Part shown: in pieces, positions 1 through 64,000 of the stretch
Layout: every line of letters starts with the position of its first letter
Numbering within the stretch: position 1 is the first letter of the stretch
Source of the DNA: a virus
Length of the DNA stretch: 64,000 nt
Virus record (IMG/VR): IMGVR_UViG_3300045988_035499
Direction: 5' to 3' (one strand)
The notes under the pieces: model-generated
What the model was told of the DNA's origin: nothing
Database searches by the model: none
What the model saw: only the letters and a program-made list of their open reading frames with translations
Translations under genes and position numbers: made by a program

Positions 1-210
1 AACCTACCCTAACTTATAAAGGTCGCAAGGCAACGCAGCTTGATGTCCTATAACTGGTAGTATTGCAGTCTTATTATCGTACTACTGAACAGCTCCTATC
101 TTTAATACTCCCTCCATTATCCATTCACGGATATCTGTTATACGGATCTAGTCTTCTCTAAGATCCAGATCTGCTATTACTTTAGCAACTATAGTTGCTG
201 AACTAATCAT
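1..210 (-). CDS. hypothetical late-arm protein, N-terminal part only (gene runs off window start)
   Basis: ATG at 208-210 (MISSATIVAKVIADLDL...). Frame stays open to position 1 with two in-frame TAG read as sense and no TAA/TGA. Confidence 0.5.
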
Positions 211-214
211 TCGA

Positions 215-973
215 TTATTTATCATAATTGTATCTCCATTTAAAGCCAAAAGCAGTCTTTTTCTATCCTCTACACACTCTGTTTATAGCCGACCTATTAC
301 TTATAGAACCGCATTCTTCGGCTGCCTAGGTCATATTTCGATACGTACATATGTAGTTATTATTTAAATCTAATTTATCTACTTTAATCCCGGACGGCTT
401 TCTATTTTTTACTATATTAAAAATACATCTGTTATCCCTAGTATATTTCCACAGAAACCCTTCACAATTAGTTAATTTACCATTACAACAATCAGATATT
501 CTTGTTCTAATACTGCCGTATCTGTTCATATCTATGTGTCTAGCAGCACAAGCTATACTGTCAAATGTACGTATATATTTACCTTGTAAGGAGTATTGAT
601 CTACTTTCTATTTAACTTTATTGTATTTCAATTTCGGCAATTTAGAGTACTTGCGACTAGCATATCTGTTTCCGTTATATTCTGGTCGCATGTCTAAATA
701 TTTCTGTTCTAACATTAATAAGGTATCATGTATAGGCTAACAAACTTCCAATATGCATATTTCAAACTTATCTTCTCCATATTTATTATAAGCTCTCTAC
801 AAATAAATAGAGTGATGATAGTTCTTACGTAATTCACTTCTATGTTTAATAAACCTACGTTTGAAATTATTAGTACTTCCTATATATTTATGTCCATTAA
901 TTATATTACGTATCATATATATACCGGCAAGTTCTTGTGCACTATTTATCTAATTAAACTTCAGGGTAATCAT
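215..973 (-). CDS. GIY-YIG homing endonuclease with two C-terminal NUMOD/IENR-like DNA-binding repeats
   Basis: Track ORF 326..529 extends in frame both ways through six TAG. Motifs: GIYMIRN..YIGST, SIYL-[TAG]-RAYNKYG, CCNGKLTNCEGFLWKY and CRG-[TAG]-KKTAFGFKWRY. ATG 971-973, TAA 215-217, 253 codons. Confidence 0.85.
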
Positions 974-1376
974 GCTCTCTATTAAAAATTATTTTTGCCA
1001 AAGTCCTCTTGTTGTCTCTACTTGCTACAAACTAATACTTACTTTTGTTTGTTAACAGGCAGTTTTTTTTGCTCCAAAAAAATCTGTATTTGTAATAATT
1101 ACTATGGGCGTTAAGCAGATATACAGGCTTACCAGTTTCTCTAGTAGCCTTCCAATCCCACCTAAGACTCTTACCTGTAAATTCTTTAGGCTAATGTTTT
1201 ACTATCTACAAAGTACCAAGCCTACAAGGAAGTTTTACCTCTTTACAATCTAACATGATAGAGTCTCTGATATATTTAAAGTAATCTGTAAGTATTGCTT
1301 TGAATGTCTTCAAGTCTATGTCATACTAAGTACCCTACTCTATATAGTTTTTATAGTTAATATAGAAGTCTGCCAT
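954..1376 (-). CDS. hypothetical protein
   Basis: ATG 1374-1376 to TAA 954-956, 141 codons, several in-frame TAG. The 3' end overlaps the GIY-YIG gene start. Confidence 0.5.
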
Positions 1377-1414
1377 AGTGTAGCATTTTCTGTTATATTC
1401 TAATCTCTCTTTCA

Positions 1415-2059
1415 TTACTTAGTAGCATATCTATTCTGCGTATCATCATGCGCATTATTGGTATCATCACTAGGCATTGCTAGCATTATTCTCAACTCTC
1501 TTTCCATTATCATCTATGTGATAGTTGGTATCATTGCAGCAGGTATAGGGAAGTCACTGTCTGGGTCAAAACATGCGTTTAATTCTGTAGGGTCTTCAGC
1601 TATAACATCTACACTTATGTACTCTAACTAATTAGAGTCTCCTTCTACATACACTTTGTTATTTTTCACCCAAGCAATATAGTCTTTACAAGTGGCTTTT
1701 CTATACTTCTGTAGTTTAGCCTTAGTGTGACTACCTAACTAAATAATGTTTCCAAACATATCCCTTACTGCTATAACACCAGGTCTAAAGTTAAAGTCTA
1801 TTAACTTTGGTAATTCCTTATCACCTACATATGTAAAGTGTCCTGGACTGTTCTCTTCTCTATCCAAGTGAATAGGTTCTATAGTAGTAAGATAGAGTTC
1901 ATTGACATCTCTACCTTTATCTATATCTTGCTTTATTAACATAGCTCGATATGATAATATCCATTTTTCTATTTGTGCTCTACTTAAATGCTCAGACTCT
2001 GCAATATTATTATTGCGAGCAATTAGCAGAACATTATCAACCATTTCATTTAATGTCAT
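1415..2059 (-). CDS. hypothetical virion-module protein
   Basis: Track ORF 1739..2146 ends in TAG and continues in frame to TAA 1415-1417. Probable start MTLNEMV at 2057-2059. Confidence 0.6.
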
Positions 2060-2180
2060 ATTATATAATATCTTTTTTATAACGTTATAACCTATTTTAA
2101 CGCATTTTAAGCCGTTTAGAGACACTTTCTTTTTTAGGTAGTACAATCCTTAGTATAACTAATAGCCTTTCTTACAGAGG

Positions 2181-2217
2181 CTTAAAATAAAAAAGGTTGA
2201 TCTTATTGATCAACCTT
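2181..2217 (-). terminator. intrinsic terminator hairpin
   Basis: 10-bp stem AAGGTTGATC/GATCAACCTT (2193-2217) followed on the minus strand by a T-run. Overlaps the stop of CDS 2203..2766. Confidence 0.6.
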
Positions 2218-2766
2218 ATTCATAACATCCTTCATATCCTAAGGTAGCATGTTCTTCATTGGTTCAGGAACCATCTAATTAGCTTTCCTTATGATACTCT
2301 TCAATTCTCTAACTTCTCTTTGGAGTTCCGATATCTTCGGATCTTCTTTAGGAGCTTCTGTTCCAACTCCTAGCTTATCTAACAGTGACTAACATTTAGC
2401 CATCTCTTCATCGCATTTGGCGATTGTTTCTTTTCTCTGTTTGTACGTTTCGTATTGGTTACGTATAATACCAATTATTTCCTACTTGTCTGTAGATATA
2501 GTAAGACCTATTTGACTATCTGTAATGACCGATTTATTTTCGGGTATTGTGAACTTTTTAGTTTCACCATTACATTGAATCGTTACATCTACAACCCTTT
2601 TGCGCTATTGGTTTGGCATTGGGAATTGACCAGGAGGAAGAGGTTCTTCATATACATTACCAACCTAAGTAACAGAGCCTTCATTATACTCGGTAGTCTT
2701 TTTAAAAGTGCCAACTACCTCTATTATATATACTTTATCTCCTATGTTTAATTGATTGAATAGCAT
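2203..2766 (-). CDS. hypothetical protein with coiled-coil C-terminal half
   Basis: ATG 2764-2766 to TAA 2203-2205, 188 codons. Open only if about seven in-frame TAG are sense. Confidence 0.55.
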
Positions 2767-2812
2767 AAGTATAAGATTTTATAAGGGCTCAATTAAGAGC
2801 CCTTGATTTATA

Positions 2813-3247
2813 TTAAGCAGCCGGTGTATTTGTTGCCGGAGCTACTATATGATTAACAGTCTAGAAAGTTCCATTACTCTTATTGTAATAGATTAAGTAT
2901 CTATTACCAGTAGAAATTTCTTCTGTAACCATCTATTCACCAGAACCATTAAGTAATGCTCTAGCACCAGTTGAAGTGGTAGTAGATGTACTACTTACTT
3001 GGCTTGAAGATCTAGTAGGATCTATACTTACTAATGATCCTGCTGTAACAGTAGATGCTGGGGTATGAGATATATTAAGTAAAATCATACCTTCACATGG
3101 AAGTTGTCTCCATATTTTTGGGCATATACCATATACAACTGAATTGTTAGTAGTATCTGTAGTAACATATAAACTCTTCAAAGTAGGTATACCAAAGTTG
3201 TCTATTGTTCTTACTCTATTGCTATAAGGATTAAAAGGATAAAACAT
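2813..3247 (-). CDS. hypothetical protein
   Basis: Track ORF 2933..3247 ends in TAG and continues in frame to TAA 2813-2815 (145 codons). Confidence 0.55.
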
Positions 3248-3266
3248 ATATTGCCTCCTTCCTTAA

Positions 3267-4181
3267 TTAGCAACCACAACCACAACCGTCGTTGTAACCG
3301 AATCCATAACCAGTGTATCCACCGTTACATCCGAAAGGGTTACATGTCAGATAAGCAGGAACCGGACACGGTCTGATCTGATTTACGATATTAGCTGTTT
3401 GAGCCTACTGAGAAGCAGCGAACTGCAATGTTTGTTTGTCATCACGCAGAGCGTCAATCTTATTCTGCATTTCTCTCATTTCAAGCTGACAGAACTTGTC
3501 ATTGATGATCTGAGTTTGTGCATCTATTTTAGAACCAAGGATATTAAACTTGGTAGCATTGTCCTGAATCAAGTTATTGAAACCACCAGTAATTGCATTC
3601 TGCAGAGTATTAGTCTGGTTACATACTGATAATTGATTTTCATAACCCATCTTAGTAATGTTGTTATTTACTCCGCTAATGGATTCTCTAACATCGCAGC
3701 AGCAGCTAGCCAACTGAGAAGCAAGAGTTGCATTACCAGAACCAATAGCGTTAATTACTTCACAACTAGCTAACTTAGTATCACAAGATACCTGACTTAC
3801 ACCAGCGTTAATTTGATTTAAAGCAGCTTGAACAGAATTAAGATCACAGTTCAAAGTGCTAGACAAAGTACTGATAGCCTCCTTGTTTCCATTAATAGCC
3901 TGCATAAGCAGATTAGTATTAGCATCAGTGTTCAGTTCAGAAGCCAAGCGACTAGCTTCATTGTTACCACGACCGAAGCCGTTGCCACCGAAACCACCCC
4001 AGCAGAAGAAGATCAAAATGATCCAAATCCACCACCAGCCACCATTACCGCCCATGCCATTGTTGTTCATCATAGCCATAAGAGCTGCGGGGTCCATACT
4101 ACCTTTATTAGCGTTCTGCATTAAAGCAGCAAGACCAGCATCGAAACCACGGTCTTGTACTATAATTCTATCTTCTAACAT
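3267..4181 (-). CDS. membrane protein with Trp/Gly-rich TM segment, coiled-coil region and Cys/Gly-rich C-terminus
   Basis: Track ORF 3405..4181 ends in TAG and continues to TAA 3267-3269. Contains WWWIWIILIFFCWGGF and ends ...GYNDGCGCGC. Confidence 0.65.
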
Positions 4182-4210
4182 AATTGATTTAATTTAAAAT
4201 TGATTTTTGA

Positions 4211-4843
4211 TTAATATCTAACATAGCGAGTAGCTCTACTACGTCCATATTCTGTATAAGGATCATACTCTCTTTCTCTTTCTTTTTCAAAGAGTTTGTC
4301 GTATTCTTCACGTTCAACATCGTATCTGTTTCCATAAACTCTACGACCATACATACCTCCACGTCTACCACCTCTACGGTACAGACCAGCATGTTCATAT
4401 TCGTCTTCATCGTCTTCTTCGTATTTACCACGTTTGGATACTTCTTCTTCGTAGCATTCCATTTCAGCATCTCTGATCTTATCACACATAACGTAAATAT
4501 AGTAATACCACATTTTGCCTTCTTCAATGTCTTTATCATTTAACCAGGCTTTAGCGAATTCTACAAAATTCTTAGTGCTATTAGAATTAGTGATGCTTAA
4601 CATTACTTTATAGTAATCAGAATATACCATGTTGAGTGCAACAAACCAGTCATAACGATTAAACTTATGATTTAAGTTTATGCCATATTGATTTGCTAAT
4701 GCAGTAGTTTCCTCGAGAGACCAATGAGCGCCACGTGTGCCATCCTCATTTTCCATTTTACTTACAGCTTTACGAGCTTTTTCCTCATTGAAATGAGGTC
4801 CGTGTTCCATCTCGTAAGCCTTTTCACGAAATATTCTATGCAT
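4211..4843 (-). CDS. hypothetical protein with acidic and Arg/Gly/Tyr-rich C-terminus
   Basis: Intact 210-aa ORF without TAG. G+C visibly higher than its neighbours. Confidence 0.7.
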   Translation of the reverse strand: MHRIFREKAYEMEHGPHFNEEKARKAVSKMENEDGTRGAHWSLEETTALANQYGINLNHKFNRYDWFVALNMVYSDYYKVMLSITNSNSTKNFVEFAKAWLNDKDIEEGKMWYYYIYVMCDKIRDAEMECYEEEVSKRGKYEEDDEDEYEHAGLYRRGGRRGGMYGRRVYGNRYDVEREEYDKLFEKEREREYDPYTEYGRSRATRYVRY

Positions 4844-4875
4844 ATTATTATTGATTAATATTTATTTGAATATAA

Positions 4876-5514
4876 TTATTTTGGTACTTCTATTATTCGA
4901 GTACCTGTTACCTTTATCAAAGGATTTGAATTTACTATCTGATATTGTTTGGTATGTATTTTCTTCCAATCAAAGTGCCAGAACCTAACCCAGCCATTTT
5001 TGTACTTAGTACGGTATTCCTTTTTTTCTTCTATGAAAATAGTTTGCTAGTTCTTTATGTCTAACTTGGCTGTTAGGATTGAGTCCTTTCTACTAACTAT
5101 GATAGTTGTTAATGGATTAAGTTTTAATTCCTCCTTAAAGTCTACTGTTTTATGCTTTATTACAGTTTTAATAGAATCTTTAACCTCTGTATTGATTACA
5201 CTTACATTTGTTAGGTTCTTGTCTTTGATCTTTAATTCTTTCTAAGTATTTTTTATCTACTGTATAAGACTATCTTTACTAGCATTTAATTCTTCTATAG
5301 TAAGCTATAATACTCTATTTTGTTTTTCCTTATTAGTAGCAATATCCTCATACGCTCTAACGTTGTTAGTTATTCTGTCTAATTCTTTGTCCTTTTTTTT
5401 GAGCTAATGGTTCTAATAAAAAACAGTCGCAATAAGTAAACTAACTAAACCTACTGCGACTGCTTTGTAATTTCCTGTGAACCAATTAACTATCTTTGCT
5501 ATTATTGGAATCAT
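4876..5514 (-). CDS. N-terminally membrane-anchored coiled-coil protein, spanin-like lysis candidate
   Basis: ATG 5512-5514 overlaps the 3' end of the holin-like gene. TM segment AVAVGLVSLLIATVFY is followed by a long Lys/Glu-rich coil. Five or six in-frame TAG, TAA 4876-4878, 213 codons. Confidence 0.5.
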
Positions 5515-5995
5515 CTGGTAAATCTTTATCTAATGATATATCTAAATATTTTTCTCCCTTTGCTTTGATCACTTTCTTGAGTATCTTCCAAATCTTCCAT
5601 TTGGGATACAACTCGCAGAATGATTCTAATAACGACCAAAATTCTACTAATGCTATCATACCTGCTACAATCTCTACAGCATGTATATTAACAGATGTTA
5701 TTATCAACTGGTCAATAATAGAAGCACTTGTTATAGCTACGCCAGCATCTCTAACCTTCCATAAAGTTTTCCATGCCTTATGAGACTCTATTTTAGGATG
5801 ACCGCATTTTTTAGATACTTTATAACCATATAAAGCATCCAACAGTATCAATGCTCCTACGGCAGTGATAGGTATCCATATAGGTACAAATATTAAAATG
5901 AGACCTGTAATTATTGAGGCCACACATTTATCTGCACTACTGAACATGTTTTTGAAAATTGACATAGTATGTTCTCCTAATTGTTGATAAGTCAT
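5486..5995 (-). CDS. holin-like multi-pass membrane protein
   Basis: 169-aa ORF with three or four hydrophobic segments and a charged C-terminal tail. Sits next to the spanin-like gene. Confidence 0.6.
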   Translation of the reverse strand: MTYQQLGEHTMSIFKNMFSSADKCVASIITGLILIFVPIWIPITAVGALILLDALYGYKVSKKCGHPKIESHKAWKTLWKVRDAGVAITSASIIDQLIITSVNIHAVEIVAGMIALVEFWSLLESFCELYPKWKIWKILKKVIKAKGEKYLDISLDKDLPDDSNNSKDS

Positions 5996-6023
5996 AGATA
6001 GTAGAATGATAGTAAGTTGTAAT

Positions 6024-6066
6024 CAAAAAGCCCTAGAGATTAAAGGGGAGTAAAATCTGCTAGGGC
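6024..6066 (-). terminator. intrinsic terminator
   Basis: Stem GCCCTAG/CTAGGGC (6030-6066) followed on the minus strand by TTTTTG. Lies downstream of the fiber gene stop at 6166. Confidence 0.6.
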
Positions 6067-6165
6067 CTGTTATTTTGTTGAGATTATATTTTATATAACG
6101 GTGTAGTTATAAGTATGTTGCTACGCATTCTTATTTCTGAATAAGAACTAATAGCTCTTTATACT

Positions 6166-8256
6166 TTAAGATGCTGCATTTACAGGATATGGATTAAATG
6201 TCAAACGTGTACCTATATCATTGTTTTTGTTACCAAATAAAGTATAACCAGTGTAGGAGAATAATCCAGCACCTGAAGAATTATTACTAGCACCACCAAA
6301 TGTTATCATCTTCGTATCTGTGGTAGCGTTAACAGAGCATTCGTCACAATAGTATGTATTACTTGTAGCAGATGTTTCTTTCGCAAATATATCTGCAGAG
6401 TTATTACCAATTATCTGTGAAATATAGCCATCTGTAGTTGATATACTAAACGCAGGTTTAGTCATATCCATAGTCCACTTATCAGTATCTGTACTAATAT
6501 ATATGTTATTATCAGTTCCTGCAAGTGCAATATCTATCACAGCTTTTTTAATATGACCAAATGGATTCTCTATACCTCTATATCTAGGAACATATACAGT
6601 ATAGTTACCACCATTGTTCTAGTAGCTATAAGGCTTAGCACCAGTACCATTGCCATATTCATGAGTGGTACCAGTAGGTACAAATGCATAAGCTCCATTT
6701 TTTTGAGATTTGGTTACGCCTGCACCCAATCCTCCTTGATTGAACTCATTTTCCATGAAATCTACTTCTTTCGTTGTATAAAGGTCATCTTGAGTGTTTC
6801 TATTCGCAAATTCTACAACGAATAACCAAACTAAAGTTTTATGAGCCTAATAAGTATAAACATTCCAATGATTTGATCTATTTCTGCCTCTGGCATATGC
6901 CTGCATTAAGTTTAAAGTAAGGTTAGTAGTTGGAATATTCGTACTTGATTGATTACTTGACACAGAGCGTAATAAAGTAGGAGTACTGGCAACTTCCGTT
7001 GCTTCGTATGCTGCAATATATTGTTTAGGTACTTTTTCAAATCCAGGCAGATTGTATTCACTTAATCTGATTTCTACCTCATTGTTTGGAGTAGATACTA
7101 GTAATCTGTAGTGCTCTGGTATTTCTACAAAATACTCTGGTGCATATCCTGCAGAGTCTACAGCAATTGCTGTTCCATCTTCCCACCTAGACCAATTTTC
7201 TGGATCAAGATACTTAATAACATCATCTGCGTTATTAATAGTACAGCCTCTCATCTTACTTTGAATAGGTAGTGTACTATGCATTCTTCTATTACCTGTA
7301 CGTCGTCCTTTTGGGCTAGAGTCAGTAAACCTAACTCCGTACCACAGACAACTATCAATCTAATTATATGATTCTGACAGAGCTATAAAGTCTGTAGATC
7401 CCATTAATCCTACACTATCATAGTAGGCTCTTTCAATATAAATATTTGACTAATTGTTCTGTTCATATTGTTTTGTGATATCATTATACTGATAATAGTC
7501 ATAGTCAATATAGACTCCATTATCTTCATAACGAACATCCATAGAATTATTCAAAATAGTAGTTGGAATAGAAGCTACTCTGTCAGTAACAGCTTTACCT
7601 TTATCTCCAGGATAGGCTGTAGAAGAATTTTCACCTAAAGCGATAGACGGACTAATCTCTATATAATCAGAACCAGACCAACGATATGTTAAATTGGTAT
7701 TCTATGCTACATATATCTTACCAGATTCCCCAGTAATAGGGAATGATGATAGATTAGCATACTCAAGTACATCATCTACATAGGAAGGAAGTTGACTTTC
7801 AGGTATCTTACCATTAGAATTCAAAGAAGCTATACCACCTGCTACACCTTTAGTAGCCTCAAATGCCATGTGTCTATCTTCTAAGTCATCTAAATTATCC
7901 TGTAAAGTTTTATCTGCAGCTTTTCTGTCTGCTACTTCCTAACTTAACTTACCTGGTAATTCAACTAAGTAATTAGGTATCTGACTATTAGGAACTTTAC
8001 CGTCTGAGTCAAGTGATGCAAGACCATTAGGTTGAGCTTTAGTAGACTTAAAGTTCTGTAAATCTTCATTTACGGCTTTAATCTTCTCATATTGATCTAC
8101 ATTTGTGTCTTTATTCAAAGGTATCCATTCGTCCCCTTTAAAAGACTTAACTACGTTACCACTAGGGTCGCTAGCTAAATCAATCCAGTAAGAAACTTCC
8201 TTAGGGTTAGGAGCATATTGTGATGCTACAAAATTAGGGTTTTCTTTTCTTATCAT
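6166..8256 (-). CDS. tail fiber/spike protein
   Basis: Track ORFs 7939..8256, 6847..7284 and 6166..6540 share a frame. I scanned both gaps and found only TAG, no TAA/TGA. Fiber motifs LDSDGKVP, SQLPSYVDDVLEY and GKIYV..NLTYRWSG. 697 codons. Confidence 0.8.
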
Positions 8257-8267
8257 AAGTATAAAAA

Positions 8268-10667
8268 TTAAAATTGTTCAAAAGTCGAATTATCATCGAA
8301 GTTGTTTATTCCTTCATCATTATATATAGTTCTATCGTCATCTACTAAACTCATAGTAGAAATACTATTAACTGCGGGAGCAATAAACTCTGTACCGAAA
8401 GGAGTATAAACAACCCAAGTACCATCTGCCATTGTAGTTAATGTAACGATAGTACCTCCATGTGCTACATTCTTAGCAAGTTCTGCAAGCATTTGACTTG
8501 ACTGTTCATTAATCTTAGCAGGATCTGCATTAAATGACTCTATATTAAGATTCCATAAACTAGGTACTATAGTTGTATTAGGAAATATTTCTATTCCAGT
8601 AGTATTAGTTATTACTTTGTCTACGAATGCACGAGATCTTATTTCTACTCTACCAAGATTGCCAAACTTAATACCTTGTCCTATACCATATTTAATTCTA
8701 GTGCCCCATACTAATTGACCGTAACTATTACCTTGATTAGCGGATTCTACTATCACTCCCTTGTTATAATACGCTCTAAAAGTATTACAGTTAAAATGCG
8801 GATAGAAATAACAGTATTGACATGGACCTAAGATATTGTACCCCATCCAGTCTTGCCACATACTGTTATACCAATATTCTCCATCTGGAGCACCAATATA
8901 AGAGCTAGCTCCTTCTAGCTTAATATTTGCATCAGAACCAAATAGCAAACATTCATTACATTCTGTAAATTGCATTCCTTTATAGTAGCCAAACATTACA
9001 CAGCCTTTAATAGTATCAGCATCTATCTTACTAAGAGTACCGTTAATATAGCTGTTTTCTAATCTTCCAATATTATTCCATGACCAATTTCTACCTATGA
9101 TCAAACAACCAGACATACCGTGTTTTTGTCCAAATCTGCACTTGCCAAATTGTGCACTTTGCAGAGACGGATCATAACCTCTTAGTAATACTGTATTAGC
9201 ACATTTACCATAAGTATATATTTCATTATCGAATACAGTAGTAGATGCACTATTAATTACAGAATCTGAAAATGCCATCACAAAATTAGCTACAGTGAAC
9301 CTATCATTTAGACCTTTATAGCCATAATAATCATTACTTTTTATTCTAGTATTATATATCAAATAATCTGTAGTACTATTATATTTCATTCTTTCAGATG
9401 CATCTGTACCATTATAGTCAAATGTATATCTGTCCATATAATCTTCTGAATCTACAGTTACATTGCACTGCCCCATCTTATTAGCATAACCAGTATTAGT
9501 AGCCACAGAAATACCATTTTTAGCGTACATATCGGTCTACCAAGCTAAGTACTTGTCATTCTGATTCTTAGTAGTATTCTGATACGGCTTCAAATTATCT
9601 CTAATGTAATCCTCATGAAAAGCGGTCTTGGAAGCCATGTCAGGTATTAAAGAATTGCCTCTGTATGTACCATTGAATATAGCAGGTATGAGGTTTACTT
9701 CATTCTCTTCTCCAGAACCTATTATCTGTCGTCCATCTGACATATTGTAAGAGGTAGTCCTTGATGTCATTACTCTGTATGGACCAAACTTACCACCAGT
9801 GCCATCATTAGGAGTCATATTTGCAGTAATATCTTTAATTGCCCATCTTCTGAACTTAACATGTTTAAAGTCATAGCAAGCAGAGTTCTTGTTCATATCC
9901 TCCATATAATATACGCAACCAGTAGGATGATATGTAGTCATACCTTTAGTAAATAGTAATTCTTCAGGGTCAATAGTGTAAAGACATTTACGTATTGGCA
10001 CATACCCTGGCTTTCTAATGTAGAATACCTCTTCATCAAACTTATCTTCAGATATAGCTCTAAGTATTATACACTCTACATCCTTTGCAGGTTGATTCAT
10101 TTCAAATCCTTCATCTGTACCCATTGAAGGATGATTATAAGCACATGTATAATCTGTTATACCATAATAGCCACCTACTACTAACTTCTTTTCTTTACAT
10201 AAACTAAAAATAGCATCATACTGTCCCTTCATAACATGCTATGCTTCTATCATGCTATATAGATAATCGTATGCTGTATCTACACGTCCGTCATTATAAC
10301 TTTTATAACTATTAAGTTCGGACTGTAACCCGTTAACTAGACTACTTGTGCTAGATTCTAAAGTAGATACTGTAGTTTGAAGTGTAGATATATCAGTAGT
10401 ATTTTGGTCTACTATGGGATCATAATAATCACGTATATTTGGTTCTATCGTGTTCATAGTAGAAACAACATACTATATATCTTTAGATCTTTCATCTGCT
10501 TCAGTATTTATATCGCTTTTGAGTTCATTATATATCTCATCTACAGCAAATGATTTAATTTTAGAAGCACTAACAGCTTTATTATCCCCTTCTGATACTA
10601 TAGGAATTATTTCTTCACCAGTAAGCGTATCCTATACTGGTAATTGTGATATTTTTAAATCAGTCAT
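8268..10667 (-). CDS. tail fiber protein
   Basis: Track ORFs 10239..10457, 9537..10232 and 8268..9530 are in one frame and separated only by TAG. N-terminus MTDLKISQLPV-[TAG]-DTLTGEEIIP is typical of fibers. ATG 10665-10667, TAA 8268-8270, 800 codons. Confidence 0.75.
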
Positions 10668-11035
10668 TCTAATATAATTTTATTTCCGGTTTCCAACAAT
10701 AGGTAGTGAGTATCTTCGGTTTCCAACAATAGGTAGTATCCAGTAGGAGGTGTTACTCCACCCTTAGGCAATCTCCATCTACCTAATACGGTAGATCCTA
10801 GATCTGTATACTAACTTATCTCTATAGACTTACCAGATAAGGAAGATAAATCAATTTCACGAGTATTCTTGAATATTACTTTGTTACTCTAGTTATCTAA
10901 ATCTTTAACAATAAGCATACCTGAGAATATAGCAGTCTCAACAAAATCATCCTTAGGTATTATATTATATAACTATGGAAATACATAGTATGCCTAAGGA
11001 TTAATAAATATTGGATTATACAATGATGTCTTCAT
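10664..11035 (-). CDS. small protein ending in duplicated YLLLET motif
   Basis: ATG 11033-11035 to TGA 10664-10666 (ATGA overlap with the next gene), 124 codons, about four in-frame TAG. Confidence 0.5.
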
Positions 11036-11037
11036 AC

Positions 11038-12003
11038 TTACTCTTTCCAGAACCCAGCTGGAGCACTTACTTTATTAAATACTACATTATCAGAAGTTGC
11101 TAAACCTAATTGAGCTCTAGTCACTACATGAGGATTATCTCTTCTATTAATATGATTATTCAACGCAGACTGTAGACTAGTTATAGATGTAGATAAACTT
11201 CCTACTGTGCTCTCTAAACTACTTACTCTATTCTTTACAGCAGTCATATCTGTCTGTAATGTATTTATATCTCCTTCTATGGTAGTTATATCTCCACCTT
11301 GATTATTTATCTATTCTTGGATGTTAGTAATGCTAGAATCAATGCTGTTAAGTTCATTATTGATATTAGTTATACTACCATCGATATTGTCTATTCTATT
11401 GTCAATATTAGTAATATCAGTATTAATGTTACTGATACTATCGTCAATATTATCAATTCTAGTGTCTAAGTTATTAACAGTATTAGTAAGATTAGTTATT
11501 TTAGAATTAACACTACTAATCTGTTGGTCAATATATGTTCTTACTCCACTAATACTATTATCTATATATGTAACTAACTATCCAATTTGACTGTTTACTT
11601 CTTGCTTAAAAGTATTAAAATCACTTCTAATAGCTGTTATACTATCGTCTACATAAGTCTCAAGATTACTAATCTAATTCCTTACATACATTTCTAGTTG
11701 ATCTATCTTAGCTTGTACTTCAATCTATAAGTCATCTATTCTACTATTGACATTATTGATATTAAGCCATAGATCATTTTCTAACCTGCTTATTTCAGAT
11801 TCTACCCACTTCTTAAGCTCTGCTATTATTTGTTTAAGTAGCTCTGGATTAGGTTCTATTACTTCCCAAGTAAGAGTATCATTTCTATAATACTTAATGA
11901 TGCCTCCATATCTGTTAGCAGTAATGTCTATCCAGTAATCTACTTCTAAGGGATTAGGCTGATTCTCTGCAGCTCTAAATCTTACTACTTCTCTCTGTAA
12001 CAT
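11038..12003 (-). CDS. coiled-coil fiber protein
   Basis: Track ORFs 11725..12003 and 11038..11247 share a frame. I translated the gap and found only TAG. N-terminus NQPNPLEVDYWID, heptad-like repeats, ends ...APAGFWKE then TAA. Confidence 0.75.
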
Positions 12004-12059
12004 AATTTTTGTTATGTATATTTTATTTTATATTTCTTTAGGTAAGTGTAGTACCTATT

Positions 12060-12503
12060 TTATGCTGCAAACTCTATTACCTTATTTTTAAACCCAGGGT
12101 CGTAACAATCTATATGAACCCACGAAACGGCCTTTTCTAATCTAATCTTATAAGGCAATTTATCCTGATTATCTTTAATCAACTGTCTAATTTCCTCAGC
12201 AGACTTAGCATTACAAGTAAAGTCTACTCCATTTCCAGTAACATGAGCTGACATATAAGGTCCAGTCTTAGCTTTAACTAATGGACACATATTACATCTT
12301 AATCCTCTCTGTTTGAGCTTACTAGTATTTACTATCATTGGTAGATTAATTATTTCTGTACGTAGTACTAATAAGGTATGCAATAAAGGAGTACTTAGAA
12401 ACATCCAAGCCTGTTCTTTGAACTTATCATATACATGATTACATACTAATTCTCCAATGCGAAAATACTGCTTTAATTCTTTAATTATTTGTTCTCGTTC
12501 CAT
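12060..12503 (-). CDS. peptidase M15-type cell-wall hydrolase (endolysin candidate)
   Basis: SAHVTGNGVDF (H-x6-D) and SWVHID motifs fit Zn-dependent D-Ala-D-Ala / L-Ala-D-Glu peptidases. 147 aa. Confidence 0.7.
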   Translation of the reverse strand: MEREQIIKELKQYFRIGELVCNHVYDKFKEQAWMFLSTPLLHTLLVLRTEIINLPMIVNTSKLKQRGLRCNMCPLVKAKTGPYMSAHVTGNGVDFTCNAKSAEEIRQLIKDNQDKLPYKIRLEKAVSWVHIDCYDPGFKNKVIEFAA

Positions 12504-12672
12504 TTCTATTTACGCCTTTATTTAATTCTACTCTATCTTGTAGCATATTACCCATTAAATCTGCAGCAAGGTTAAGACTGAACTCTTTATTATCATCGTC
12601 CATTCTGTCTACCTTACTATAGAGCTTAAGGAGTAGAACGTAAATCTACTCCAAAAGTTCTCTATCTGTCAT
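12481..12672 (-). CDS. small hypothetical protein
   Basis: ATG 12670-12672 to TAA 12481-12483, 64 codons, one in-frame TAG. Overlaps the endolysin start. Confidence 0.4.
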
Positions 12673-12692
12673 ATGTACTAAGTATTGGTTCA

Positions 12693-15167
12693 TTATGTTG
12701 CCGCATGTTGTGTTACTGTAAAACTAAATGTTTGTGGAGAGTTTTCATAAACTTCACATCCGGTTATTTCAACTGATGGTATGTATTGATCTATAGCTAC
12801 TGTAGCACTTCTAGACGTTCCTGTATTTTCTGAGAAAATGAAATATAGTCTACCATATGGATCTTCAGATTCAAATCTTGAAACAAACCAGGTAGATGAC
12901 TACCTTAACCTATATGGACATGAATATCTACCTATATATCTATCAGCACTAACATTACCAGTTCTATCTACTAATGTATAACCTTGCTCTATCATTTTAT
13001 CTGAATCTATATTAATCTCTACATACAATAAGAATAATTGTGATCCTTTAGTTTTATCACTAGACCCTTCTTTATAAACTATCAAATCTGTACCATTCCA
13101 CAAAGTATCAGAACTTGAAGTCTTTTGTAACTTATATGTACCAACTCTATAATCAGTATCTCCAACTTGCATGAAGTCTATTTTGAACACCTTATTACTA
13201 TCTACCTAAGTTGCAGTAAATGTACCGTACGTTGTAGTTAAACTAGTAGGAAGTTGCAGTACAATCATCCATTTTGTTTTATCAGCGCTGATACTACCTA
13301 TAGTACAATTGTGTTCAGAAGGATATTCTACTACATATTCTACGTTAACTCCTACCTAAGTCTCATCCACAATTACACCATTTAATGATCGTTGTTTATA
13401 ACTATACATAGTATAAGTAGTATCTAAACCGAAATCACTACGTCCAGTAGTTACTTTTGTAGGTTTATTTTTAGATGACTCTACTGGCTCGAACGTATAC
13501 GTCCATTCATTAGATACCTGTTGATTTACTGTTATGGTAGCAGTCTTACTAGACCCTGCTTGTGTCAATGTAATAATACCAGTTCTATTTGTGCTAGTAT
13601 AATTAGAACTTGCAGTAAGTTTAACATTAGAATTCTCCTTAATAGCAGTAAGCCAATCTGCAGATATGTTTGTAATGCTCCAGTCCTAAGTTGTACTATT
13701 CTTAGTGGATACTACACTTACTGTTACATTACCTCCAGATGCAGATATAGTCTTAGTAGTACTAGTAGATCCATCTACAGTGAATACATAAGCATCCGCT
13801 GCTTTACCAGACTATGTAACGTTAATAGTCAACGTATTATTACTTCCACTCTGAGTAATCACTATACTACCACTTCTACTAGAAGTAGATGTATTTTCTG
13901 AGAATCCAGTAACCAATACCATATCACTATCTATCTCTATAGAAGTAATCCAGCTAGGTTTAGTATAAGTATAACTTACTGCTTCTTGACCACTTGAAGT
14001 AATCTTATAGGATTCAACACCACCAGATATAAGGTTTACATTAGAAGAATATTTAGCAGGTATAGTACCACTCTTAGTAGTTGTTGTACCATCTGTGAAC
14101 TATAATACATATTGATCTGCAGGTTTACCGCTCTGCGTAATATTGATTCTAATAGTGCTTTCAGAATCATACTGTCTATACTCAATAAAGTCTGTTCTAG
14201 ATGCAGAACTAGTATTGGCACTAACCGTAACAGTAATATTCTGACTACCACTACCAGTCTATGTAGGAGTCATGAAACCACTAGATGTAGTCAATCTAAA
14301 TCCGTGGTCTACTCCATTTCTAGTAGAAGAAACATAATAAGTTAAAGTACCACCATCACTACCTATTGTATCATTAACGACAGTCTCTCCGGCAATATTA
14401 AATCTCCAATCAATGTACTCTTTTGCACCCTATATTACAGATATACTTACCATTTTGTTTGAGTTAGTCTGAGTAAAGGTAGCAGTAGTAGTTCTTTCAG
14501 CTCCAACATTGGCTGTAGCAGTAAATTGTCTGTTAACAGAATCCCACGTAAGCCAAGATGGAAGAGTGCTAGTTAGAGTGTATGCTATATTGGTTGTAGT
14601 ACCATTAGTAGTTACAGTTGATACAAAAGCGAATGATGTACTACTGCCTCCATCACTAGTAAATACAGCACTAGATGAAGTTCCTCCATCTACTGTAAAA
14701 GTATAAGTTTGACTAACTGCAGCTTGTGTTACTGACGCTGTAACGGTTTTACCAGACTCTGCCTATGTAAATGTAGCAGTAAATATTCTCTATGAACCAA
14801 GATTATTAGCCACATTAAATGTTCTAGTGCTACTATTCCATGTAAGCCACGAAGGCAATGTACTAGTTAATGAATACGACACATTGCTCTAAACCCCATT
14901 TACTATCTTATAAGAAGTAAAATCAACAGCAGAAGTATTACCTCCTGCAGCACCTATACTCTTACTGTTATTTGCAACAGTAAAAGTATAAGCAGATGCA
15001 GATATATCTTCTAACTTAACAGCCTCATTATCACCATAAGAACTTTCGTTAGCTATACTTATATAGCTACTTATGGTTTTAATAATCTTCTTAGGAGGGC
15101 ATTCTGTTCCAGTAGAACCATAAGACGTCTTCGTCTTTATCATTGTATATGTTGCTATTTCTGCCAT
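12693..15167 (-). CDS. BACON-like Ig-fold repeat protein (virion surface)
   Basis: Track ORFs 14889..15167, 13356..13568 and 12900..13190 share a frame. A codon-by-codon scan of 12693-14889 found about 11 TAG and no TAA/TGA. Repeats have the form PSWLTW..(N)..R..TATFTQ..GK..TV.V.Q. 825 codons. Confidence 0.75.
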
Positions 15168-15168
15168 A

Positions 15169-18100
15169 TCATTTATTCTTTAAAGTTTCAATTTCGGCTT
15201 TAAGCTTATCTATTTCATCCTTGAGTAGTTTAACACCTTCAATAGCAATTACACTAAGCATTTCGTATTCTACCTTCTTTACCTTAACATATTCAACGCC
15301 CTCCTTAGTATATACTTCAAAGCCCTCTTTGTCTTTTACTTCAGATGCTGGAGTTTCTATATCCTCAACTATTTCAGTAAACCCAAGTTCCTCTATATCT
15401 TGAGCTATAGTACCTATTTGTTCTTTATCATTCATAATGAACGATGCAGTAGGTATAGCACAGATTTGTTCTATAGTATGTTCAAGAGGTTTGACATTCG
15501 TTTTAAGTCTGATATCAGATTCTTTCCAGAAACCATTCGGAGCAAACACCTTATTAGCATATATATTTATATATGCATCAAGATTGTTATCCATAAACTT
15601 AAAGCCATTCGTATTAGCTATCAAGCACATGCCAAATCTATTAGCCCAGTGGAAACCAATACGAGGAGCATATATATCTGCTGTTTGAGTATTATCTACT
15701 AATCCTTGCTCTCTAACTTCCAAACCTCCTGTTCTATAGTAATCTGTGCTAGCATTAGCACCATATACAACTGCATGCCCTTTAACGTCGGCTGTACCAT
15801 TAAAACTTTGACCAAATATAGTTCTTGCAGTCTGTAGCTTTGTGGCAGAGGCAACGTTATCCTCTAACGTAGCAAGGATTCTCCACGCATTCCAACTATT
15901 TGCGCTTGGATTACTAGTTCTCCATCGTGGGTTATAATTTGAGCTACTTTTTCCTACATATCCACATAATTGATATGTAGAATATCCTTCAGCTGCTGAT
16001 CCTGCTCTAACTGTTATACCTGACCACCAATCAGCAGTTGGTGTACCTGTGTTATTATACCATGCGTACACTTCATAGTTTGGGAAAAAATCTGGAAGTC
16101 TTTCCGAATTACTTATACCATGATTCTGTATTCCTTTAGAAGTAATATTCCAAGTGCCGGATGCACCAGTACCAGTTTTGGTAGGAACGTAATTGGTATA
16201 GTTGTATGAATCTAATACATCATAGTCGGTTCCTGCTCTACGGTGTAATATATTGCTATCTCCACTACGAATGAAGGTTACACCAGACTACATACCCAGT
16301 ATGGAATTAACGCCTTCATAAAGCACTAAACCATTACCGTTTATTCCTAGAATACCACTACCAGTAGCTCTATCATTTAGAGTTAAATAACCTGTCATTG
16401 TATCTCCTGCTTTCTTTACGAAAGCAGTTGGATTTATTCCACCAACAGTAGTGGCATTATCTGCATTAGCAGCACTATTTACTTTTTCGTTAGTGTACCA
16501 AGGTCTGTAAGCTTGCACTACATGTTGGGCAGTACCAGTTAACGATGTTTCATAGGTTATAGTAAATTTAGTATTCCATGTAGGAGCAACATAAGAATAT
16601 CCATTATTAACATTCATAACAGATAAGCCTGTATAGTGCCCTGCTGGGACAGCTACCCATAAGTAACCATCTGTATCATAACCAAATCTTACTTCTATAC
16701 TCTTCTATACAGACGTAGTAGCTATTACTTTAGCTGTTGGATTATGCCAATGATTACTACTATAGTTATATCCGCCAACCATTATATCAGTAGCGTGATA
16801 ATCCTAGTATACTCTAATAGTAAATTGTAGCATCCAGGTTTCTTTTGAAAGTATTTTTACCTTATACCATGTACTATTACTATTAGCAGCAGTAGTTCTA
16901 TAATGAGCAAATTGTGAAAATGCATCATACGTAAACCCGCTTAACTTAAGAGAGTTATCAGCAGTACCTGCAGTTGCAGGTTTACCAATACTTACAGTCT
17001 GTGCACTACCTCCAGATGGAGTTACAGTAAAGTTACCAGATGAGCCATTAGCAAAAGTATAAGTAGTATTAGTATTTGTATCTGTCCAAGGTACATTTAC
17101 ATACATTTGTTCATTTGATAACTATACTGGATAGTTCTTCCCATTAGCTGTATAACCTATTTTAACGCCACCTCTAGTACTAGCGGATGCTAATGGCAAT
17201 GTATAAGTAGTGTCCTACGCAGGTATACCCAATGCCGTAATATCAGCTTTGGTGACTGCAATTGGATTACGTACATGACTTAAAGAGTCAGTTGCAAACT
17301 TATAGAATCCAAGAGCTTTACTAGGAGCATCTCCTATAGGATGTACATAGTTATTATAAGTAGCGCCTTTAGTTAGTGTCAAAGTATCACCTACAATACT
17401 ACCTGTAGTAACCGCATTACCTGATCCAGATACAGTAATCTTACTTACTTTACCAGAATTAATACCAGTAATATCATCCTATATTTCAGTAATAGTATTA
17501 TTGATATCTGTAATCTAATTAGGTATAGTAGTATCAAGTTTTACCTTATCTGCAGCAGCCATGACACCAGCAGCACTTGAAGATGCAGCGGGTATCGTTA
17601 CTGTTTTAGCTGTAGGAGTAGAATAGTTAATACCACTCTTAGAGGCTCCTGTGTAGTTAAATACTACATTAGATGCATTCGCTGTTGGACTAGTTACTGT
17701 ACTAACCAAATTAGCTGGTAGACTAGTTAAAGCGTCTCTATTTGCTTTACCCTTGTTTCCAGCATATGCGGTACTAGAAGTCTCTCCTAAAGCTAAACTC
17801 TTACTTATTTCAGTATAACCTGTACCAGACCATCTGTAAGTAAGATTAGTATCTAAAGTAACATATATCTTACCTGTTTCACCTGTAGTAGGGAAAGCAC
17901 TTAAAGTAGGATATTCTAATACATCGTCTACATAAGATGGTAACTGAGAAGATGGAACTAAACCGTTTGAGTCTAATGATGCTAACCCACCGGGTTGACC
18001 TTTAGTATTAATAAAAGCATTTAGATTATTAGTGATACTAGTATCACCAGCTTTTCTATCGGCTATTTCTTGCTGTAAAGCTTCTTCTAAGTCATCTGTA

Positions 18101-19308
18101 GCACCATCGAACTTATTCTCAATCCTAGTAATCTCTGATATACGTTCTTCGATTTCTTTATTGAGTTTAGCAGTTATACTAATGTCTGCATTAGTTCTAT
18201 CATGAATTTCTAAATCTATACGATCATGTAATATATTATCTTCTCGTATACGACTTTCTTCTTCCTTATTTATATTATTCTATAGAGTATCATCAGCTTT
18301 TTCTCTATCGGCTATTTCTTTATCTATCTACTGTTGAAGTAAAGTATCTGCGTCAGTTCTATCCTAGATTTCTTTGTCGATTCTCTCATCAACCCTAGTA
18401 ATCTCGTTAGTTCTGTCTACTATCTCCTTATCAATCTTAGTATCTACTCTTTCAATTTCGCTGATACGATCCGATATCTCTTTATCGACCCTACTATCTA
18501 CTCTTGTTATTTCGTCTTTACGGTCTTGAATTTCCTTATTTAGAGCTTCTCTAAGACTTTCTAATTCATTAGGAATAGTAACATCTAACTTATACTTATC
18601 TTCTTTACTCATGATACCATCTTGATCTACAGTAGCTTTGGCTAAGAACAGATCTATATAGATGTTATCTCCACTTTTTGTAGTAGTCCATTTGATACAG
18701 GGAGTATTTGTATTAGTAAGATTAATAGCCTCTGTTACTAAATCATATACAGATGTATTAGTGTTGTCCTTAATCTTAATGTTGGTTAAAGCTAAATCAC
18801 CAATATATATATACTTACCATTGTCAGTAAGTACATAATCTCCATCACCAGTAGTTTTAAGTGCTAAAGTATTGTATAAGGTTCTGTTATAGTCTAATTC
18901 TTTACTTACTGTAATACTTTCAAATTCAACAGTAGTAATATTATTAGAGCCTTCTTCCTTAACATAGTTAGGAAATTCTAACTACAATTCACCATTTACT
19001 ATAGAATGCTCTGTAGATACTAACAAACCTTTTCTGCTAGCATTAGGAGTATATATAAGTAGATTGTCTCTTATAGCGTTATATAGTCTACCGTATTCTT
19101 CTGCACTTACTTTTCCATCTGTTACTACAGGATCAAATACATATACAGACATGCCTTTGAACGATGTAATCTTTATCTTACCGTTATGTTCACCTTCCTA
19201 AAAAGGTATCATCTCATTACCAGTAAGATTTACACGTTCTTCAGCTTGACTAATTTTCAAGCCTTTAATTCTTGTTGGTATTATTTGGGTTTTCTACTAA
19301 ATCTTCAT
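15169..19308 (-). CDS. giant tail fiber with C-terminal intramolecular chaperone (peptidase S74-like) domain
   Basis: Five track ORFs (18364.., 17515.., 16804.., 16288.., 15169..) share one frame and are joined by TAG. ATG 19306-19308, TGA 15169-15171, 1380 codons. Motifs SQLPSYVDDVLEY..GKIYV..LTYRWSG and GFWKESDIRLKTNV. Confidence 0.75.
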
Positions 19309-19681
19309 ATCTCTAAGTTTCTAATAATAATACTCCACCATCTTCCCATAACCAAGGATCTTCATTCTCTTCTAATAAAGCAAGTATAAATGGATCGTCT
19401 ATAATACAAGTAGGCTTACCACAACCATAATCACATGATTGACAGTAAGGTAACAACTTCATAGGTCTATTACTGTACAACTAAGGATGTACTCTAGTAA
19501 TTAACCTAGCTAACATATCTGTATCAGTAGACTTAGTAGCCTACGATGTGCGACTATATTCTAACAAATCTGTCAGCTCATTGTACACAATCGTAGCTAC
19601 TATATCTCTGTTATTTCTGATAATACTATTCTTTATAATAGAATTAGTCTTATCGTTTATGTAATATTTTGGATCGTTCAT
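19265..19681 (-). CDS. small Cys-containing protein with WLWEDGGVLLLET motif
   Basis: ATG 19679-19681 to TAA 19265-19267, 139 codons, three in-frame TAG. Overlaps the giant fiber start. Confidence 0.5.
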
Positions 19682-19682
19682 A

Positions 19683-22600
19683 TTATCCTATAGTACCATA
19701 GTTCATTAATTGATTTAAAACCCATGTATTGTGTGAAGAACCAGTATTTTTTACTCCATAACATATATATGCAGATGAATTTGTCAAATTTACAACTCCA
19801 CTAGTCCCTTCAATTGTTGTTTTTATAGAAGCGTCTCCTCTATATGTCTCTGGCATTTCTCTATGAGTTAGTCTGTCACCTGAAGTAGCCATAGTTATCC
19901 TATGACCCATATATGATCTTGTATATACTGGAGTAACAAATAGTATAGTTTTACCATATCCTTCTGGAATATCTGGCAAATTCAGATATCCATACATTCC
20001 TTGAGAGTCTAATTGTGATACATTTTGCTCAAAAGAACTTTCGAGCGTAAGATTACCGTCACTATCCCACGTTATTCCACCATTAGCTAATGAACCACTG
20101 CCATCCTTTTTTACTTGTATGGGAGTACTAACTGAAACTTGAGTACCAGTCTCCATTATATCTAAAGACATACCTGCCTCACTAATTCCAAATCTAGTAT
20201 TACCAAGATAGGTAAGAATTCCAGCTCTAGTTAACTTAACAGAATTATTACCATTTTTTACTTCAATAGATGTATCTGCACCATTAGCTGCTAAATGTAC
20301 ACCGCCAGCTCCAAAGTAAGCTTCGCCATTGGCGAAGTCTAATAAAAAGTTAGGTCTGAACTCATTAGATGTATTCATAGGATCATCTGTATTTATAAGC
20401 TGATACTAACTACTATTCTCATTACTAGCATTCTTACCTCTCTGTGAGAACATCAGATTGTTGTTGAATACAGCTCCACCAACTAAAGCATTTGGAGTAA
20501 TTAATACATTAGCAAATACAGCCTCATAATTTTCTAACTTAGCCCATGCACCAGATGTATCAGTTGCAGGAGATACATTATTCTGTTGTGTACCAATCCA
20601 TGTCATTACAGACTTAAGATAATAGAAATCACCATCACTAGTATCATATACATACGGAGCTTTTTCACCATCGTTAATATATGGAGTAGTAGTACTATAA
20701 ATACCTTGAGGATAGATAATTGGCTGTGAACCTACTGGATCTGGTACTATAATACCTCCCATAGGATTAGGTTTAGACCAAGCAGTCTCCATAGTATCAT
20801 TGATGATTCTACATTGAATAAACCATATATAGTTGTATTCATCTCCATTAACTAATTCTGGTACATCTAATGACCAACCTGTAGGATTTCTCTTCCATTT
20901 CATTGAGTCACTCCATTGTTCTCCAGTATAAGTAGTTTCAGTACCTTTGCAGTATTTTACTTCATAACCTACACCAGGAATACCAGAAGCACCAGTAGAG
21001 CCAGTCATATAATATGGATCAGCCCAATCAGTAAGTAAAGTATTATCCACACCACTAATAGTAGCAAATGTAGCCCATAAAACTGGTCCATCACTTAATA
21101 CAGGAGCAGTAGAACTCCAACCAGTTGGATACCTATCTGATTTATTTAAGCTAGGAGGAGTAGACCAACTATTGTTTCTAGCGAATCTATACTCAGTATA
21201 ATTACCATCTGCACCTTGAACAGTACCAACGTTTACCCAAGTCTCTCCATTCCATACCCACAAATAACCATCAATTACATAAGCATCTCCTATTTCATTA
21301 CCAGTCATTGGTAAATCATCGGTAGATTCTAGAGTACCTTTAATAACAATTCCTTGTCCAGTTACTTTGATAACAGCTCCCCATTCGATAACAGTTGCTG
21401 TTTCACCTTGTACTAATGCGGTAGATTTCCACCATGTTCCAGTACTCATATCAGGTACATTTACCCAACCATTACCTGGAGCATAAGGGTCACTACTAGT
21501 AGGTTTATCAGGTTTGGTAGTAGCTTGTTTAAAAGCGTCTACTTGGTAGTTAAAGTTATTACCATCTAAACCAGGTACACCTGTAATCAAATAAGGACCT
21601 TGCCATCCTCTTTCTTCCTCAGGAAGATTCTCATCTATATACAACTTATTATCGTAAGTAACTAAAGCTTGAATGCCCCATATAGCTTGTTTACCAGTAG
21701 CAGTAGGCATACCTACACCCCATATGCTACCTGGATTAATATTCAGTCTATCTGGATCTCTAGGTTTAACATCACTACCAGATGTACGAGTATACATTAC
21801 TCTAATACTCATACCGTCTTGACCGTTATCTCCATATTTGGCCCATAATGCTGGAGAACTAAAATTACCCCATTTGTGAGTATTACCATCGTACTTTCTT
21901 TGACTAACCCACTCATATTGATAAGTTTGACTTACACCACTAGGATCATCTGTCCAAGGTTCTTCTCCTGGATAAGATGACGGTATATACTCATCTACAT
22001 CTGGATTATTATCGGTGATATTATGAGGAGGAGCAGGTAGTTTAGTACGTTGGAATATATATTCTCTACCATCCCCGTCTTTACCATTTACTCCCCATTT
22101 AGACCAAATAGTAGGGCCTTGCCAGTCACTCCACAAACCACTATCTTCTATAGTACGGCTACATACCCATTCGCATTGATATGATTCACTTATACCTGAA
22201 GGTTGATCTGTCCATCCTTCTGGTACATAATCAGTCTGATTAGGATTGTTATCAGGCTTTTCAGGTTTAGTAAGGCTAGTTACAGTAAGTTTATAGATGA
22301 ATTCTATACTAGTACCATCCGCACCATCCTTACCATCTTCTCCAGTAAGTCTAACCGGAGTAGTCCAAGCCTATACTTGAGTCCCATTACTTGAAAAGGC
22401 TGCAGTAGACATCCATACATAACCGTTAGGATTAACATCTGTTCCAACCCAACCAGCTGGATATATTACTATATTGTTAACTGCATCCCAGCTACCTCCT
22501 ACAGGGGTATCAGGTCTAGTTGTAGTAGAAGTAGATTTATAGGCAATTACATTTCTGATAGTATCTCCATCTATTCCAGGAACTCCATCTATACCATCCT

Positions 22601-22907
22601 TACCATCTTTACCGTCTTTACCGTCTTTACCGCTATATCCTGGGTCACCTTTAGAGCCAGCAGGAATACCAAATGTAAAAGTAAACTCATTGTCTTCTAA
22701 TGCTACACTAGCGGTAGGTACACTTGCAGTATACGCTCTATCTACTTTAGCTTTAAACTTAGAGCTATTTATAATAACATCTCCTATCTATTCTAACGGT
22801 ATCTTATAGTTTGCATCTTTCTCAGCAATAACTGCATATTCAGCACCAGTGAACGAGTTTTTGCCTTCTAGATCTAATATCTTTACGCCATCACATTTCT
22901 GTGTCAT
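19683..22907 (-). CDS. tail fiber/spike with collagen-like Gly-X-Y tract and repeated Trp-rich modules
   Basis: Track ORFs 20406..22136 and 19683..20378 are joined by TAG, and the frame extends up to ATG 22905-22907. Contains GSKGDPGYSGKDGKDGKDGKDGIDGVPGIDGD and repeats of the form W.D.P.G....Y.W.S.R....W..W. 1075 codons. Confidence 0.75.
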
Positions 22908-22919
22908 AATTCTTTAATT

Positions 22920-23594
22920 TTAAATTCTACAACAACCATTAATACAACCACTAGAGTACAGAGTAGACGTAGTAGTAATCTTATCTTTTTCTAACTTCAA
23001 ACACTTATTTCCCTCAGTACGTAAGCATTTAGAATCTTGAGTTAGAATACAATTATTACAGCAATTCCTACTACTATTACAATTATTGCTATTACCCTAG
23101 AGTGATATCTCTAACAATCTGCATACATCGATATAAAGCAACATTGCATCTTTGAAATGACCAGATTGTATAGCATACTCCAACAACTGACGCTTAAACA
23201 CTATAAGCATTAAATTCTACATAGTCTCATCATCAAGACATGTAGAACACTTTGTATGCAGCTTTCTAATCTCTGCTGTATATATAATCTCAGGATTGTA
23301 GTATACCCCATAGAAACGAATCTCTTCGTTCTCATTATAGCATTTGAATGTAATATACTTTATATTCCAGTCTAATTCTAGTATCTCTTCATTTGTTACT
23401 ACTACTTCATTATCTTCAATAGTAATCTCCTCAGTAAAGATATAATTATGTTCTGGAATATCATCTAGTATATTCTTCAAATTGCATGCTTCATCGACAT
23501 AGACCTCAACATCGTAGCCAGATAAATCTATATCTGTATCTACCTTGAAACTAAGTCTATTGCCATTTATTTGTACATTTATTAATTTGTCCAT
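22920..23594 (-). CDS. hypothetical protein with Cys-rich C-terminus
   Basis: Track ORF 23217..23633 ends in TAG and continues to TAA 22920-22922. Probable start MDKLINV at 23592-23594. Confidence 0.55.
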
Positions 23595-23698
23595 ATATAA
23601 ACAATAAAAAAAGTGAAGAGTGGAATATTCCACACTCCACTTTTATAATTTGTAAAAGGAATACTGTATTTTACTAAGTGTTAATCCCTCTATGTATA

Positions 23699-24673
23699 TT
23701 AAGCTATTTCTTTGCCAGCAATAAATGACTGAATACCTTTATCTACAATAGAACCAACTAAACTAGGACAATAAACTTCTGCAGTTAACGGAGTAGTCTT
23801 GATATACTGATTATCATTGCTCAGATACAAGTTATCGTTTTCAATGATAGCGTAATCATATTCTGCATCTTCAACTACTTTACGATCCTGTTCTACGATA
23901 GGATAAGCGCCTGTAAATACATGACCTTTATAACCCATATAAGTTACTTCTGCATCACGTACTTGCTTCCAGTAACCCTTACCAGGAGTACCGTTAGTCT
24001 TAGTGATAACAGCACCTGCAACAGCTGTAGGCTGATTAGCTAACAGAGCACCTGGAATAGTTTCATACAAAGAAGCTTCCATAGAAACTACTGAGTACTG
24101 ATTCAAAGAATATACTCCTTCGTTATCATCCTTAACCATAGCAGTCAAAGTAATTACACCAGCAGCGTTGGTAGCCTGTACTCTGCGATTCTTGTGAGCA
24201 TTAATTTTCTTAACAATTGCTTCTGTCAAGTCATTTGCTACATTGGTATTAGCATATACTTCATAACTGTGAGTGAATTGACCCGGAGCTTCATACATAT
24301 CTTTGTAGACGATACGCAGAACGTAACGGTTACCTGCAACAATAGTAGCAGCACTTAAGTCAATAGTAATTTTTTCCTGAACAGGAGCAACATATTCGCC
24401 AATTACTGCAGACGGTTTAGAAGCTTTCTGAATCTCTGTAGAGAAGTCAACATTAGCTTTCTGAGCTACTGTACCATCGGGCATAGTAACATTGATTTTC
24501 GGACCTGCAACACCTACATACAAAGAAGTAGCTTCTGCAGCATCAGCAGCTGTTTTAATAATGCTCTTATTTTCGTCAAACAAAGCTACGTCACCGTTAG
24601 CCAAAGCATCTACCGTAGTATAAGAAGCAGGACATTGTTTACCGATTAATACGGTATGTACTGAAGTTATCAT
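23699..24673 (-). CDS. probable abundant virion structural protein
   Basis: Intact 324-aa ORF with no TAG. Its G+C is higher, as in the MCP gene. Lies between head-completion genes and the fibers. Confidence 0.6.
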   Translation of the reverse strand: MITSVHTVLIGKQCPASYTTVDALANGDVALFDENKSIIKTAADAAEATSLYVGVAGPKINVTMPDGTVAQKANVDFSTEIQKASKPSAVIGEYVAPVQEKITIDLSAATIVAGNRYVLRIVYKDMYEAPGQFTHSYEVYANTNVANDLTEAIVKKINAHKNRRVQATNAAGVITLTAMVKDDNEGVYSLNQYSVVSMEASLYETIPGALLANQPTAVAGAVITKTNGTPGKGYWKQVRDAEVTYMGYKGHVFTGAYPIVEQDRKVVEDAEYDYAIIENDNLYLSNDNQYIKTTPLTAEVYCPSLVGSIVDKGIQSFIAGKEIA

Positions 24674-24774
24674 ATAATTTTATTAATTTTTAGTTATTAG
24701 ACAATTTGCGCACGTCTAACTATTCGTTCTTCTACTTTCACCTATAGTGATTTCCACGTCAAACGAACGCTTTA

Positions 24775-25443
24775 TTATTCTTTCTAAGTTTCCTTAGATT
24801 TACTACCAGCTATATTAGTTACTAACAACTGTACTGCTAGATCTACTATATCCTGGTGAGTATTTTCTGGCAAATCTGTATACTCTTTAGTAAGATCTTC
24901 AAATTTGCCTAAATCTTTTGCTTTTCTCAAGTAAGTCAACTCGTAACTATTGATACCATATTTACCATCTGTGTACAATATGATAGTATTATCTTGATAC
25001 AGTCTTAATGGTCTTGCTTGATTATAGCGCAATCTATGATCTGATAAGCTATTATTTAACTGAGAACTAATATTCTCTATAGTAGCTTCTAATACATCAG
25101 ATTCATGTACAATTAAATTATTGCACTTATTATCTTTTATAGATATGTAAACATTTTCTCCTAATGCGAATACATAGTCATCAGGGTAATCTGTTTCCCA
25201 TTTCTTACCTGATACTCTAAAGTTACCAGCATTATAAGTCTAAGTCTTTACTAGAGTTCTAATGTTATCACTTAGTTCTTGATTAGCTTGAAATATACGA
25301 AATAACTATTTAGTATATTCATCTTTAGCTTTATTCAGATAATGAAATAAAGTATCTGAAGGATACTTAATAGTTTTATCATAGCTAGGTATGATACTAT
25401 CAAGCTATCTTTCCATATTAATTTGAAATTGTCTCTCAGTCAT
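24775..25443 (-). CDS. head-tail connector-like protein (paralog of 25446..26159)
   Basis: ATG 25441-25443 to TAA 24775-24777, 223 codons, four in-frame TAG. C-terminus ...DLPENTHQDIVDLAVQLLV. Confidence 0.5.
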
Positions 25444-25445
25444 AA

Positions 25446-26159
25446 TTATTCAGATACTTGGTTTAATTGTAACTTAGTAGTTGTTCTTTGAGATTCTATA
25501 TTCTCTAAAGCTATTACTACAGCTCTATTGATAATCTCATTCATAACATCTTCTGGGAAGTCTAATTCTTCTTCTGGCTCTGTATAGTTGAACTTCTTAG
25601 GTTTCTTTATATACGTAATATCTACTCTGTAATACTTACCATCTTCGTCAGTTCTAGGACCATACATAGGATCTAATGACATAATAGGATCAACATATAC
25701 TAAGAAGTTATTATCTTCAAGTACAGCAATTGGGTTTTCTACCCAAGGTATATTATTATAAGTCTACTTGTATAGCCCAGCTACTGCATGAGTAGTTATG
25801 CTACAATTAGCTTCTAAGTCACCATATTTAAGTACTGCACTAAGTATAGTCATTCTGTGATTATCTTCTCCGTGTATCTCATCTATGACATATTCGTTGT
25901 TATTAGTGTTCCACGCTTGGAGATTTTCATCAGTAGCTATAAGCCTATTAATCTCAGATATATTGGATATGCTGCCCTCTAGATCTACTCTAAGAGCATT
26001 ATTACCCGTAGTCTTATTACTTAATATCTCCAGTTGAGCTTGATTAAGGAATAAGTCTATTTCTTCAGGTAAAAATGCAGGGCATCCACCAAAGGCGATA
26101 CCCTCCGCATTCTTATCTAAAATTACTTTAAAGTATATATGAGAATCCTTATTATTCAT
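25446..26159 (-). CDS. head-tail connector-like protein
   Basis: Track ORFs 25764..26159 and 25446..25682 are in frame and joined by one TAG (gap scanned). C-terminus ...DFPEDVMNEIINRAVVIALENI. Confidence 0.55.
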
Positions 26160-26911
26160 TACTTAGACTTAATTTCATTAAGTATTGCTAACTTAATATC
26201 TTGATTCTTTTTATCTTTTAAATATGTAATTACATCCTCTAAACCATTACCAATTAAGTCAGTTCCAAAATAGTACTGAGCTCTATTCTTTCTAATAATG
26301 TTTTTAGCAACAGCTTCTTCAATTACATAGTTAATTTCTTTGTTTGGATTTTCAACCCATTTCATCATAAAGGTCTTAGGAGAGCTTTCGATCTGTTCAG
26401 TTAATTTGGCTTCTACAAGTTCATTAGACATAGTATCAGATTTAATACCATACAGTCTAAGACACTTACGCATTTCTTCGATAGACATCTTATCCATCTC
26501 TCTATATGCTTCACGCTTAATCTTATTGATCTTATTAGCTTCTTCTGCTTCACTATCTTTGTTAATTATAACATAATCAGTAGCTGCTGTAATCTTATTT
26601 AAACCATTTGCTACTCTTTTATGATTCTTGAGGAATATGTATTTGAGTTCATCTTCTGGTCTATCTGTATCTAAAATAACATCCTTCTTACCAATCTTAA
26701 TGGCAAAAGTGTCCCAAAATGAACTACTAGGGGATAACTACCCTGGTTGATAACCAATTTCTTTTTCTAATCTTTCTGCATCTGCAGCAGTCAAGCCAGT
26801 ATACAGATTACCAGATCTCGTCCAGTATGAGCTTACATAATCATAACATGTAGGCCATTTTGTAATCCCAGTCCAGGGATTAGATTTAATTATTCTAACG
26901 ATTACTTCCAT
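26159..26911 (-). CDS. hypothetical head-module protein
   Basis: Track ORF 26159..26497 extends upstream in frame through one TAG to ATG 26909-26911 (251 codons). Confidence 0.55.
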
Positions 26912-26951
26912 AATATTTAATTAGATTGTTCAGTTAGTTATTGTTTTCTAA

Positions 26952-26985
26952 TCATAGTAGTATGCTTTTTAACATACTACTATGA
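26952..26985 (-). terminator. 13-bp perfect hairpin downstream of the MCP gene (putative terminator)
   Basis: TCATAGTAGTATG/CATACTACTATGA inverted repeat. No clear T-run. Confidence 0.45.
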
Positions 26986-27023
26986 CAGAATATTTTAGTT
27001 AAGGTTCCTCAATCGCGGCGAAA

Positions 27024-28493
27024 TTATTCTGCTTCCATGATCAATTCTCCGCAGGCTCTGGGGTCGCGGAGCATAATACCCATCTCACCCAAGAAGAATA
27101 CAGTGTAGCCGTCCTTACCGTTAGATCTCAGAGTATTCTTAGAGTTAGCATAACCAGACGGAGCAACGGCACCACCAGTATACCAAGTAACGAATTCACG
27201 ATCTTTACGAACTACCTTAACGATGTTAGCTTCACCATCACGTCTACCCAGATCCAGGAATGTCATACGATATGATTCCAACGGTTTCAGAGTAACAGGG
27301 TGCAACTGACGATTGTATACGATATCGTCATACAACGGGAAATACTTCAGAGTAAGTTCAATACCATTTGTCATTGAGTAAGTCTTGAACTGACCACCGA
27401 ACTTCAAGTTATCACCAGAACCAGTTACAAATACAGTATCCGTCAAGTTCATGTTAACAACTTTTTCCTTCAACAGTCTGTCGAATTCTCTCATACCCAT
27501 TTCACCAGTCAAAGCAACAAACTTACGTTCATTAGTACCAAGTACATTGTAAGACAGGTCAAACAAGAAGTCTTCCAACAGTTCTGCAGTAAGACGAGTA
27601 TAGTAACGTCTGTTAGACGGAGCAATTTGTTCAAGCAAACCAGCACCGATAAATACCGGACGACCGTTAGTACCCTTCAAATTACAAGATCCATCTTTGT
27701 TTACATTGTTTTTCATGTAAACTAACATACGTTCACATCTCTTATACCATTCACGTAATGCAACCCATTCCTGATAATCAGCCCACAGATAGGAAGTCTT
27801 TCCAGTCTTAGGATCTTTCAGGGCAATTGCCATTACTGTAGAATAAGCTGAACCAGTGATATCATAGTTGATACGAATTGTCGTAAGATAATTACGCATC
27901 TTAAAATGAGTATTATAGTTCAGGATATCACCTTCTTCACTGTATTCTTCAACAGCAGAAGCAAGACGTGATACTTGACAACCCGGTTTCAGATATTCAG
28001 AAGGAATATAAGAACTCGGCTGGCCATCGGCTACGAAGCAAGTATATACCCAAAGATTACCATCTTGGTACGGAGCACCTGAAACACGTACTTGGAAGTC
28101 TTTATTATCGAATTCAAGTACTGCAGTAGGACCGAACCAGTTATCTTCCAACCACAACAGGATAGGAGTATTGTTCAAACCAGCAGTAGAAGTTTCAGTA
28201 ATAGCTGCGCCATTCCATTTTGCATCTCTGATTGTAACAGCTCTATCTGCATCAATCATTACTTTCCACTCCCAACTCGGCTGATCAATGGTCATTACAT
28301 TACCAAGACCACCAGTCAACATATCCAAAGAAGTGTTGTAACCATTATCCTTAGTTCCAAATACATAAGATAACACGGTAGCAACCTGATATGGATTCTA
28401 TTGTGAAGCCTCCGAAATTTTGGCAGTATCAATCAAATCACTAAACCATTTTCCTTTGTACAGTACTAAGTTATTTAGAATATTATTATCCAT
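27024..28493 (-). CDS. major capsid protein
   Basis: Track ORF 27024..28376 extends through one TAG to ATG 28491-28493 (490 codons). Size, high G+C and position after the acidic scaffold-like gene fit a crAss-like MCP. Confidence 0.75.
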
Positions 28494-28529
28494 AAAATAC
28501 TAGTAATTTTAAATTTAATTTGTTAAATA

Positions 28530-29684
28530 TTAATTTGCACGCAATTGACGTACAATAGAATTCCACATAGACTCGTTGCTAGTGTTATCCTGTTTTCTAG
28601 TTTTTCTACTTACTCCAGTTCTATTGAGACTATCTTTAAATTTGCTTATAGCCTTATTGGAGCCTTCAGTCTTTGCAGCTTTAAGCAAAGTATCTCCCTT
28701 CATAGTAAAGTATGCAGATTCTAGTAAATTTTTCACGCTCTTAGACCAATCTTTTTGATATTGGGTCATTCCATCAGCAGTAGGTTTGAATATGTATTCC
28801 AATAGCGTCTTCTTATCCTTCTCAGGAATCTTTACACCACGAATGTTATCCAACCCTTTTATTTCGTTGACAACGGAGTTAAAATAGTCCTGTTGTTTCT
28901 TTCTATTCAGCTCAGCAGTCTTTTTCTGCTCTTCCAATAGCTGTTGTTTCTTTTCTTCTCTAATCTCCTTCAATGATTCGAGAGCGTCTACAGCCTCATC
29001 TTCAAGCAATCCGGCTTCTTCATATTTAGTAAGTTTCTTCTCAATGGACTTACTACTAAAGCCTTTTTCTTTCAGAAATTCTTTAAGTACTAATTTCTGA
29101 TTTACTTCATCATCTTCGATGTTAATATCGTCAATATTTAGTTCTCCGTCAATCTGGAAATAATCTTTAAGATTACCGCCATTCTTTACAAATTCATCCA
29201 ACTGTGCTACTTCTTCGCTAGCATACTGTGGAACTGAATTCTCTTCTATTACATTTTGGAAGTAGTCGATTAGATCTTCTACAGTTTTAGGTTTTTCTTC
29301 ATCTTCTATATCTTCCCAACCTAATTTTTCAGATAATGAATCAAAGAATCCAGAAACGACAGTTGTCTCATTTTCATTTATTTCTTCAGTATCTTCATCT
29401 TCGTTCTCTGTCTCTTCTTCAGTATCTTCTATCTCTTCCTTCTTAGACTTCTTATTAGTCTTAGCAGGCTTTACATCTTCCTCTTCTTCATCTTCCTCAG
29501 AATCCTCTGTATTGCTCCTCTTACCTTGTTTACGAATTTCTTCTAACTCTTCATCAGTAAGTTCTTCTACAATAGCATCATCTTCTGTTTCTGTTTCAGG
29601 CTTTTCTATAATTGTCGTTTTTGTCATTGCACCTGGCGCGAAGTCTTCAAATACTTCAAAGCCGTTTAATGTAGTCTTATCCAT
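28530..29684 (-). CDS. scaffolding-like protein with highly acidic Glu/Asp tracts and a helical C-terminus
   Basis: 384-aa ORF with long EDEEEED runs. Lies immediately upstream of the MCP gene. Confidence 0.6.
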   Translation of the reverse strand: MDKTTLNGFEVFEDFAPGAMTKTTIIEKPETETEDDAIVEELTDEELEEIRKQGKRSNTEDSEEDEEEEDVKPAKTNKKSKKEEIEDTEEETENEDEDTEEINENETTVVSGFFDSLSEKLGWEDIEDEEKPKTVEDLIDYFQNVIEENSVPQYASEEVAQLDEFVKNGGNLKDYFQIDGELNIDDINIEDDEVNQKLVLKEFLKEKGFSSKSIEKKLTKYEEAGLLEDEAVDALESLKEIREEKKQQLLEEQKKTAELNRKKQQDYFNSVVNEIKGLDNIRGVKIPEKDKKTLLEYIFKPTADGMTQYQKDWSKSVKNLLESAYFTMKGDTLLKAAKTEGSNKAISKFKDSLNRTGVSRKTRKQDNTSNESMWNSIVRQLRAN

Positions 29685-29701
29685 AATTAGTATTAATTAG
29701 A

Positions 29702-29938
29702 TTATTTGTTTTTCTTTCTTCCACCCTTTTTCCATTTTTTAGCATTTTGAGCAAATATAGCCCTCTTTCTAGTCAAAGGATTTTTACTGTGTGTAAGTTC
29801 TTCAGTTGTTTTACCTGTTCTTTTCTTTAAGGCGTTGAACTTGCCTCTATTCTTTTTCTTTATATGTATACCACCATCCTTGTAAGATGGTACAGGGTAT
29901 TCTGGTATAATGCCAGCATAGTCTATTAGATCACTCAT
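29702..29938 (-). CDS. small highly basic protein
   Basis: ATG 29936-29938 (MSDLIDYAGI...) to TAA 29702-29704. Lys/Arg-rich. Overlaps the stop of the upstream gene. Confidence 0.5.
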   Translation of the reverse strand: MSDLIDYAGIIPEYPVPSYKDGGIHIKKKNRGKFNALKKRTGKTTEELTHSKNPLTRKRAIFAQNAKKWKKGGRKKNK

Positions 29939-31187
29939 TGTTATTAAAGTATTGATTAACACCCATAGCTCCTACGCCAAGTAAAGGCACAGTATTGAAC
30001 CATTTTGTATACTGTTTAAGATTCTTAAACTACTTACTAGCCTTAGATACTCCTCGTAAAGATGAAATATCAGATACTTTCTATAATACTTCTTTTAGTT
30101 CCTATTCACTGACTTTCTATCCTCTATTGTTAATTAACCCATTCTGAAACATATATTCTCTTAATTGATTCATATGAGATTTCTGTTCACTAGGTTTAAG
30201 ATAATATCCTTTTGAATCTATAGGTTTGCTAGAAAAGTCTTTGCTCATCTAATAGAACATATTGCTATCACCTTCAGCACTTGGTCTATTTTTATTACGA
30301 AGAAAATCTACATAATGACCATATTCATGTTCTGTTAAAAATTCGTCCAAATTGGTCATATTTGGATCTATTCTATAACTGTAAGTACCATTAGCATTTC
30401 TCATTGAACCAGATGTTCCATTACCTAAATCCATTAACTACACTTTAGGTAATTTTGTAGGGTCTACATTATAACTATCAATAATATCAGCGTATGGAGT
30501 AATATAATCATCACCAAATGCTTTCTTTACTTCCTTAGCTCTAATCATATAATTAGGATCATCCATCAATCTTTCTGCTATATTATAACTTTGATTAACA
30601 GCCTTTGTACGTTTTGCAAGCTACACGTTATCATAATTAATAGCTTCATCTATTCTGTTTTGTACATAGTTAGGTCTTACTGTCATATCAAAGTTATAAT
30701 TACTAACTTTAGTTTTTGGAGTTACACCTTTGTACTTTTTTCTAAAGTTCTTAACTGTAGTAGGTACAAAGGGTATCATAGTAAGTGCAGCTAATCCTGC
30801 ACCAAGCCAGTCATCATTCTTTATTGCCTAATAAGTATCATTTATAGCAATAACATCACCAATAGGAGTAAAATTCGCAACATCTTCTAAATTTGTTATA
30901 GGTTTAAGTCCTCTGACCATAGGTCTATTATCGAACTTACTTATTTCATCCGTAGAGTTATTAATATAGTCATAATACTACTCTTCAGTATATTTCTGAC
31001 CATATTTATCAGTATACAATTTGCCTTTATAAGGAATACGTTCAATAGGTTCAGGTCTGTTAGTAGGTGGCACTTCGCCACCATCAGCAAATGCTGATAC
31101 TTTCCAATCTAAATAGGTCTTACCAGGATTTGACTCCCGGTAAGCCTTTAGATTCTGCATTCTTTGTTTAAATGCTTTCTTATCCAT
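29931..31187 (-). CDS. protein with HExxH zinc-metallopeptidase motif
   Basis: Track ORFs 30978..31187 and 30249..30434 share a frame and are joined by TAG. ATG 31185-31187, TGA 29931-29933, 419 codons. Motif LTEHEYGHYVDF. Confidence 0.6.
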
Positions 31188-31266
31188 AACTTTTCAATTA
31201 TTTCTTTCCACCTTTGCCCTTCTTAGAGCCAGATTTCTTTCCTCCGCATGCCATAATTATTTCTCC

Positions 31267-31731
31267 TTATAATGTTTTAATATATTCTAAAAAACCTTTC
31301 TTACCATACTTTTTGTATGTTTTCTTTCTATTTTTGATTTTATATTTGTTAAGATTTTCAGGCTTACGAGTTTTTAGATAGTCTAAATTCTCAGCATTAG
31401 CATAAGCCTCCATTTCATAACAAATAGTATAATAAGCTCCTGAAGCTGGATGTATTATTGGATTTCCTTTTAACCATTGTATTAAGTAAGACCAATAGTA
31501 CTTCAACCAAGAACCTTTATCTTTAGCCTAGTATAAGTGAATAGTCTCATGATTCCAAGTAGTAGGAGTTATAAGACTTTCATCTTTTCTAGATAATAGA
31601 TACCCACACCAACTCATTGCAGAATACCCACTAGCTGGGTAATGTTCCATATGTTTATACTAAACTTTATCTGCCTTTACTTTAGTGAATAACTATTTAA
31701 TAATCCACCATGTTTCTTTAAACCAATTCAT
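31267..31731 (-). CDS. small protein with HExxH motif
   Basis: ATG 31729-31731 to TAA 31267-31269, 155 codons, three in-frame TAG. Motif TWNHETIHLY-[TAG]-A. Confidence 0.5.
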
Positions 31732-31732
31732 A

Positions 31733-34237
31733 TTACTTCTCTCCTACCGTTTTATTCTTCAGTGCCGTGCGTGCTTTCAACCTTTCACGTTCCAAAGCTG
31801 CGTTATCTTTTTGTTTTTGTAGCTACTTCTAAGCTTCTAACTTTTGCTTTTCTAATTCAATTTTCTTATCTTCGATCTCTTTCTTCATCTTTTGTTCACG
31901 AATTTTAGTATTGAATTCAAACTGTTTAGAGGCTTCATCAGATGCTTGTTTTCTTTCAGCTAAGGCTTGATTTGCTATCTCTATAGGATCGGGTATTCCA
32001 TTATTATCCTAGTCCATATCCTCTACACCCCTATAAGCATTGAGTTGAGCTACAGTGATCTTAGTAGCATTATCAGAATCTATCTTATACTTCTCAAGAT
32101 CCATCTCAGCTTCCTTAATCATAAGTTCTTCTTCCTTAACTTCATTCTGCATTTGGATCATTTGCTGTTCACGTTGAGCTTGAGCTTCTTCTATAGCTTG
32201 TTGCTGTTCCATACGTTTCTACTCTATTTCTTCAAGTTTACCCTTGATCATAGTAACATTATCCATAGTAATAATCTCAGCAATATCAAGTAAGCTAGCT
32301 CCATTTTGCATAGCAGGCTGCATAAGATTTCTAAGGGCTTCTATCTGTTGTTGATTTTTAGTAGTGTCTTCTACAAATATATCATAGTCCTCATAGAAGA
32401 AATTTTCAGATAAAGTAATGAAAGCTCTAGTAGCATCATCTAGTATGTAATGTAATTCTGTCTTATTATCTTTCCATACATACTTAGCTGTGTTGAGCAA
32501 CATTGTGATAGCTTCCTTCTTCACTTGGTTATGCACCCAAAACCAAGGTTCAGTGATATGAGCAGACTGTACTACAGATCTTTCTACATTACCTACTAAT
32601 TCATTAGATGCTATAGCTCCCTCACGCTGTTTACTTACTCCAGATATTTCAGACAGCATACTTTCAATCTTATCCATCAAATTGATGTATTGATCAATAG
32701 TATTAGCCATAGAAAGGTCTAATGCAGTAATCTAGTTGAACTATGATGGTTTACCACCTTCTCTACCAGGTATGTCCCAACCCTCTTCATATGGGTTGAT
32801 AAAGTTAACGCCAAGAGCAGATAAATAGTGCATCCATTTAGATACATCTATGTTCATAGACTTAGGTATCTGAGTAATATCCATATTTACTACTTTACCT
32901 TTATCTCTAGACATAGCTAACTCCAATCTATACCAAAGTACTATGTACATATACTGTAAAGGTTTCATCATACTAACTAGACTTCTAGGTCTACTATTAG
33001 TATTATTATATATTACTCCAGTATATGGTAATCTTTGAGCATTAGGATTATCTGCAGATACATACTGATAGTCTACAGGCTATATTCCTACATAACCGTC
33101 TTCACCGTATCTATACCCTTCCCATACTTCAATTATCCATTTCCACTCTACATTCAACTCCATACCAGTTTCTTTATAAGTTTCATCAACTTCATATTCT
33201 TCTGGCATACCAGTTTCAGGATCAATTACAGTTACAAATCCAATCTTCTTAAATGACTTCCAACAACAATGCCACAATCTAATATTGTCTGAACCGTCAA
33301 ATGGATTAGAAGTGAATCCGTTTATGTTATGTAATTTGATATGAGCATAGTCTAATGATGTCTTTCTAAGTTCTGGATTTATACCTCCTTTGGCACCATC
33401 TTCCATTAGCTCCAGGAGCTCATTTAACTACTTCTCAGACATTTTATCATACAACCTGTCATATATCTCAGTTGCAGACATAATCATCTCATAACAGCAC
33501 CATTGTGCCTCGTGAATAAACTCTATATCTGATGTTTCAGTGTCATAATCAAAGTATAAAGGATTGATGCGTTGCATACATGGTTGTCCATTTAATACTC
33601 CTACATAGTATATCTCTTCTCCACCTATCAAAGCGTCTTTCCACCCTTTAAAGAATTCATGAGTAATATTAAGTTTATTCTTTAAATAATTAAGACTATG
33701 ATATGCTGTTATCTCTGCTATATCCTTATAGTCTTTACTCATGTATTTCTATATCTATTCTGGAGTCATAATCTCTCCAGACTCTAAAGCTTGCTGATAT
33801 CTTTGCTATTCTTCAGGCCCTAGCTTACTCATAATAGTAGCCTGAATATAGTCTATTAACATCTATTTAGCTTTATCTTGCATCTCACTAGTAGCAATAT
33901 CACTAGTACGTGTAACTCGGAAGTTAAATGGCCTTTTAGTTTCCTCTCCTAATAGTAAGTCTATCTTTGGCTTGATTATATTATAATCCTAAGCCATAGC
34001 TGGGAATCCATCCTACTATTTAAAAGGATTTGTAACATACTTTAGATCTTTCTCATTATATATACTATTGTAAAGATCATAGTAAGTCTACATTTCTTCC
34101 TTACGTGTCCTAGTATTGCCATTTCTAGATCCTCCCTAACTGTGTCCTATAATATAGTCTACACAGGCTTCCTACCAAGCTTTTGTCTTCTTAGACATAG
34201 GAAGTTTCTATATCGGAAACTGATTGATATTATTCAT
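31733..34237 (-). CDS. portal protein
   Basis: Five track ORFs (33428.., 33080.., 32741.., 32219.., 32009..) share one frame. I translated the whole stretch and found about 19 TAG and no TAA/TGA. ATG 34235-34237, TAA 31733-31735, 835 codons. Lies directly downstream of TerL. Confidence 0.8.
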
Positions 34238-34239
34238 AA

Positions 34240-36291
34240 TTAAAACATATATGCTTCTATATTATTATCGATTTCATCGTCATGAAACCAATCTTGAGTA
34301 AAAATAGGACCGTCAAACAATACTCGATTCCTATTTTCGTTCTTTTTCTCTTTTACTTTAACATTATATAGCTGTTCTCTATATATCATTACCTGCATCA
34401 ACGCCATGACTCTATCGAAGTTTGCTGTATCATTATAACTGATAAGCTCTTCTAATAGCGGCTCTGATAGTATGTTGTGTAGGTTCTTCTTACCTGGTGA
34501 TTGTTCTTCGTTAAGCCAGTCTTTAATTAAGCCTTCTCCCCATTGCTTAATCTATTTGTTCATGTGACAACCTTTCTTTCTTTGAACTTTGGAGTTTCCA
34601 ACAACATCGGAAATAATATCGGGTTGATCAGCCAACAAATAGTCACAATGCTTAGCAGTAAAGTAAGGAAAAAGACCTTTTCGTTCGTTTTCATACATGA
34701 TACGCCCGTTATAGTACACAGCTAATTTGCGAAGATTTTCATAGTACTCTTCAGCTGTCTAAGGCCTTCCTGTATATTCTGCAACAATAATATCGTAGTA
34801 GTTTTCAAAATTCTAAAATCTCTTATAAACAAATGTAGAACCTAACGAATTAGTACCCGATTGATCGTGGTCATAAGGGTCTACTCCTAATATATATAAT
34901 CCTATAGGAGCATCCTTCATAGGGTGTTCCCATATCACTATAGCACCAGTTGGATCATCATCCTTCTTTAAAGGATAATGTGTTACATCTCCATGTTTCT
35001 TAATAACCCACTTAAGTGTACCATCTGGCTCCCACACTAGATCTCCAACCTATTTTACATTACTAAGACTCTTATTAGTACGTATTTTAGCTAACTGTTC
35101 TTGTAGTTCTTTCTTAGGGAATATATTACCGCCAAACTCCAAACATGCTTCCTATGGGGTTATACAGTGTTCTGCTACATATCTATCTACTGCTACAGAG
35201 TTAGTAGCATTTTCTACTACTTTTCTACGTTCAGATAATATGTACTCTACAGACTTCTTATACAGAGTATTACCATCTTTATCCATGTAGATTCTGTTGC
35301 CATTCTCATCACGGAAGTCCATATTAGTATACTGTGGTATAAAGAATCCACATTGCTTATCTGATGGAGTTTCGTCCCATATATTATCAAATCCTAGACA
35401 GTTATAACCATCTGGATTATAGAACATATCTTTAAGAGTCTCAAAGTGGCTATCTTCATCTCCGCCAGTACCAAAAGCAATCATTGTACCAAATGCTACA
35501 CCGTCTTGTTCTACAGAAGGTCTAGCAATCTGCCATGCAGCACCTAGTTCAGAAAATGAACCAGCCTCTTCAAATATAATAAGTTTACCGGCTTTACCAC
35601 GTACTACGTCAGGATTATCTTTTAGAGTAACACCAATAATCTCTGATTTGAAACCTAATTCCACCTCATTACCATATTCATCTTTAGTAAAGAAACCTGC
35701 ACGTTTACGCATCGAAGTATTAACAGATCTTTTCTTACCCCACGCAGTATTCTTATCTATAAAGTCCATATAATCCCAAGCTTTAGTAAGAATACCATCC
35801 TCTGTCAGGTATTGCTTATTGCTTGCGTATATATATGTCTTGCTACCAGGAAATAAGTAATAGTTACGGCATGCCATTGCTGCATTCTTGTATGAATAAC
35901 CTTTACGTCTACTCTTTAATGCGCATAAATGTTTACCTAAACCTTCTGCATCTTCTACTGCTAGAAAGAAGTAATAGTCATAATCGTAAAAGTCAGGGAA
36001 CTGCAATTCACGAGTTTTCTTTACTTTAGTAGTTCCATCTAGGTTAGTTATAGTCGTATATATAATTCGTTGTATAGGACAGAAATTTAAATAAAAATAG
36101 TTATACCCACTAATGAAATCACCATCATCAGCAGTATAACCATACTTACATCTATCTCTCTACTCATCCCAGTATTTGAAGTACTCCGATGTACCTTGAG
36201 GATACTAACAATAAGAACCAGACGCTAAATACTATAGTGCTGGTCCCCTAAATTTATCGGACTATTTAATTTTTTTAGTAAAGTCGACCAT
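34240..36291 (-). CDS. terL: terminase large subunit
   Basis: Track ORFs 35152..36006 and 34813..35037 are in frame, with extensions through about nine TAG. KLIIFEEAG Walker B-like motif and a nuclease-domain C-terminus. ATG 36289-36291, TAA 34240-34242, 684 codons. Confidence 0.8.
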
Positions 36292-36508
36292 GTTTTTCTA
36301 TATTTATATTCCAATTATATTTCTTACTATCTATAGTACATTCATTCGGCGGTAATAAAAGACTATCTAAAGGAAAATTAATCTCGCTATTTTCTGCATG
36401 AATTACTTCAAGGCTACTTTCCAAAATAAGCATGATAGTAGTATCCTTTAAATTAGGATATAATTCTTTTAGATATTTATAAAATTCTATTTTCTTTTGG
36501 TCTTCCAT
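36275..36508 (-). CDS. small hypothetical protein upstream of terL
   Basis: 77-aa ORF. Its 3' end overlaps the terL start by 17 nt. Confidence 0.5.
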   Translation of the reverse strand: MEDQKKIEFYKYLKELYPNLKDTTIMLILESSLEVIHAENSEINFPLDSLLLPPNECTIDSKKYNWNINIEKHGRLY

Positions 36509-36518
36509 AATACTATTT

Positions 36519-36547
36519 AAAAGGGGCGCGTTTCACAACGAACCCCC
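36519..36547 (-). terminator. GC-stem hairpin plus T-run (putative terminator of the tRNA/ncRNA transcript)
   Basis: Minus strand reads GGGGTTCGTTGTGAAACGCGCCCC followed by TTTT. Confidence 0.45.
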
Positions 36548-36943
36548 TCTCTTAACCTTAAAACTCTTTTTTTAATGAAATCAATGTTTTTTACAAAACC
36601 CTGAAGTTTGTCTTACGACAGGGACAACAGGGGATTATAGGCTTAGAGTTTATACAGGAACTCTCTCAAACCTGCCCACTTACGATTGGGTCCATCATGA
36701 GCTGTGTTAACTATAAGCTTCCTTATATAGCTAGTGACTTAGGAATTTACGTTGTGCCGGCCTGCAACTTCACTATCGTAGAAAGGTTTGTGAGATAAAA
36801 TGCCAACGCCTCAGCTATCTCACACATTACCCAAATCGTGAATTGACCTTTCTAATAAATAAGTTAAAGGTAAGTAGAGGGTCATTCTTATCATATTTCA
36901 GAAGTTCGGATACTACCCACAGCTACTGCAAACTTACCTTTAT
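36548..36943 (-). ncRNA. unclassified structured RNA downstream of suppressor-tRNA exon 2
   Basis: About 400 nt with no ORF and G+C above the surroundings. Nested long stems AAAGGTAAGT/ACTTACCTTT, AAAGGT/ACCTTT and GTGAGAT/ATCTCAC. Contains GAAAGGTCAA and TTCCTAAGTCA strings that resemble group I P/Q elements. Confidence 0.4.
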
Positions 36944-36983
36944 TGGTAGCCCCACTACGACTCGAACGCAGACTAAGAGGGTT

Positions 36984-37981
36984 CATTTACTCGACTATTG
37001 CATCCAATCCTAAGATCAGTCTTCTCGTTTAGTCTGTCACGCTGCTTTCGCTTGCGCCTCGTCAACATTTCTGTCTTCCGAGTCAATTAGAGAAGATTCT
37101 AATAGTGGATTATTTATTATCCCACTACCATCCAATATAGTCCAATAACTATTTAACCAAAAATTATCTTTATTGTAACTTATAGTTCTAGTGCAAGTTT
37201 TTATTCTTTTAGTCTTAACTTCACCTTTATCTATAAGGGCTTTGGCCGCTTCTACTAAACTTCCATATCGAGCTATTTCTTTATGGTTGTTATCGTATCG
37301 TATTACATATCTTTGGTTTGAATGTTTTTGACCGGTCTCATTTACTATAGCAGTTACAACTTTGCGTCTAATACCTAGAATACTAGATACTTGTTTAACA
37401 TTTCTAACTCTGTCATAAGTATCAGATACTAACTTTCTTAATTCGTCAGTTATCTCATATTTAGATTCGTTTCTTTGTTGATTTCTACTACCATAAGTAG
37501 TGGTCTGACTATGACAATTAGGACAAAGAAATCTTAAATTTTCAAGTCTATTATCATTATTTATACCATTTATATGATCTACTTCTAAGCTTAATGTTTT
37601 ATCATTCCACTTATTTATCCCACATATGGCACATTTATAAGGTAATAGATTATTCTTTATTATACTTCTTCTAAGTACGGATCTTGTATGTTTACAATTT
37701 TCTCTAAATAGTACATCTGGAGATATCTCTTTGTCTTTATTAGATTTTAAGTAAGCATTCTTTCCTTTGAAATTAGAACTATCTAAGTTCAAGTCTGCCA
37801 TCCTTCGTTTGATTTGAGAATAGCCCCAAGAATTTCCGTTTGTTGTATATCCTAATTTAAATAATACTTCTGCAATATTTGTACTGTTGCATATTAATTC
37901 TACAAACTGTTCGTCTGTACATTCGTATATTTTGTTTATCATAGCTTTATTTTTAACATTCAATTAATCATCGAACTTCTA
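36984..37981 (-). mobile_element. group I-like intron carrying an HNH homing endonuclease gene, inserted in the tRNA anticodon loop
   Basis: U precedes the 5' junction and G is the last intron nt. P3 is TCTTCTC (37096-37090) / GAGAAGA (37026-37020). P7 is CAGACT (37036-37031) / AGTCG (36996-36992). A short P8 hairpin lies between them. P1 and P4-P6 were not resolved by eye. Confidence 0.6.
37037..37942 (-). CDS. HNH homing endonuclease (intron-encoded)
   Basis: EVDHINGINNDNRLENLRFLCPNCHS HNH motif preceded by CxxC. ATG 37940-37942 (the track uses an upstream TTG at 37963). TGA 37037-37039 overlaps the intron core. Confidence 0.85.
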   Translation of the reverse strand: MINKIYECTDEQFVELICNSTNIAEVLFKLGYTTNGNSWGYSQIKRRMADLNLDSSNFKGKNAYLKSNKDKEISPDVLFRENCKHTRSVLRRSIIKNNLLPYKCAICGINKWNDKTLSLEVDHINGINNDNRLENLRFLCPNCHSQTTTYGSRNQQRNESKYEITDELRKLVSDTYDRVRNVKQVSSILGIRRKVVTAIVNETGQKHSNQRYVIRYDNNHKEIARYGSLVEAAKALIDKGEVKTKRIKTCTRTISYNKDNFWLNSYWTILDGSGIINNPLLESSLIDSEDRNVDEAQAKAA

Positions 37982-45533: not shown

Positions 45534-45770
45534 ATGGAAATAACTAAAACATTGTACAATTTATTAGGTAAAGAAGTAATAGTAGAATACTCTAATAAAA
45601 AAGTTCTTACTACAATAAGTATAATAGAGAACAATGAAGGAGTAATAACCTTCGTACTATCAAATGGTGATAAAATAGCATTAGATACAATAAGTTCAAT
45701 TGTACATAATAATAGTACTACAACTATTACTTACAATGATGAAGGACTGATTGTATTTAAAATAGTCTAA
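45534..45770 (+). CDS. hypothetical protein
   Basis: ATG 45534 (MEITKTLYNLL...) within track ORF 45501..45770. Confidence 0.55.
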   Translation: MEITKTLYNLLGKEVIVEYSNKKVLTTISIIENNEGVITFVLSNGDKIALDTISSIVHNNSTTTITYNDEGLIVFKIV

Positions 45771-45779
45771 GAAAACTTC

Positions 45780-46470
45780 AAAAACAGATTTATTCGCAAA
45801 GTAATTATTCTATGAAATGCAAATTAACTTCTAGTGTTGTGAAACACACAATCCACGTTTTAATTATAATAGTATAAGTTAGGTATGCCCTTATAAAGAC
45901 TTAGGTAACGCTAAGGACTATACTATTATAATTCTCTTCTTAATGCAGCTAATATAGCAGTGACAAGCCTGTCTAATCGTCATAGAGACGTGAATGCAGA
46001 GTCAAGAAAACATAATCTTATTTACTATGCACAAGTAAATACAGATTATGAATCCACGTGGAAGGAAGATAGGTACAGTTGTAGGTTCCAGCTGAGTGCA
46101 TACCTGATTAAGCAACCAAGCGAAAGTAAGTATAGCAAAATTAAGTCGTAGCGTTACGGCTTTACTTTAACAAATGAGTCCTGAACACTCATATAACGTA
46201 CTTACTGGTCTGACACTAACCAAAAATAAGTGTCACTCTTATATCTGAAACAGTTCTATAGATATAGGTAAGATTAGAAGAACATAGGTAGAAATCCTTT
46301 TAAAGGCACTTAGGCTAAGTGTAATATAGCCTGATAATAGAGTAAGAGAAAATGAGACGAGAATATCACCGTAGCTCTTAGCATAGCTTATAGTCATATA
46401 ACGTAACAGTTGACTATATTAATGCGCTTACTCTATTATTTTTATTGCATTAACTAACAAATAAATCAAT
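45780..46470 (+). ncRNA. ORF-free structured region (strand not established)
   Basis: Long-range and local stems, including TTATAATAGTATA/TATACTATTATAA, TGACAC/GTGTCA, TATAGTCA/TGACTATA and AGAGTAAG/CTTACTCT. Has a GCGAAAG-type loop. Stops occur in all frames. Confidence 0.4.
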
Positions 46471-46473
46471 TAT

Positions 46474-46683
46474 ATGGAAACAAAAGTAGTACTAATAATC
46501 ACTGTTCATCTAATGCTGGGTATACTTGGATCTATACTTTTTCTTAAAGATATATATAGAACATACGGAGAGTTAACATTAGGCGATATATTAACGTTCT
46601 TAATAATTGCTCTTACAGGACCAATTACTCTACTAGCTTTATTAACAAAATATCTTGATAGATTTAAAATACTAAAAAAGTAA
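46474..46683 (+). CDS. small membrane protein (two TM segments)
   Basis: Intact 69-aa hydrophobic ORF. Confidence 0.6.
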   Translation: METKVVLIITVHLMLGILGSILFLKDIYRTYGELTLGDILTFLIIALTGPITLLALLTKYLDRFKILKK

Positions 46684-46719
46684 CTAATAAATCATGTAAA
46701 TTAGAATCTTATTAATAAG

Positions 46720-46850
46720 TTAATGCAGTAAATATTACTGCATCTATACTGTGAGAATCAGTATCAACTTTGTGGGGCTTATATTTAGACAATGTGTGAT
46801 AATAGTTGCAAATATTATTATATAATCTAATATTAGTGCAGATGAAATCA
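46720..46850 (+). repeat. RNA module copy A
   Basis: Hairpin ATACTG-TGAGAAT-CAGTAT, TGTGGGGC at 46771-46778, a variable segment, then GTGCAGATGAAATCA at 46836-46850. Confidence 0.5.
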
Positions 46851-46929
46851 AAGATAGTTCGTATTTGCGGTATTGCGGGATACGAACAAGTCAAGTCATT
46901 ATAAGACTGGGTAGCGTGATACAAAAAAT

Positions 46930-47069
46930 CCTAGCTGACCTGTAGCTAGGTATCTTTAAGGTGAGAATCCTTGACAATCCTGTGGGGCTCATATCTTTAG
47001 CTGTCCATTCAACTTGCGCTGTAGTTGAAATCGGCAACCAGCAAAGTATTAGTGCAGACGTTAAAATCA
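46930..47069 (+). repeat. RNA module copy B
   Basis: Hairpin AAGG-TGAGAAT-CCTT, TGTGGGGC at 46981-46988, a variable hairpin, then GTGCAGACGTTAAAATCA at 47052-47069. Confidence 0.5.
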
Positions 47070-47233
47070 GGAACAACTACATCATTCCTAACAATATTAT
47101 TAGTCATAAGCTTAACAACAATACGATGTAGCCAAGTATGCCCGTCTTTAGTATCTAACAAAACTACGTTTTGCCTGTTTTTGCTGTATTATTTTTAGCA
47201 ATTCATTCCAAATGACTAGTGTGTCATTACTAA

Positions 47234-47259
47234 TATACTTATCTGTGAAGATAGGTATA
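47234..47259 (+). repeat. RNA module hairpin, copy D (partial module)
   Basis: TATACTTATC-TGTGAA-GATAGGTATA. The same hairpin as at 48959 with one compensatory-type change. Confidence 0.45.
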
Positions 47260-47389
47260 TTAGTTGCACTCATAAGGTAGCCTTCACGTGGCGAGTGTGT
47301 AAGTAGTAGGTTTAAAAAAGAAATCCAGTTTGTTTGCCTATGAAACTAATACCTTTATTTAATAGTATTAATCAATAATATATAATAGT

Positions 47390-47662
47390 ATGAAAAAGAA
47401 AGAATTATCTAAAAGACATCAAATAATTGTATATATGAATATACATTTACTTGAATTCCTTCTAAAAAGGCACTTACTAACTAATTTTATAGATGAAGCA
47501 GTTAGACAATCAAAGTGGCATATACCAGTATATAGAGAAGAACAAAAGTATTGTTATTTTTGTGAATTCTTTTCATGGACTAAATCAAAAAGAGGTTGCA
47601 AATATTGGGCAACAATAGATTCAGATTTTGACATTTATTTATATAATCTAAAAACAGCATGA
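47390..47662 (+). CDS. hypothetical protein (paralog of 47659..47904)
   Basis: Intact 90-aa ORF. Shares the W..(S/T)K.G.KYW motif with the next ORF. Confidence 0.6.
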   Translation: MKKKELSKRHQIIVYMNIHLLEFLLKRHLLTNFIDEAVRQSKWHIPVYREEQKYCYFCEFFSWTKSKRGCKYWATIDSDFDIYLYNLKTA

Positions 47663-47904
47663 AAAAAATCAAAAGACATCGGTTCGTGATTAATCTACCT
47701 TCAACTTTACTACTTTTTCTTATTAAAGAAAGAGTATTAAGTAAATTTATATCTAATACTGTAGACTTTTTTTCTGGAAAAGGAAAAGGATTTATTTTAA
47801 TACCTGATTTAGCCGAAAGTTACTTTGAATGGGAGAGCACTAAAGAGGGTCATAAATACTGGGAAGACTTAATTAATAAATATTATGAACAATATGATGA
47901 ATAA
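47659..47904 (+). CDS. hypothetical protein
   Basis: Intact 81-aa ORF with an ATGA overlap to the upstream paralog. Confidence 0.6.
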   Translation: MKKIKRHRFVINLPSTLLLFLIKERVLSKFISNTVDFFSGKGKGFILIPDLAESYFEWESTKEGHKYWEDLINKYYEQYDE

Positions 47905-48169
47905 AATTAGTAAGTATATTCTAGTAATTATACTTATTATTGTAATAGCTTACACTATTATAAAATGCATTCCTGAACATCCTATATACAATTTTGTAGA
48001 TTTACAAATGAAGTATAAGAGGTATCTATTAGTAGATAAATATGTAGAAAACTTTAGTGATTCTTACGTATTTATACTGAAAAATCCAGTTACTAATCAA
48101 AACAATAGAGTATATGTAAAAGATTACTTATACACTAATGTATATTTCGTTGGAGATACTATTAAATAA
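47885..48169 (+). CDS. small N-terminally anchored membrane protein
   Basis: Intact 94-aa ORF with TM segment YILVIILIIVIAYTII. Confidence 0.55.
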   Translation: MNNMMNKISKYILVIILIIVIAYTIIKCIPEHPIYNFVDLQMKYKRYLLVDKYVENFSDSYVFILKNPVTNQNNRVYVKDYLYTNVYFVGDTIK

Positions 48170-48284
48170 CAATTATGAAAAGAGAAGATATCAAGCAGAA
48201 TATCTAAAAACTAACTTTGCTGACCTATTACTTAACTGGTTTGAAAAGTAATTATATTATTAACTATTAAACGTTTATCAAAAA

Positions 48285-48470
48285 ATGAAGAAAAGTTTTA
48301 TTTTACATTCCGCAGTAGACGGTACTGAACTTTTAGTGCCAAGAGACTCCTTAGACTACGCTTACGTAGATGACGATAATAACACTATTGCTGTTATTTT
48401 GTCTAACGAATTTGCGGTTACTGAATCTATGGCTGAAATAGCCGATAACTTAGAAGAAATGGAGGACTAA
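48285..48470 (+). CDS. small acidic protein
   Basis: Intact 61-aa ORF. Confidence 0.5.
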   Translation: MKKSFILHSAVDGTELLVPRDSLDYAYVDDDNNTIAVILSNEFAVTESMAEIADNLEEMED

Positions 48471-48472
48471 AA

Positions 48473-48925
48473 ATGGAAAATGAACTAATGAAAATGCCTA
48501 AGTCATCTAATAAAGTATGGATATGGGCACTGCTGTTTATTGCTATTTTAGCAGTCGCAGCGACTGTAATCTATCTCGATCGTGAGAAGATTTCAAGACT
48601 TTTTAACTCTGAGAAGAGTACTGAGCTACAAAAAACTGATATTGCAGAGGATTATGTTCCTACAATACAGGAAACTCTACAAATGAGGGAACAAATGAAA
48701 TGGAATCAGCATGTTGACAGTGTATTTCTTACAATGCCAGAGGTAGTTCTAACTGATATTTTGATTAATCATGGTACAAGTATGTCTATAGAAGACATAG
48801 TTACTATATATGAATCAAACAAGAACTGCTACAATAGTGTTCTAAGTGGTGCACGATCGCAACAATATATTGATTCTATAAATGAAAAACGAGAAGAAAG
48901 AGATACAATTAGTATTTCTCATTAG
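48473..48925 (+). CDS. membrane-anchored hypothetical protein
   Basis: 150-aa ORF with TM segment WIWALLFIAILAVAATVIY. Ends in TAG. Confidence 0.6.
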   Translation: MENELMKMPKSSNKVWIWALLFIAILAVAATVIYLDREKISRLFNSEKSTELQKTDIAEDYVPTIQETLQMREQMKWNQHVDSVFLTMPEVVLTDILINHGTSMSIEDIVTIYESNKNCYNSVLSGARSQQYIDSINEKREERDTISISH

Positions 48926-48958
48926 CGTAACCTCCTAATAAGTTAATATTAGGTTAAC

Positions 48959-49102
48959 TATACTTGTCTGTGAAGATAGGTATAGTCTTCAGAAAATGAC
49001 AAACATGTGGGGCGTAAGAAATTCTATATCTATAATCCATTCTGTTTAAGTTATAGATGAAAGTAACAGAAAAGAATTTTGATCGTGCAGACGTTAAAAT
49101 CA
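48959..49102 (+). repeat. RNA module copy C
   Basis: Hairpin TATACTTGTC-TGTGAA-GATAGGTATA, TGTGGGGC at 49006-49013, variable hairpin ATCTATAA/TTATAGAT, then GTGCAGACGTTAAAATCA at 49085-49102. Confidence 0.5.
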
Positions 49103-49343
49103 TGTACTCCAATAAGGATGGTTTGACAGCTATTCCTGCTTATGAGTTAAAACTATAGTGAGAGTCAGAATATATTAGGTAAGAGAAAACAAGTGAATAC
49201 TATTTATCTTATTAACATGTTTTACAACAAAAGTGGCTAAAAGAGTTTAGCAAAAGTCTGATACTTAGACTTAAAACACAAATCCAAAAGTATCTTGGTC
49301 GTCGTCAATAATTATTAACTAACAATTTAAGATTATGTAAAAA

Positions 49344-49589
49344 ATGAAAGGAAAACGGTATTTGACTGAAATCACATTTAAAACAGATCACTTTTTAGCT
49401 AATTTATTAGCAGTAAGAAGTTTCTGTGGTATTACTCCACTATCTAAAGCTAAAGAATTAGTTAATCAAGGTAGAAATGGGGTGACTGTAAACAATCTTC
49501 ATTTAGAATTAAATACTAAATTATCTACAGATGACTTAGTAGCTAAGCTAGATGAATATGAAATATACATTAAAATAACTAATCAATAG
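49344..49589 (+). CDS. hypothetical protein
   Basis: 81-aa ORF ending in TAG followed immediately by TAA. Confidence 0.6.
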   Translation: MKGKRYLTEITFKTDHFLANLLAVRSFCGITPLSKAKELVNQGRNGVTVNNLHLELNTKLSTDDLVAKLDEYEIYIKITNQ

Positions 49590-49597
49590 TAAAAAAA

Positions 49598-50104
49598 ATG
49601 AAAGCAATTATTATCGTATTTGATGGAGAGTATTTACCTGAATATGGTGGACAGGATGCACTCTGCGCTAAATTAGTTAAGACATTTAGCGCACGCTCTA
49701 ATGGCGTAGAAGTACCTAATAGAAAAGTAAAAGTTGTTACTATGACTGACTCTGATATAGAGAAGTTATTAGTATTAAATACTTTAACTAAAACAGAAGG
49801 TATAAGTTGTGCTACAATTAATCAATCTGTAAAAATAGCAGATATAATTGATGATTTCTGTAAAAAGGTATTAGCTATTGTAGGTAGTAGAGTATTACTT
49901 GGGGAAAGTACCTTTAAACAGGCTTTTGTTATTAATCTGATTAATAAAGATGAACTACGTAAGCATCCTGCAGTACCGTATATTGCAGAGATAACAGATG
50001 AAAAGATATATCTTGATAGACGTAATCAGCTAAATAGCTATAAATACGGCTGTCTACCAGAGTATATTAACATAGTTCACAATAGTATATGTAAACTCTA
50101 CTAA
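49598..50104 (+). CDS. hypothetical protein
   Basis: Intact 168-aa ORF. Confidence 0.65.
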   Translation: MKAIIIVFDGEYLPEYGGQDALCAKLVKTFSARSNGVEVPNRKVKVVTMTDSDIEKLLVLNTLTKTEGISCATINQSVKIADIIDDFCKKVLAIVGSRVLLGESTFKQAFVINLINKDELRKHPAVPYIAEITDEKIYLDRRNQLNSYKYGCLPEYINIVHNSICKLY

Positions 50105-50105
50105 T

Positions 50106-50204
50106 ATGGCAAAGACAGATAAGGAAGAAAAACCGAAAGACTTCAAGAAGAGGCCTAAACATAAAAAAATGGAGCCTTATAGCCGCACTAAAGCATGGAA
50201 ATAA
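50106..50204 (+). CDS. small basic peptide (32 aa)
   Basis: ATG 50106 (MAKTDKEEKPKDFKKRPKHKK...) to TAA 50202. Confidence 0.3.
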   Translation: MAKTDKEEKPKDFKKRPKHKKMEPYSRTKAWK

Positions 50205-50344
50205 TTGAACAACAATGTCCTACACGTGATAATAAAATTGCCTGTAGTGAATGCCCTCATGAGTGTAAACTCAGAATGGAACCAAAGAACAGTACGTCAA
50301 CAGAGATTCCGCCAGAGTCTCTGCCAACTGTTATATATTACTAA
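50195..50344 (+). CDS. small Cys-motif protein (49 aa)
   Basis: MEIIEQQCPTRDNKIACSECPHECKL... Preferred over the TTG-started track ORF 50205..50420 in another frame. Confidence 0.3.
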   Translation: MEIIEQQCPTRDNKIACSECPHECKLRMEPKNSTSTEIPPESLPTVIYY

Positions 50345-50569
50345 TTTTAATTTGTTAGTAACATGGTGGATTCAGTCAACCAAAGGATTACTTAAAGCCA
50401 GAACCCTAATGGAAGCTTAGTACTACTAAGCTACTAAGCAAGAGTACAAAGGACTATACAACGGTCAACCTAGCAATAGGTCAGGAGAAGGACGTGGGCT
50501 GTCTGCGAATAAGAAGTACAAATAAGCAGAGTAATTCTTTTAAATTTAAATCATTAAATATCAAGTTAT

Positions 50570-50857
50570 ATGACAAAAACAAAAAGAATAAAACAATTAA
50601 AAGCAGCTATATCTACAGGACTATTAAGTATAATAGATACAAAGTACTGTGAAAAAGAAATTGCTAAATTAGAAAAGCAATTAAAAGCTGAAGAACAACG
50701 AATTCATATTTTTCTTATGAAATGTTCTGAAAATTCATTAAAGCGTAAAGAAGCTTATGAAAACAGAAAATTGATAAAAGCAGGAGAAAGAGAAAGTTAT
50801 CGTCAACGTAAAATAAGACTTAATAAAGAAAGAAGAGATTCTTTAAATAAGTATTAA
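50570..50857 (+). CDS. hypothetical Lys/Glu-rich protein
   Basis: Intact 95-aa ORF. Confidence 0.6.
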   Translation: MTKTKRIKQLKAAISTGLLSIIDTKYCEKEIAKLEKQLKAEEQRIHIFLMKCSENSLKRKEAYENRKLIKAGERESYRQRKIRLNKERRDSLNKY

Positions 50858-50858
50858 A

Positions 50859-51086
50859 ATGGCATATTACTATACTCAAATAAATATAGCTCCTACTGAA
50901 GATATAGATAGAAGAGCTGAAGCATTAGCATATTTTCACAATATGAATATTGCAGATGCACTATTAATGTGTAGTAAAAATAAATGGAAAAGTATTAAAG
51001 TCAAAGTTAAATACATAGCTAAAGCTGTAGTATATGCTAGATATAGATACTTTTCTGATTGTGACTTTATAGAAATAATTCCATAG
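50859..51086 (+). CDS. hypothetical protein
   Basis: 75-aa ORF ending TAG-AGT-TAA. Confidence 0.55.
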   Translation: MAYYYTQINIAPTEDIDRRAEALAYFHNMNIADALLMCSKNKWKSIKVKVKYIAKAVVYARYRYFSDCDFIEIIP

Positions 51087-51129
51087 AGTTAATTAATATA
51101 TTTTTTAATCATTAAAACTGTAATCAAAA

Positions 51130-51600
51130 ATGGCAGAAAAAGAAAAAATGAACATCCTCACAACTGAGGATATCAATGGAGAAAATATCCAAGAGGTTAT
51201 CTCCAATTCAAGTAAGGTAACGGAAGATATTGCAACGAAAGCAGCAGAAAAGATTGCTGAGCGTCGTAAAGAGAAACTTACGAACGACCTTATTGAAGTT
51301 GTACAGAAGTGCGAATATACAGTATCGGCTGCGGTACTGCAAGTTCGTCGCTCTAATCGTACAAACCAACGTATCAAAAGCTATCTGAAGTCTTTGTCAG
51401 AACTAGCTGAAGATGTCAAGAGCGGAAAGAAACCTGTAACAGCATGGGACAAAGAAGCTCGTGAGATGAAGAAGCAGTTTGACAAAGACTTGATTGAAAT
51501 TGGAAAGAGTATCGATGAATCTCTTCGTGAGCTGAACGAAATCTTCCCGAATTCATGGCAATGGCGATACGGAGAATTAGTTCCTGGAAACAAAAATTAA
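51130..51600 (+). CDS. hypothetical helical protein
   Basis: Intact 156-aa ORF with higher G+C. Confidence 0.7.
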   Translation: MAEKEKMNILTTEDINGENIQEVISNSSKVTEDIATKAAEKIAERRKEKLTNDLIEVVQKCEYTVSAAVLQVRRSNRTNQRIKSYLKSLSELAEDVKSGKKPVTAWDKEAREMKKQFDKDLIEIGKSIDESLRELNEIFPNSWQWRYGELVPGNKN

Positions 51601-51629
51601 TTCTCAAATTAAAAGAGACACCAGAGTTA

Positions 51630-51868
51630 GAATCTTTGAATCAATACTCTTAGTGAGGGGCGGTTGGGCTTTTGCCGGGGATACCAGCGCACACGGACCT
51701 GAATTAACAGGTCACATATGGAATCTTTGAATCAATTATGTGGTGTTACAATGAACTACTGATCATAAGTCTGAGATCGCGACAATAAGATTGTCCCGCA
51801 TTAGTAATAATGCTGAAACGCTTTAGTCGTGATATCAAGTCAGACAGATATTTGTGAATCTTTGAATC
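51630..51868 (+). repeat. three exact copies of GAATCTTTGAATC
   Basis: Copies at 51630-51642, 51721-51733 and 51856-51868, each followed by a hairpin-rich segment. Confidence 0.7.
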
Positions 51869-51960
51869 TTATAGAACTAAGTAACGAGTTTGAGAATGTT
51901 CTATATCAGATATCGTTAGTATTATCAAGATCAGTAATAGAGATTAACCATCTCAAGACC

Positions 51961-52055
51961 ATAGGGTATATGACTTTGGTCGGTCATATACCCACATTGA
52001 CTGCTAGGTCTATGAATCAGTCGTATGGACGAGGGTTTGATCCCCTCCAGCTCCA
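51961..52055 (+). ncRNA. ssrA: tmRNA-like acceptor piece (T arm plus 3' acceptor strand); 5' boundary uncertain
   Basis: GTCGTATGGAC-GAGGG-TTTGATC-CCCTC-CAGCTCC-A closely matches the 3' end of bacterial tmRNA as I recall it (GGACGAGGGUUCGA.UCCCUCCAGCUCCACCA in Bacteroidota). Preceded by an 11-bp hairpin at 51964-51993. Confidence 0.6.
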
Positions 52056-52183
52056 CAACAAGTGCTAAAGGATGTGGGTGAGACTCCCTTAAGTGCTCGC
52101 GAGATAGTAATTGCTTGAGCTGCCTGATAACGGCTAGGATAATTTAGAAGCTTCGTTCTAGCTGGCACTTTATTACATTACAA

Positions 52184-52325
52184 GGGGCTGAATGAATTTG
52201 ACAGCGACAATGTGAAGTAGAATAGGTCAATAAGCAGATAACTGGCAACACAAGTTATGTAACAGATTACACTCGCTTAGTAGCGTAAGTAATCTAACGG
52301 CTAAGCTAATGTCGTAAAAAGCTGG
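52184..52325 (+). ncRNA. ssrA: tmRNA-like coding piece (5' acceptor strand, TTTGACAGCG box, tag reading frame); 3' boundary uncertain
   Basis: GGGGCTG pairs with CAGCTCC at 52048-52054, including a G3-U pair. GGGGCTGAATGAATTTGACAGCG resembles tmRNA 5' ends. This piece lies DOWNSTREAM of the acceptor piece, so the order is permuted. Confidence 0.6.
52244..52288 (+). other. candidate tmRNA tag reading frame GNTSYVTDYTRLVA-stop
   Basis: GGC resume codon in a CTGGC context as in Bacteroidota tmRNAs. Hydrophobic LVA C-terminus. TAA at 52286-52288. Confidence 0.5.
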
Positions 52326-52400
52326 AGTAAGTAAGCTTTGCATGGTAGTGAAGCCTTGGGTTTTACCAAGAGATAAGGAGTTCGAGTCTCCTACTTACTA
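52326..52400 (+). ncRNA. tRNA-like element with a 6-nt anticodon loop and A8
   Basis: Acceptor AGTAAGT/ACTTACT, D stem GCTT/AAGC with a 12-nt loop, T arm AGGAG-TTCGAGT-CTCCT, and anticodon arm CTTGG-GTTTTA-CCAAG (loop one nt short). Abuts the tmRNA-like coding piece. Confidence 0.5.
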
Positions 52401-52436
52401 CAACTAAATTAAATTTAATCAATAAATTAATTTGAA

Positions 52437-52715
52437 ATGGGATTAATGAATTTTATCAGAGAAAACTTACCTGAATCATGGGATAAGGCTTCAACAGAAA
52501 TGAGAATGAAAACCGAATTAATACATCGGTTGCATAGTGTAGTACCATATACTTATAAAAATAGGTATCACTACAAAGAAGGTATAGCGTACATCAGAAG
52601 ACTGTTTAATACTAGAGCGGATATAATCCACTTAATAGATGCAACAGACATTGATGTTGATAAGTGGAAAGAATTAGGTAACAAAATTAAAGAAATCGAA
52701 TATCAATGCGTGTAA
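52437..52715 (+). CDS. hypothetical protein
   Basis: Intact 92-aa ORF. Confidence 0.6.
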   Translation: MGLMNFIRENLPESWDKASTEMRMKTELIHRLHSVVPYTYKNRYHYKEGIAYIRRLFNTRADIIHLIDATDIDVDKWKELGNKIKEIEYQCV

Positions 52716-52897
52716 GATACTTTGCGTGGTTCGACTCAAAAGCCGAACAGACTGAATTCATTAAATTACTTAATGATTCTCGTACTGAAAATGAAGCTAT
52801 TAATAAAGTAGCTCAGAAGTATCCAGATCTAAGAATGTCGGAAATAGCTGGAATAGTAGATAACTTTAAAAAACAAATTAATAATCATGAGACTTAA
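52706..52897 (+). CDS. hypothetical protein
   Basis: Intact 63-aa ORF overlapping its neighbours. Confidence 0.5.
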   Translation: MRVRYFAWFDSKAEQTEFIKLLNDSRTENEAINKVAQKYPDLRMSEIAGIVDNFKKQINNHET

Positions 52898-53345
52898 TCA
52901 TCCTGGTATATACCGGATTATTGGCGAGAGTTTTGAACTACTTGCTAATTGTGTTGGAGAAGCTCCTTGTATTAGGATTACTTCAGCTTTATATATGAAT
53001 GACCTCGTTCAAAGAGGTAAGTTTACAATCCTCGAAGAGGAATCTATTGAAATTCAGAGTATCTATGCAGATCCAGATGCATTTGTATTCTTAGAATATG
53101 AATATTCTGAAATATGTAATCTACCACCTTATCGTAAAACGATACGTGGTACGAAGATGCCTAATATCTCTAAAGATGAGATAAAGGAATTCACAGAAAG
53201 ATATCTAGAAGATATTAAGATTAATGGTCGTGGAGTAATGGCTACTAAAAGTTATATCATGAGTAAAACTGAGTGGTCATTATCACAGATTAACGTCGTA
53301 ATACTTCAGATACAAAAAATACTAAAGCGTAATGGACGTTTATAG
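52887..53345 (+). CDS. hypothetical protein
   Basis: 152-aa ORF ending in TAG. Confidence 0.6.
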   Translation: MRLNHPGIYRIIGESFELLANCVGEAPCIRITSALYMNDLVQRGKFTILEEESIEIQSIYADPDAFVFLEYEYSEICNLPPYRKTIRGTKMPNISKDEIKEFTERYLEDIKINGRGVMATKSYIMSKTEWSLSQINVVILQIQKILKRNGRL

Positions 53346-53691
53346 TTTAACCAATAGAGTATATACTCATTGGGGCAAGAGATATAACAGTTTTAATTGG
53401 AATGACGAATGGAAAACCCATACAAGACTGTATTCTAAGACTAGATTCAGAGGCACTCCTATCATAGCATGGCTCGATATGAATATACTCCAAAGAATAG
53501 GTAAAGATTCTGATTTTACTATCAAAGTAAGAATTAGAATATTATGTGGTATGATTAACAAAATACCACATAATGTTTATTCTAGAGAAATGAAAATTAG
53601 TTTTATGGAATGTGTATGGGATATCTATAAGCAGTTCAAGAAAAGCTGGGAAAATTGGCATTGTAGATATGTACTAGGATTGCCATTCTAA
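53332..53691 (+). CDS. hypothetical protein
   Basis: Intact 119-aa ORF. Confidence 0.55.
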   Translation: MDVYSLTNRVYTHWGKRYNSFNWNDEWKTHTRLYSKTRFRGTPIIAWLDMNILQRIGKDSDFTIKVRIRILCGMINKIPHNVYSREMKISFMECVWDIYKQFKKSWENWHCRYVLGLPF

Positions 53692-53721
53692 GGATATAGG
53701 GCTTTGATCGGCCCTATATCC
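53692..53721 (+). promoter_or_regulatory. 10-bp perfect hairpin immediately upstream of the sigma-factor gene
   Basis: GGATATAGGG-N10-CCCTATATCC with no T-run. Confidence 0.4.
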
Positions 53722-53739
53722 ACTATAAAGCCCGTAGAT

Positions 53740-54300
53740 ATGACAGATGAAGAAAAACAACAGTTATTCGATCTGATCAAACAGGCGAAAGAAGGCAAGC
53801 AAATTGCCTTTACAAAGCTTTATGAAAAGTATAAGCAAACTATCTACATTACTATATATCATATAGTAAATAACAGAGACGTTGCTGATGATTTAACATC
53901 AGTTACTTTCATAAAAGCTTTTTCTAAGATTAGTAGTTATGTTAATAACATTTCATTTGAGATGTGGTTAAAAACAATAGCTATTAATAGTAGTATTGAC
54001 TATATTCGTCGTACTAAAAAAGAGAAGTCAAATTATTGGATTGACGATAGTGATAATAGTTTCCAGTTGAGTGATTCTGCAGATCATTCACCTGAAGAGA
54101 ATTATATCTTTGAAGAAACAAATTTGAAACTACAAGATGCTTTATCAAGACTTCGCTTTAAGTATAGGAATATATTAAAGTTGCGTACTGAGAATAATCT
54201 CTCTTACAAAGAGATTTCAGAGCAACTTGGTCTTAGTGAGAGTCAAGTAAAATCGACACTCAATAAGGCTAGAGAGAAACTTAAACAATTGTTAAACTAA
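53740..54300 (+). CDS. ECF-type sigma-70 family RNA polymerase sigma factor
   Basis: Region 2-like DVADDLTSVTFIKAF..FEMWLKTIAINSSIDYIRR and region 4 HTH LSYKEISEQLGLSESQVKSTLNKAREKLK. Start MTDEEKQQ lies within track ORF 53704..54300. Confidence 0.75.
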   Translation: MTDEEKQQLFDLIKQAKEGKQIAFTKLYEKYKQTIYITIYHIVNNRDVADDLTSVTFIKAFSKISSYVNNISFEMWLKTIAINSSIDYIRRTKKEKSNYWIDDSDNSFQLSDSADHSPEENYIFEETNLKLQDALSRLRFKYRNILKLRTENNLSYKEISEQLGLSESQVKSTLNKAREKLKQLLN

Positions 54301-54317
54301 AAAAAGATTTACTAATT

Positions 54318-54680
54318 ATGACAGCAGCTTGGATTATTGTGTTACTATTAGTAGCATTTGTACTTTCGCGAGTATTTCGCAGTACTAAGATCTGGTGGAG
54401 TTTTATCTCTGCTATTATGGCTGGTCTATTAGTAGGTTTGTTGAGTAAAGAAGTTGTAAAGTCTACTAAGGTAGATAATACAGCTACTTTTACTCAACTA
54501 GTTAACACCATGAATGAGGAGAGTGTAGCGTGCATGCAAAACTCAATTGAGTTGATCGTAGAAGATCCTACTATAACAGTAGTTGCAGGTTACATTGCAA
54601 AGCTTTATTCATTTGACGCATTAACTAGTACAACAGCCACTAATGGGAGAGATTCACCAGCAATAGAGGATGATAGTTGA
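54318..54680 (+). CDS. two-TM membrane protein (anti-sigma candidate by position only)
   Basis: 120-aa ORF 17 nt downstream of the sigma gene, with two N-terminal hydrophobic segments. Confidence 0.55.
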   Translation: MTAAWIIVLLLVAFVLSRVFRSTKIWWSFISAIMAGLLVGLLSKEVVKSTKVDNTATFTQLVNTMNEESVACMQNSIELIVEDPTITVVAGYIAKLYSFDALTSTTATNGRDSPAIEDDS

Positions 54681-54755
54681 ACCTCTTAAAACATTCTATT
54701 TTTATTACAAACAAATATTAATTAACTTTTTGGAACAAACAATTTATCAAGAATT

Positions 54756-56306
54756 ATGGAAAAAGAAATGACTAAAGCAGAAAGAAAAGCTGCTTTGAAA
54801 GCTGCAAAGAAAGCAGCTAAGGAAGAGAAGAAGGCTGCAATCGCTAATGGCGGTAACGATAAGCCTGAAGTTAAAACTGAGACTAAGAAAGCTGAGGATA
54901 CTCAGCAAGTAGCTGCACAGACAGTAACTAATGAAACTTCTGCAAAGAAGGGAGAGACTAAGAAGGAAGAAAAGCCTCAAGCCACCCAGAAAGAGCAGAA
55001 GAAAGAGGAAAAAGCTCCTTCTAAGAAAAAGGAACCAAAGATTCCCACAATTATTCCTGAAGATGCATCTAAGGATGTAAAGAAGGATCCTGCAGAAGTT
55101 GCAATTAAACGTGCTACTTCCTTAGTAAATGCAGTTGACAATGTAGGAATTCCTATAGGGTCTACATCCTCATCTCTTGATGGTAAAGCGATGTTATCTT
55201 TCGTAATGCAACAGCGTTATGCAAATAACAAAGAATTAGCTGAACGCTATCCAGAAATGTATGCTGACATTAATCGTAACATTGATGTTGTGACATTGTT
55301 AGCACTTGTAGATGTCCGTCAGGATTTGTTTAATCGTGGAGAGAAAGGTGAACTCGAACTTCAGATTGATGCAAATCAAATCATGCCGCTACAAAGTATG
55401 GCAGAAATGCTAGGAATTAAACTAGCTCCTGCTAAAGCTCTGCCTGGAAACGATAAACAGTTGTCTATCGATTTTACAAAATCTGAAGTACCTAATGAGC
55501 TTTCTAAAGATGCAGGTACGTCTTCTATTAAAGAAGAAAAGGTTGAGCTTGATCCGAACAAGATCACTTCTGATGATATGGTAAATTCTGCCTTAGAACA
55601 TATCATCAAAAACGGAAAGAATATGGCAGAAAACATCGTTAACATCGTAGAATGGTATCGTACTTATTGCATTACTAAAGAAGAAAATGCAGATAAGAAA
55701 CTGGCTCTTGATGACAGAACTACAGCTGAATGGCTGGAAGAGATCTTCACAAGAATTAAACCAGTTAGCTTATTACAAGGTCTTGGTCGTGCAGTATATC
55801 TGTATACTTCTCAAACAGGCTCTCCGTGTAGTGCTCATGCAATCTTGCATACACACATGTCTAAAGCTGGTTGGTCTGAAGAACAGATTGCAAGTACGCT
55901 AAAAGCTCTTATTGGAGAGAACTTCCGCTATAAGCTAAAGGATGACAATACATTGAAACCGACGGAAGACAAGGCATTAAATGCTATTGTTGGTAATCTT
56001 GGTACTGAATATATCGACAAGATATTTGCCGACTATAATCTCAGTAATGAGACTATTAACAGTGCAGAAGAGAGTAAGAAATCTGAACTTGAGAACAATC
56101 GTTCAACAGCTCGAAAAGTCTTAGGTATTCTTCGTACTAATTACTTCCCGAAGGAACATAAACCTACTGATGCAGAATTGCGAATGGTAGTAGGTCAGAT
56201 TATTAATCTGTATCGTAATCCAGCAGATCGTCTCGCAGAATACTGCGGAGAGTCAATCAGCAGTCCTAAGGAAAGCGAATTTCCAACAAGTGAAAAAAAA
56301 AATTAA
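54756..56306 (+). CDS. hypothetical abundant early protein with Lys/Ala/Glu-rich low-complexity N-terminus
   Basis: Intact 516-aa ORF with higher G+C. No motif recognised. Confidence 0.7.
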   Translation: MEKEMTKAERKAALKAAKKAAKEEKKAAIANGGNDKPEVKTETKKAEDTQQVAAQTVTNETSAKKGETKKEEKPQATQKEQKKEEKAPSKKKEPKIPTIIPEDASKDVKKDPAEVAIKRATSLVNAVDNVGIPIGSTSSSLDGKAMLSFVMQQRYANNKELAERYPEMYADINRNIDVVTLLALVDVRQDLFNRGEKGELELQIDANQIMPLQSMAEMLGIKLAPAKALPGNDKQLSIDFTKSEVPNELSKDAGTSSIKEEKVELDPNKITSDDMVNSALEHIIKNGKNMAENIVNIVEWYRTYCITKEENADKKLALDDRTTAEWLEEIFTRIKPVSLLQGLGRAVYLYTSQTGSPCSAHAILHTHMSKAGWSEEQIASTLKALIGENFRYKLKDDNTLKPTEDKALNAIVGNLGTEYIDKIFADYNLSNETINSAEESKKSELENNRSTARKVLGILRTNYFPKEHKPTDAELRMVVGQIINLYRNPADRLAEYCGESISSPKESEFPTSEKKN

Positions 56307-56373
56307 ACCCAGCTAAAATATGGCTAAGTTTAAGCTTTTGGAAGAAACTATTCTCTAAAAAATCATAATCAAT

Positions 56374-56778
56374 ATGAATTCTAGAGTATTATCGATTGTT
56401 AGCATGTTTATGGCTAGTGTTCTCATTGGCTATAACTTGCTACCAACGAACACATTACAGGCACAACCACCTGTATTTCCTTCTGTAATAGAACTACCTA
56501 GTATAGCTAGAACTATTCCACAAGAAGTGAAGAAGTCTGTGCAAGAGATAGATGTTGAAATAGATCTATCTACTAACGAAGTATCTGTAAAAGGAACAAC
56601 AGACGCAATTGTGAATGTTAAGACTACTAATGAGCCAAAACCTATAGTAAAATATAAAACTATAGTAAAAGAGGTAGAGGTCAAATCTACTGGATATCCA
56701 TATGTAAAAAGTGTGGGTAAAGTTCCAGAAGGTACTACACCTATTTCTCCATTAAAAACTATTAGTAGTAATGAGTAA
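56374..56778 (+). CDS. secreted or membrane-anchored hypothetical protein
   Basis: 134-aa ORF with an N-terminal hydrophobic signal-like segment. Confidence 0.6.
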   Translation: MNSRVLSIVSMFMASVLIGYNLLPTNTLQAQPPVFPSVIELPSIARTIPQEVKKSVQEIDVEIDLSTNEVSVKGTTDAIVNVKTTNEPKPIVKYKTIVKEVEVKSTGYPYVKSVGKVPEGTTPISPLKTISSNE

Positions 56779-57199
56779 TAAGAATCGCATTATTCTTAAG
56801 CAAATGGTTAGATTATCTACCATTTTAGCTGACCTTATATCTGCAAAACGTAGTATCAATAAGGTTCAAGAACAAGCAGCTTATTTCATTGTACAAGGTG
56901 AAAGTTCTAATTTCTTAGAGGTTAGATTAAAGGCTGCAGAAGCAGATTGCTTATGCTTAGCTCAGTACTTACGTTTGTCTGTAAGTAATTGTTGTAGTAA
57001 ATTGGATGGTTTTGATCCTAGTAGAATGGATCCGCTCGAGTATATCAGTAGTAATGAAATACGAAATAGATGCGCAACTATTTGTCGAGGTACTAAAGAA
57101 ATAGCTATTATTAATTTAGTAACAGGAGAAGTTCAACAGATAGAACCAGATTTACAAAAAAATACGGCTGAAGAGAAAAGTCCTGCGGAAAAAAGTTAA
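56771..57199 (+). CDS. hypothetical protein
   Basis: Intact 142-aa ORF. Confidence 0.6.
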   Translation: MSNKNRIILKQMVRLSTILADLISAKRSINKVQEQAAYFIVQGESSNFLEVRLKAAEADCLCLAQYLRLSVSNCCSKLDGFDPSRMDPLEYISSNEIRNRCATICRGTKEIAIINLVTGEVQQIEPDLQKNTAEEKSPAEKS

Positions 57200-59295
57200 C
57201 AGTAATAGCCGCAATATAAATACTATAATTATACTGTAGTTCGAGAGGAGTAAAACTGTAGCGTAAATCACTCCGGTAGTTATAATTGGGAAGTCATACC
57301 GCTACGTCAGGAAGTTTGTGTTCATTAACGCATAGTCCGAAATAGACAGAATCCGAGAATATGTTAGCAGCTACAACTGTGAGATACCCAAAAGGTAGGA
57401 TACTAGCTTACATACTTGAAAACTATGTAAGAGGAGGTTAGAGTGTACAACCTTCATTAGGCATTGAGAACCGTTTTGGTGAATGCTAAAGACTCGTAGG
57501 AGGAACAATTTAATCCAAATACAAACAGTACAAGGGGAACGAAATCCTCTATAATTACTCGTGTTAGACTATCACAGTCAGAATCAAGTAGGAGTATAAA
57601 CAACGATGACGCAATAGGGACAATCGGGTTCCTAGCCTTAGAATCTTTGAATCAGCTCCTTTGGAAAGAGCAGGCGAAACATTCTAAAAAACTAGGTAAT
57701 TGCTACCAACCTGCGGGGTCCAAACTCGCAGTAGAACAAAATCGTGTAGCCGCGCGAGCTGATTGCGAAGACGGACAAAAGGGCTAATCTACAGTGTTCA
57801 GTACACATCAGCTGTGATGCAATATAATAAACATTGGAACTTGTACTTATGAAGGTAGATAAAACAACTGATACTAATGTAAGGGTAACCGTGTTATGGT
57901 ACATACTTATACAAAGTAAGGATATGAAAGCTGGAAACGCAATGATCCGAATGAGTGAAGCGAGAGCGGAACCATGACATTCGACTGATTATCGTGGAGC
58001 AGGAGCCAATCCTGTGCATTATCGTAAATAGTGTGCTGCAAAAGAACTTACGTATAAGGAATGAGGTATATGAGATTGATACCGCCTTTCAAGTCTGAAG
58101 TGACTCACGTGCTTAGTCGTTCGTGTGAGTATAATTGAATGAGGAATGACTGGACAAAGAATGTCCATGCGGTTTGAGGGCGCTATAACCCTGATTCTAA
58201 GAGGATAGAGACCTTTAGCAAGTCTTAATTAATTATCCAGAAATGTATTGAGGTGAAGCTTAGAGAACACCTTCTAAAAAACAGCAGAGCTTATACGTTT
58301 TAAGATATGTAAACGTCTTTGTTTAAGATATAAACTCAACCAGAGTTGAAGATTAAACATCGTAGTAACTAAAAAACTAACAAAGTAATAAGACCTATAC
58401 AGGATGCTATGAGGATAGCATCTCATAACCAGCTGATATGTTTAAAGTATGTGAGGATATACTTTATTAACTGATGTACTTATGCCTAATAGAATGGGCT
58501 ATTGGAAAAATGTATTCTAAATTGTTTAACATTTAATAATTGGGAAGTTCAATGATAGGTCAGACGCATAGCAGCTTACGTTGTATGTAAGCAATGAAGA
58601 GTCCAAGTCACCCCGACTGCCAACCGTTACGCTGACATAGACACTCGTAAAGTATATAGCAGCAACTATATATGTACTGAGAACGCTGAATCCGAAAAGT
58701 AAGCCTACACACTAATAAGGTCGTTATTAGTCGAGCAATGCTAATATGCAGAGCGCTAGTAGAAAGGGAGCTAAGTAAGATGATAGGTGGAAATCCTAGT
58801 ATTCGTGCAGTATAAACAACAAATCCTATGCATGGTATGAGTGGGTCATGCTATAAGCAATGAGCTCATGAGTTTGGTAACGCTTAGAATAAAGCGACCG
58901 TTATTCAATAGAATATCGACAATATACGGAAATGCCTTGTAGGTCTATCGTAGACTGATGATAAGCGCTGTTTATAATGCAACTAATCGCGTTATGAACT
59001 TACGTTGAGAGGTGCATTAAGCATCGTAAAAGTTGAATCTTAATCGTCGACACGGGACGTTAAAACCATAAATATCAGAAATTATCAGAAGTAAAATTCA
59101 CAGAATTTTTCTCATAAATTTAACCGTTTATTTTCAGCATGCCGAGTAGATTATGTGATTGAGTTCACTACTGACATTATTTCAGTAACATAAATAATCG
59201 AAAAGGCGGAGAGCATTAACACAGTATTAATTAAAGAATAAACCAAATGGTTCGTATTGGTATATCAAGTACGGACTCAGAAAGGAAACATTTGT
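57200..59295 (+). ncRNA. ~2.1 kb ORF-free, G+C-enriched, hairpin-dense block (one or more large structured RNAs; strand assumed)
   Basis: TAA and TAG are frequent in all three plus frames that I sampled. Many GNRA-type loops (GCGAAAC, TCCGAAAT, TCCGAAAAG, TGGAAAC). Internal repeat ATAATTGGGAAGT at about 57284 and 58546. Confidence 0.5.
57641..57653 (+). repeat. fourth exact copy of GAATCTTTGAATC
   Basis: Identical 13-mer inside the 2.1 kb ORF-free block. Confidence 0.7.
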
Positions 59296-59934
59296 ATGGA
59301 AAATAATAATTCTATTGGAGTAACTGTAGGTATCGGTACTCCATCAATTGAGAGTCAAGTCATGGCTCGGTATCGTCAGACTGCAAAGCAGTACGGTCGT
59401 TATTTTGGAGAGCAGATTTTTACAGTGATCTCTACAAATCCTGATCTTAAATGGAAACAGGATGTACTTGATAATAAAAATACATTACGGCAAGAAGTAC
59501 GTGTATTCATTATCAAGCCTATTGATATAACAGGTGTAGAATTATTAGCTAAAGATCTTGATGGTCAGCCAAAGATTGTCTTGAATCCGAAAGCTAACGA
59601 TCCTAACCTTGTATTCCCGTTAGTAGCTCCTGAGTTTACGAAAGCAAACCGGGCAACTGTAACGGAATGTATTGAACGTATTGGTAAGGCTGGTAGTAAG
59701 CCAATGTTCTTCTCTGCAGAGGAATTGCCTACTCTTAATGAGTTGCTAAAATTGCATAATTTTGGTGTTGTCAATTTCTACGAAGAACAGTCTCGTAAGT
59801 ATATGAAACTTTCAGAAACTGTACGGGATATGATTGAACAAGGTGAACGCGCTCAGATCGAATATGCACGGCAGTGTGGAGTAGATCAGAACGAAACTGA
59901 AGTTCACGTTCAAGTGAAACTTGAAGAAGCGTAA
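59296..59934 (+). CDS. hypothetical protein
   Basis: ATG 59296 (MENNNSIGV...) within track ORF 59257..59934. Confidence 0.65.
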   Translation: MENNNSIGVTVGIGTPSIESQVMARYRQTAKQYGRYFGEQIFTVISTNPDLKWKQDVLDNKNTLRQEVRVFIIKPIDITGVELLAKDLDGQPKIVLNPKANDPNLVFPLVAPEFTKANRATVTECIERIGKAGSKPMFFSAEELPTLNELLKLHNFGVVNFYEEQSRKYMKLSETVRDMIEQGERAQIEYARQCGVDQNETEVHVQVKLEEA

Positions 59935-59939
59935 GCATC

Positions 59940-60494
59940 ATGAATAGCAGAATTTCATCTTTACGGATCGAGCTTCTGCGAATACTAATTTGCTCTGAAC
60001 CAACCATATTGTCTAAAGTTCAGATTTGGAACGGAGGACATTCAGAGCCCGCAAAAAAAGTATCAATTAGAGAAGATGGATCGGTCTTCTTCTATTATGG
60101 TAGTGGGCCGTTGTGGTGGCAAAGACTTTTTAATACTTATGAATCGGTAAGTATTATTGATGCTGCAATTCGTATAGCAGATGCTATAACAGGTTCTAAT
60201 GGAACTCGTAATGAAATAGCTTTTGATAGTATTACTAAAAGTATTCTTGATGAGGCAATAAAGAAACGTGATTTCGATTGCGTAGTAGATATTCTATTTG
60301 ATAGTATGCGGAATTGTTCGGACGGAGAATTACATTCTAGATATATCAATCAGGAAAATATTAGAAAATACGCAAAAGAAAATGGACTCACTGGTAAAAT
60401 CATGATGGATGGAAATCTATATGGTTATGCTGGTATTAAAACACCCGATGGACGAGTAATTCCTATTAAACTCGGTCGGATTACAGAACAATAG
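59940..60494 (+). CDS. hypothetical protein
   Basis: 184-aa ORF ending in TAG. Confidence 0.6.
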   Translation: MNSRISSLRIELLRILICSEPTILSKVQIWNGGHSEPAKKVSIREDGSVFFYYGSGPLWWQRLFNTYESVSIIDAAIRIADAITGSNGTRNEIAFDSITKSILDEAIKKRDFDCVVDILFDSMRNCSDGELHSRYINQENIRKYAKENGLTGKIMMDGNLYGYAGIKTPDGRVIPIKLGRITEQ

Positions 60495-60577
60495 TATGAA
60501 CTGGTACTAGTAAATTTCTATTACAGTGCTGAATTGGGCACTTATATAGAGATTACTGAACAGGGTAATCTCTAAAC

Positions 60578-60651
60578 AGTTCCATAGCTTAATTGAATAG
60601 AGCAACAGACTTCTAATCTGTAGGTTATGGGTTTGAATCCCATTGGAACTA
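60578..60651 (+). tRNA. tRNA-Arg (anticodon TCT)
   Basis: Canonical cloverleaf: AGTTCCA / GCTT..GAGC / ACAGA-CTTCTAA-TCTGT / ATGGG-TTTGAAT-CCCAT / TGGAACT-A. Confidence 0.85.
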
Positions 60652-60706
60652 CTAACTAGTAGACGTATTTGGTAGAGTATTAACAATTTAAACATTATCA
60701 ATTAAT

Positions 60707-61210
60707 ATGAAATCAATTACATCTAAATATATTATTACAAAGCGTAAAGAACTCAGTAATGAGATTACTAAATACTGGAATATCATTAAAAATGAAAATG
60801 TTATCCCAAAAGGGGCAACCCGTAACTTTGACTTGAAAAAGTTACTTGAAAAAATCCAGGAAATGGCAGATGAACGAATACTACTTAAACTCTATTTACA
60901 ATGTATAAATATGGGTTATAAGAAGTTTTCTGAATTACCTGCAACAAATAATTATCTAGCTATATTTACTTTATGTGAAAAACAGGAACAATTGTTTCAT
61001 CTAAGCAAGATAAAAACTATTGACCCAAAGCTTAAGCGAGCTAAAGGAAAAAAAGGATTAAATAATTCTGAAGAACTAACTTCAGCATATATTAGTACCT
61101 TAAAAAATAAGTTACAGTTAGAAATTAATAAGTTAAATAAAGATATTGAAGATTTCAATGAGAGTGCAATACTTAATATTGAATCAGCACCAATGTCTCT
61201 TGCAGCATAG
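60707..61210 (+). CDS. hypothetical protein
   Basis: 167-aa ORF ending TAG-TTG-TAA. Confidence 0.6.
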   Translation: MKSITSKYIITKRKELSNEITKYWNIIKNENVIPKGATRNFDLKKLLEKIQEMADERILLKLYLQCINMGYKKFSELPATNNYLAIFTLCEKQEQLFHLSKIKTIDPKLKRAKGKKGLNNSEELTSAYISTLKNKLQLEINKLNKDIEDFNESAILNIESAPMSLAA

Positions 61211-61236
61211 TTGTAATTACATTATTCGTAAGACTT

Positions 61237-61252
61237 GGGGACGATAGTCCCC
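61237..61252 (+). terminator. short GC hairpin followed by T-rich tract
   Basis: GGGGA-CGATAG-TCCCC followed by TCTCTTACATTTTTATT. Confidence 0.4.
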
Positions 61253-61291
61253 TCTCTTACATTTTTATTAACATTTAAAATTATCAAGATT

Positions 61292-61906
61292 ATGGAAAAA
61301 GTTATTTATATAGATAAAAGACAAAAAGAGTTTACAACTAAAGTAGCTAAAGAAGCTATGGAAGAAAATAAAAGAATTAAACAGTCTAAGAAGGATCGTA
61401 TTAAGGAAATCCTGAAGGAAGCAGGATTTGATCCTAAAAAGCGTTATACGGCAAGTGAAAAGAGAAAGTTCACTCGTATAGTAAAGAACAAATTGTTCAC
61501 TAAATCTGTACCTGTTACGTTAACAGATGAACAGTGTAAAGAACGCTGTAAACAGCGTGTAATAGCTAAGAAAGCTCGTTTAGATGCTTTACCTTATGCT
61601 AGATTAGAGATTAAACCTGGTAAACAACGAGGTGCTATTGCAGCAGAATTATCTGTAAAAGAAGAGCCGAAGGAAAGAAAATTCCGCTATTCTATTCAGA
61701 GAAAGAGAGAAGGAGATAGTATGAGAACCTACGATTTCTTAACAGACAATTTCATTGCAAAAACTAATGAAGAAGCTAAGAAGAAAGCTGCTAAATTAGC
61801 TAAGAAGTATGTTAAGGACACTTCATTTGCTGGAATTACAGTTCAAGACATTGAAGGAGATAATAATATTACTTATTATACTAGAAATAAACTTCTAGCC
61901 GCATAA
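61292..61906 (+). CDS. basic Lys-rich hypothetical protein
   Basis: ATG 61292 (MEKVIYIDK...) within track ORF 61235..61906. Confidence 0.6.
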   Translation: MEKVIYIDKRQKEFTTKVAKEAMEENKRIKQSKKDRIKEILKEAGFDPKKRYTASEKRKFTRIVKNKLFTKSVPVTLTDEQCKERCKQRVIAKKARLDALPYARLEIKPGKQRGAIAAELSVKEEPKERKFRYSIQRKREGDSMRTYDFLTDNFIAKTNEEAKKKAAKLAKKYVKDTSFAGITVQDIEGDNNITYYTRNKLLAA

Positions 61907-61942
61907 AATTAATACAATAAATATCGTAATCGTGATTTGGTT

Positions 61943-62013
61943 TCCTATATAGCTCAGTTGGTAGAGCCGCTAGTAATAGTGTGATTGCGCTGGTTCGAGT
62001 CCAGCTATAGGAT
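61943..62013 (+). ncRNA. tRNA-like element lacking a canonical anticodon arm
   Basis: Perfect acceptor TCCTATA/TATAGGA, D arm TAGCTCAGTTGGTAGAGC and T arm GCTGG-TTCGAGT-CCAGC. The 21 nt between them (CGCTAGTAATAGTGTGATTGC) cannot form a 5-bp stem with a 7-nt loop. Confidence 0.5.
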
Positions 62014-62033
62014 CTAATTTTAACTTTATTAAT

Positions 62034-64000
62034 ATGATTATACGAAACAAAATTGTTTATGTATATGATATTGAGGTATTTCCGAATGTATTTCATTGTA
62101 CTGTAAAGAATTCTGAAACAGGACAATTATATATGTTTGAAATATCGCAGAGAAAGAATCAATTAGATGAGTTAGTTCAATTTTTTCATACAGTAAATGA
62201 ACAGCATAATTGGAATGATTTGTATACTATAGATATTCAACTAAACACTGATAAGATGTTTTGTGGATATAATAATCTACATTATGATAATGCTATTATA
62301 AATTATATCATAGATTATTATAATATAATGAAATACAAAGGATATAGAACTATTTGTAGATCTATATTTAACCTTAGTAAAGTAATAACTACTTCTAGTG
62401 AAGATAATATCGACGCTTGGAAGAAGTGGAAGTATGCAACTTATTTTGAATCTTTTGACCTGCTAACAATGCTCTATTCTAATAAATTAAGAGTAGGTTT
62501 GAAAGAGATGCAAGTTACTATGCAATACAAGAATGTACAAGAATTTGTATGTGATTGGAGAGCAGATTTACCTGAAAAAGAAATTGACTCAATGATTGAG
62601 TATAATATTAATGACGTTAATTCTACTGAGGAACTCCTCAATCGATGTAAAAAAGATGTTGATTTAAGAATAGCTATTGAAGACGAATACAAAGTAAGAG
62701 TACTTAGTAAAGATGGTGTAAACATTGGCATGAAAATCCTAACTCAAAAGTATTTAGAGAAAACGGGACAAACATGGTGGGATATTAAAGATTTGAGATC
62801 TCCTATGTCAGTTATACCATTAAAAGATGTTATATTACCATTTATTAAGTATGATAGTCCAATACTACAAAAGGTATTATCTGATATGAAACAACAGATA
62901 GTATCTCCAGGTAGGAAAGGATATGAAAACAAGTTCTTATTTGAAGGACTAAGATACTCTGTAGGAGTTGGAGGGATACATTCTGTGAATGATCCTGAAA
63001 TAATTATTCCTAAAGAAGACGAAATGCTCATAGATATAGATGTTGCTTCACTATATCCAAGTATGCTAATAGAATATGAGTTCTACCCTAAACATTTAGG
63101 TAAAGAATTTCTAGAAGTGTATAGACAAATAAAGAATGAGCGTATAGAAGCTAAACACAAAGGTGATAAAGTTAAAAATGAGACTTTAAAGCTCGCTCTT
63201 AATGGATTATCAGGTAACTTACAGAATGAACATAACTTCTGTTATAGTCCTTTTGCAGTAATGCAGATTAGAATAAATGGACAGTTACTATTACTAATGC
63301 TAGCTGAAAAACTAACTCAAATTGGATGTAGAATCGTCCAAGCAAATACTGATGGCCTCTTTGTCCTTCTAAAGAGAGATGTATATTCTAAAGCAAACAA
63401 TATTTGTAGAGAATGGGAACAACTTACTAAGCTTACCTTAGAAGAAGATCGTTTTAAAGCTATGTATCAATATGCTATTAATGATTATTTCGCTATTACT
63501 GAAGAAGGTAAAGTAAAAGAGAAAGGTATGTTTATTACTACTGTGAAATTAGGGAAGGGTTTAACTCCAAAGATCATACCGAAAGCAGTAATAAACTTTT
63601 TTAAAGATGGAGTACCAGTAGAAGATACTATAAAAGGTTGCAAAGATATAAGAGATTTCTTAATGTCAGAAAAAACTGGTAAACAATGGCATGTTGAGTA
63701 TATGAATAAAGAACAACAGAGAACTAACCGTTTCTATGCATCTACAGATGGTGGATACTTATGGAAATGGAAAGGAGGAGATATTGAAGAAGATAACTAC
63801 GTATGGGACAATAATATACAGTCTTATAAGGAGCAAGGAAAAAGAATAGTAAATACTCCTAAACAGTATCAAAATATGCTTACTGCATCTGGTGTTACTT
63901 TATTAAATTACTTAGATGATAAACCAATTGAAGAGAGAAAGATTAATTATAGGTATTATATAATGGAAGCCTATAAGATAATTAGAGAGTTAAAACCATT
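62034..64000 (+). CDS. polB: family B DNA polymerase (N-terminal ~655 codons; gene runs off window end)
   Basis: Open frame from ATG 62034 to the window end, absent from the track because no stop is reached. Motifs: Exo I YDIEVFPN, Exo II GYNNLHYDNAII, Exo III YNINDV, Pol A DVASLYPS, Pol B KLALNGLSG, Pol C QANTDG. Confidence 0.85.
   Translation, partial: MIIRNKIVYVYDIEVFPNVFHCTVKNSETGQLYMFEISQRKNQLDELVQFFHTVNEQHNWNDLYTIDIQLNTDKMFCGYNNLHYDNAIINYIIDYYNIMKYKGYRTICRSIFNLSKVITTSSEDNIDAWKKWKYATYFESFDLLTMLYSNKLRVGLKEMQVTMQYKNVQEFVCDWRADLPEKEIDSMIEYNINDVNSTEELLNRCKKDVDLRIAIEDEYKVRVLSKDGVNIGMKILTQKYLEKTGQTWWDIKDLRSPMSVIPLKDVILPFIKYDSPILQKVLSDMKQQIVSPGRKGYENKFLFEGLRYSVGVGGIHSVNDPEIIIPKEDEMLIDIDVASLYPSMLIEYEFYPKHLGKEFLEVYRQIKNERIEAKHKGDKVKNETLKLALNGLSGNLQNEHNFCYSPFAVMQIRINGQLLLLMLAEKLTQIGCRIVQANTDGLFVLLKRDVYSKANNICREWEQLTKLTLEEDRFKAMYQYAINDYFAITEEGKVKEKGMFITTVKLGKGLTPKIIPKAVINFFKDGVPVEDTIKGCKDIRDFLMSEKTGKQWHVEYMNKEQQRTNRFYASTDGGYLWKWKGGDIEEDNYVWDNNIQSYKEQGKRIVNTPKQYQNMLTASGVTLLNYLDDKPIEERKINYRYYIMEAYKIIRELKP

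What the first reader, a model, noticed from the sequence alone, without database searches (positions are those of the whole stretch)
51961..52325. Circularly permuted (two-piece) tmRNA-like gene in a phage
Seen:
- 52024-52055 reads GTATGGAC-GAGGG-TTTGATC-CCCTC-CAGCTCC-A. This is a tmRNA-type T arm plus 3' acceptor strand.
- The only perfectly complementary 5' strand, GGGGCTG (with the G3-U pair needed for alanylation), lies 129 nt DOWNSTREAM at 52184.
- That strand is followed by AATGAATTTGACAGCG, which resembles the tmRNA 5' box as I recall it for Bacteroidota/Bacillus (..UUUGACAGCGGG / ..UUCGACAGGG).
- About 40 nt further on there is a short frame, GGC AAC ACA AGT TAT GTA ACA GAT TAC ACT CGC TTA GTA GCG TAA. 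It encodes GNTSYVTDYTRLVA, which is G-started and ends in a hydrophobic LVA like ssrA degradation tags.

Established: permuted two-piece tmRNAs are described for alpha-proteobacteria, a beta-proteobacterial lineage, cyanobacteria and some mitochondria. I am not aware of one in a phage or in Bacteroidota.

Inference: a phage trans-translation RNA might manage ribosomes stalled or prematurely terminated during the TAG stop-to-sense transition, or it might retarget tagging.
Basis: partly seen in the sequence, partly recalled or inferred. Interest (0 to 1): 0.85.

Follow-up and report, generated by a model that had tools for sequence, protein, structure and literature searches.

The report
Two-piece tmRNA gene in crAss-like phage
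This gut crAss-like phage carries a real, circularly permuted gene for the ribosome-rescue RNA tmRNA, apparently derived from its Bacteroidales host; related phages already carry the same annotation in public records, so it is a sound but not new finding.

Summary
ARAGORN calls a permuted tmRNA at 51963-52379 with the tag GNTSYVTDYTRLVA. Rfam's permuted-tmRNA model matches end to end at 45.5 bits, 1.5 bits under its cut-off.

The element recurs in more than 119 IMG/VR contigs, most of crAss-like size. Across 34 distinct versions, the acceptor stem, T stem and helix P2a keep pairing through compensatory changes, and G3·U70 is kept. This shows that the upstream 3' strand and the downstream 5' strand work together.

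Anatomy:
- Acceptor piece: 51996-52055.
- Discarded spacer: 52056-52183 (15-603 nt in relatives).
- Coding piece: 52184-52325.
- A tRNA-like element follows at 52326-52400.

The tRNA-like ends, the resume context and the G-started tag resemble the one-piece tmRNAs of Bacteroidales. They do not fit the alpha, beta or cyanobacterial two-piece models.

It is not new in kind. RefSeq annotates tmRNA in five related Suoliviridae phages. A 2022 supplementary table lists about ten crAssphages as "Permuted". Two-piece tmRNAs are also described in marine phages.

The window does use TAG as a sense codon in its late genes, but a functional link to that recoding is untested.

The parts
51964..51993 (+). 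12-bp hairpin with a 6-nt loop, just upstream of the acceptor piece. It may be a 5' extension of that piece; its role is unknown.
   Evidence: RNAfold gives -18.6 kcal/mol, z = -3.9. It is present in about 40 of 115 related loci, with compensatory stem variants (TATGAC/GTCATA, TACAAC/GTTGTA, TGTAGG/CCTACA). It is absent in the other loci, so it is not a core tmRNA part.
51996..52055 (+). Acceptor piece, the 3' half of the tRNA-like domain. P2c 5' strand 51996-52002; P2b 52009-52013; P2a 52020-52027; T stem 52031-35 with 52043-47; T loop UUUGAUC 52036-42; acceptor 3' strand CAGCUCC 52048-54 (U70 = 52052); discriminator A 52055.
   Evidence: Rfam alignment, cofold minimum-free-energy structure and covariation counts. 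The last 37 nt are 33/37 identical to the 3' ends of Bacteroidales tmRNAs.
52056..52183 (+). Intervening segment of 128 nt, inferred to be removed during processing.
   Evidence: It is not conserved. Its length is 15-603 nt in 115 related loci, and some carry a 176-aa ORF on the opposite strand. It has no structure signal (z = +0.4). The first base after the discriminator is always C and the second is never C, so CCA is not encoded.
52184..52325 (+). Coding piece. Acceptor 5' strand GGGGCUG 52184-90 (G3 = 52186); D-loop analogue with the UUUGAC box 52191-52201; P2a 52202-08; P2b 52217-21; P2c 52225-31; resume codon GGC 52244-46; helix P5 52264-70 with 52289-95 (inner hairpin 52274-77 with 52282-85); pseudoknot stem 1 52297-301 with 52311-15 and stem 2 52304-07 with 52320-23.
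   Evidence: The 3' end at 52325 is inferred from the start of the adjoining tRNA-like element.
52244..52288 (+). Tag reading frame GNTSYVTDYTRLVA plus stop codon TAA.
   Evidence: ARAGORN. The frame is intact in all 76 distinct relatives, is 13-14 aa long and always ends in [L/I][A/V/T]A. Variable sites by codon position 1/2/3 number 6/5/11.
52326..52400 (+). tRNA-like element abutting the coding piece. It forms a cloverleaf with a 6-nt anticodon loop (GUUUUA). It is the likely RNase P processing signal that defines the 3' end of the coding piece.
   Evidence: Rfam tRNA at 30.5 bits against a gathering score of 29, RNAfold cloverleaf and ARAGORN 'tRNA-??? (tt)'. All inspected relatives have a tRNA (Leu-taa, Ile-aat) or a T-arm/acceptor mini-helix at this position.

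Best explanation
The locus is a functional, circularly permuted ssrA gene that yields a two-piece tmRNA of about 200 nt.

Shown by sequence:
- An acceptor piece (51996-52055) lies upstream of a coding piece (52184-52325) on the same strand.
- The two pieces can pair through a 7-bp acceptor stem with G3·U70 and an A discriminator, and through three P2 helices of 7, 5 and 7 bp.
- The coding piece carries a conserved 14-codon tag frame, a P5 helix around the stop codon and one downstream pseudoknot.

Inferred:
- One precursor is transcribed. In some relatives the spacer is only 15-17 nt, too short to hold a separate promoter.
- Host RNase P cuts 5' of G52184 and 5' of the tRNA-like element at 52326.
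- The trailer after A52055 is trimmed and CCA is completed by the host enzyme.
- Host AlaRS charges the RNA with alanine and host SmpB and EF-Tu deliver it to stalled ribosomes.
- Translation resumes at GGC and appends A-GNTSYVTDYTRLVA, a hydrophobic-ended degradation tag.

The gene appears to descend from a Bacteroidales one-piece tmRNA by permutation and loss of most pseudoknots. The likely benefit is to keep ribosome rescue and tagging running during infection. Why this phage family needs its own copy is not established.
For: - ARAGORN calls a permuted tmRNA.
- RF04321 matches end to end at 45.5 bits, E = 1.9e-7.
- Joining the coding and acceptor pieces in the standard order gives an ARAGORN standard tmRNA with the same tag.
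- The two-strand minimum-free-energy fold reproduces the acceptor stem, T arm, P2a/b/c, P5 and pseudoknot stem 1.
- More than 119 IMG/VR contigs carry the coding-piece motif. Of 122 loci with a coding piece, 115 have the acceptor piece upstream on the same strand and 5 more have it split by an intron.
- There are six acceptor-stem variants, all 7/7 paired and all with G1, G2 and G3·U70.
- On 34 distinct sequences, 93% of cells are paired against 32-48% when partners are slid. Eighteen pairs have changes on both sides. No shuffle of 500 reaches the observed values. The T stem co-varies at 5 of 5 pairs, P2a at 6 of 7 and the acceptor stem at 3 of 7.
- The tag frame is intact in 76 of 76 distinct sequences.
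- Similarity to the host is high: 33/37 at the 3' end, 22/25 at the 5' end, a shared TAACT|GGCAA resume context, and host tags such as GNNSYALAA and GENNYALAA.
- RefSeq annotates tmRNA in relatives.
Against: - No expression or RNA-end data exist, so every processing step is inferred.
- The Rfam score is 1.5 bits below the gathering cut-off.
- No PK1 could be found. Only about 13 nt separate P2c from the resume codon, and the small hairpin of the Rfam model is unmatched there.
- CCA is not encoded.
- Some relatives have non-canonical T loops (UAUCGUAU, GGCAGUA).
- No SmpB was found among 20 nearby ORFs, so function depends on host factors, whose compatibility is untested.
- P2b, P2c and pseudoknot stem 1 never vary, so covariation says nothing about them.
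Confidence: 0.8

Rival explanations
1. The RNA is made but acts mainly as a decoy. Its tRNA-like domain would soak up host SmpB, AlaRS or EF-Tu to damp host trans-translation, as proposed for the tRNA-like-domain-only RNA of mycobacteriophage DS6A. Tagging would be irrelevant.
For: The tRNA-like domain closely mimics the host's. No phage SmpB was found nearby. PK1 is missing. The DS6A precedent is cited in PMC4131195 and PMC11915505.
Against: The tag frame, its length, its [L/I][A/V/T]A end and the P5 helix around the stop codon are conserved in 76 of 76 distinct sequences, with most variable sites at third codon positions. A pure decoy would not need any of these.
Confidence: 0.1
2. The tmRNA is specifically an accessory of TAG recoding. 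It would rescue ribosomes and mark products that arise when TAG is read ambiguously, either as premature stops in late genes or as read-through of host and early genes.
For: Late genes on the minus strand carry 1-19 in-frame TAGs each. Total ORF length rises from 8576 to 15386 aa when TAG is read as sense. Suoliviridae are known TAG-to-Gln recoders (PMC10136315). All phage tags stop at TAA or TGA, often TGA followed by TAA.
Against: No test of co-occurrence was made. Avoidance of TAG as the tag stop is also the host norm (1 of 67). tmRNA does not normally act on ribosomes paused at intact in-frame stop codons (established knowledge). Marine phages that carry two-piece tmRNAs are not reported to be recoded (PMC9004378).
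Confidence: 0.15
3. The upstream T-arm/acceptor segment is only an attP-like copy or relic of the host ssrA 3' end, and the downstream match is coincidental.
For: The 3' 37 nt are 33/37 identical to host ssrA ends, as an attP core would be.
Against: The downstream 5' strand co-varies with the upstream strand across six stem variants. A complete P2, tag frame, P5 and pseudoknot follow it. The re-joined sequence is a standard tmRNA. No integrase was found among 20 neighbouring ORFs. Not all ORFs of the window were scanned.
Confidence: 0.02

Closest known systems
Two-piece (permuted) tmRNAs of Alphaproteobacteria, a betaproteobacterial lineage and Cyanobacteria (Rfam RF01849, RF01850, RF01851; merged model RF04321)
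   Same: The gene order is the same: acceptor piece, then spacer, then coding piece. The tRNA-like domain is assembled from two strands. It has G3·U70, P2 helices, a tag frame and a reduced set of pseudoknots. The whole RF04321 model is matched.
   Different: It does not reach any lineage-specific model (beta partial match at 26.4 bits against a cut-off of 84; the others score lower). The tag starts with Gly and, like the tRNA-like ends, resembles Bacteroidota tmRNAs. No PK1 was found. It sits in a phage whose sampled host relatives all have one-piece tmRNAs.
Phage-encoded two-piece tmRNAs of marine phages (OM43 phage Melnitz, pelagimyophages, cyanophages; PMC9004378)
   Same: A phage-borne permuted ssrA in a lytic-type genome with no integrase nearby. 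It is called by ARAGORN in the same way.
   Different: The marine examples match the two-piece lineage of their hosts or former hosts (alpha or cyano), and Melnitz has a glutamine riboswitch. Here the host clade uses one-piece tmRNA and no riboswitch was detected.
Annotated 'transfer-messenger RNA, SsrA' of RefSeq crAss-like phages cr60_1, cr52_1, cr114_1, cr125_1 and cr115_1 (Suoliviridae)
   Same: It is the same element. It has the same invariant P2 and pre-tag sequences and the same tag family (GNTSYVMDYTRLAA, GNTSYIMNYSRIAA and others), and a tRNA or tRNA-like element follows it.
   Different: The window is about 80% identical at the DNA level. It has its own spacer and the GGGGCUG/CAGCUCC version of the tRNA-like domain. 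Some relatives (cr53_1) carry the element without annotation.
Standard one-piece tmRNA of Bacteroidales (about 395-405 nt, tags such as GENNYALAA)
   Same: The 5' end (GGGGCUGA..UUUGACAGCG), the 3' end (GGACGAGGGUUyrAUyCCCUCCAGCUCCAC), the GGC resume codon with its TAACU context, and the G-N-x-S-Y...L-A-A tag pattern.
   Different: The phage gene is permuted and about half the size. It has one pseudoknot, where standard tmRNAs typically have four per PMC11915505. Its tag is 14 aa instead of 9-10, and CCA is not encoded.

Membership tests
tmRNA (ssrA) | A 7-bp acceptor stem formed by the RNA's 5' and 3' strands | tested here: met
   GGGGCUG with CAGCUCC pairs 7/7. There are six co-varying variants in relatives, and 98.7% of cells are paired.
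tmRNA (ssrA) | Alanine identity elements: a G3·U70 wobble pair and an A73 discriminator | tested here: met
   G52186·U52052 and A52055. U·G is found in 33 of 34 aligned sequences, and every one of the 19 listed acceptor/T-arm variants, including GGGUGUG/CACAUCC, keeps G3·U70. Charging itself was not tested.
tmRNA (ssrA) | A T arm with a 5-bp stem and 7-nt loop next to the 3' acceptor strand | tested here: met
   GAGGG-UUUGAUC-CCCUC. All 5 pairs show changes on both sides among relatives. Some relatives have atypical loops.
tmRNA (ssrA) | A tag reading frame with an internal resume codon and a hydrophobic C-terminal end | tested here: met
   GNTSYVTDYTRLVA. The frame is intact in 76 of 76 distinct relatives and ends in [L/I][A/V/T]A.
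tmRNA (ssrA) | Pseudoknot PK1 between P2 and the resume codon | tested here: not met
   Only about 13 nt lie between P2c and GGC. The post-P2 hairpin of the Rfam model is unmatched. A hairpin enclosing the resume codon is predicted but never varies.
tmRNA (ssrA) | The Rfam curated score threshold (RF04321, gathering score 47) | tested here: not met
   45.5 bits, 1.5 below the cut-off, although the alignment covers the full model and E = 1.9e-7.
tmRNA (ssrA) | Works with SmpB | not testable with these tools
   No SmpB domain was found in 20 ORFs around the locus. Use of host SmpB is inferred.
Two-piece (permuted) tmRNA | The acceptor piece is encoded upstream of the coding piece on one strand | tested here: met
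   Found in the window and in 115 of 122 related loci, plus 5 with an intron in the T loop.
Two-piece (permuted) tmRNA | The precursor is cleaved into two RNAs held together by base pairing | not testable with these tools
   This is supported only indirectly. The spacer is unconserved and 15-603 nt long, and the two-strand fold is stable (-58.8 kcal/mol against -47.7 ± 3.9 for shuffles).
Alpha, beta or cyano two-piece lineages (RF01849, RF01850, RF01851) | A match to the lineage-specific model at its gathering score | tested here: not met
   The best is beta_tmRNA at 26.4 bits against 84, covering the tRNA-like domain only.
attP or ssrA 3' fragment of an integrating element | Only the 3' end of ssrA is present, it does not co-vary with a partner strand, and an integrase is nearby | tested here: not met
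   A complete partner piece co-varies with it. No integrase was found among 20 ORFs.

The most novel reading that the evidence does not exclude
The crAss-like (Suoliviridae) tmRNA may be a further, independent origin of gene permutation. It would have been derived inside phages from a Bacteroidales one-piece tmRNA and reduced to about 200 nt with a single pseudoknot.

The permuted order makes the whole tRNA-like domain one contiguous cassette flanked by invariant sequence. That cassette is exchanged or diversified between phage lineages (at least six acceptor/T-arm versions). In some lineages it also carries a group I intron in the T loop, a combined 'permuted plus intron' gene form that the 2025 tmRNA database paper does not list among its forms.
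Probability: 0.55. Interest if true: 0.6.

Novelty: new member of a known kind. Interest (0 to 1): 0.4.

Why it matters
Suoliviridae are abundant gut phages, and a 2023 review reports none in culture. A conserved phage-borne ribosome-rescue RNA shows that these phages invest in the host's translation quality control.

The element is a natural minimal two-piece tmRNA of about 200 nt, against about 400 nt in the host. That could show which parts trans-translation really needs.

If the independent Bacteroidales origin holds, it adds another lineage to the known permuted tmRNAs.

It also matters for annotation. The element is missed, or covered by spurious ORFs, in some records. Copies binned into Bacteroidota MAGs might be counted as bacterial 'permuted' tmRNAs.

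The link to TAG recoding would be interesting but is only a hypothesis.

Tried and rejected
- The first IMG/VR scan used the T-arm/acceptor 23-mer. It was too general: most hits were unrelated ssrA ends, and only about 9 were homologues.
- Pairing acceptor and coding hits within a 600-nt limit wrongly left 28 loci unpaired. Relaxing the limit showed spacers of 601-603 nt, intron-split T loops and one divergent version of the tRNA-like domain.
- I considered pairing of the coding piece's 3' end (AGCUGGAG) with the acceptor strand. I rejected it because it does not co-vary in cr60_1-type sequences.
- I looked by eye for a PK1 involving the P2 internal loops and found no consistent pairing.
- Pfam and PHROGs scans of neighbouring ORFs found no SmpB, no integrase and no ribosomal-protein homologue. 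The ORF annotated 'ribosomal protein-like' in relatives is at best marginally similar to the window ORF 52706-52897 (24% identity, E = 0.01).
- The 176-aa ORF in long spacers has no Pfam match.
- Sigma-70-type promoter and terminator scans around the locus were uninformative.
- Supplementary Table 2 of the tmRNA database paper has no phage rows.
- No paper in the searchable library discusses tmRNA in Crassvirales in its text.

Full report

Yes. The sequence reads as described.
- The T arm and 3' acceptor strand end at the discriminator A52055.
- GGGGCTG lies at 52184-52190, 129 nt downstream. It is the only copy of that heptamer on either strand of the window.
- The UUUGACAGCG box follows it.
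- GGC AAC ... GCG TAA occupies 52244-52288.

Two detectors agree.
- ARAGORN reports a permuted tmRNA (tmRNA*) at 51963-52379 with the tag GNTSYVTDYTRLVA. It produced one tmRNA call in 1.28 Mb of shuffled window sequence.
- Rfam 15's general permuted model RF04321 aligns 51996-52288 over all 213 model positions at 45.5 bits, E = 1.9e-7 in a 1.4-kb search. This is 1.5 bits short of the gathering score, which is why the whole-window gathering scan did not list it.
- The lineage-specific beta model matches only the tRNA-like domain, at 26.4 bits against a cut-off of 84.

**2. What genome is this?**

The region is about 80% identical to RefSeq crAss-like phages of the family Suoliviridae: cr53_1, cr60_1, cr56_1, cr52_1, cr114_1 and others.

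The minus-strand late genes of the window carry 1-19 in-frame TAG codons each. Total ORF length nearly doubles when TAG is read as sense. The plus-strand block that holds the tmRNA shows no such signal. A review describes TAG-to-Gln recoding of late genes in Suoliviridae (PMC10136315).

**3. Comparative evidence**

With nhmmer and scripts I found 122 loci with a coding piece.
- 115 have an acceptor piece upstream on the same strand.
- 5 more have it split by an insertion.
- The rest lie too near a contig end to show one.

The spacer between the pieces varies from 15 to 603 nt and is not conserved.

The acceptor stem occurs in six versions: GGGGCUG/CAGCUCC, GGGGCAU/AUGCUCC, GGGGCUA/UAGCUCC, GGGGAUG/CAUCUCC, GGGGUAU/AUACUCC and GGGUGUG/CACAUCC. 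Each is paired 7/7, and each keeps G1-C72, G2-C71 and G3·U70.

On an alignment of 34 distinct sequences (A1) I tested a structure I specified.
- 93% of cells are paired, against 32-48% when partners are slid.
- 18 pairs have changes on both sides, against 5-11 when slid.
- No shuffle out of 500 reaches the observed covariation.
- All five T-stem pairs, six of seven P2a pairs and three acceptor pairs show double changes.
- P2b, P2c and pseudoknot stem 1 never vary, so they are neither supported nor contradicted.
- Pseudoknot stem 2 has one compensatory change.
- The P5 helix around the stop codon co-varies (AGAUUAC/GUAAUCU, GGACU/AGUCC, GAACU/AGUUC).

An independent two-strand minimum-free-energy fold of the window's pieces reproduces the acceptor stem, T arm, P2a/b/c, P5 and pseudoknot stem 1. 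Its energy is -58.8 kcal/mol, against -47.7 ± 3.9 for shuffles.

Joining the coding piece to the acceptor piece in the standard order yields a 209-nt sequence that ARAGORN calls a standard tmRNA with the same tag.

The tag frame is intact in all 76 distinct sequences. It is 13-14 codons long and always ends in [L/I][A/V/T]A. Variable sites number 6, 5 and 11 at codon positions 1, 2 and 3.

**4. Anatomy in the window**
- Hairpin 51964-51993, present in a subset of lineages only.
- Acceptor piece 51996-52055.
- Spacer 52056-52183.
- Coding piece 52184-52325.
- tRNA-like element 52326-52400, with a 6-nt anticodon loop (Rfam tRNA 30.5 bits).

In every relative I inspected, a tRNA (Leu-taa, Ile-aat), an odd tRNA-like element or a T-arm/acceptor mini-helix abuts the coding piece. 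The base after the discriminator is always C and the next is never C, so CCA is not encoded.

**5. Mechanism**

Shown by sequence: two complementary pieces form a tRNA-like domain with alanine identity elements, a conserved tag frame, P5 and one pseudoknot.

Inferred from established knowledge of two-piece tmRNAs (Keiler et al. 2000, as cited in PMC9004378 and PMC11915505):
- The pieces are co-transcribed. Spacers of 15-17 nt in some relatives leave no room for a second promoter.
- RNase P cleaves at G52184 and at the 5' end of the tRNA-like element.
- The 3' end is trimmed and CCA is added.
- Host AlaRS charges the RNA, and host SmpB and EF-Tu deliver it.
- Translation resumes at GGC.
- A-GNTSYVTDYTRLVA is added to stalled nascent chains.

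No SmpB domain was found in 20 surrounding ORFs, one of which is an ECF-type sigma factor at 53704-54300. Dependence on host SmpB fits the host-like tRNA-like domain.

**6. Origin**

A genome scan for the 5' motif returned Bacteroidota tmRNAs, all of the standard one-piece form and about 395-405 nt long. Their tags include GENNYALAA, GNNNYALAA and GNNSYALAA. The scan also returned Microbacterium tmRNAs with A-started tags and chance hits inside coding genes of other phyla.

The phage element resembles the Bacteroidales RNAs closely.
- The 3' end is 33/37 identical.
- The 5' end is 22/25 identical, partly forced by the search pattern.
- The TAACU|GGCAA resume context is shared.
- The G-N-x-S-Y...L-A-A tag pattern is shared.

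Together with the failure of the alpha, beta and cyano models, this points to an independent permutation of a Bacteroidales-type tmRNA. No formal phylogeny was made.

**7. Is it new?**

Not in kind.
- PMC9004378 describes two-piece tmRNAs in marine phages. Its Table S1 lists crAssphage cr115_1, cr114_1, cr10_1, cr50_1, cr273_1, cr125_1, cr124_1, cr7_1, cr60_1 and cr52_1 as 'Permuted'.
- RefSeq annotates 'transfer-messenger RNA, SsrA' in five related genomes.
- The 2025 tmRNA database scanned RefSeq viruses and counts 79 unique phage sequences. It classifies permuted forms only as alpha, beta or cyano.
- No paper in the searchable library discusses tmRNA in Crassvirales in its text.

So the window's element is a new member of an already annotated but essentially undescribed phage tmRNA family.

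**8. Function beyond 'tmRNA'**

Recoding is present. The absence of TAG as the tag stop (0 of 76) matches the host norm (1 of 67). I made no test of association.

A decoy role is made unlikely by conservation of the tag and P5. The attP reading is excluded by covariation.

**9. Limits**
- There are no expression data, and the processing sites are inferred.
- PK1 was not found.
- The Rfam score is marginally sub-threshold.
- Only part of the window's ORFs were scanned for SmpB or an integrase.

Noticed in passing
L196:1889-2950 (also L141, L181, L205, L200): In five related phage loci the acceptor piece is interrupted in its T loop (GAGGGUU^CGACUCCCUC) by an insertion of about 870 nt. The start of the insertion matches Rfam Intron_gpI at 85 bits (E = 7e-22). 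The site corresponds to T-loop position 3, which the 2025 tmRNA database paper reports only from class Bacteroidia. A gene that is both permuted and intron-containing is not among the forms that paper lists. The 3' splice site was not resolved.
   Followed up: partly
window 46742-46853, 46952-47072, 48985-49105, 50372-50541, 51696-51778: Three Hatchet ribozymes and a RAGATH-9 RNA, all above their Rfam gathering scores, plus a weak RAGATH-20-like match (32.6 bits against 101). All lie on the plus strand within 5.5 kb upstream of the tmRNA, so this early region is unusually rich in structured RNAs.
   Followed up: no
window 52326-52400 and 61943-62014: Two tRNA-like genes for which ARAGORN reports 6-nt anticodon loops ('tt' and 'aa'). 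Rfam tRNA scores are 30.5 and 45.3 bits. Relatives have similar 6-nt-loop versions, or mini-helices lacking an anticodon arm, at the position after the tmRNA. They may be processing signals rather than decoding tRNAs.
   Followed up: partly
window 3267-37963, minus strand: Late genes use TAG as a sense codon, with 1-19 in-frame TAGs per long ORF. ARAGORN found no tRNA with a CUA anticodon in the window, with or without its intron option.
   Followed up: partly
window 51630, 51721, 51856, 57641 (plus strand): The exact 13-mer GAATCTTTGAATC occurs four times on the plus strand. Three copies lie in the 360-nt non-coding stretch just upstream of the tmRNA. It may be a promoter or a repeat of an RNA unit.
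   Followed up: partly
alignment A1; window 51996-52013 and 52218-52248: The P2b/P2c strands and the pre-tag sequence (AUUGACUGUUAGGUCUA and UAGAAUAGGUCAAUA...AUAACUGGCAA) are almost invariant. The tRNA-like domain between them, which is contiguous in the permuted gene, exists in at least six very different versions. This pattern suggests cassette exchange by recombination.
   Followed up: partly
L194, L217, L128, L146, L206, L149 (spacer of 601-603 nt): In these loci the spacer between the two tmRNA pieces holds a 176-aa ORF on the opposite strand. It has Cys-rich N-terminal motifs and no Pfam match. It may be a homing-endonuclease-like insertion.
   Followed up: partly
L126 (NC_055889 cr53_1) 1880-1939 and 2011-2157: The closest RefSeq relative carries the same two tmRNA pieces, but its record has no tmRNA feature there. 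In the window, mechanical ORFs such as 51829-52068 overlap the RNA gene and could be miscalled as proteins.
   Followed up: yes
window 38024-38128, minus strand: A 104-nt match to the Rfam tRNA model (34 bits). ARAGORN reads it as tRNA-Val(gac) with a 16-nt intron. An adjacent ARAGORN call of tRNA-Lys with a 998-nt intron looks doubtful.
   Followed up: no

Follow-up and report, generated by a model that had tools for sequence, protein, structure and literature searches.

A conserved 2.1-kb non-coding block of Suoliviridae phages as a candidate locus for a giant structured RNA

Few large ornate non-coding RNAs are known; the functions of those that are, among them GOLLD, ROOL and OLE, have been a long-standing puzzle. 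GOLLD is roughly 0.8 kb and ROOL about 0.6 kb in length, and recent cryo-EM work has revealed that some of the large ornate RNAs build RNA-only cages. GOLLD and ROOL are reported to form RNA-only multimeric assemblies (PMC12286853). The block of crAss-like phage DNA described here resembles GOLLD in being a candidate for a very large phage-borne non-coding RNA, in its situation close to tRNA genes and to further RNAs of the phage, and in being recognised through conservation and covariation, with multiple hairpins and pseudoknots. ROOL (Rumen-Originating, Ornate, Large) offers a similar parallel, as a gut- or rumen-associated large ornate RNA that is often encoded in phages or prophages near tRNAs. 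This shared setting, phage-borne and near tRNAs, is contextual and not diagnostic. The block differs from both in having no match to an Rfam model (E-value ≤ 10 in the case of GOLLD) and in its length of about 2.1 kb. It further differs from GOLLD in that its host phages are Crassvirales of Bacteroidota, and in a lower paired fraction that is not accompanied by a signal of thermodynamic stability.

The candidate giant ncRNA locus is a non-coding block at 57200-59295 of the + strand in the 64-kb stretch of viral DNA analysed, referred to here as the window. The source is a crAss-like gut phage of the Suoliviridae (delta crAss-like), a family uncultured as of a 2023 review. As described in a first-pass annotation of the window, the block is free of genes and lies between genes, starting directly after the stop codon of an upstream gene for 142 aa (56771-57199) and reaching to the ATG of a downstream gene for 212 aa (59296-59934). 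The upstream gene is a complete ORF with a conserved stop and its protein has no match in Pfam, PHROG or NCBIfam. The downstream gene has its own initiation region; its protein has 206 homologues, all of them annotated as hypothetical and none with a Pfam domain, and its AF2 model (pLDDT 41.7) is unusable. Searches of the neighbouring proteins against Pfam, PHROG, NCBIfam and the PDB have revealed no homology other than that of an ECF sigma factor encoded 3 kb upstream. A homologous neighbour gene in cr6_1 has an in-frame stop.

The block is located at the boundary of the early and replication modules, and the flanking genes are all on the + strand. Within 13 kb the same strand carries three Hatchet ribozymes, RAGATH-9, a tmRNA-like gene (51963-52379) and tRNA genes (60578 and 61943). 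These phages are thus unusually rich in RNA, with ribozymes, tmRNA, tRNAs and the block arranged on one strand. Whether the block is the longest non-coding stretch of the window, as had been stated, depends on the criterion used: with a cut-off of 100 aa between stops the region 44706-48448 is longer, and this region contains several small + strand ORFs and the three Hatchet ribozymes. The reported enrichment in G+C is modest, since the block has 37.8% against a window mean of about 34% and the immediate flanks range from 33 to 40%; the excess over the window mean holds and the marked rise over the flanks does not.

The DNA of the block is non-coding. The longest annotated ORF inside it is the 70-aa minus-strand frame noticed at first pass (57692-57904), and the longest stop-to-stop frame under the standard code is 98 aa. 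No long frame appears in the block when TAG, TGA or TAA alone is read through (maximum 193 aa); TAA, TAG and TGA are mixed in all six frames, in agreement with the earlier view that the block is not an artefact of recoding. The period-3 power of substitutions is 0.5, as against 32.8 and 116 in the two flanking genes, so that the block has neither the long open frame nor the three-base periodicity of a protein gene. Many of the largest insertions in the relatives are not multiples of three. A few conserved AUGs follow an AGGA-like sequence (for example 57606, 58070 and 58780), and the mini-ORFs in the block vary from 1 to 55 codons, their amino-acid changes coinciding with compensatory changes in stems. 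Conserved mini-ORFs were rejected because the lengths are not kept and the substitutions track RNA pairing.

Each of the 86 full-length Loutivirinae loci that were fetched has a homologue of 2.0-2.2 kb in the corresponding position. The length ranges from 2015 to 2224 nt across all the full-length loci, with no gene or mobile element inserted. Collinear homologues have been identified in Bearivirinae, Oafivirinae and Uncouvirinae, with profile matches in four loci of these other subfamilies, and the spacing of the conserved cores is identical between subfamilies. Position, orientation, internal order and a length near 2.1 kb are kept in at least four subfamilies, and no insertion, loss or shuffling of modules has been seen in the block among about 90 genomes. 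The conservation of the block is close to that of the neighbouring genes, and the purifying selection on it is of about the same strength. Conservation is continuous, no window of 100 nt or more drifting freely, and less conserved, weakly structured spacers occur around 57800, 57950, 58350-58450 and 59060-59140. Scans with single proteins for wider diversity yielded only near-identical Oafivirinae and Uncouvirinae loci; the multi-subfamily alignment of a 516-aa gene was too divergent to seed such a scan.

Covariation in related phages, which the first-pass annotation had proposed as a check, is extensive and includes two pseudoknots. An unbiased helix scan detected 18 helices with three or more compensatory pairs, as against none in the parallel-strand control. 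The consensus structure of 26 sequences comprises 403 pairs, 95.6% of them canonical, and 115 of the pairs covary, compared with 2-7 in slid controls. The minimum free energy of the consensus has z < -3 relative to column-shuffled alignments in 18 of the 24 windows. Counts of pairs in the domain of model R1, the pseudoknots PK1 and PK2 and domain B, described below, agree with this. On the + strand, compensatory mutations have preserved short helices by the dozen and two or more pseudoknots. About 39% of the consensus columns are paired, so that the fold is more open than is usual among large structured RNAs. G-U cells outnumber A-C cells by 2:1 (76 to 37; 10 helices to 3), which favours the + strand as the one that folds.

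Energies of single sequences give a different picture. Against dinucleotide shuffles, z is +0.83 at 57200-57499 and +0.88 at 58530-58829, and the mean over 19 windows (-0.76) is less negative than that of the coding flanks. A folding z-score like that of shuffled controls had been put forward at first pass as evidence against a structured RNA, and on folding energy such a score is what was obtained; it is uninformative here, because the structure is highly significant at the level of the alignment. The block thus has compensatory substitutions beyond phylogenetic and positional controls, as expected of structured RNAs in general, without the thermodynamic stability.

Some of the structural details read from the single sequence did not survive the comparison. 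The strings quoted as stems with GNRA-like loops (GGCGAAAC, GTCCGAAATAG, ATCCGAAAAG, CTGGAAACG and TTGGAAAGAG) are present, but they are mostly not hairpin loops in the conserved fold, and not one GNRA tetraloop occurs among the 52 hairpin loops of the consensus structure from 26 sequences. The motifs said to be shared by two sub-regions are weakly related at best (58452-58601 with 57280-57295, E = 0.23 in a windowed profile self-search), and the first copy of ATAATTGGGAAGT is not conserved in the relatives. The 13-mer GAATCTTTGAATC does occur as one exact copy in the block (57641-57653), and four copies are present in the 64-kb window where 0.13 is expected. The copy in the block is an insertion in a variable hairpin of the + strand and is confined to the source phage and its closest relative, L009.

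All the elements that make up the block lie on the + strand. It begins with a terminal hairpin (57200-08:57229-36, within 57200-57236) of 8 bp, all canonical and with three covarying pairs, whose 20-nt loop contains AAATACTATAAT. Two covarying hairpins follow in 57276-57340 (57276-79:57302-05 with three covarying pairs and 57307-21:57328-40 with seven), where the variants GGUAG/CUACG, GGCAG/CUGCG, GGUGG/CCACG and GGCGG/CCGCG are seen. The H-type pseudoknot PK1 (57433-57532) surrounds an invariant TGAGAACCGT core and is formed by the hairpin 57433-37:57451-55, the loop of which (57444-48) pairs with 57528-32. In PK1 98.6% of the cells are paired and 7 of the 10 pairs are compensatory; its covariation score is 0.634, compared with 0.228 in shuffled alignments (0 of 500 reach it) and at most 0.12 in slid ones. 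The five-helix domain at 57532-57678, for which the model R1 was built, has the best structure-conservation signal of the block, with a consensus-fold z of -11 to -13. Its 32 pairs are 96.9% paired against 82.9% on shuffling (0 of 500), and 20 of them are compensatory, where slid controls give 1-3. The R1 model also recovers the homologues of Bearivirinae and Uncouvirinae.

The central part of the block contains a domain of 160 nt (57902-58063) with a composite long closing stem (57902-10:58054-63, 57916-20:58047-51 and 57929-31:58035-37), which is 100% canonical with one covarying pair per segment; part of this domain is deleted in one clade. The most conserved core, at 58050-58200, has about 95% column identity and includes the hairpin 58115-24:58142-51. 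A second H-type pseudoknot, PK2 (58484-58518), is formed by the hairpin 58484-87:58496-99 and by pairing of its loop (58491-95) with 58514-18. All of its 126 cells are paired, 6 of the 9 pairs are compensatory and its score is reached by none of 500 shuffles; pairing is kept in each of eight distinct sequence variants. Domain B (58540-58700), with GGGAAGUUCAAUG, CACCCCGACUGCCAACCG and GAGAACGCUGA, is present in all the subfamilies sampled (nhmmer E-values of 1e-20 to 1e-5 in the other subfamilies), and all eight pairs of its hairpin 58652-59:58666-73 are compensatory, including across subfamilies.

The 3' domain (58784-59044, consensus-fold z of -8 to -11) consists of the hairpins 58784-87:58795-98 with a UGGAAAU loop, 58836-42:58864-70, 58970-80:58989-99 and 59016-26:59034-44, which have 2, 5, 6 and 5 covarying pairs respectively. 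It is followed by an A+T-rich segment with little structure (59060-59140) that carries two TATCAGA(A/G) direct repeats one helical turn apart (59075-59095) and that may possibly contain the end of the RNA and the promoter of the next operon. The last segment, 59145-59295, is the conserved leader of the next gene, with a AGUAGAUUAUGUGAUUGA box, the hairpin 59169-74:59182-87 and five covarying pairs. The conserved boxes at the 5' and 3' ends of the block do not recur elsewhere in the 64-kb window.

A motif of about 36 nt occurs twice. The first copy (57556-57608, + strand) consists of UUCGUAU, a stem with an AUCAA-type loop and then GAnUCAAAAAGGAA, and is followed by the conserved AUG at 57606, which opens a variable mini-ORF of 3-55 codons (median 10). 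The second (59250-59286, + strand) lies directly upstream of the ATG at 59296. R1 has a second match at the leader of the next gene in the source phage, in four loci of other subfamilies and in 15 of the 16 Loutivirinae loci; no further match occurs in 233 kb. A windowed profile self-search and a repeat finder gave otherwise only chance-level matches for internal duplication or tandem modules; the duplication of the 36-nt motif was confirmed by a covariance model. An internal copy of a hairpin-plus-AAGGA element together with one before the next start codon suggests a role in binding or titration, since a single factor that binds both copies would be expected to give such an arrangement. On this speculative proposal, RNA of the block would bind or titrate a factor that recognises the translation-initiation region of the next gene. 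The T4 operators of RegA, gp32 and gp43 are similar in having a hairpin and purine-rich element at the start codon that is repeated elsewhere on the transcript, but differ in that no binding protein is known for the element of the block. The motif accounts for only about 36 nt of the 2.1 kb conserved and so cannot explain the whole block.

Comparison with described RNA families has revealed no relative. A cmscan with Rfam 15 at gathering score found nothing in the block, and at E ≤ 10 with permissive filters gave only three chance-level matches (mir-9412, DsrA and PreQ1); on six homologous loci Rfam detected tRNAs only. The family-model search proposed at first pass was thus negative for GOLLD, ROOL, HEARO, OLE, raiA, group I and II introns and RNase P, and covariance models of rRNA, RNase P, tmRNA, 6S and SRP do not match. 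Having no match at E ≤ 10, the block is not GOLLD, ROOL, HEARO, OLE, raiA, an intron, RNase P or tmRNA. A published description was not found in full-text literature searches. The suggestion that the block encodes large or multiple structured RNAs, possibly of a new class, is supported by the fixed position and length, the covariation and the lack of a coding signature; in view of the Rfam result, a new class is the applicable part of it. These data are best read as a very large phage ncRNA of a new class, present as one RNA or as a fixed array. The block is probably an RNA gene or a tightly linked cluster of RNA genes specific to the Suoliviridae, and would act as folded RNA and not as DNA.

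Most likely the block corresponds to a single RNA of very large size, about 1.9-2.1 kb, as the fixed length, the same spacing of cores and the lack of internal repeats and of terminator-like sites suggest. The main rival, which we regard as unlikely, is an array made up of several separate ncRNAs of small or medium size, co-transcribed and processed, like the Hatchet, RAGATH, tmRNA and tRNA cluster upstream. The well-supported helices are all local, none with covariation support spanning more than about 160 nt, and form closed domains of 35-160 nt, so that the status as a single molecule is unproven. A closing helix of kilobase range between the 5' and 3' ends (57300-03:59205-08) was rejected; it has some covariation, which does not surpass that of the control for long-range pairs, and rivals a better-supported local hairpin. 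The weak spacers, the low thermodynamic stability and paired fraction, and the many small RNAs that the phage strings along the same strand also agree with an array, and the block could be an RNA island similar to the small phage RNA clusters (Hatchet, RAGATH, tRNA and phage tmRNA). In contrast to those clusters, no unit of the block matches a known family, repeats and ribozyme or tRNA punctuation are lacking, and length and order are fixed across subfamilies. The constancy of total length, order and spacing in four subfamilies, the absence of module changes and the continuous conservation stand against independent units. No intrinsic terminator was found in the block (1.8 expected), sigma-70-like promoters are at chance level, and promoter-like boxes or processing motifs do not recur.

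The block could alternatively act in cis as a very long leader of the replication-gene operon that lies downstream, with translational operators, antitermination or stability elements that time the middle genes. Structured and conserved sequence does run unbroken to the start codon at 59296 with no terminator in between, a paralogue of the initiation-region motif lies within the block, and the block is situated exactly where early genes give way to replication genes. However, 2.1 kb far exceeds any known bacterial or phage leader, the most conserved cores (58050-58200) are far from the gene, the A+T-rich segment with its direct repeats resembles a separate promoter region, and no riboswitch, T-box or leader family of Rfam matches. 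This explanation is therefore rather improbable, and a role as a simple cis-regulator is considered unlikely.

A function at the level of DNA, such as a replication origin, a packaging site, or a cluster of hairpin-type promoters or of protein-binding sites, would agree with the adjoining replication module, the many short inverted repeats, the spacing of the TATCAGA repeats and the unremarkable stability of the RNA. The two pseudoknots supported by covariation, however, cannot form in cruciforms of duplex DNA, and the tolerance of G-U over A-C points to one specific strand. Protein-binding palindromes keep their sequence, whereas the stems of the block change sequence and keep pairing. The GC-skew minimum and the switch of gene strand lie near 44 kb, 13 kb from the block, and an origin in the block was rejected on this ground. 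We consider such a function highly improbable.

An overlooked protein gene, small-peptide genes, a pseudogene, a self-splicing intron or another mobile element is barely credible: some crAss-like phages are reported in the literature to recode TAG or TGA and to carry many introns, and the in-frame stop in cr6_1 and the few conserved AUGs could be read in the same way, but the frames, periodicity and insertions described above speak against coding, a pseudogene would not stay as conserved as this, no group I or II intron model matches and no ORF lies within the block, and the flanking ORFs are complete, encode different proteins and have their own stop and start.

Returning to the RNA gene as the preferred reading, the block is probably read from left to right, either together with the early regulatory genes or directly after them, and before the replication genes. 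The invariant A-rich unpaired segments may make tertiary contacts or bind protein, and by analogy with GOLLD and ROOL the RNA could serve as a scaffold or ribonucleoprotein. More tentatively, one RNA of about 2 kb might fold into a pseudoknotted three-dimensional machine or multimeric assembly, and would then be the largest non-ribosomal structured RNA known from a virus or bacterium; possible roles would include capture of the ribosome or of translation factors through the mimic of the initiation region, or that of a scaffold or decoy against host defence. The block would extend the large ornate RNAs by a new family that has no sequence relationship to them and is about 2.5 times the size of GOLLD. 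Since these phages have retained it throughout their family's history, although it takes up 2% of the genome, it must have an important role. With the alignment, the domain models and both pseudoknots, it can be tested directly without a cultured host.

Bacterial genomes (596 Gb) were also scanned with the short pattern GGAAGTTCAATGRYAG. Among the 120 loci listed, one, which lies on a cr6-like contig of a MAG, is truly homologous, and the rest are chance matches. One homologue of a neighbouring gene occurs on at least 1000 assembled contigs.

The gene-free region of about 2.1 kb at 57200-59295 on the plus strand (the block) extends from the stop of a 142-aa gene (56771-57199) to the ATG (59296) of a 212-aa gene (59296-59934), and has been identified by sequence comparison as a real, strongly selected and structured non-coding element of a new family. 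Its best DNA matches are found in uncultured crAss-like phages of the family Suoliviridae, subfamily Loutivirinae (cr53_1, cr52_1, cr109_1, cr113_1, cr4_1, cr56_1 and cr60_1), with 70-76% identity along almost all of the 2.1 kb; according to a 2023 review, Suoliviridae had no cultured member at that time. Genes of the window are encoded on the minus strand to the left of ~43.5 kb and on the plus strand to the right of ~44.1 kb, and the block lies in the plus-strand arm. The divergent switch at ~43500-44100 coincides with the cumulative GC-skew minimum and is likely to be a replication origin or a divergent early promoter region. An ECF-type sigma factor gene (53704-54297) and then several genes without assigned function precede the block, and in the relatives tRNAs and a DNA polymerase gene come after it.

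A scan of IMG/VR with the upstream gene yielded 80 loci, which were combined with eight GenBank loci. A homologue of the block, 2015-2224 nt long, is situated directly 3' of the upstream gene in 86/86 full-length loci, none of which shows a gene, intron or mobile element interrupting it. An unannotated gap of ~2.0-2.2 kb occupies the same place in Bearivirinae (cr6_1), Oafivirinae (cr131_1) and Uncouvirinae (cr125_1 and cr115_1). The Loutivirinae alignment profile matches these gaps collinearly, at almost unchanged spacing (best E-value 2e-26), at a distance where the upstream 516-aa protein shares just 21-22% identity. Conservation is unbroken along the length of the block, invariant runs of 10-25 nt being interleaved with variable stems and insertion hot-spots. 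The cr109-like clade (loci L016, L005, L007, L032, L019 and L029) carries an insertion of ~70 nt directly 3' of the pseudoknot PK1 (equivalent to window position ~57530), and further clade-specific insertions of 20-50 nt fall at about ten fixed hot-spots, as expected of peripheral stem-loops in a large RNA.

The block is non-coding. The longest standard-code frame is 98 aa and reading through any single stop codon opens none, in agreement with the first-pass annotation, which had described the block as ORF-free. It had also been called the longest non-coding stretch of the window; by a crude criterion the ORF-poor segment at 44.7-48.4 kb, which holds small plus-strand ORFs and three Hatchet ribozymes, exceeds it. 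The reported G+C enrichment over the surroundings exists (37.8%) and is modest. For the block and its two flanking genes alike, sequences from one set of 26 genomes, made non-redundant at <97% identity (median pairwise identity 63%), were extracted and aligned. The 3-base periodicity of substitutions reaches 32.8 and 116 times the median power in the flanking genes and is lacking in the block (0.5). Mean column variability is lower in the block (0.198) than in these genes (0.215 and 0.285), so that the constraint on it is no weaker than on the adjacent genes. In the relatives, many of the largest insertions have lengths not divisible by three. Where an AUG is conserved, it opens nothing more than a mini-ORF whose length varies (1-55 codons) and whose amino-acid changes fall together with compensatory stem changes.

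A function of the block as RNA is well supported by covariation. A MAFFT alignment made without structural information was scanned, across every pair of columns, for runs of at least 4 pairs with at least 85% canonical pairing. The plus strand gave 18 helices containing three or more pairs whose two sides had both changed in two or more sequences, against 0 in a physically meaningless parallel-direction control, and the minus strand gave 10 against 1. The RNAalifold consensus of the 26 sequences has 403 pairs (95.6% canonical); compensatory change affects 115 of them, compared to 2-7 with partners slid by 1-3 columns, and 21 helices contain three or more covarying pairs each. Consensus folding energy is below z = -3 relative to column-shuffled alignments in 18/24 windows and reaches -13 at 57500-57760. 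In the five-helix domain at 57532-57678, specified by hand for a pair-count test, 96.9% of cells are paired versus 82.9% when shuffled (0/500), with 20/32 compensatory pairs versus 1-3 when slid. All 8 pairs of the hairpin 58652-58673 are compensatory, between subfamilies as well.

Two H-type pseudoknots are supported on the plus strand, PK1 (hairpin 57433-37:57451-55, loop pairing with 57528-32; 98.6% paired) and PK2 (hairpin 58484-87:58496-99, loop pairing with 58514-18; 100% of 126 cells, eight sequence variants). They favour RNA over duplex-DNA cruciforms. In the strand-blind helices G-U cells outnumber A-C cells (76 vs 37), which points to the plus strand, that of all neighbouring genes.

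Several observations weigh against this reading. The single-sequence minimum free energy is no better than that of dinucleotide shuffles (z +0.83 and +0.88); over windows of the block the mean z is -0.76, and the coding flanks are more negative on average. The start of a 134-aa gene (56300-56599, plus strand) is far stabler than shuffled sequence (z -4.35, 0/200 shuffles as good). The GNRA-like loops of the first-pass annotation exist as strings, but 0/52 hairpin loops of the conserved fold are GNRA tetraloops, and the likeness of 57284-57400 to 58546-58710 is neither significant nor conserved. Base pairs involve only ~39% of the consensus positions and the stems are short; the fold is thus an open chain of small helices with invariant A-rich single strands between them. 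The conservation of these strands must serve a non-Watson-Crick role, for instance in tertiary contacts or in binding a protein or the ribosome. The largest closed domains backed by covariation span ~90-160 nt, and the sole kb-range helix candidate (57300-03:59205-08) is weak. No promoter, terminator or recurring box marking the block ends was found in the window. Since length, order and spacing are invariant, a single ~2 kb RNA would be the most economical, if unproven, reading, over a fixed array or a giant leader.

No family of Rfam 15 matches the block at E<=10, and none matches its homologues in six loci at gathering score. GOLLD, ROOL, HEARO, OLE and raiA are excluded on this ground, as are group I and II introns, RNase P, tmRNA and riboswitches, and the earlier suggestion of a new class is supported. 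Like GOLLD and ROOL, the block is large, phage-borne, near tRNAs and other phage RNAs, and recognisable solely through conservation and covariation; unlike them, it is ~2.1 kb long, belongs to another phage group and has an open, thermodynamically unremarkable fold. Full-text literature searches gave no description of it, and none is given in the crAss-like comparative genomics paper, a Crassvirales review, a survey of structured RNAs in microbiomes or a paper on UG/Abi reverse transcriptases.

A covariance model (R1) built on 57532-57678 recovers the expected homologues in other subfamilies. The window, 15/16 Loutivirinae loci and four other-subfamily loci each give a second, weaker match at the 3' boundary of the block, where it overlaps the region in which the following gene is initiated; 233 kb of sequence gave no matches beyond these two sites. 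The common part of ~36 nt consists of UUCGUAU, a 4-bp stem with an AUCAA-type loop and GAnUCAAAAAGGAA, and occurs exactly twice in the 64-kb window. One copy sits 8-10 nt ahead of the start codon at 59296, and after the other (57556-57596) comes a conserved AUG, with a stop almost at once behind it. The two copies are probably sites for one factor, a ribosome or protein, and the duplication would be the only concrete lead on function. Our best guess is that the block may serve as a scaffold or ribonucleoprotein RNA, which might additionally carry an element that mimics the initiation region of the gene downstream. Two TATCAGA(A/G) direct repeats ~11 nt apart (59075-59095), conserved in relatives, lie in the A+T-rich segment that separates the structured block from the next gene's leader and may be a protein-binding site or promoter.

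Other RNAs are interspersed among small early ORFs on the same strand, namely the three Hatchet self-cleaving ribozymes (46742-46853, 46952-47072 and 48985-49105; 85-96 bits, gathering score 51) and a RAGATH-9 RNA (50372-50541; 134 bits). A second gene-free stretch of ~0.84 kb (51600-52436, plus strand) has a phage tmRNA-like gene, a permuted tmRNA by ARAGORN (51963-52379, plus strand; tag GNTSYVTDYTRLVA), which scores 45.5 bits with Rfam tmRNA_permuted, slightly below the gathering score of 47; SsrA is annotated at this spot in relatives. The 13-mer GAATCTTTGAATC has four copies in the window against 0.13 expected. Three (51630-51642, 51721-51733 and 51856-51868) closely precede the tmRNA-like gene at spacings of 91 and 135 nt, in the area of a weak RAGATH-20 match (E 0.008). 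The fourth (57641-57653), noted earlier in the block, is indeed there, inserted into a variable hairpin, the insertion being limited to the window phage and its nearest relative. The 13-mer may represent a small repeat, either regulatory or mobile.

Unusual tRNA-like genes are found at 52330-52401 and 61943-62014 (plus strand) and 38025-38128 (minus strand). ARAGORN reports two tRNA-??? genes with abnormal anticodon loops ('tt' and 'aa'), and Rfam tRNA matches the gene at 61943 (45 bits) and 104 nt of the minus strand at 38025 (34 bits). They could be suppressor or intron-containing tRNAs, because stop-codon recoding occurs in this phage group. The annotated CDS upstream of the block homologue in cr6_1 (locus L089, 3295-3765) has an in-frame stop under translation table 11, consistent with stop-codon reassignment in that phage.
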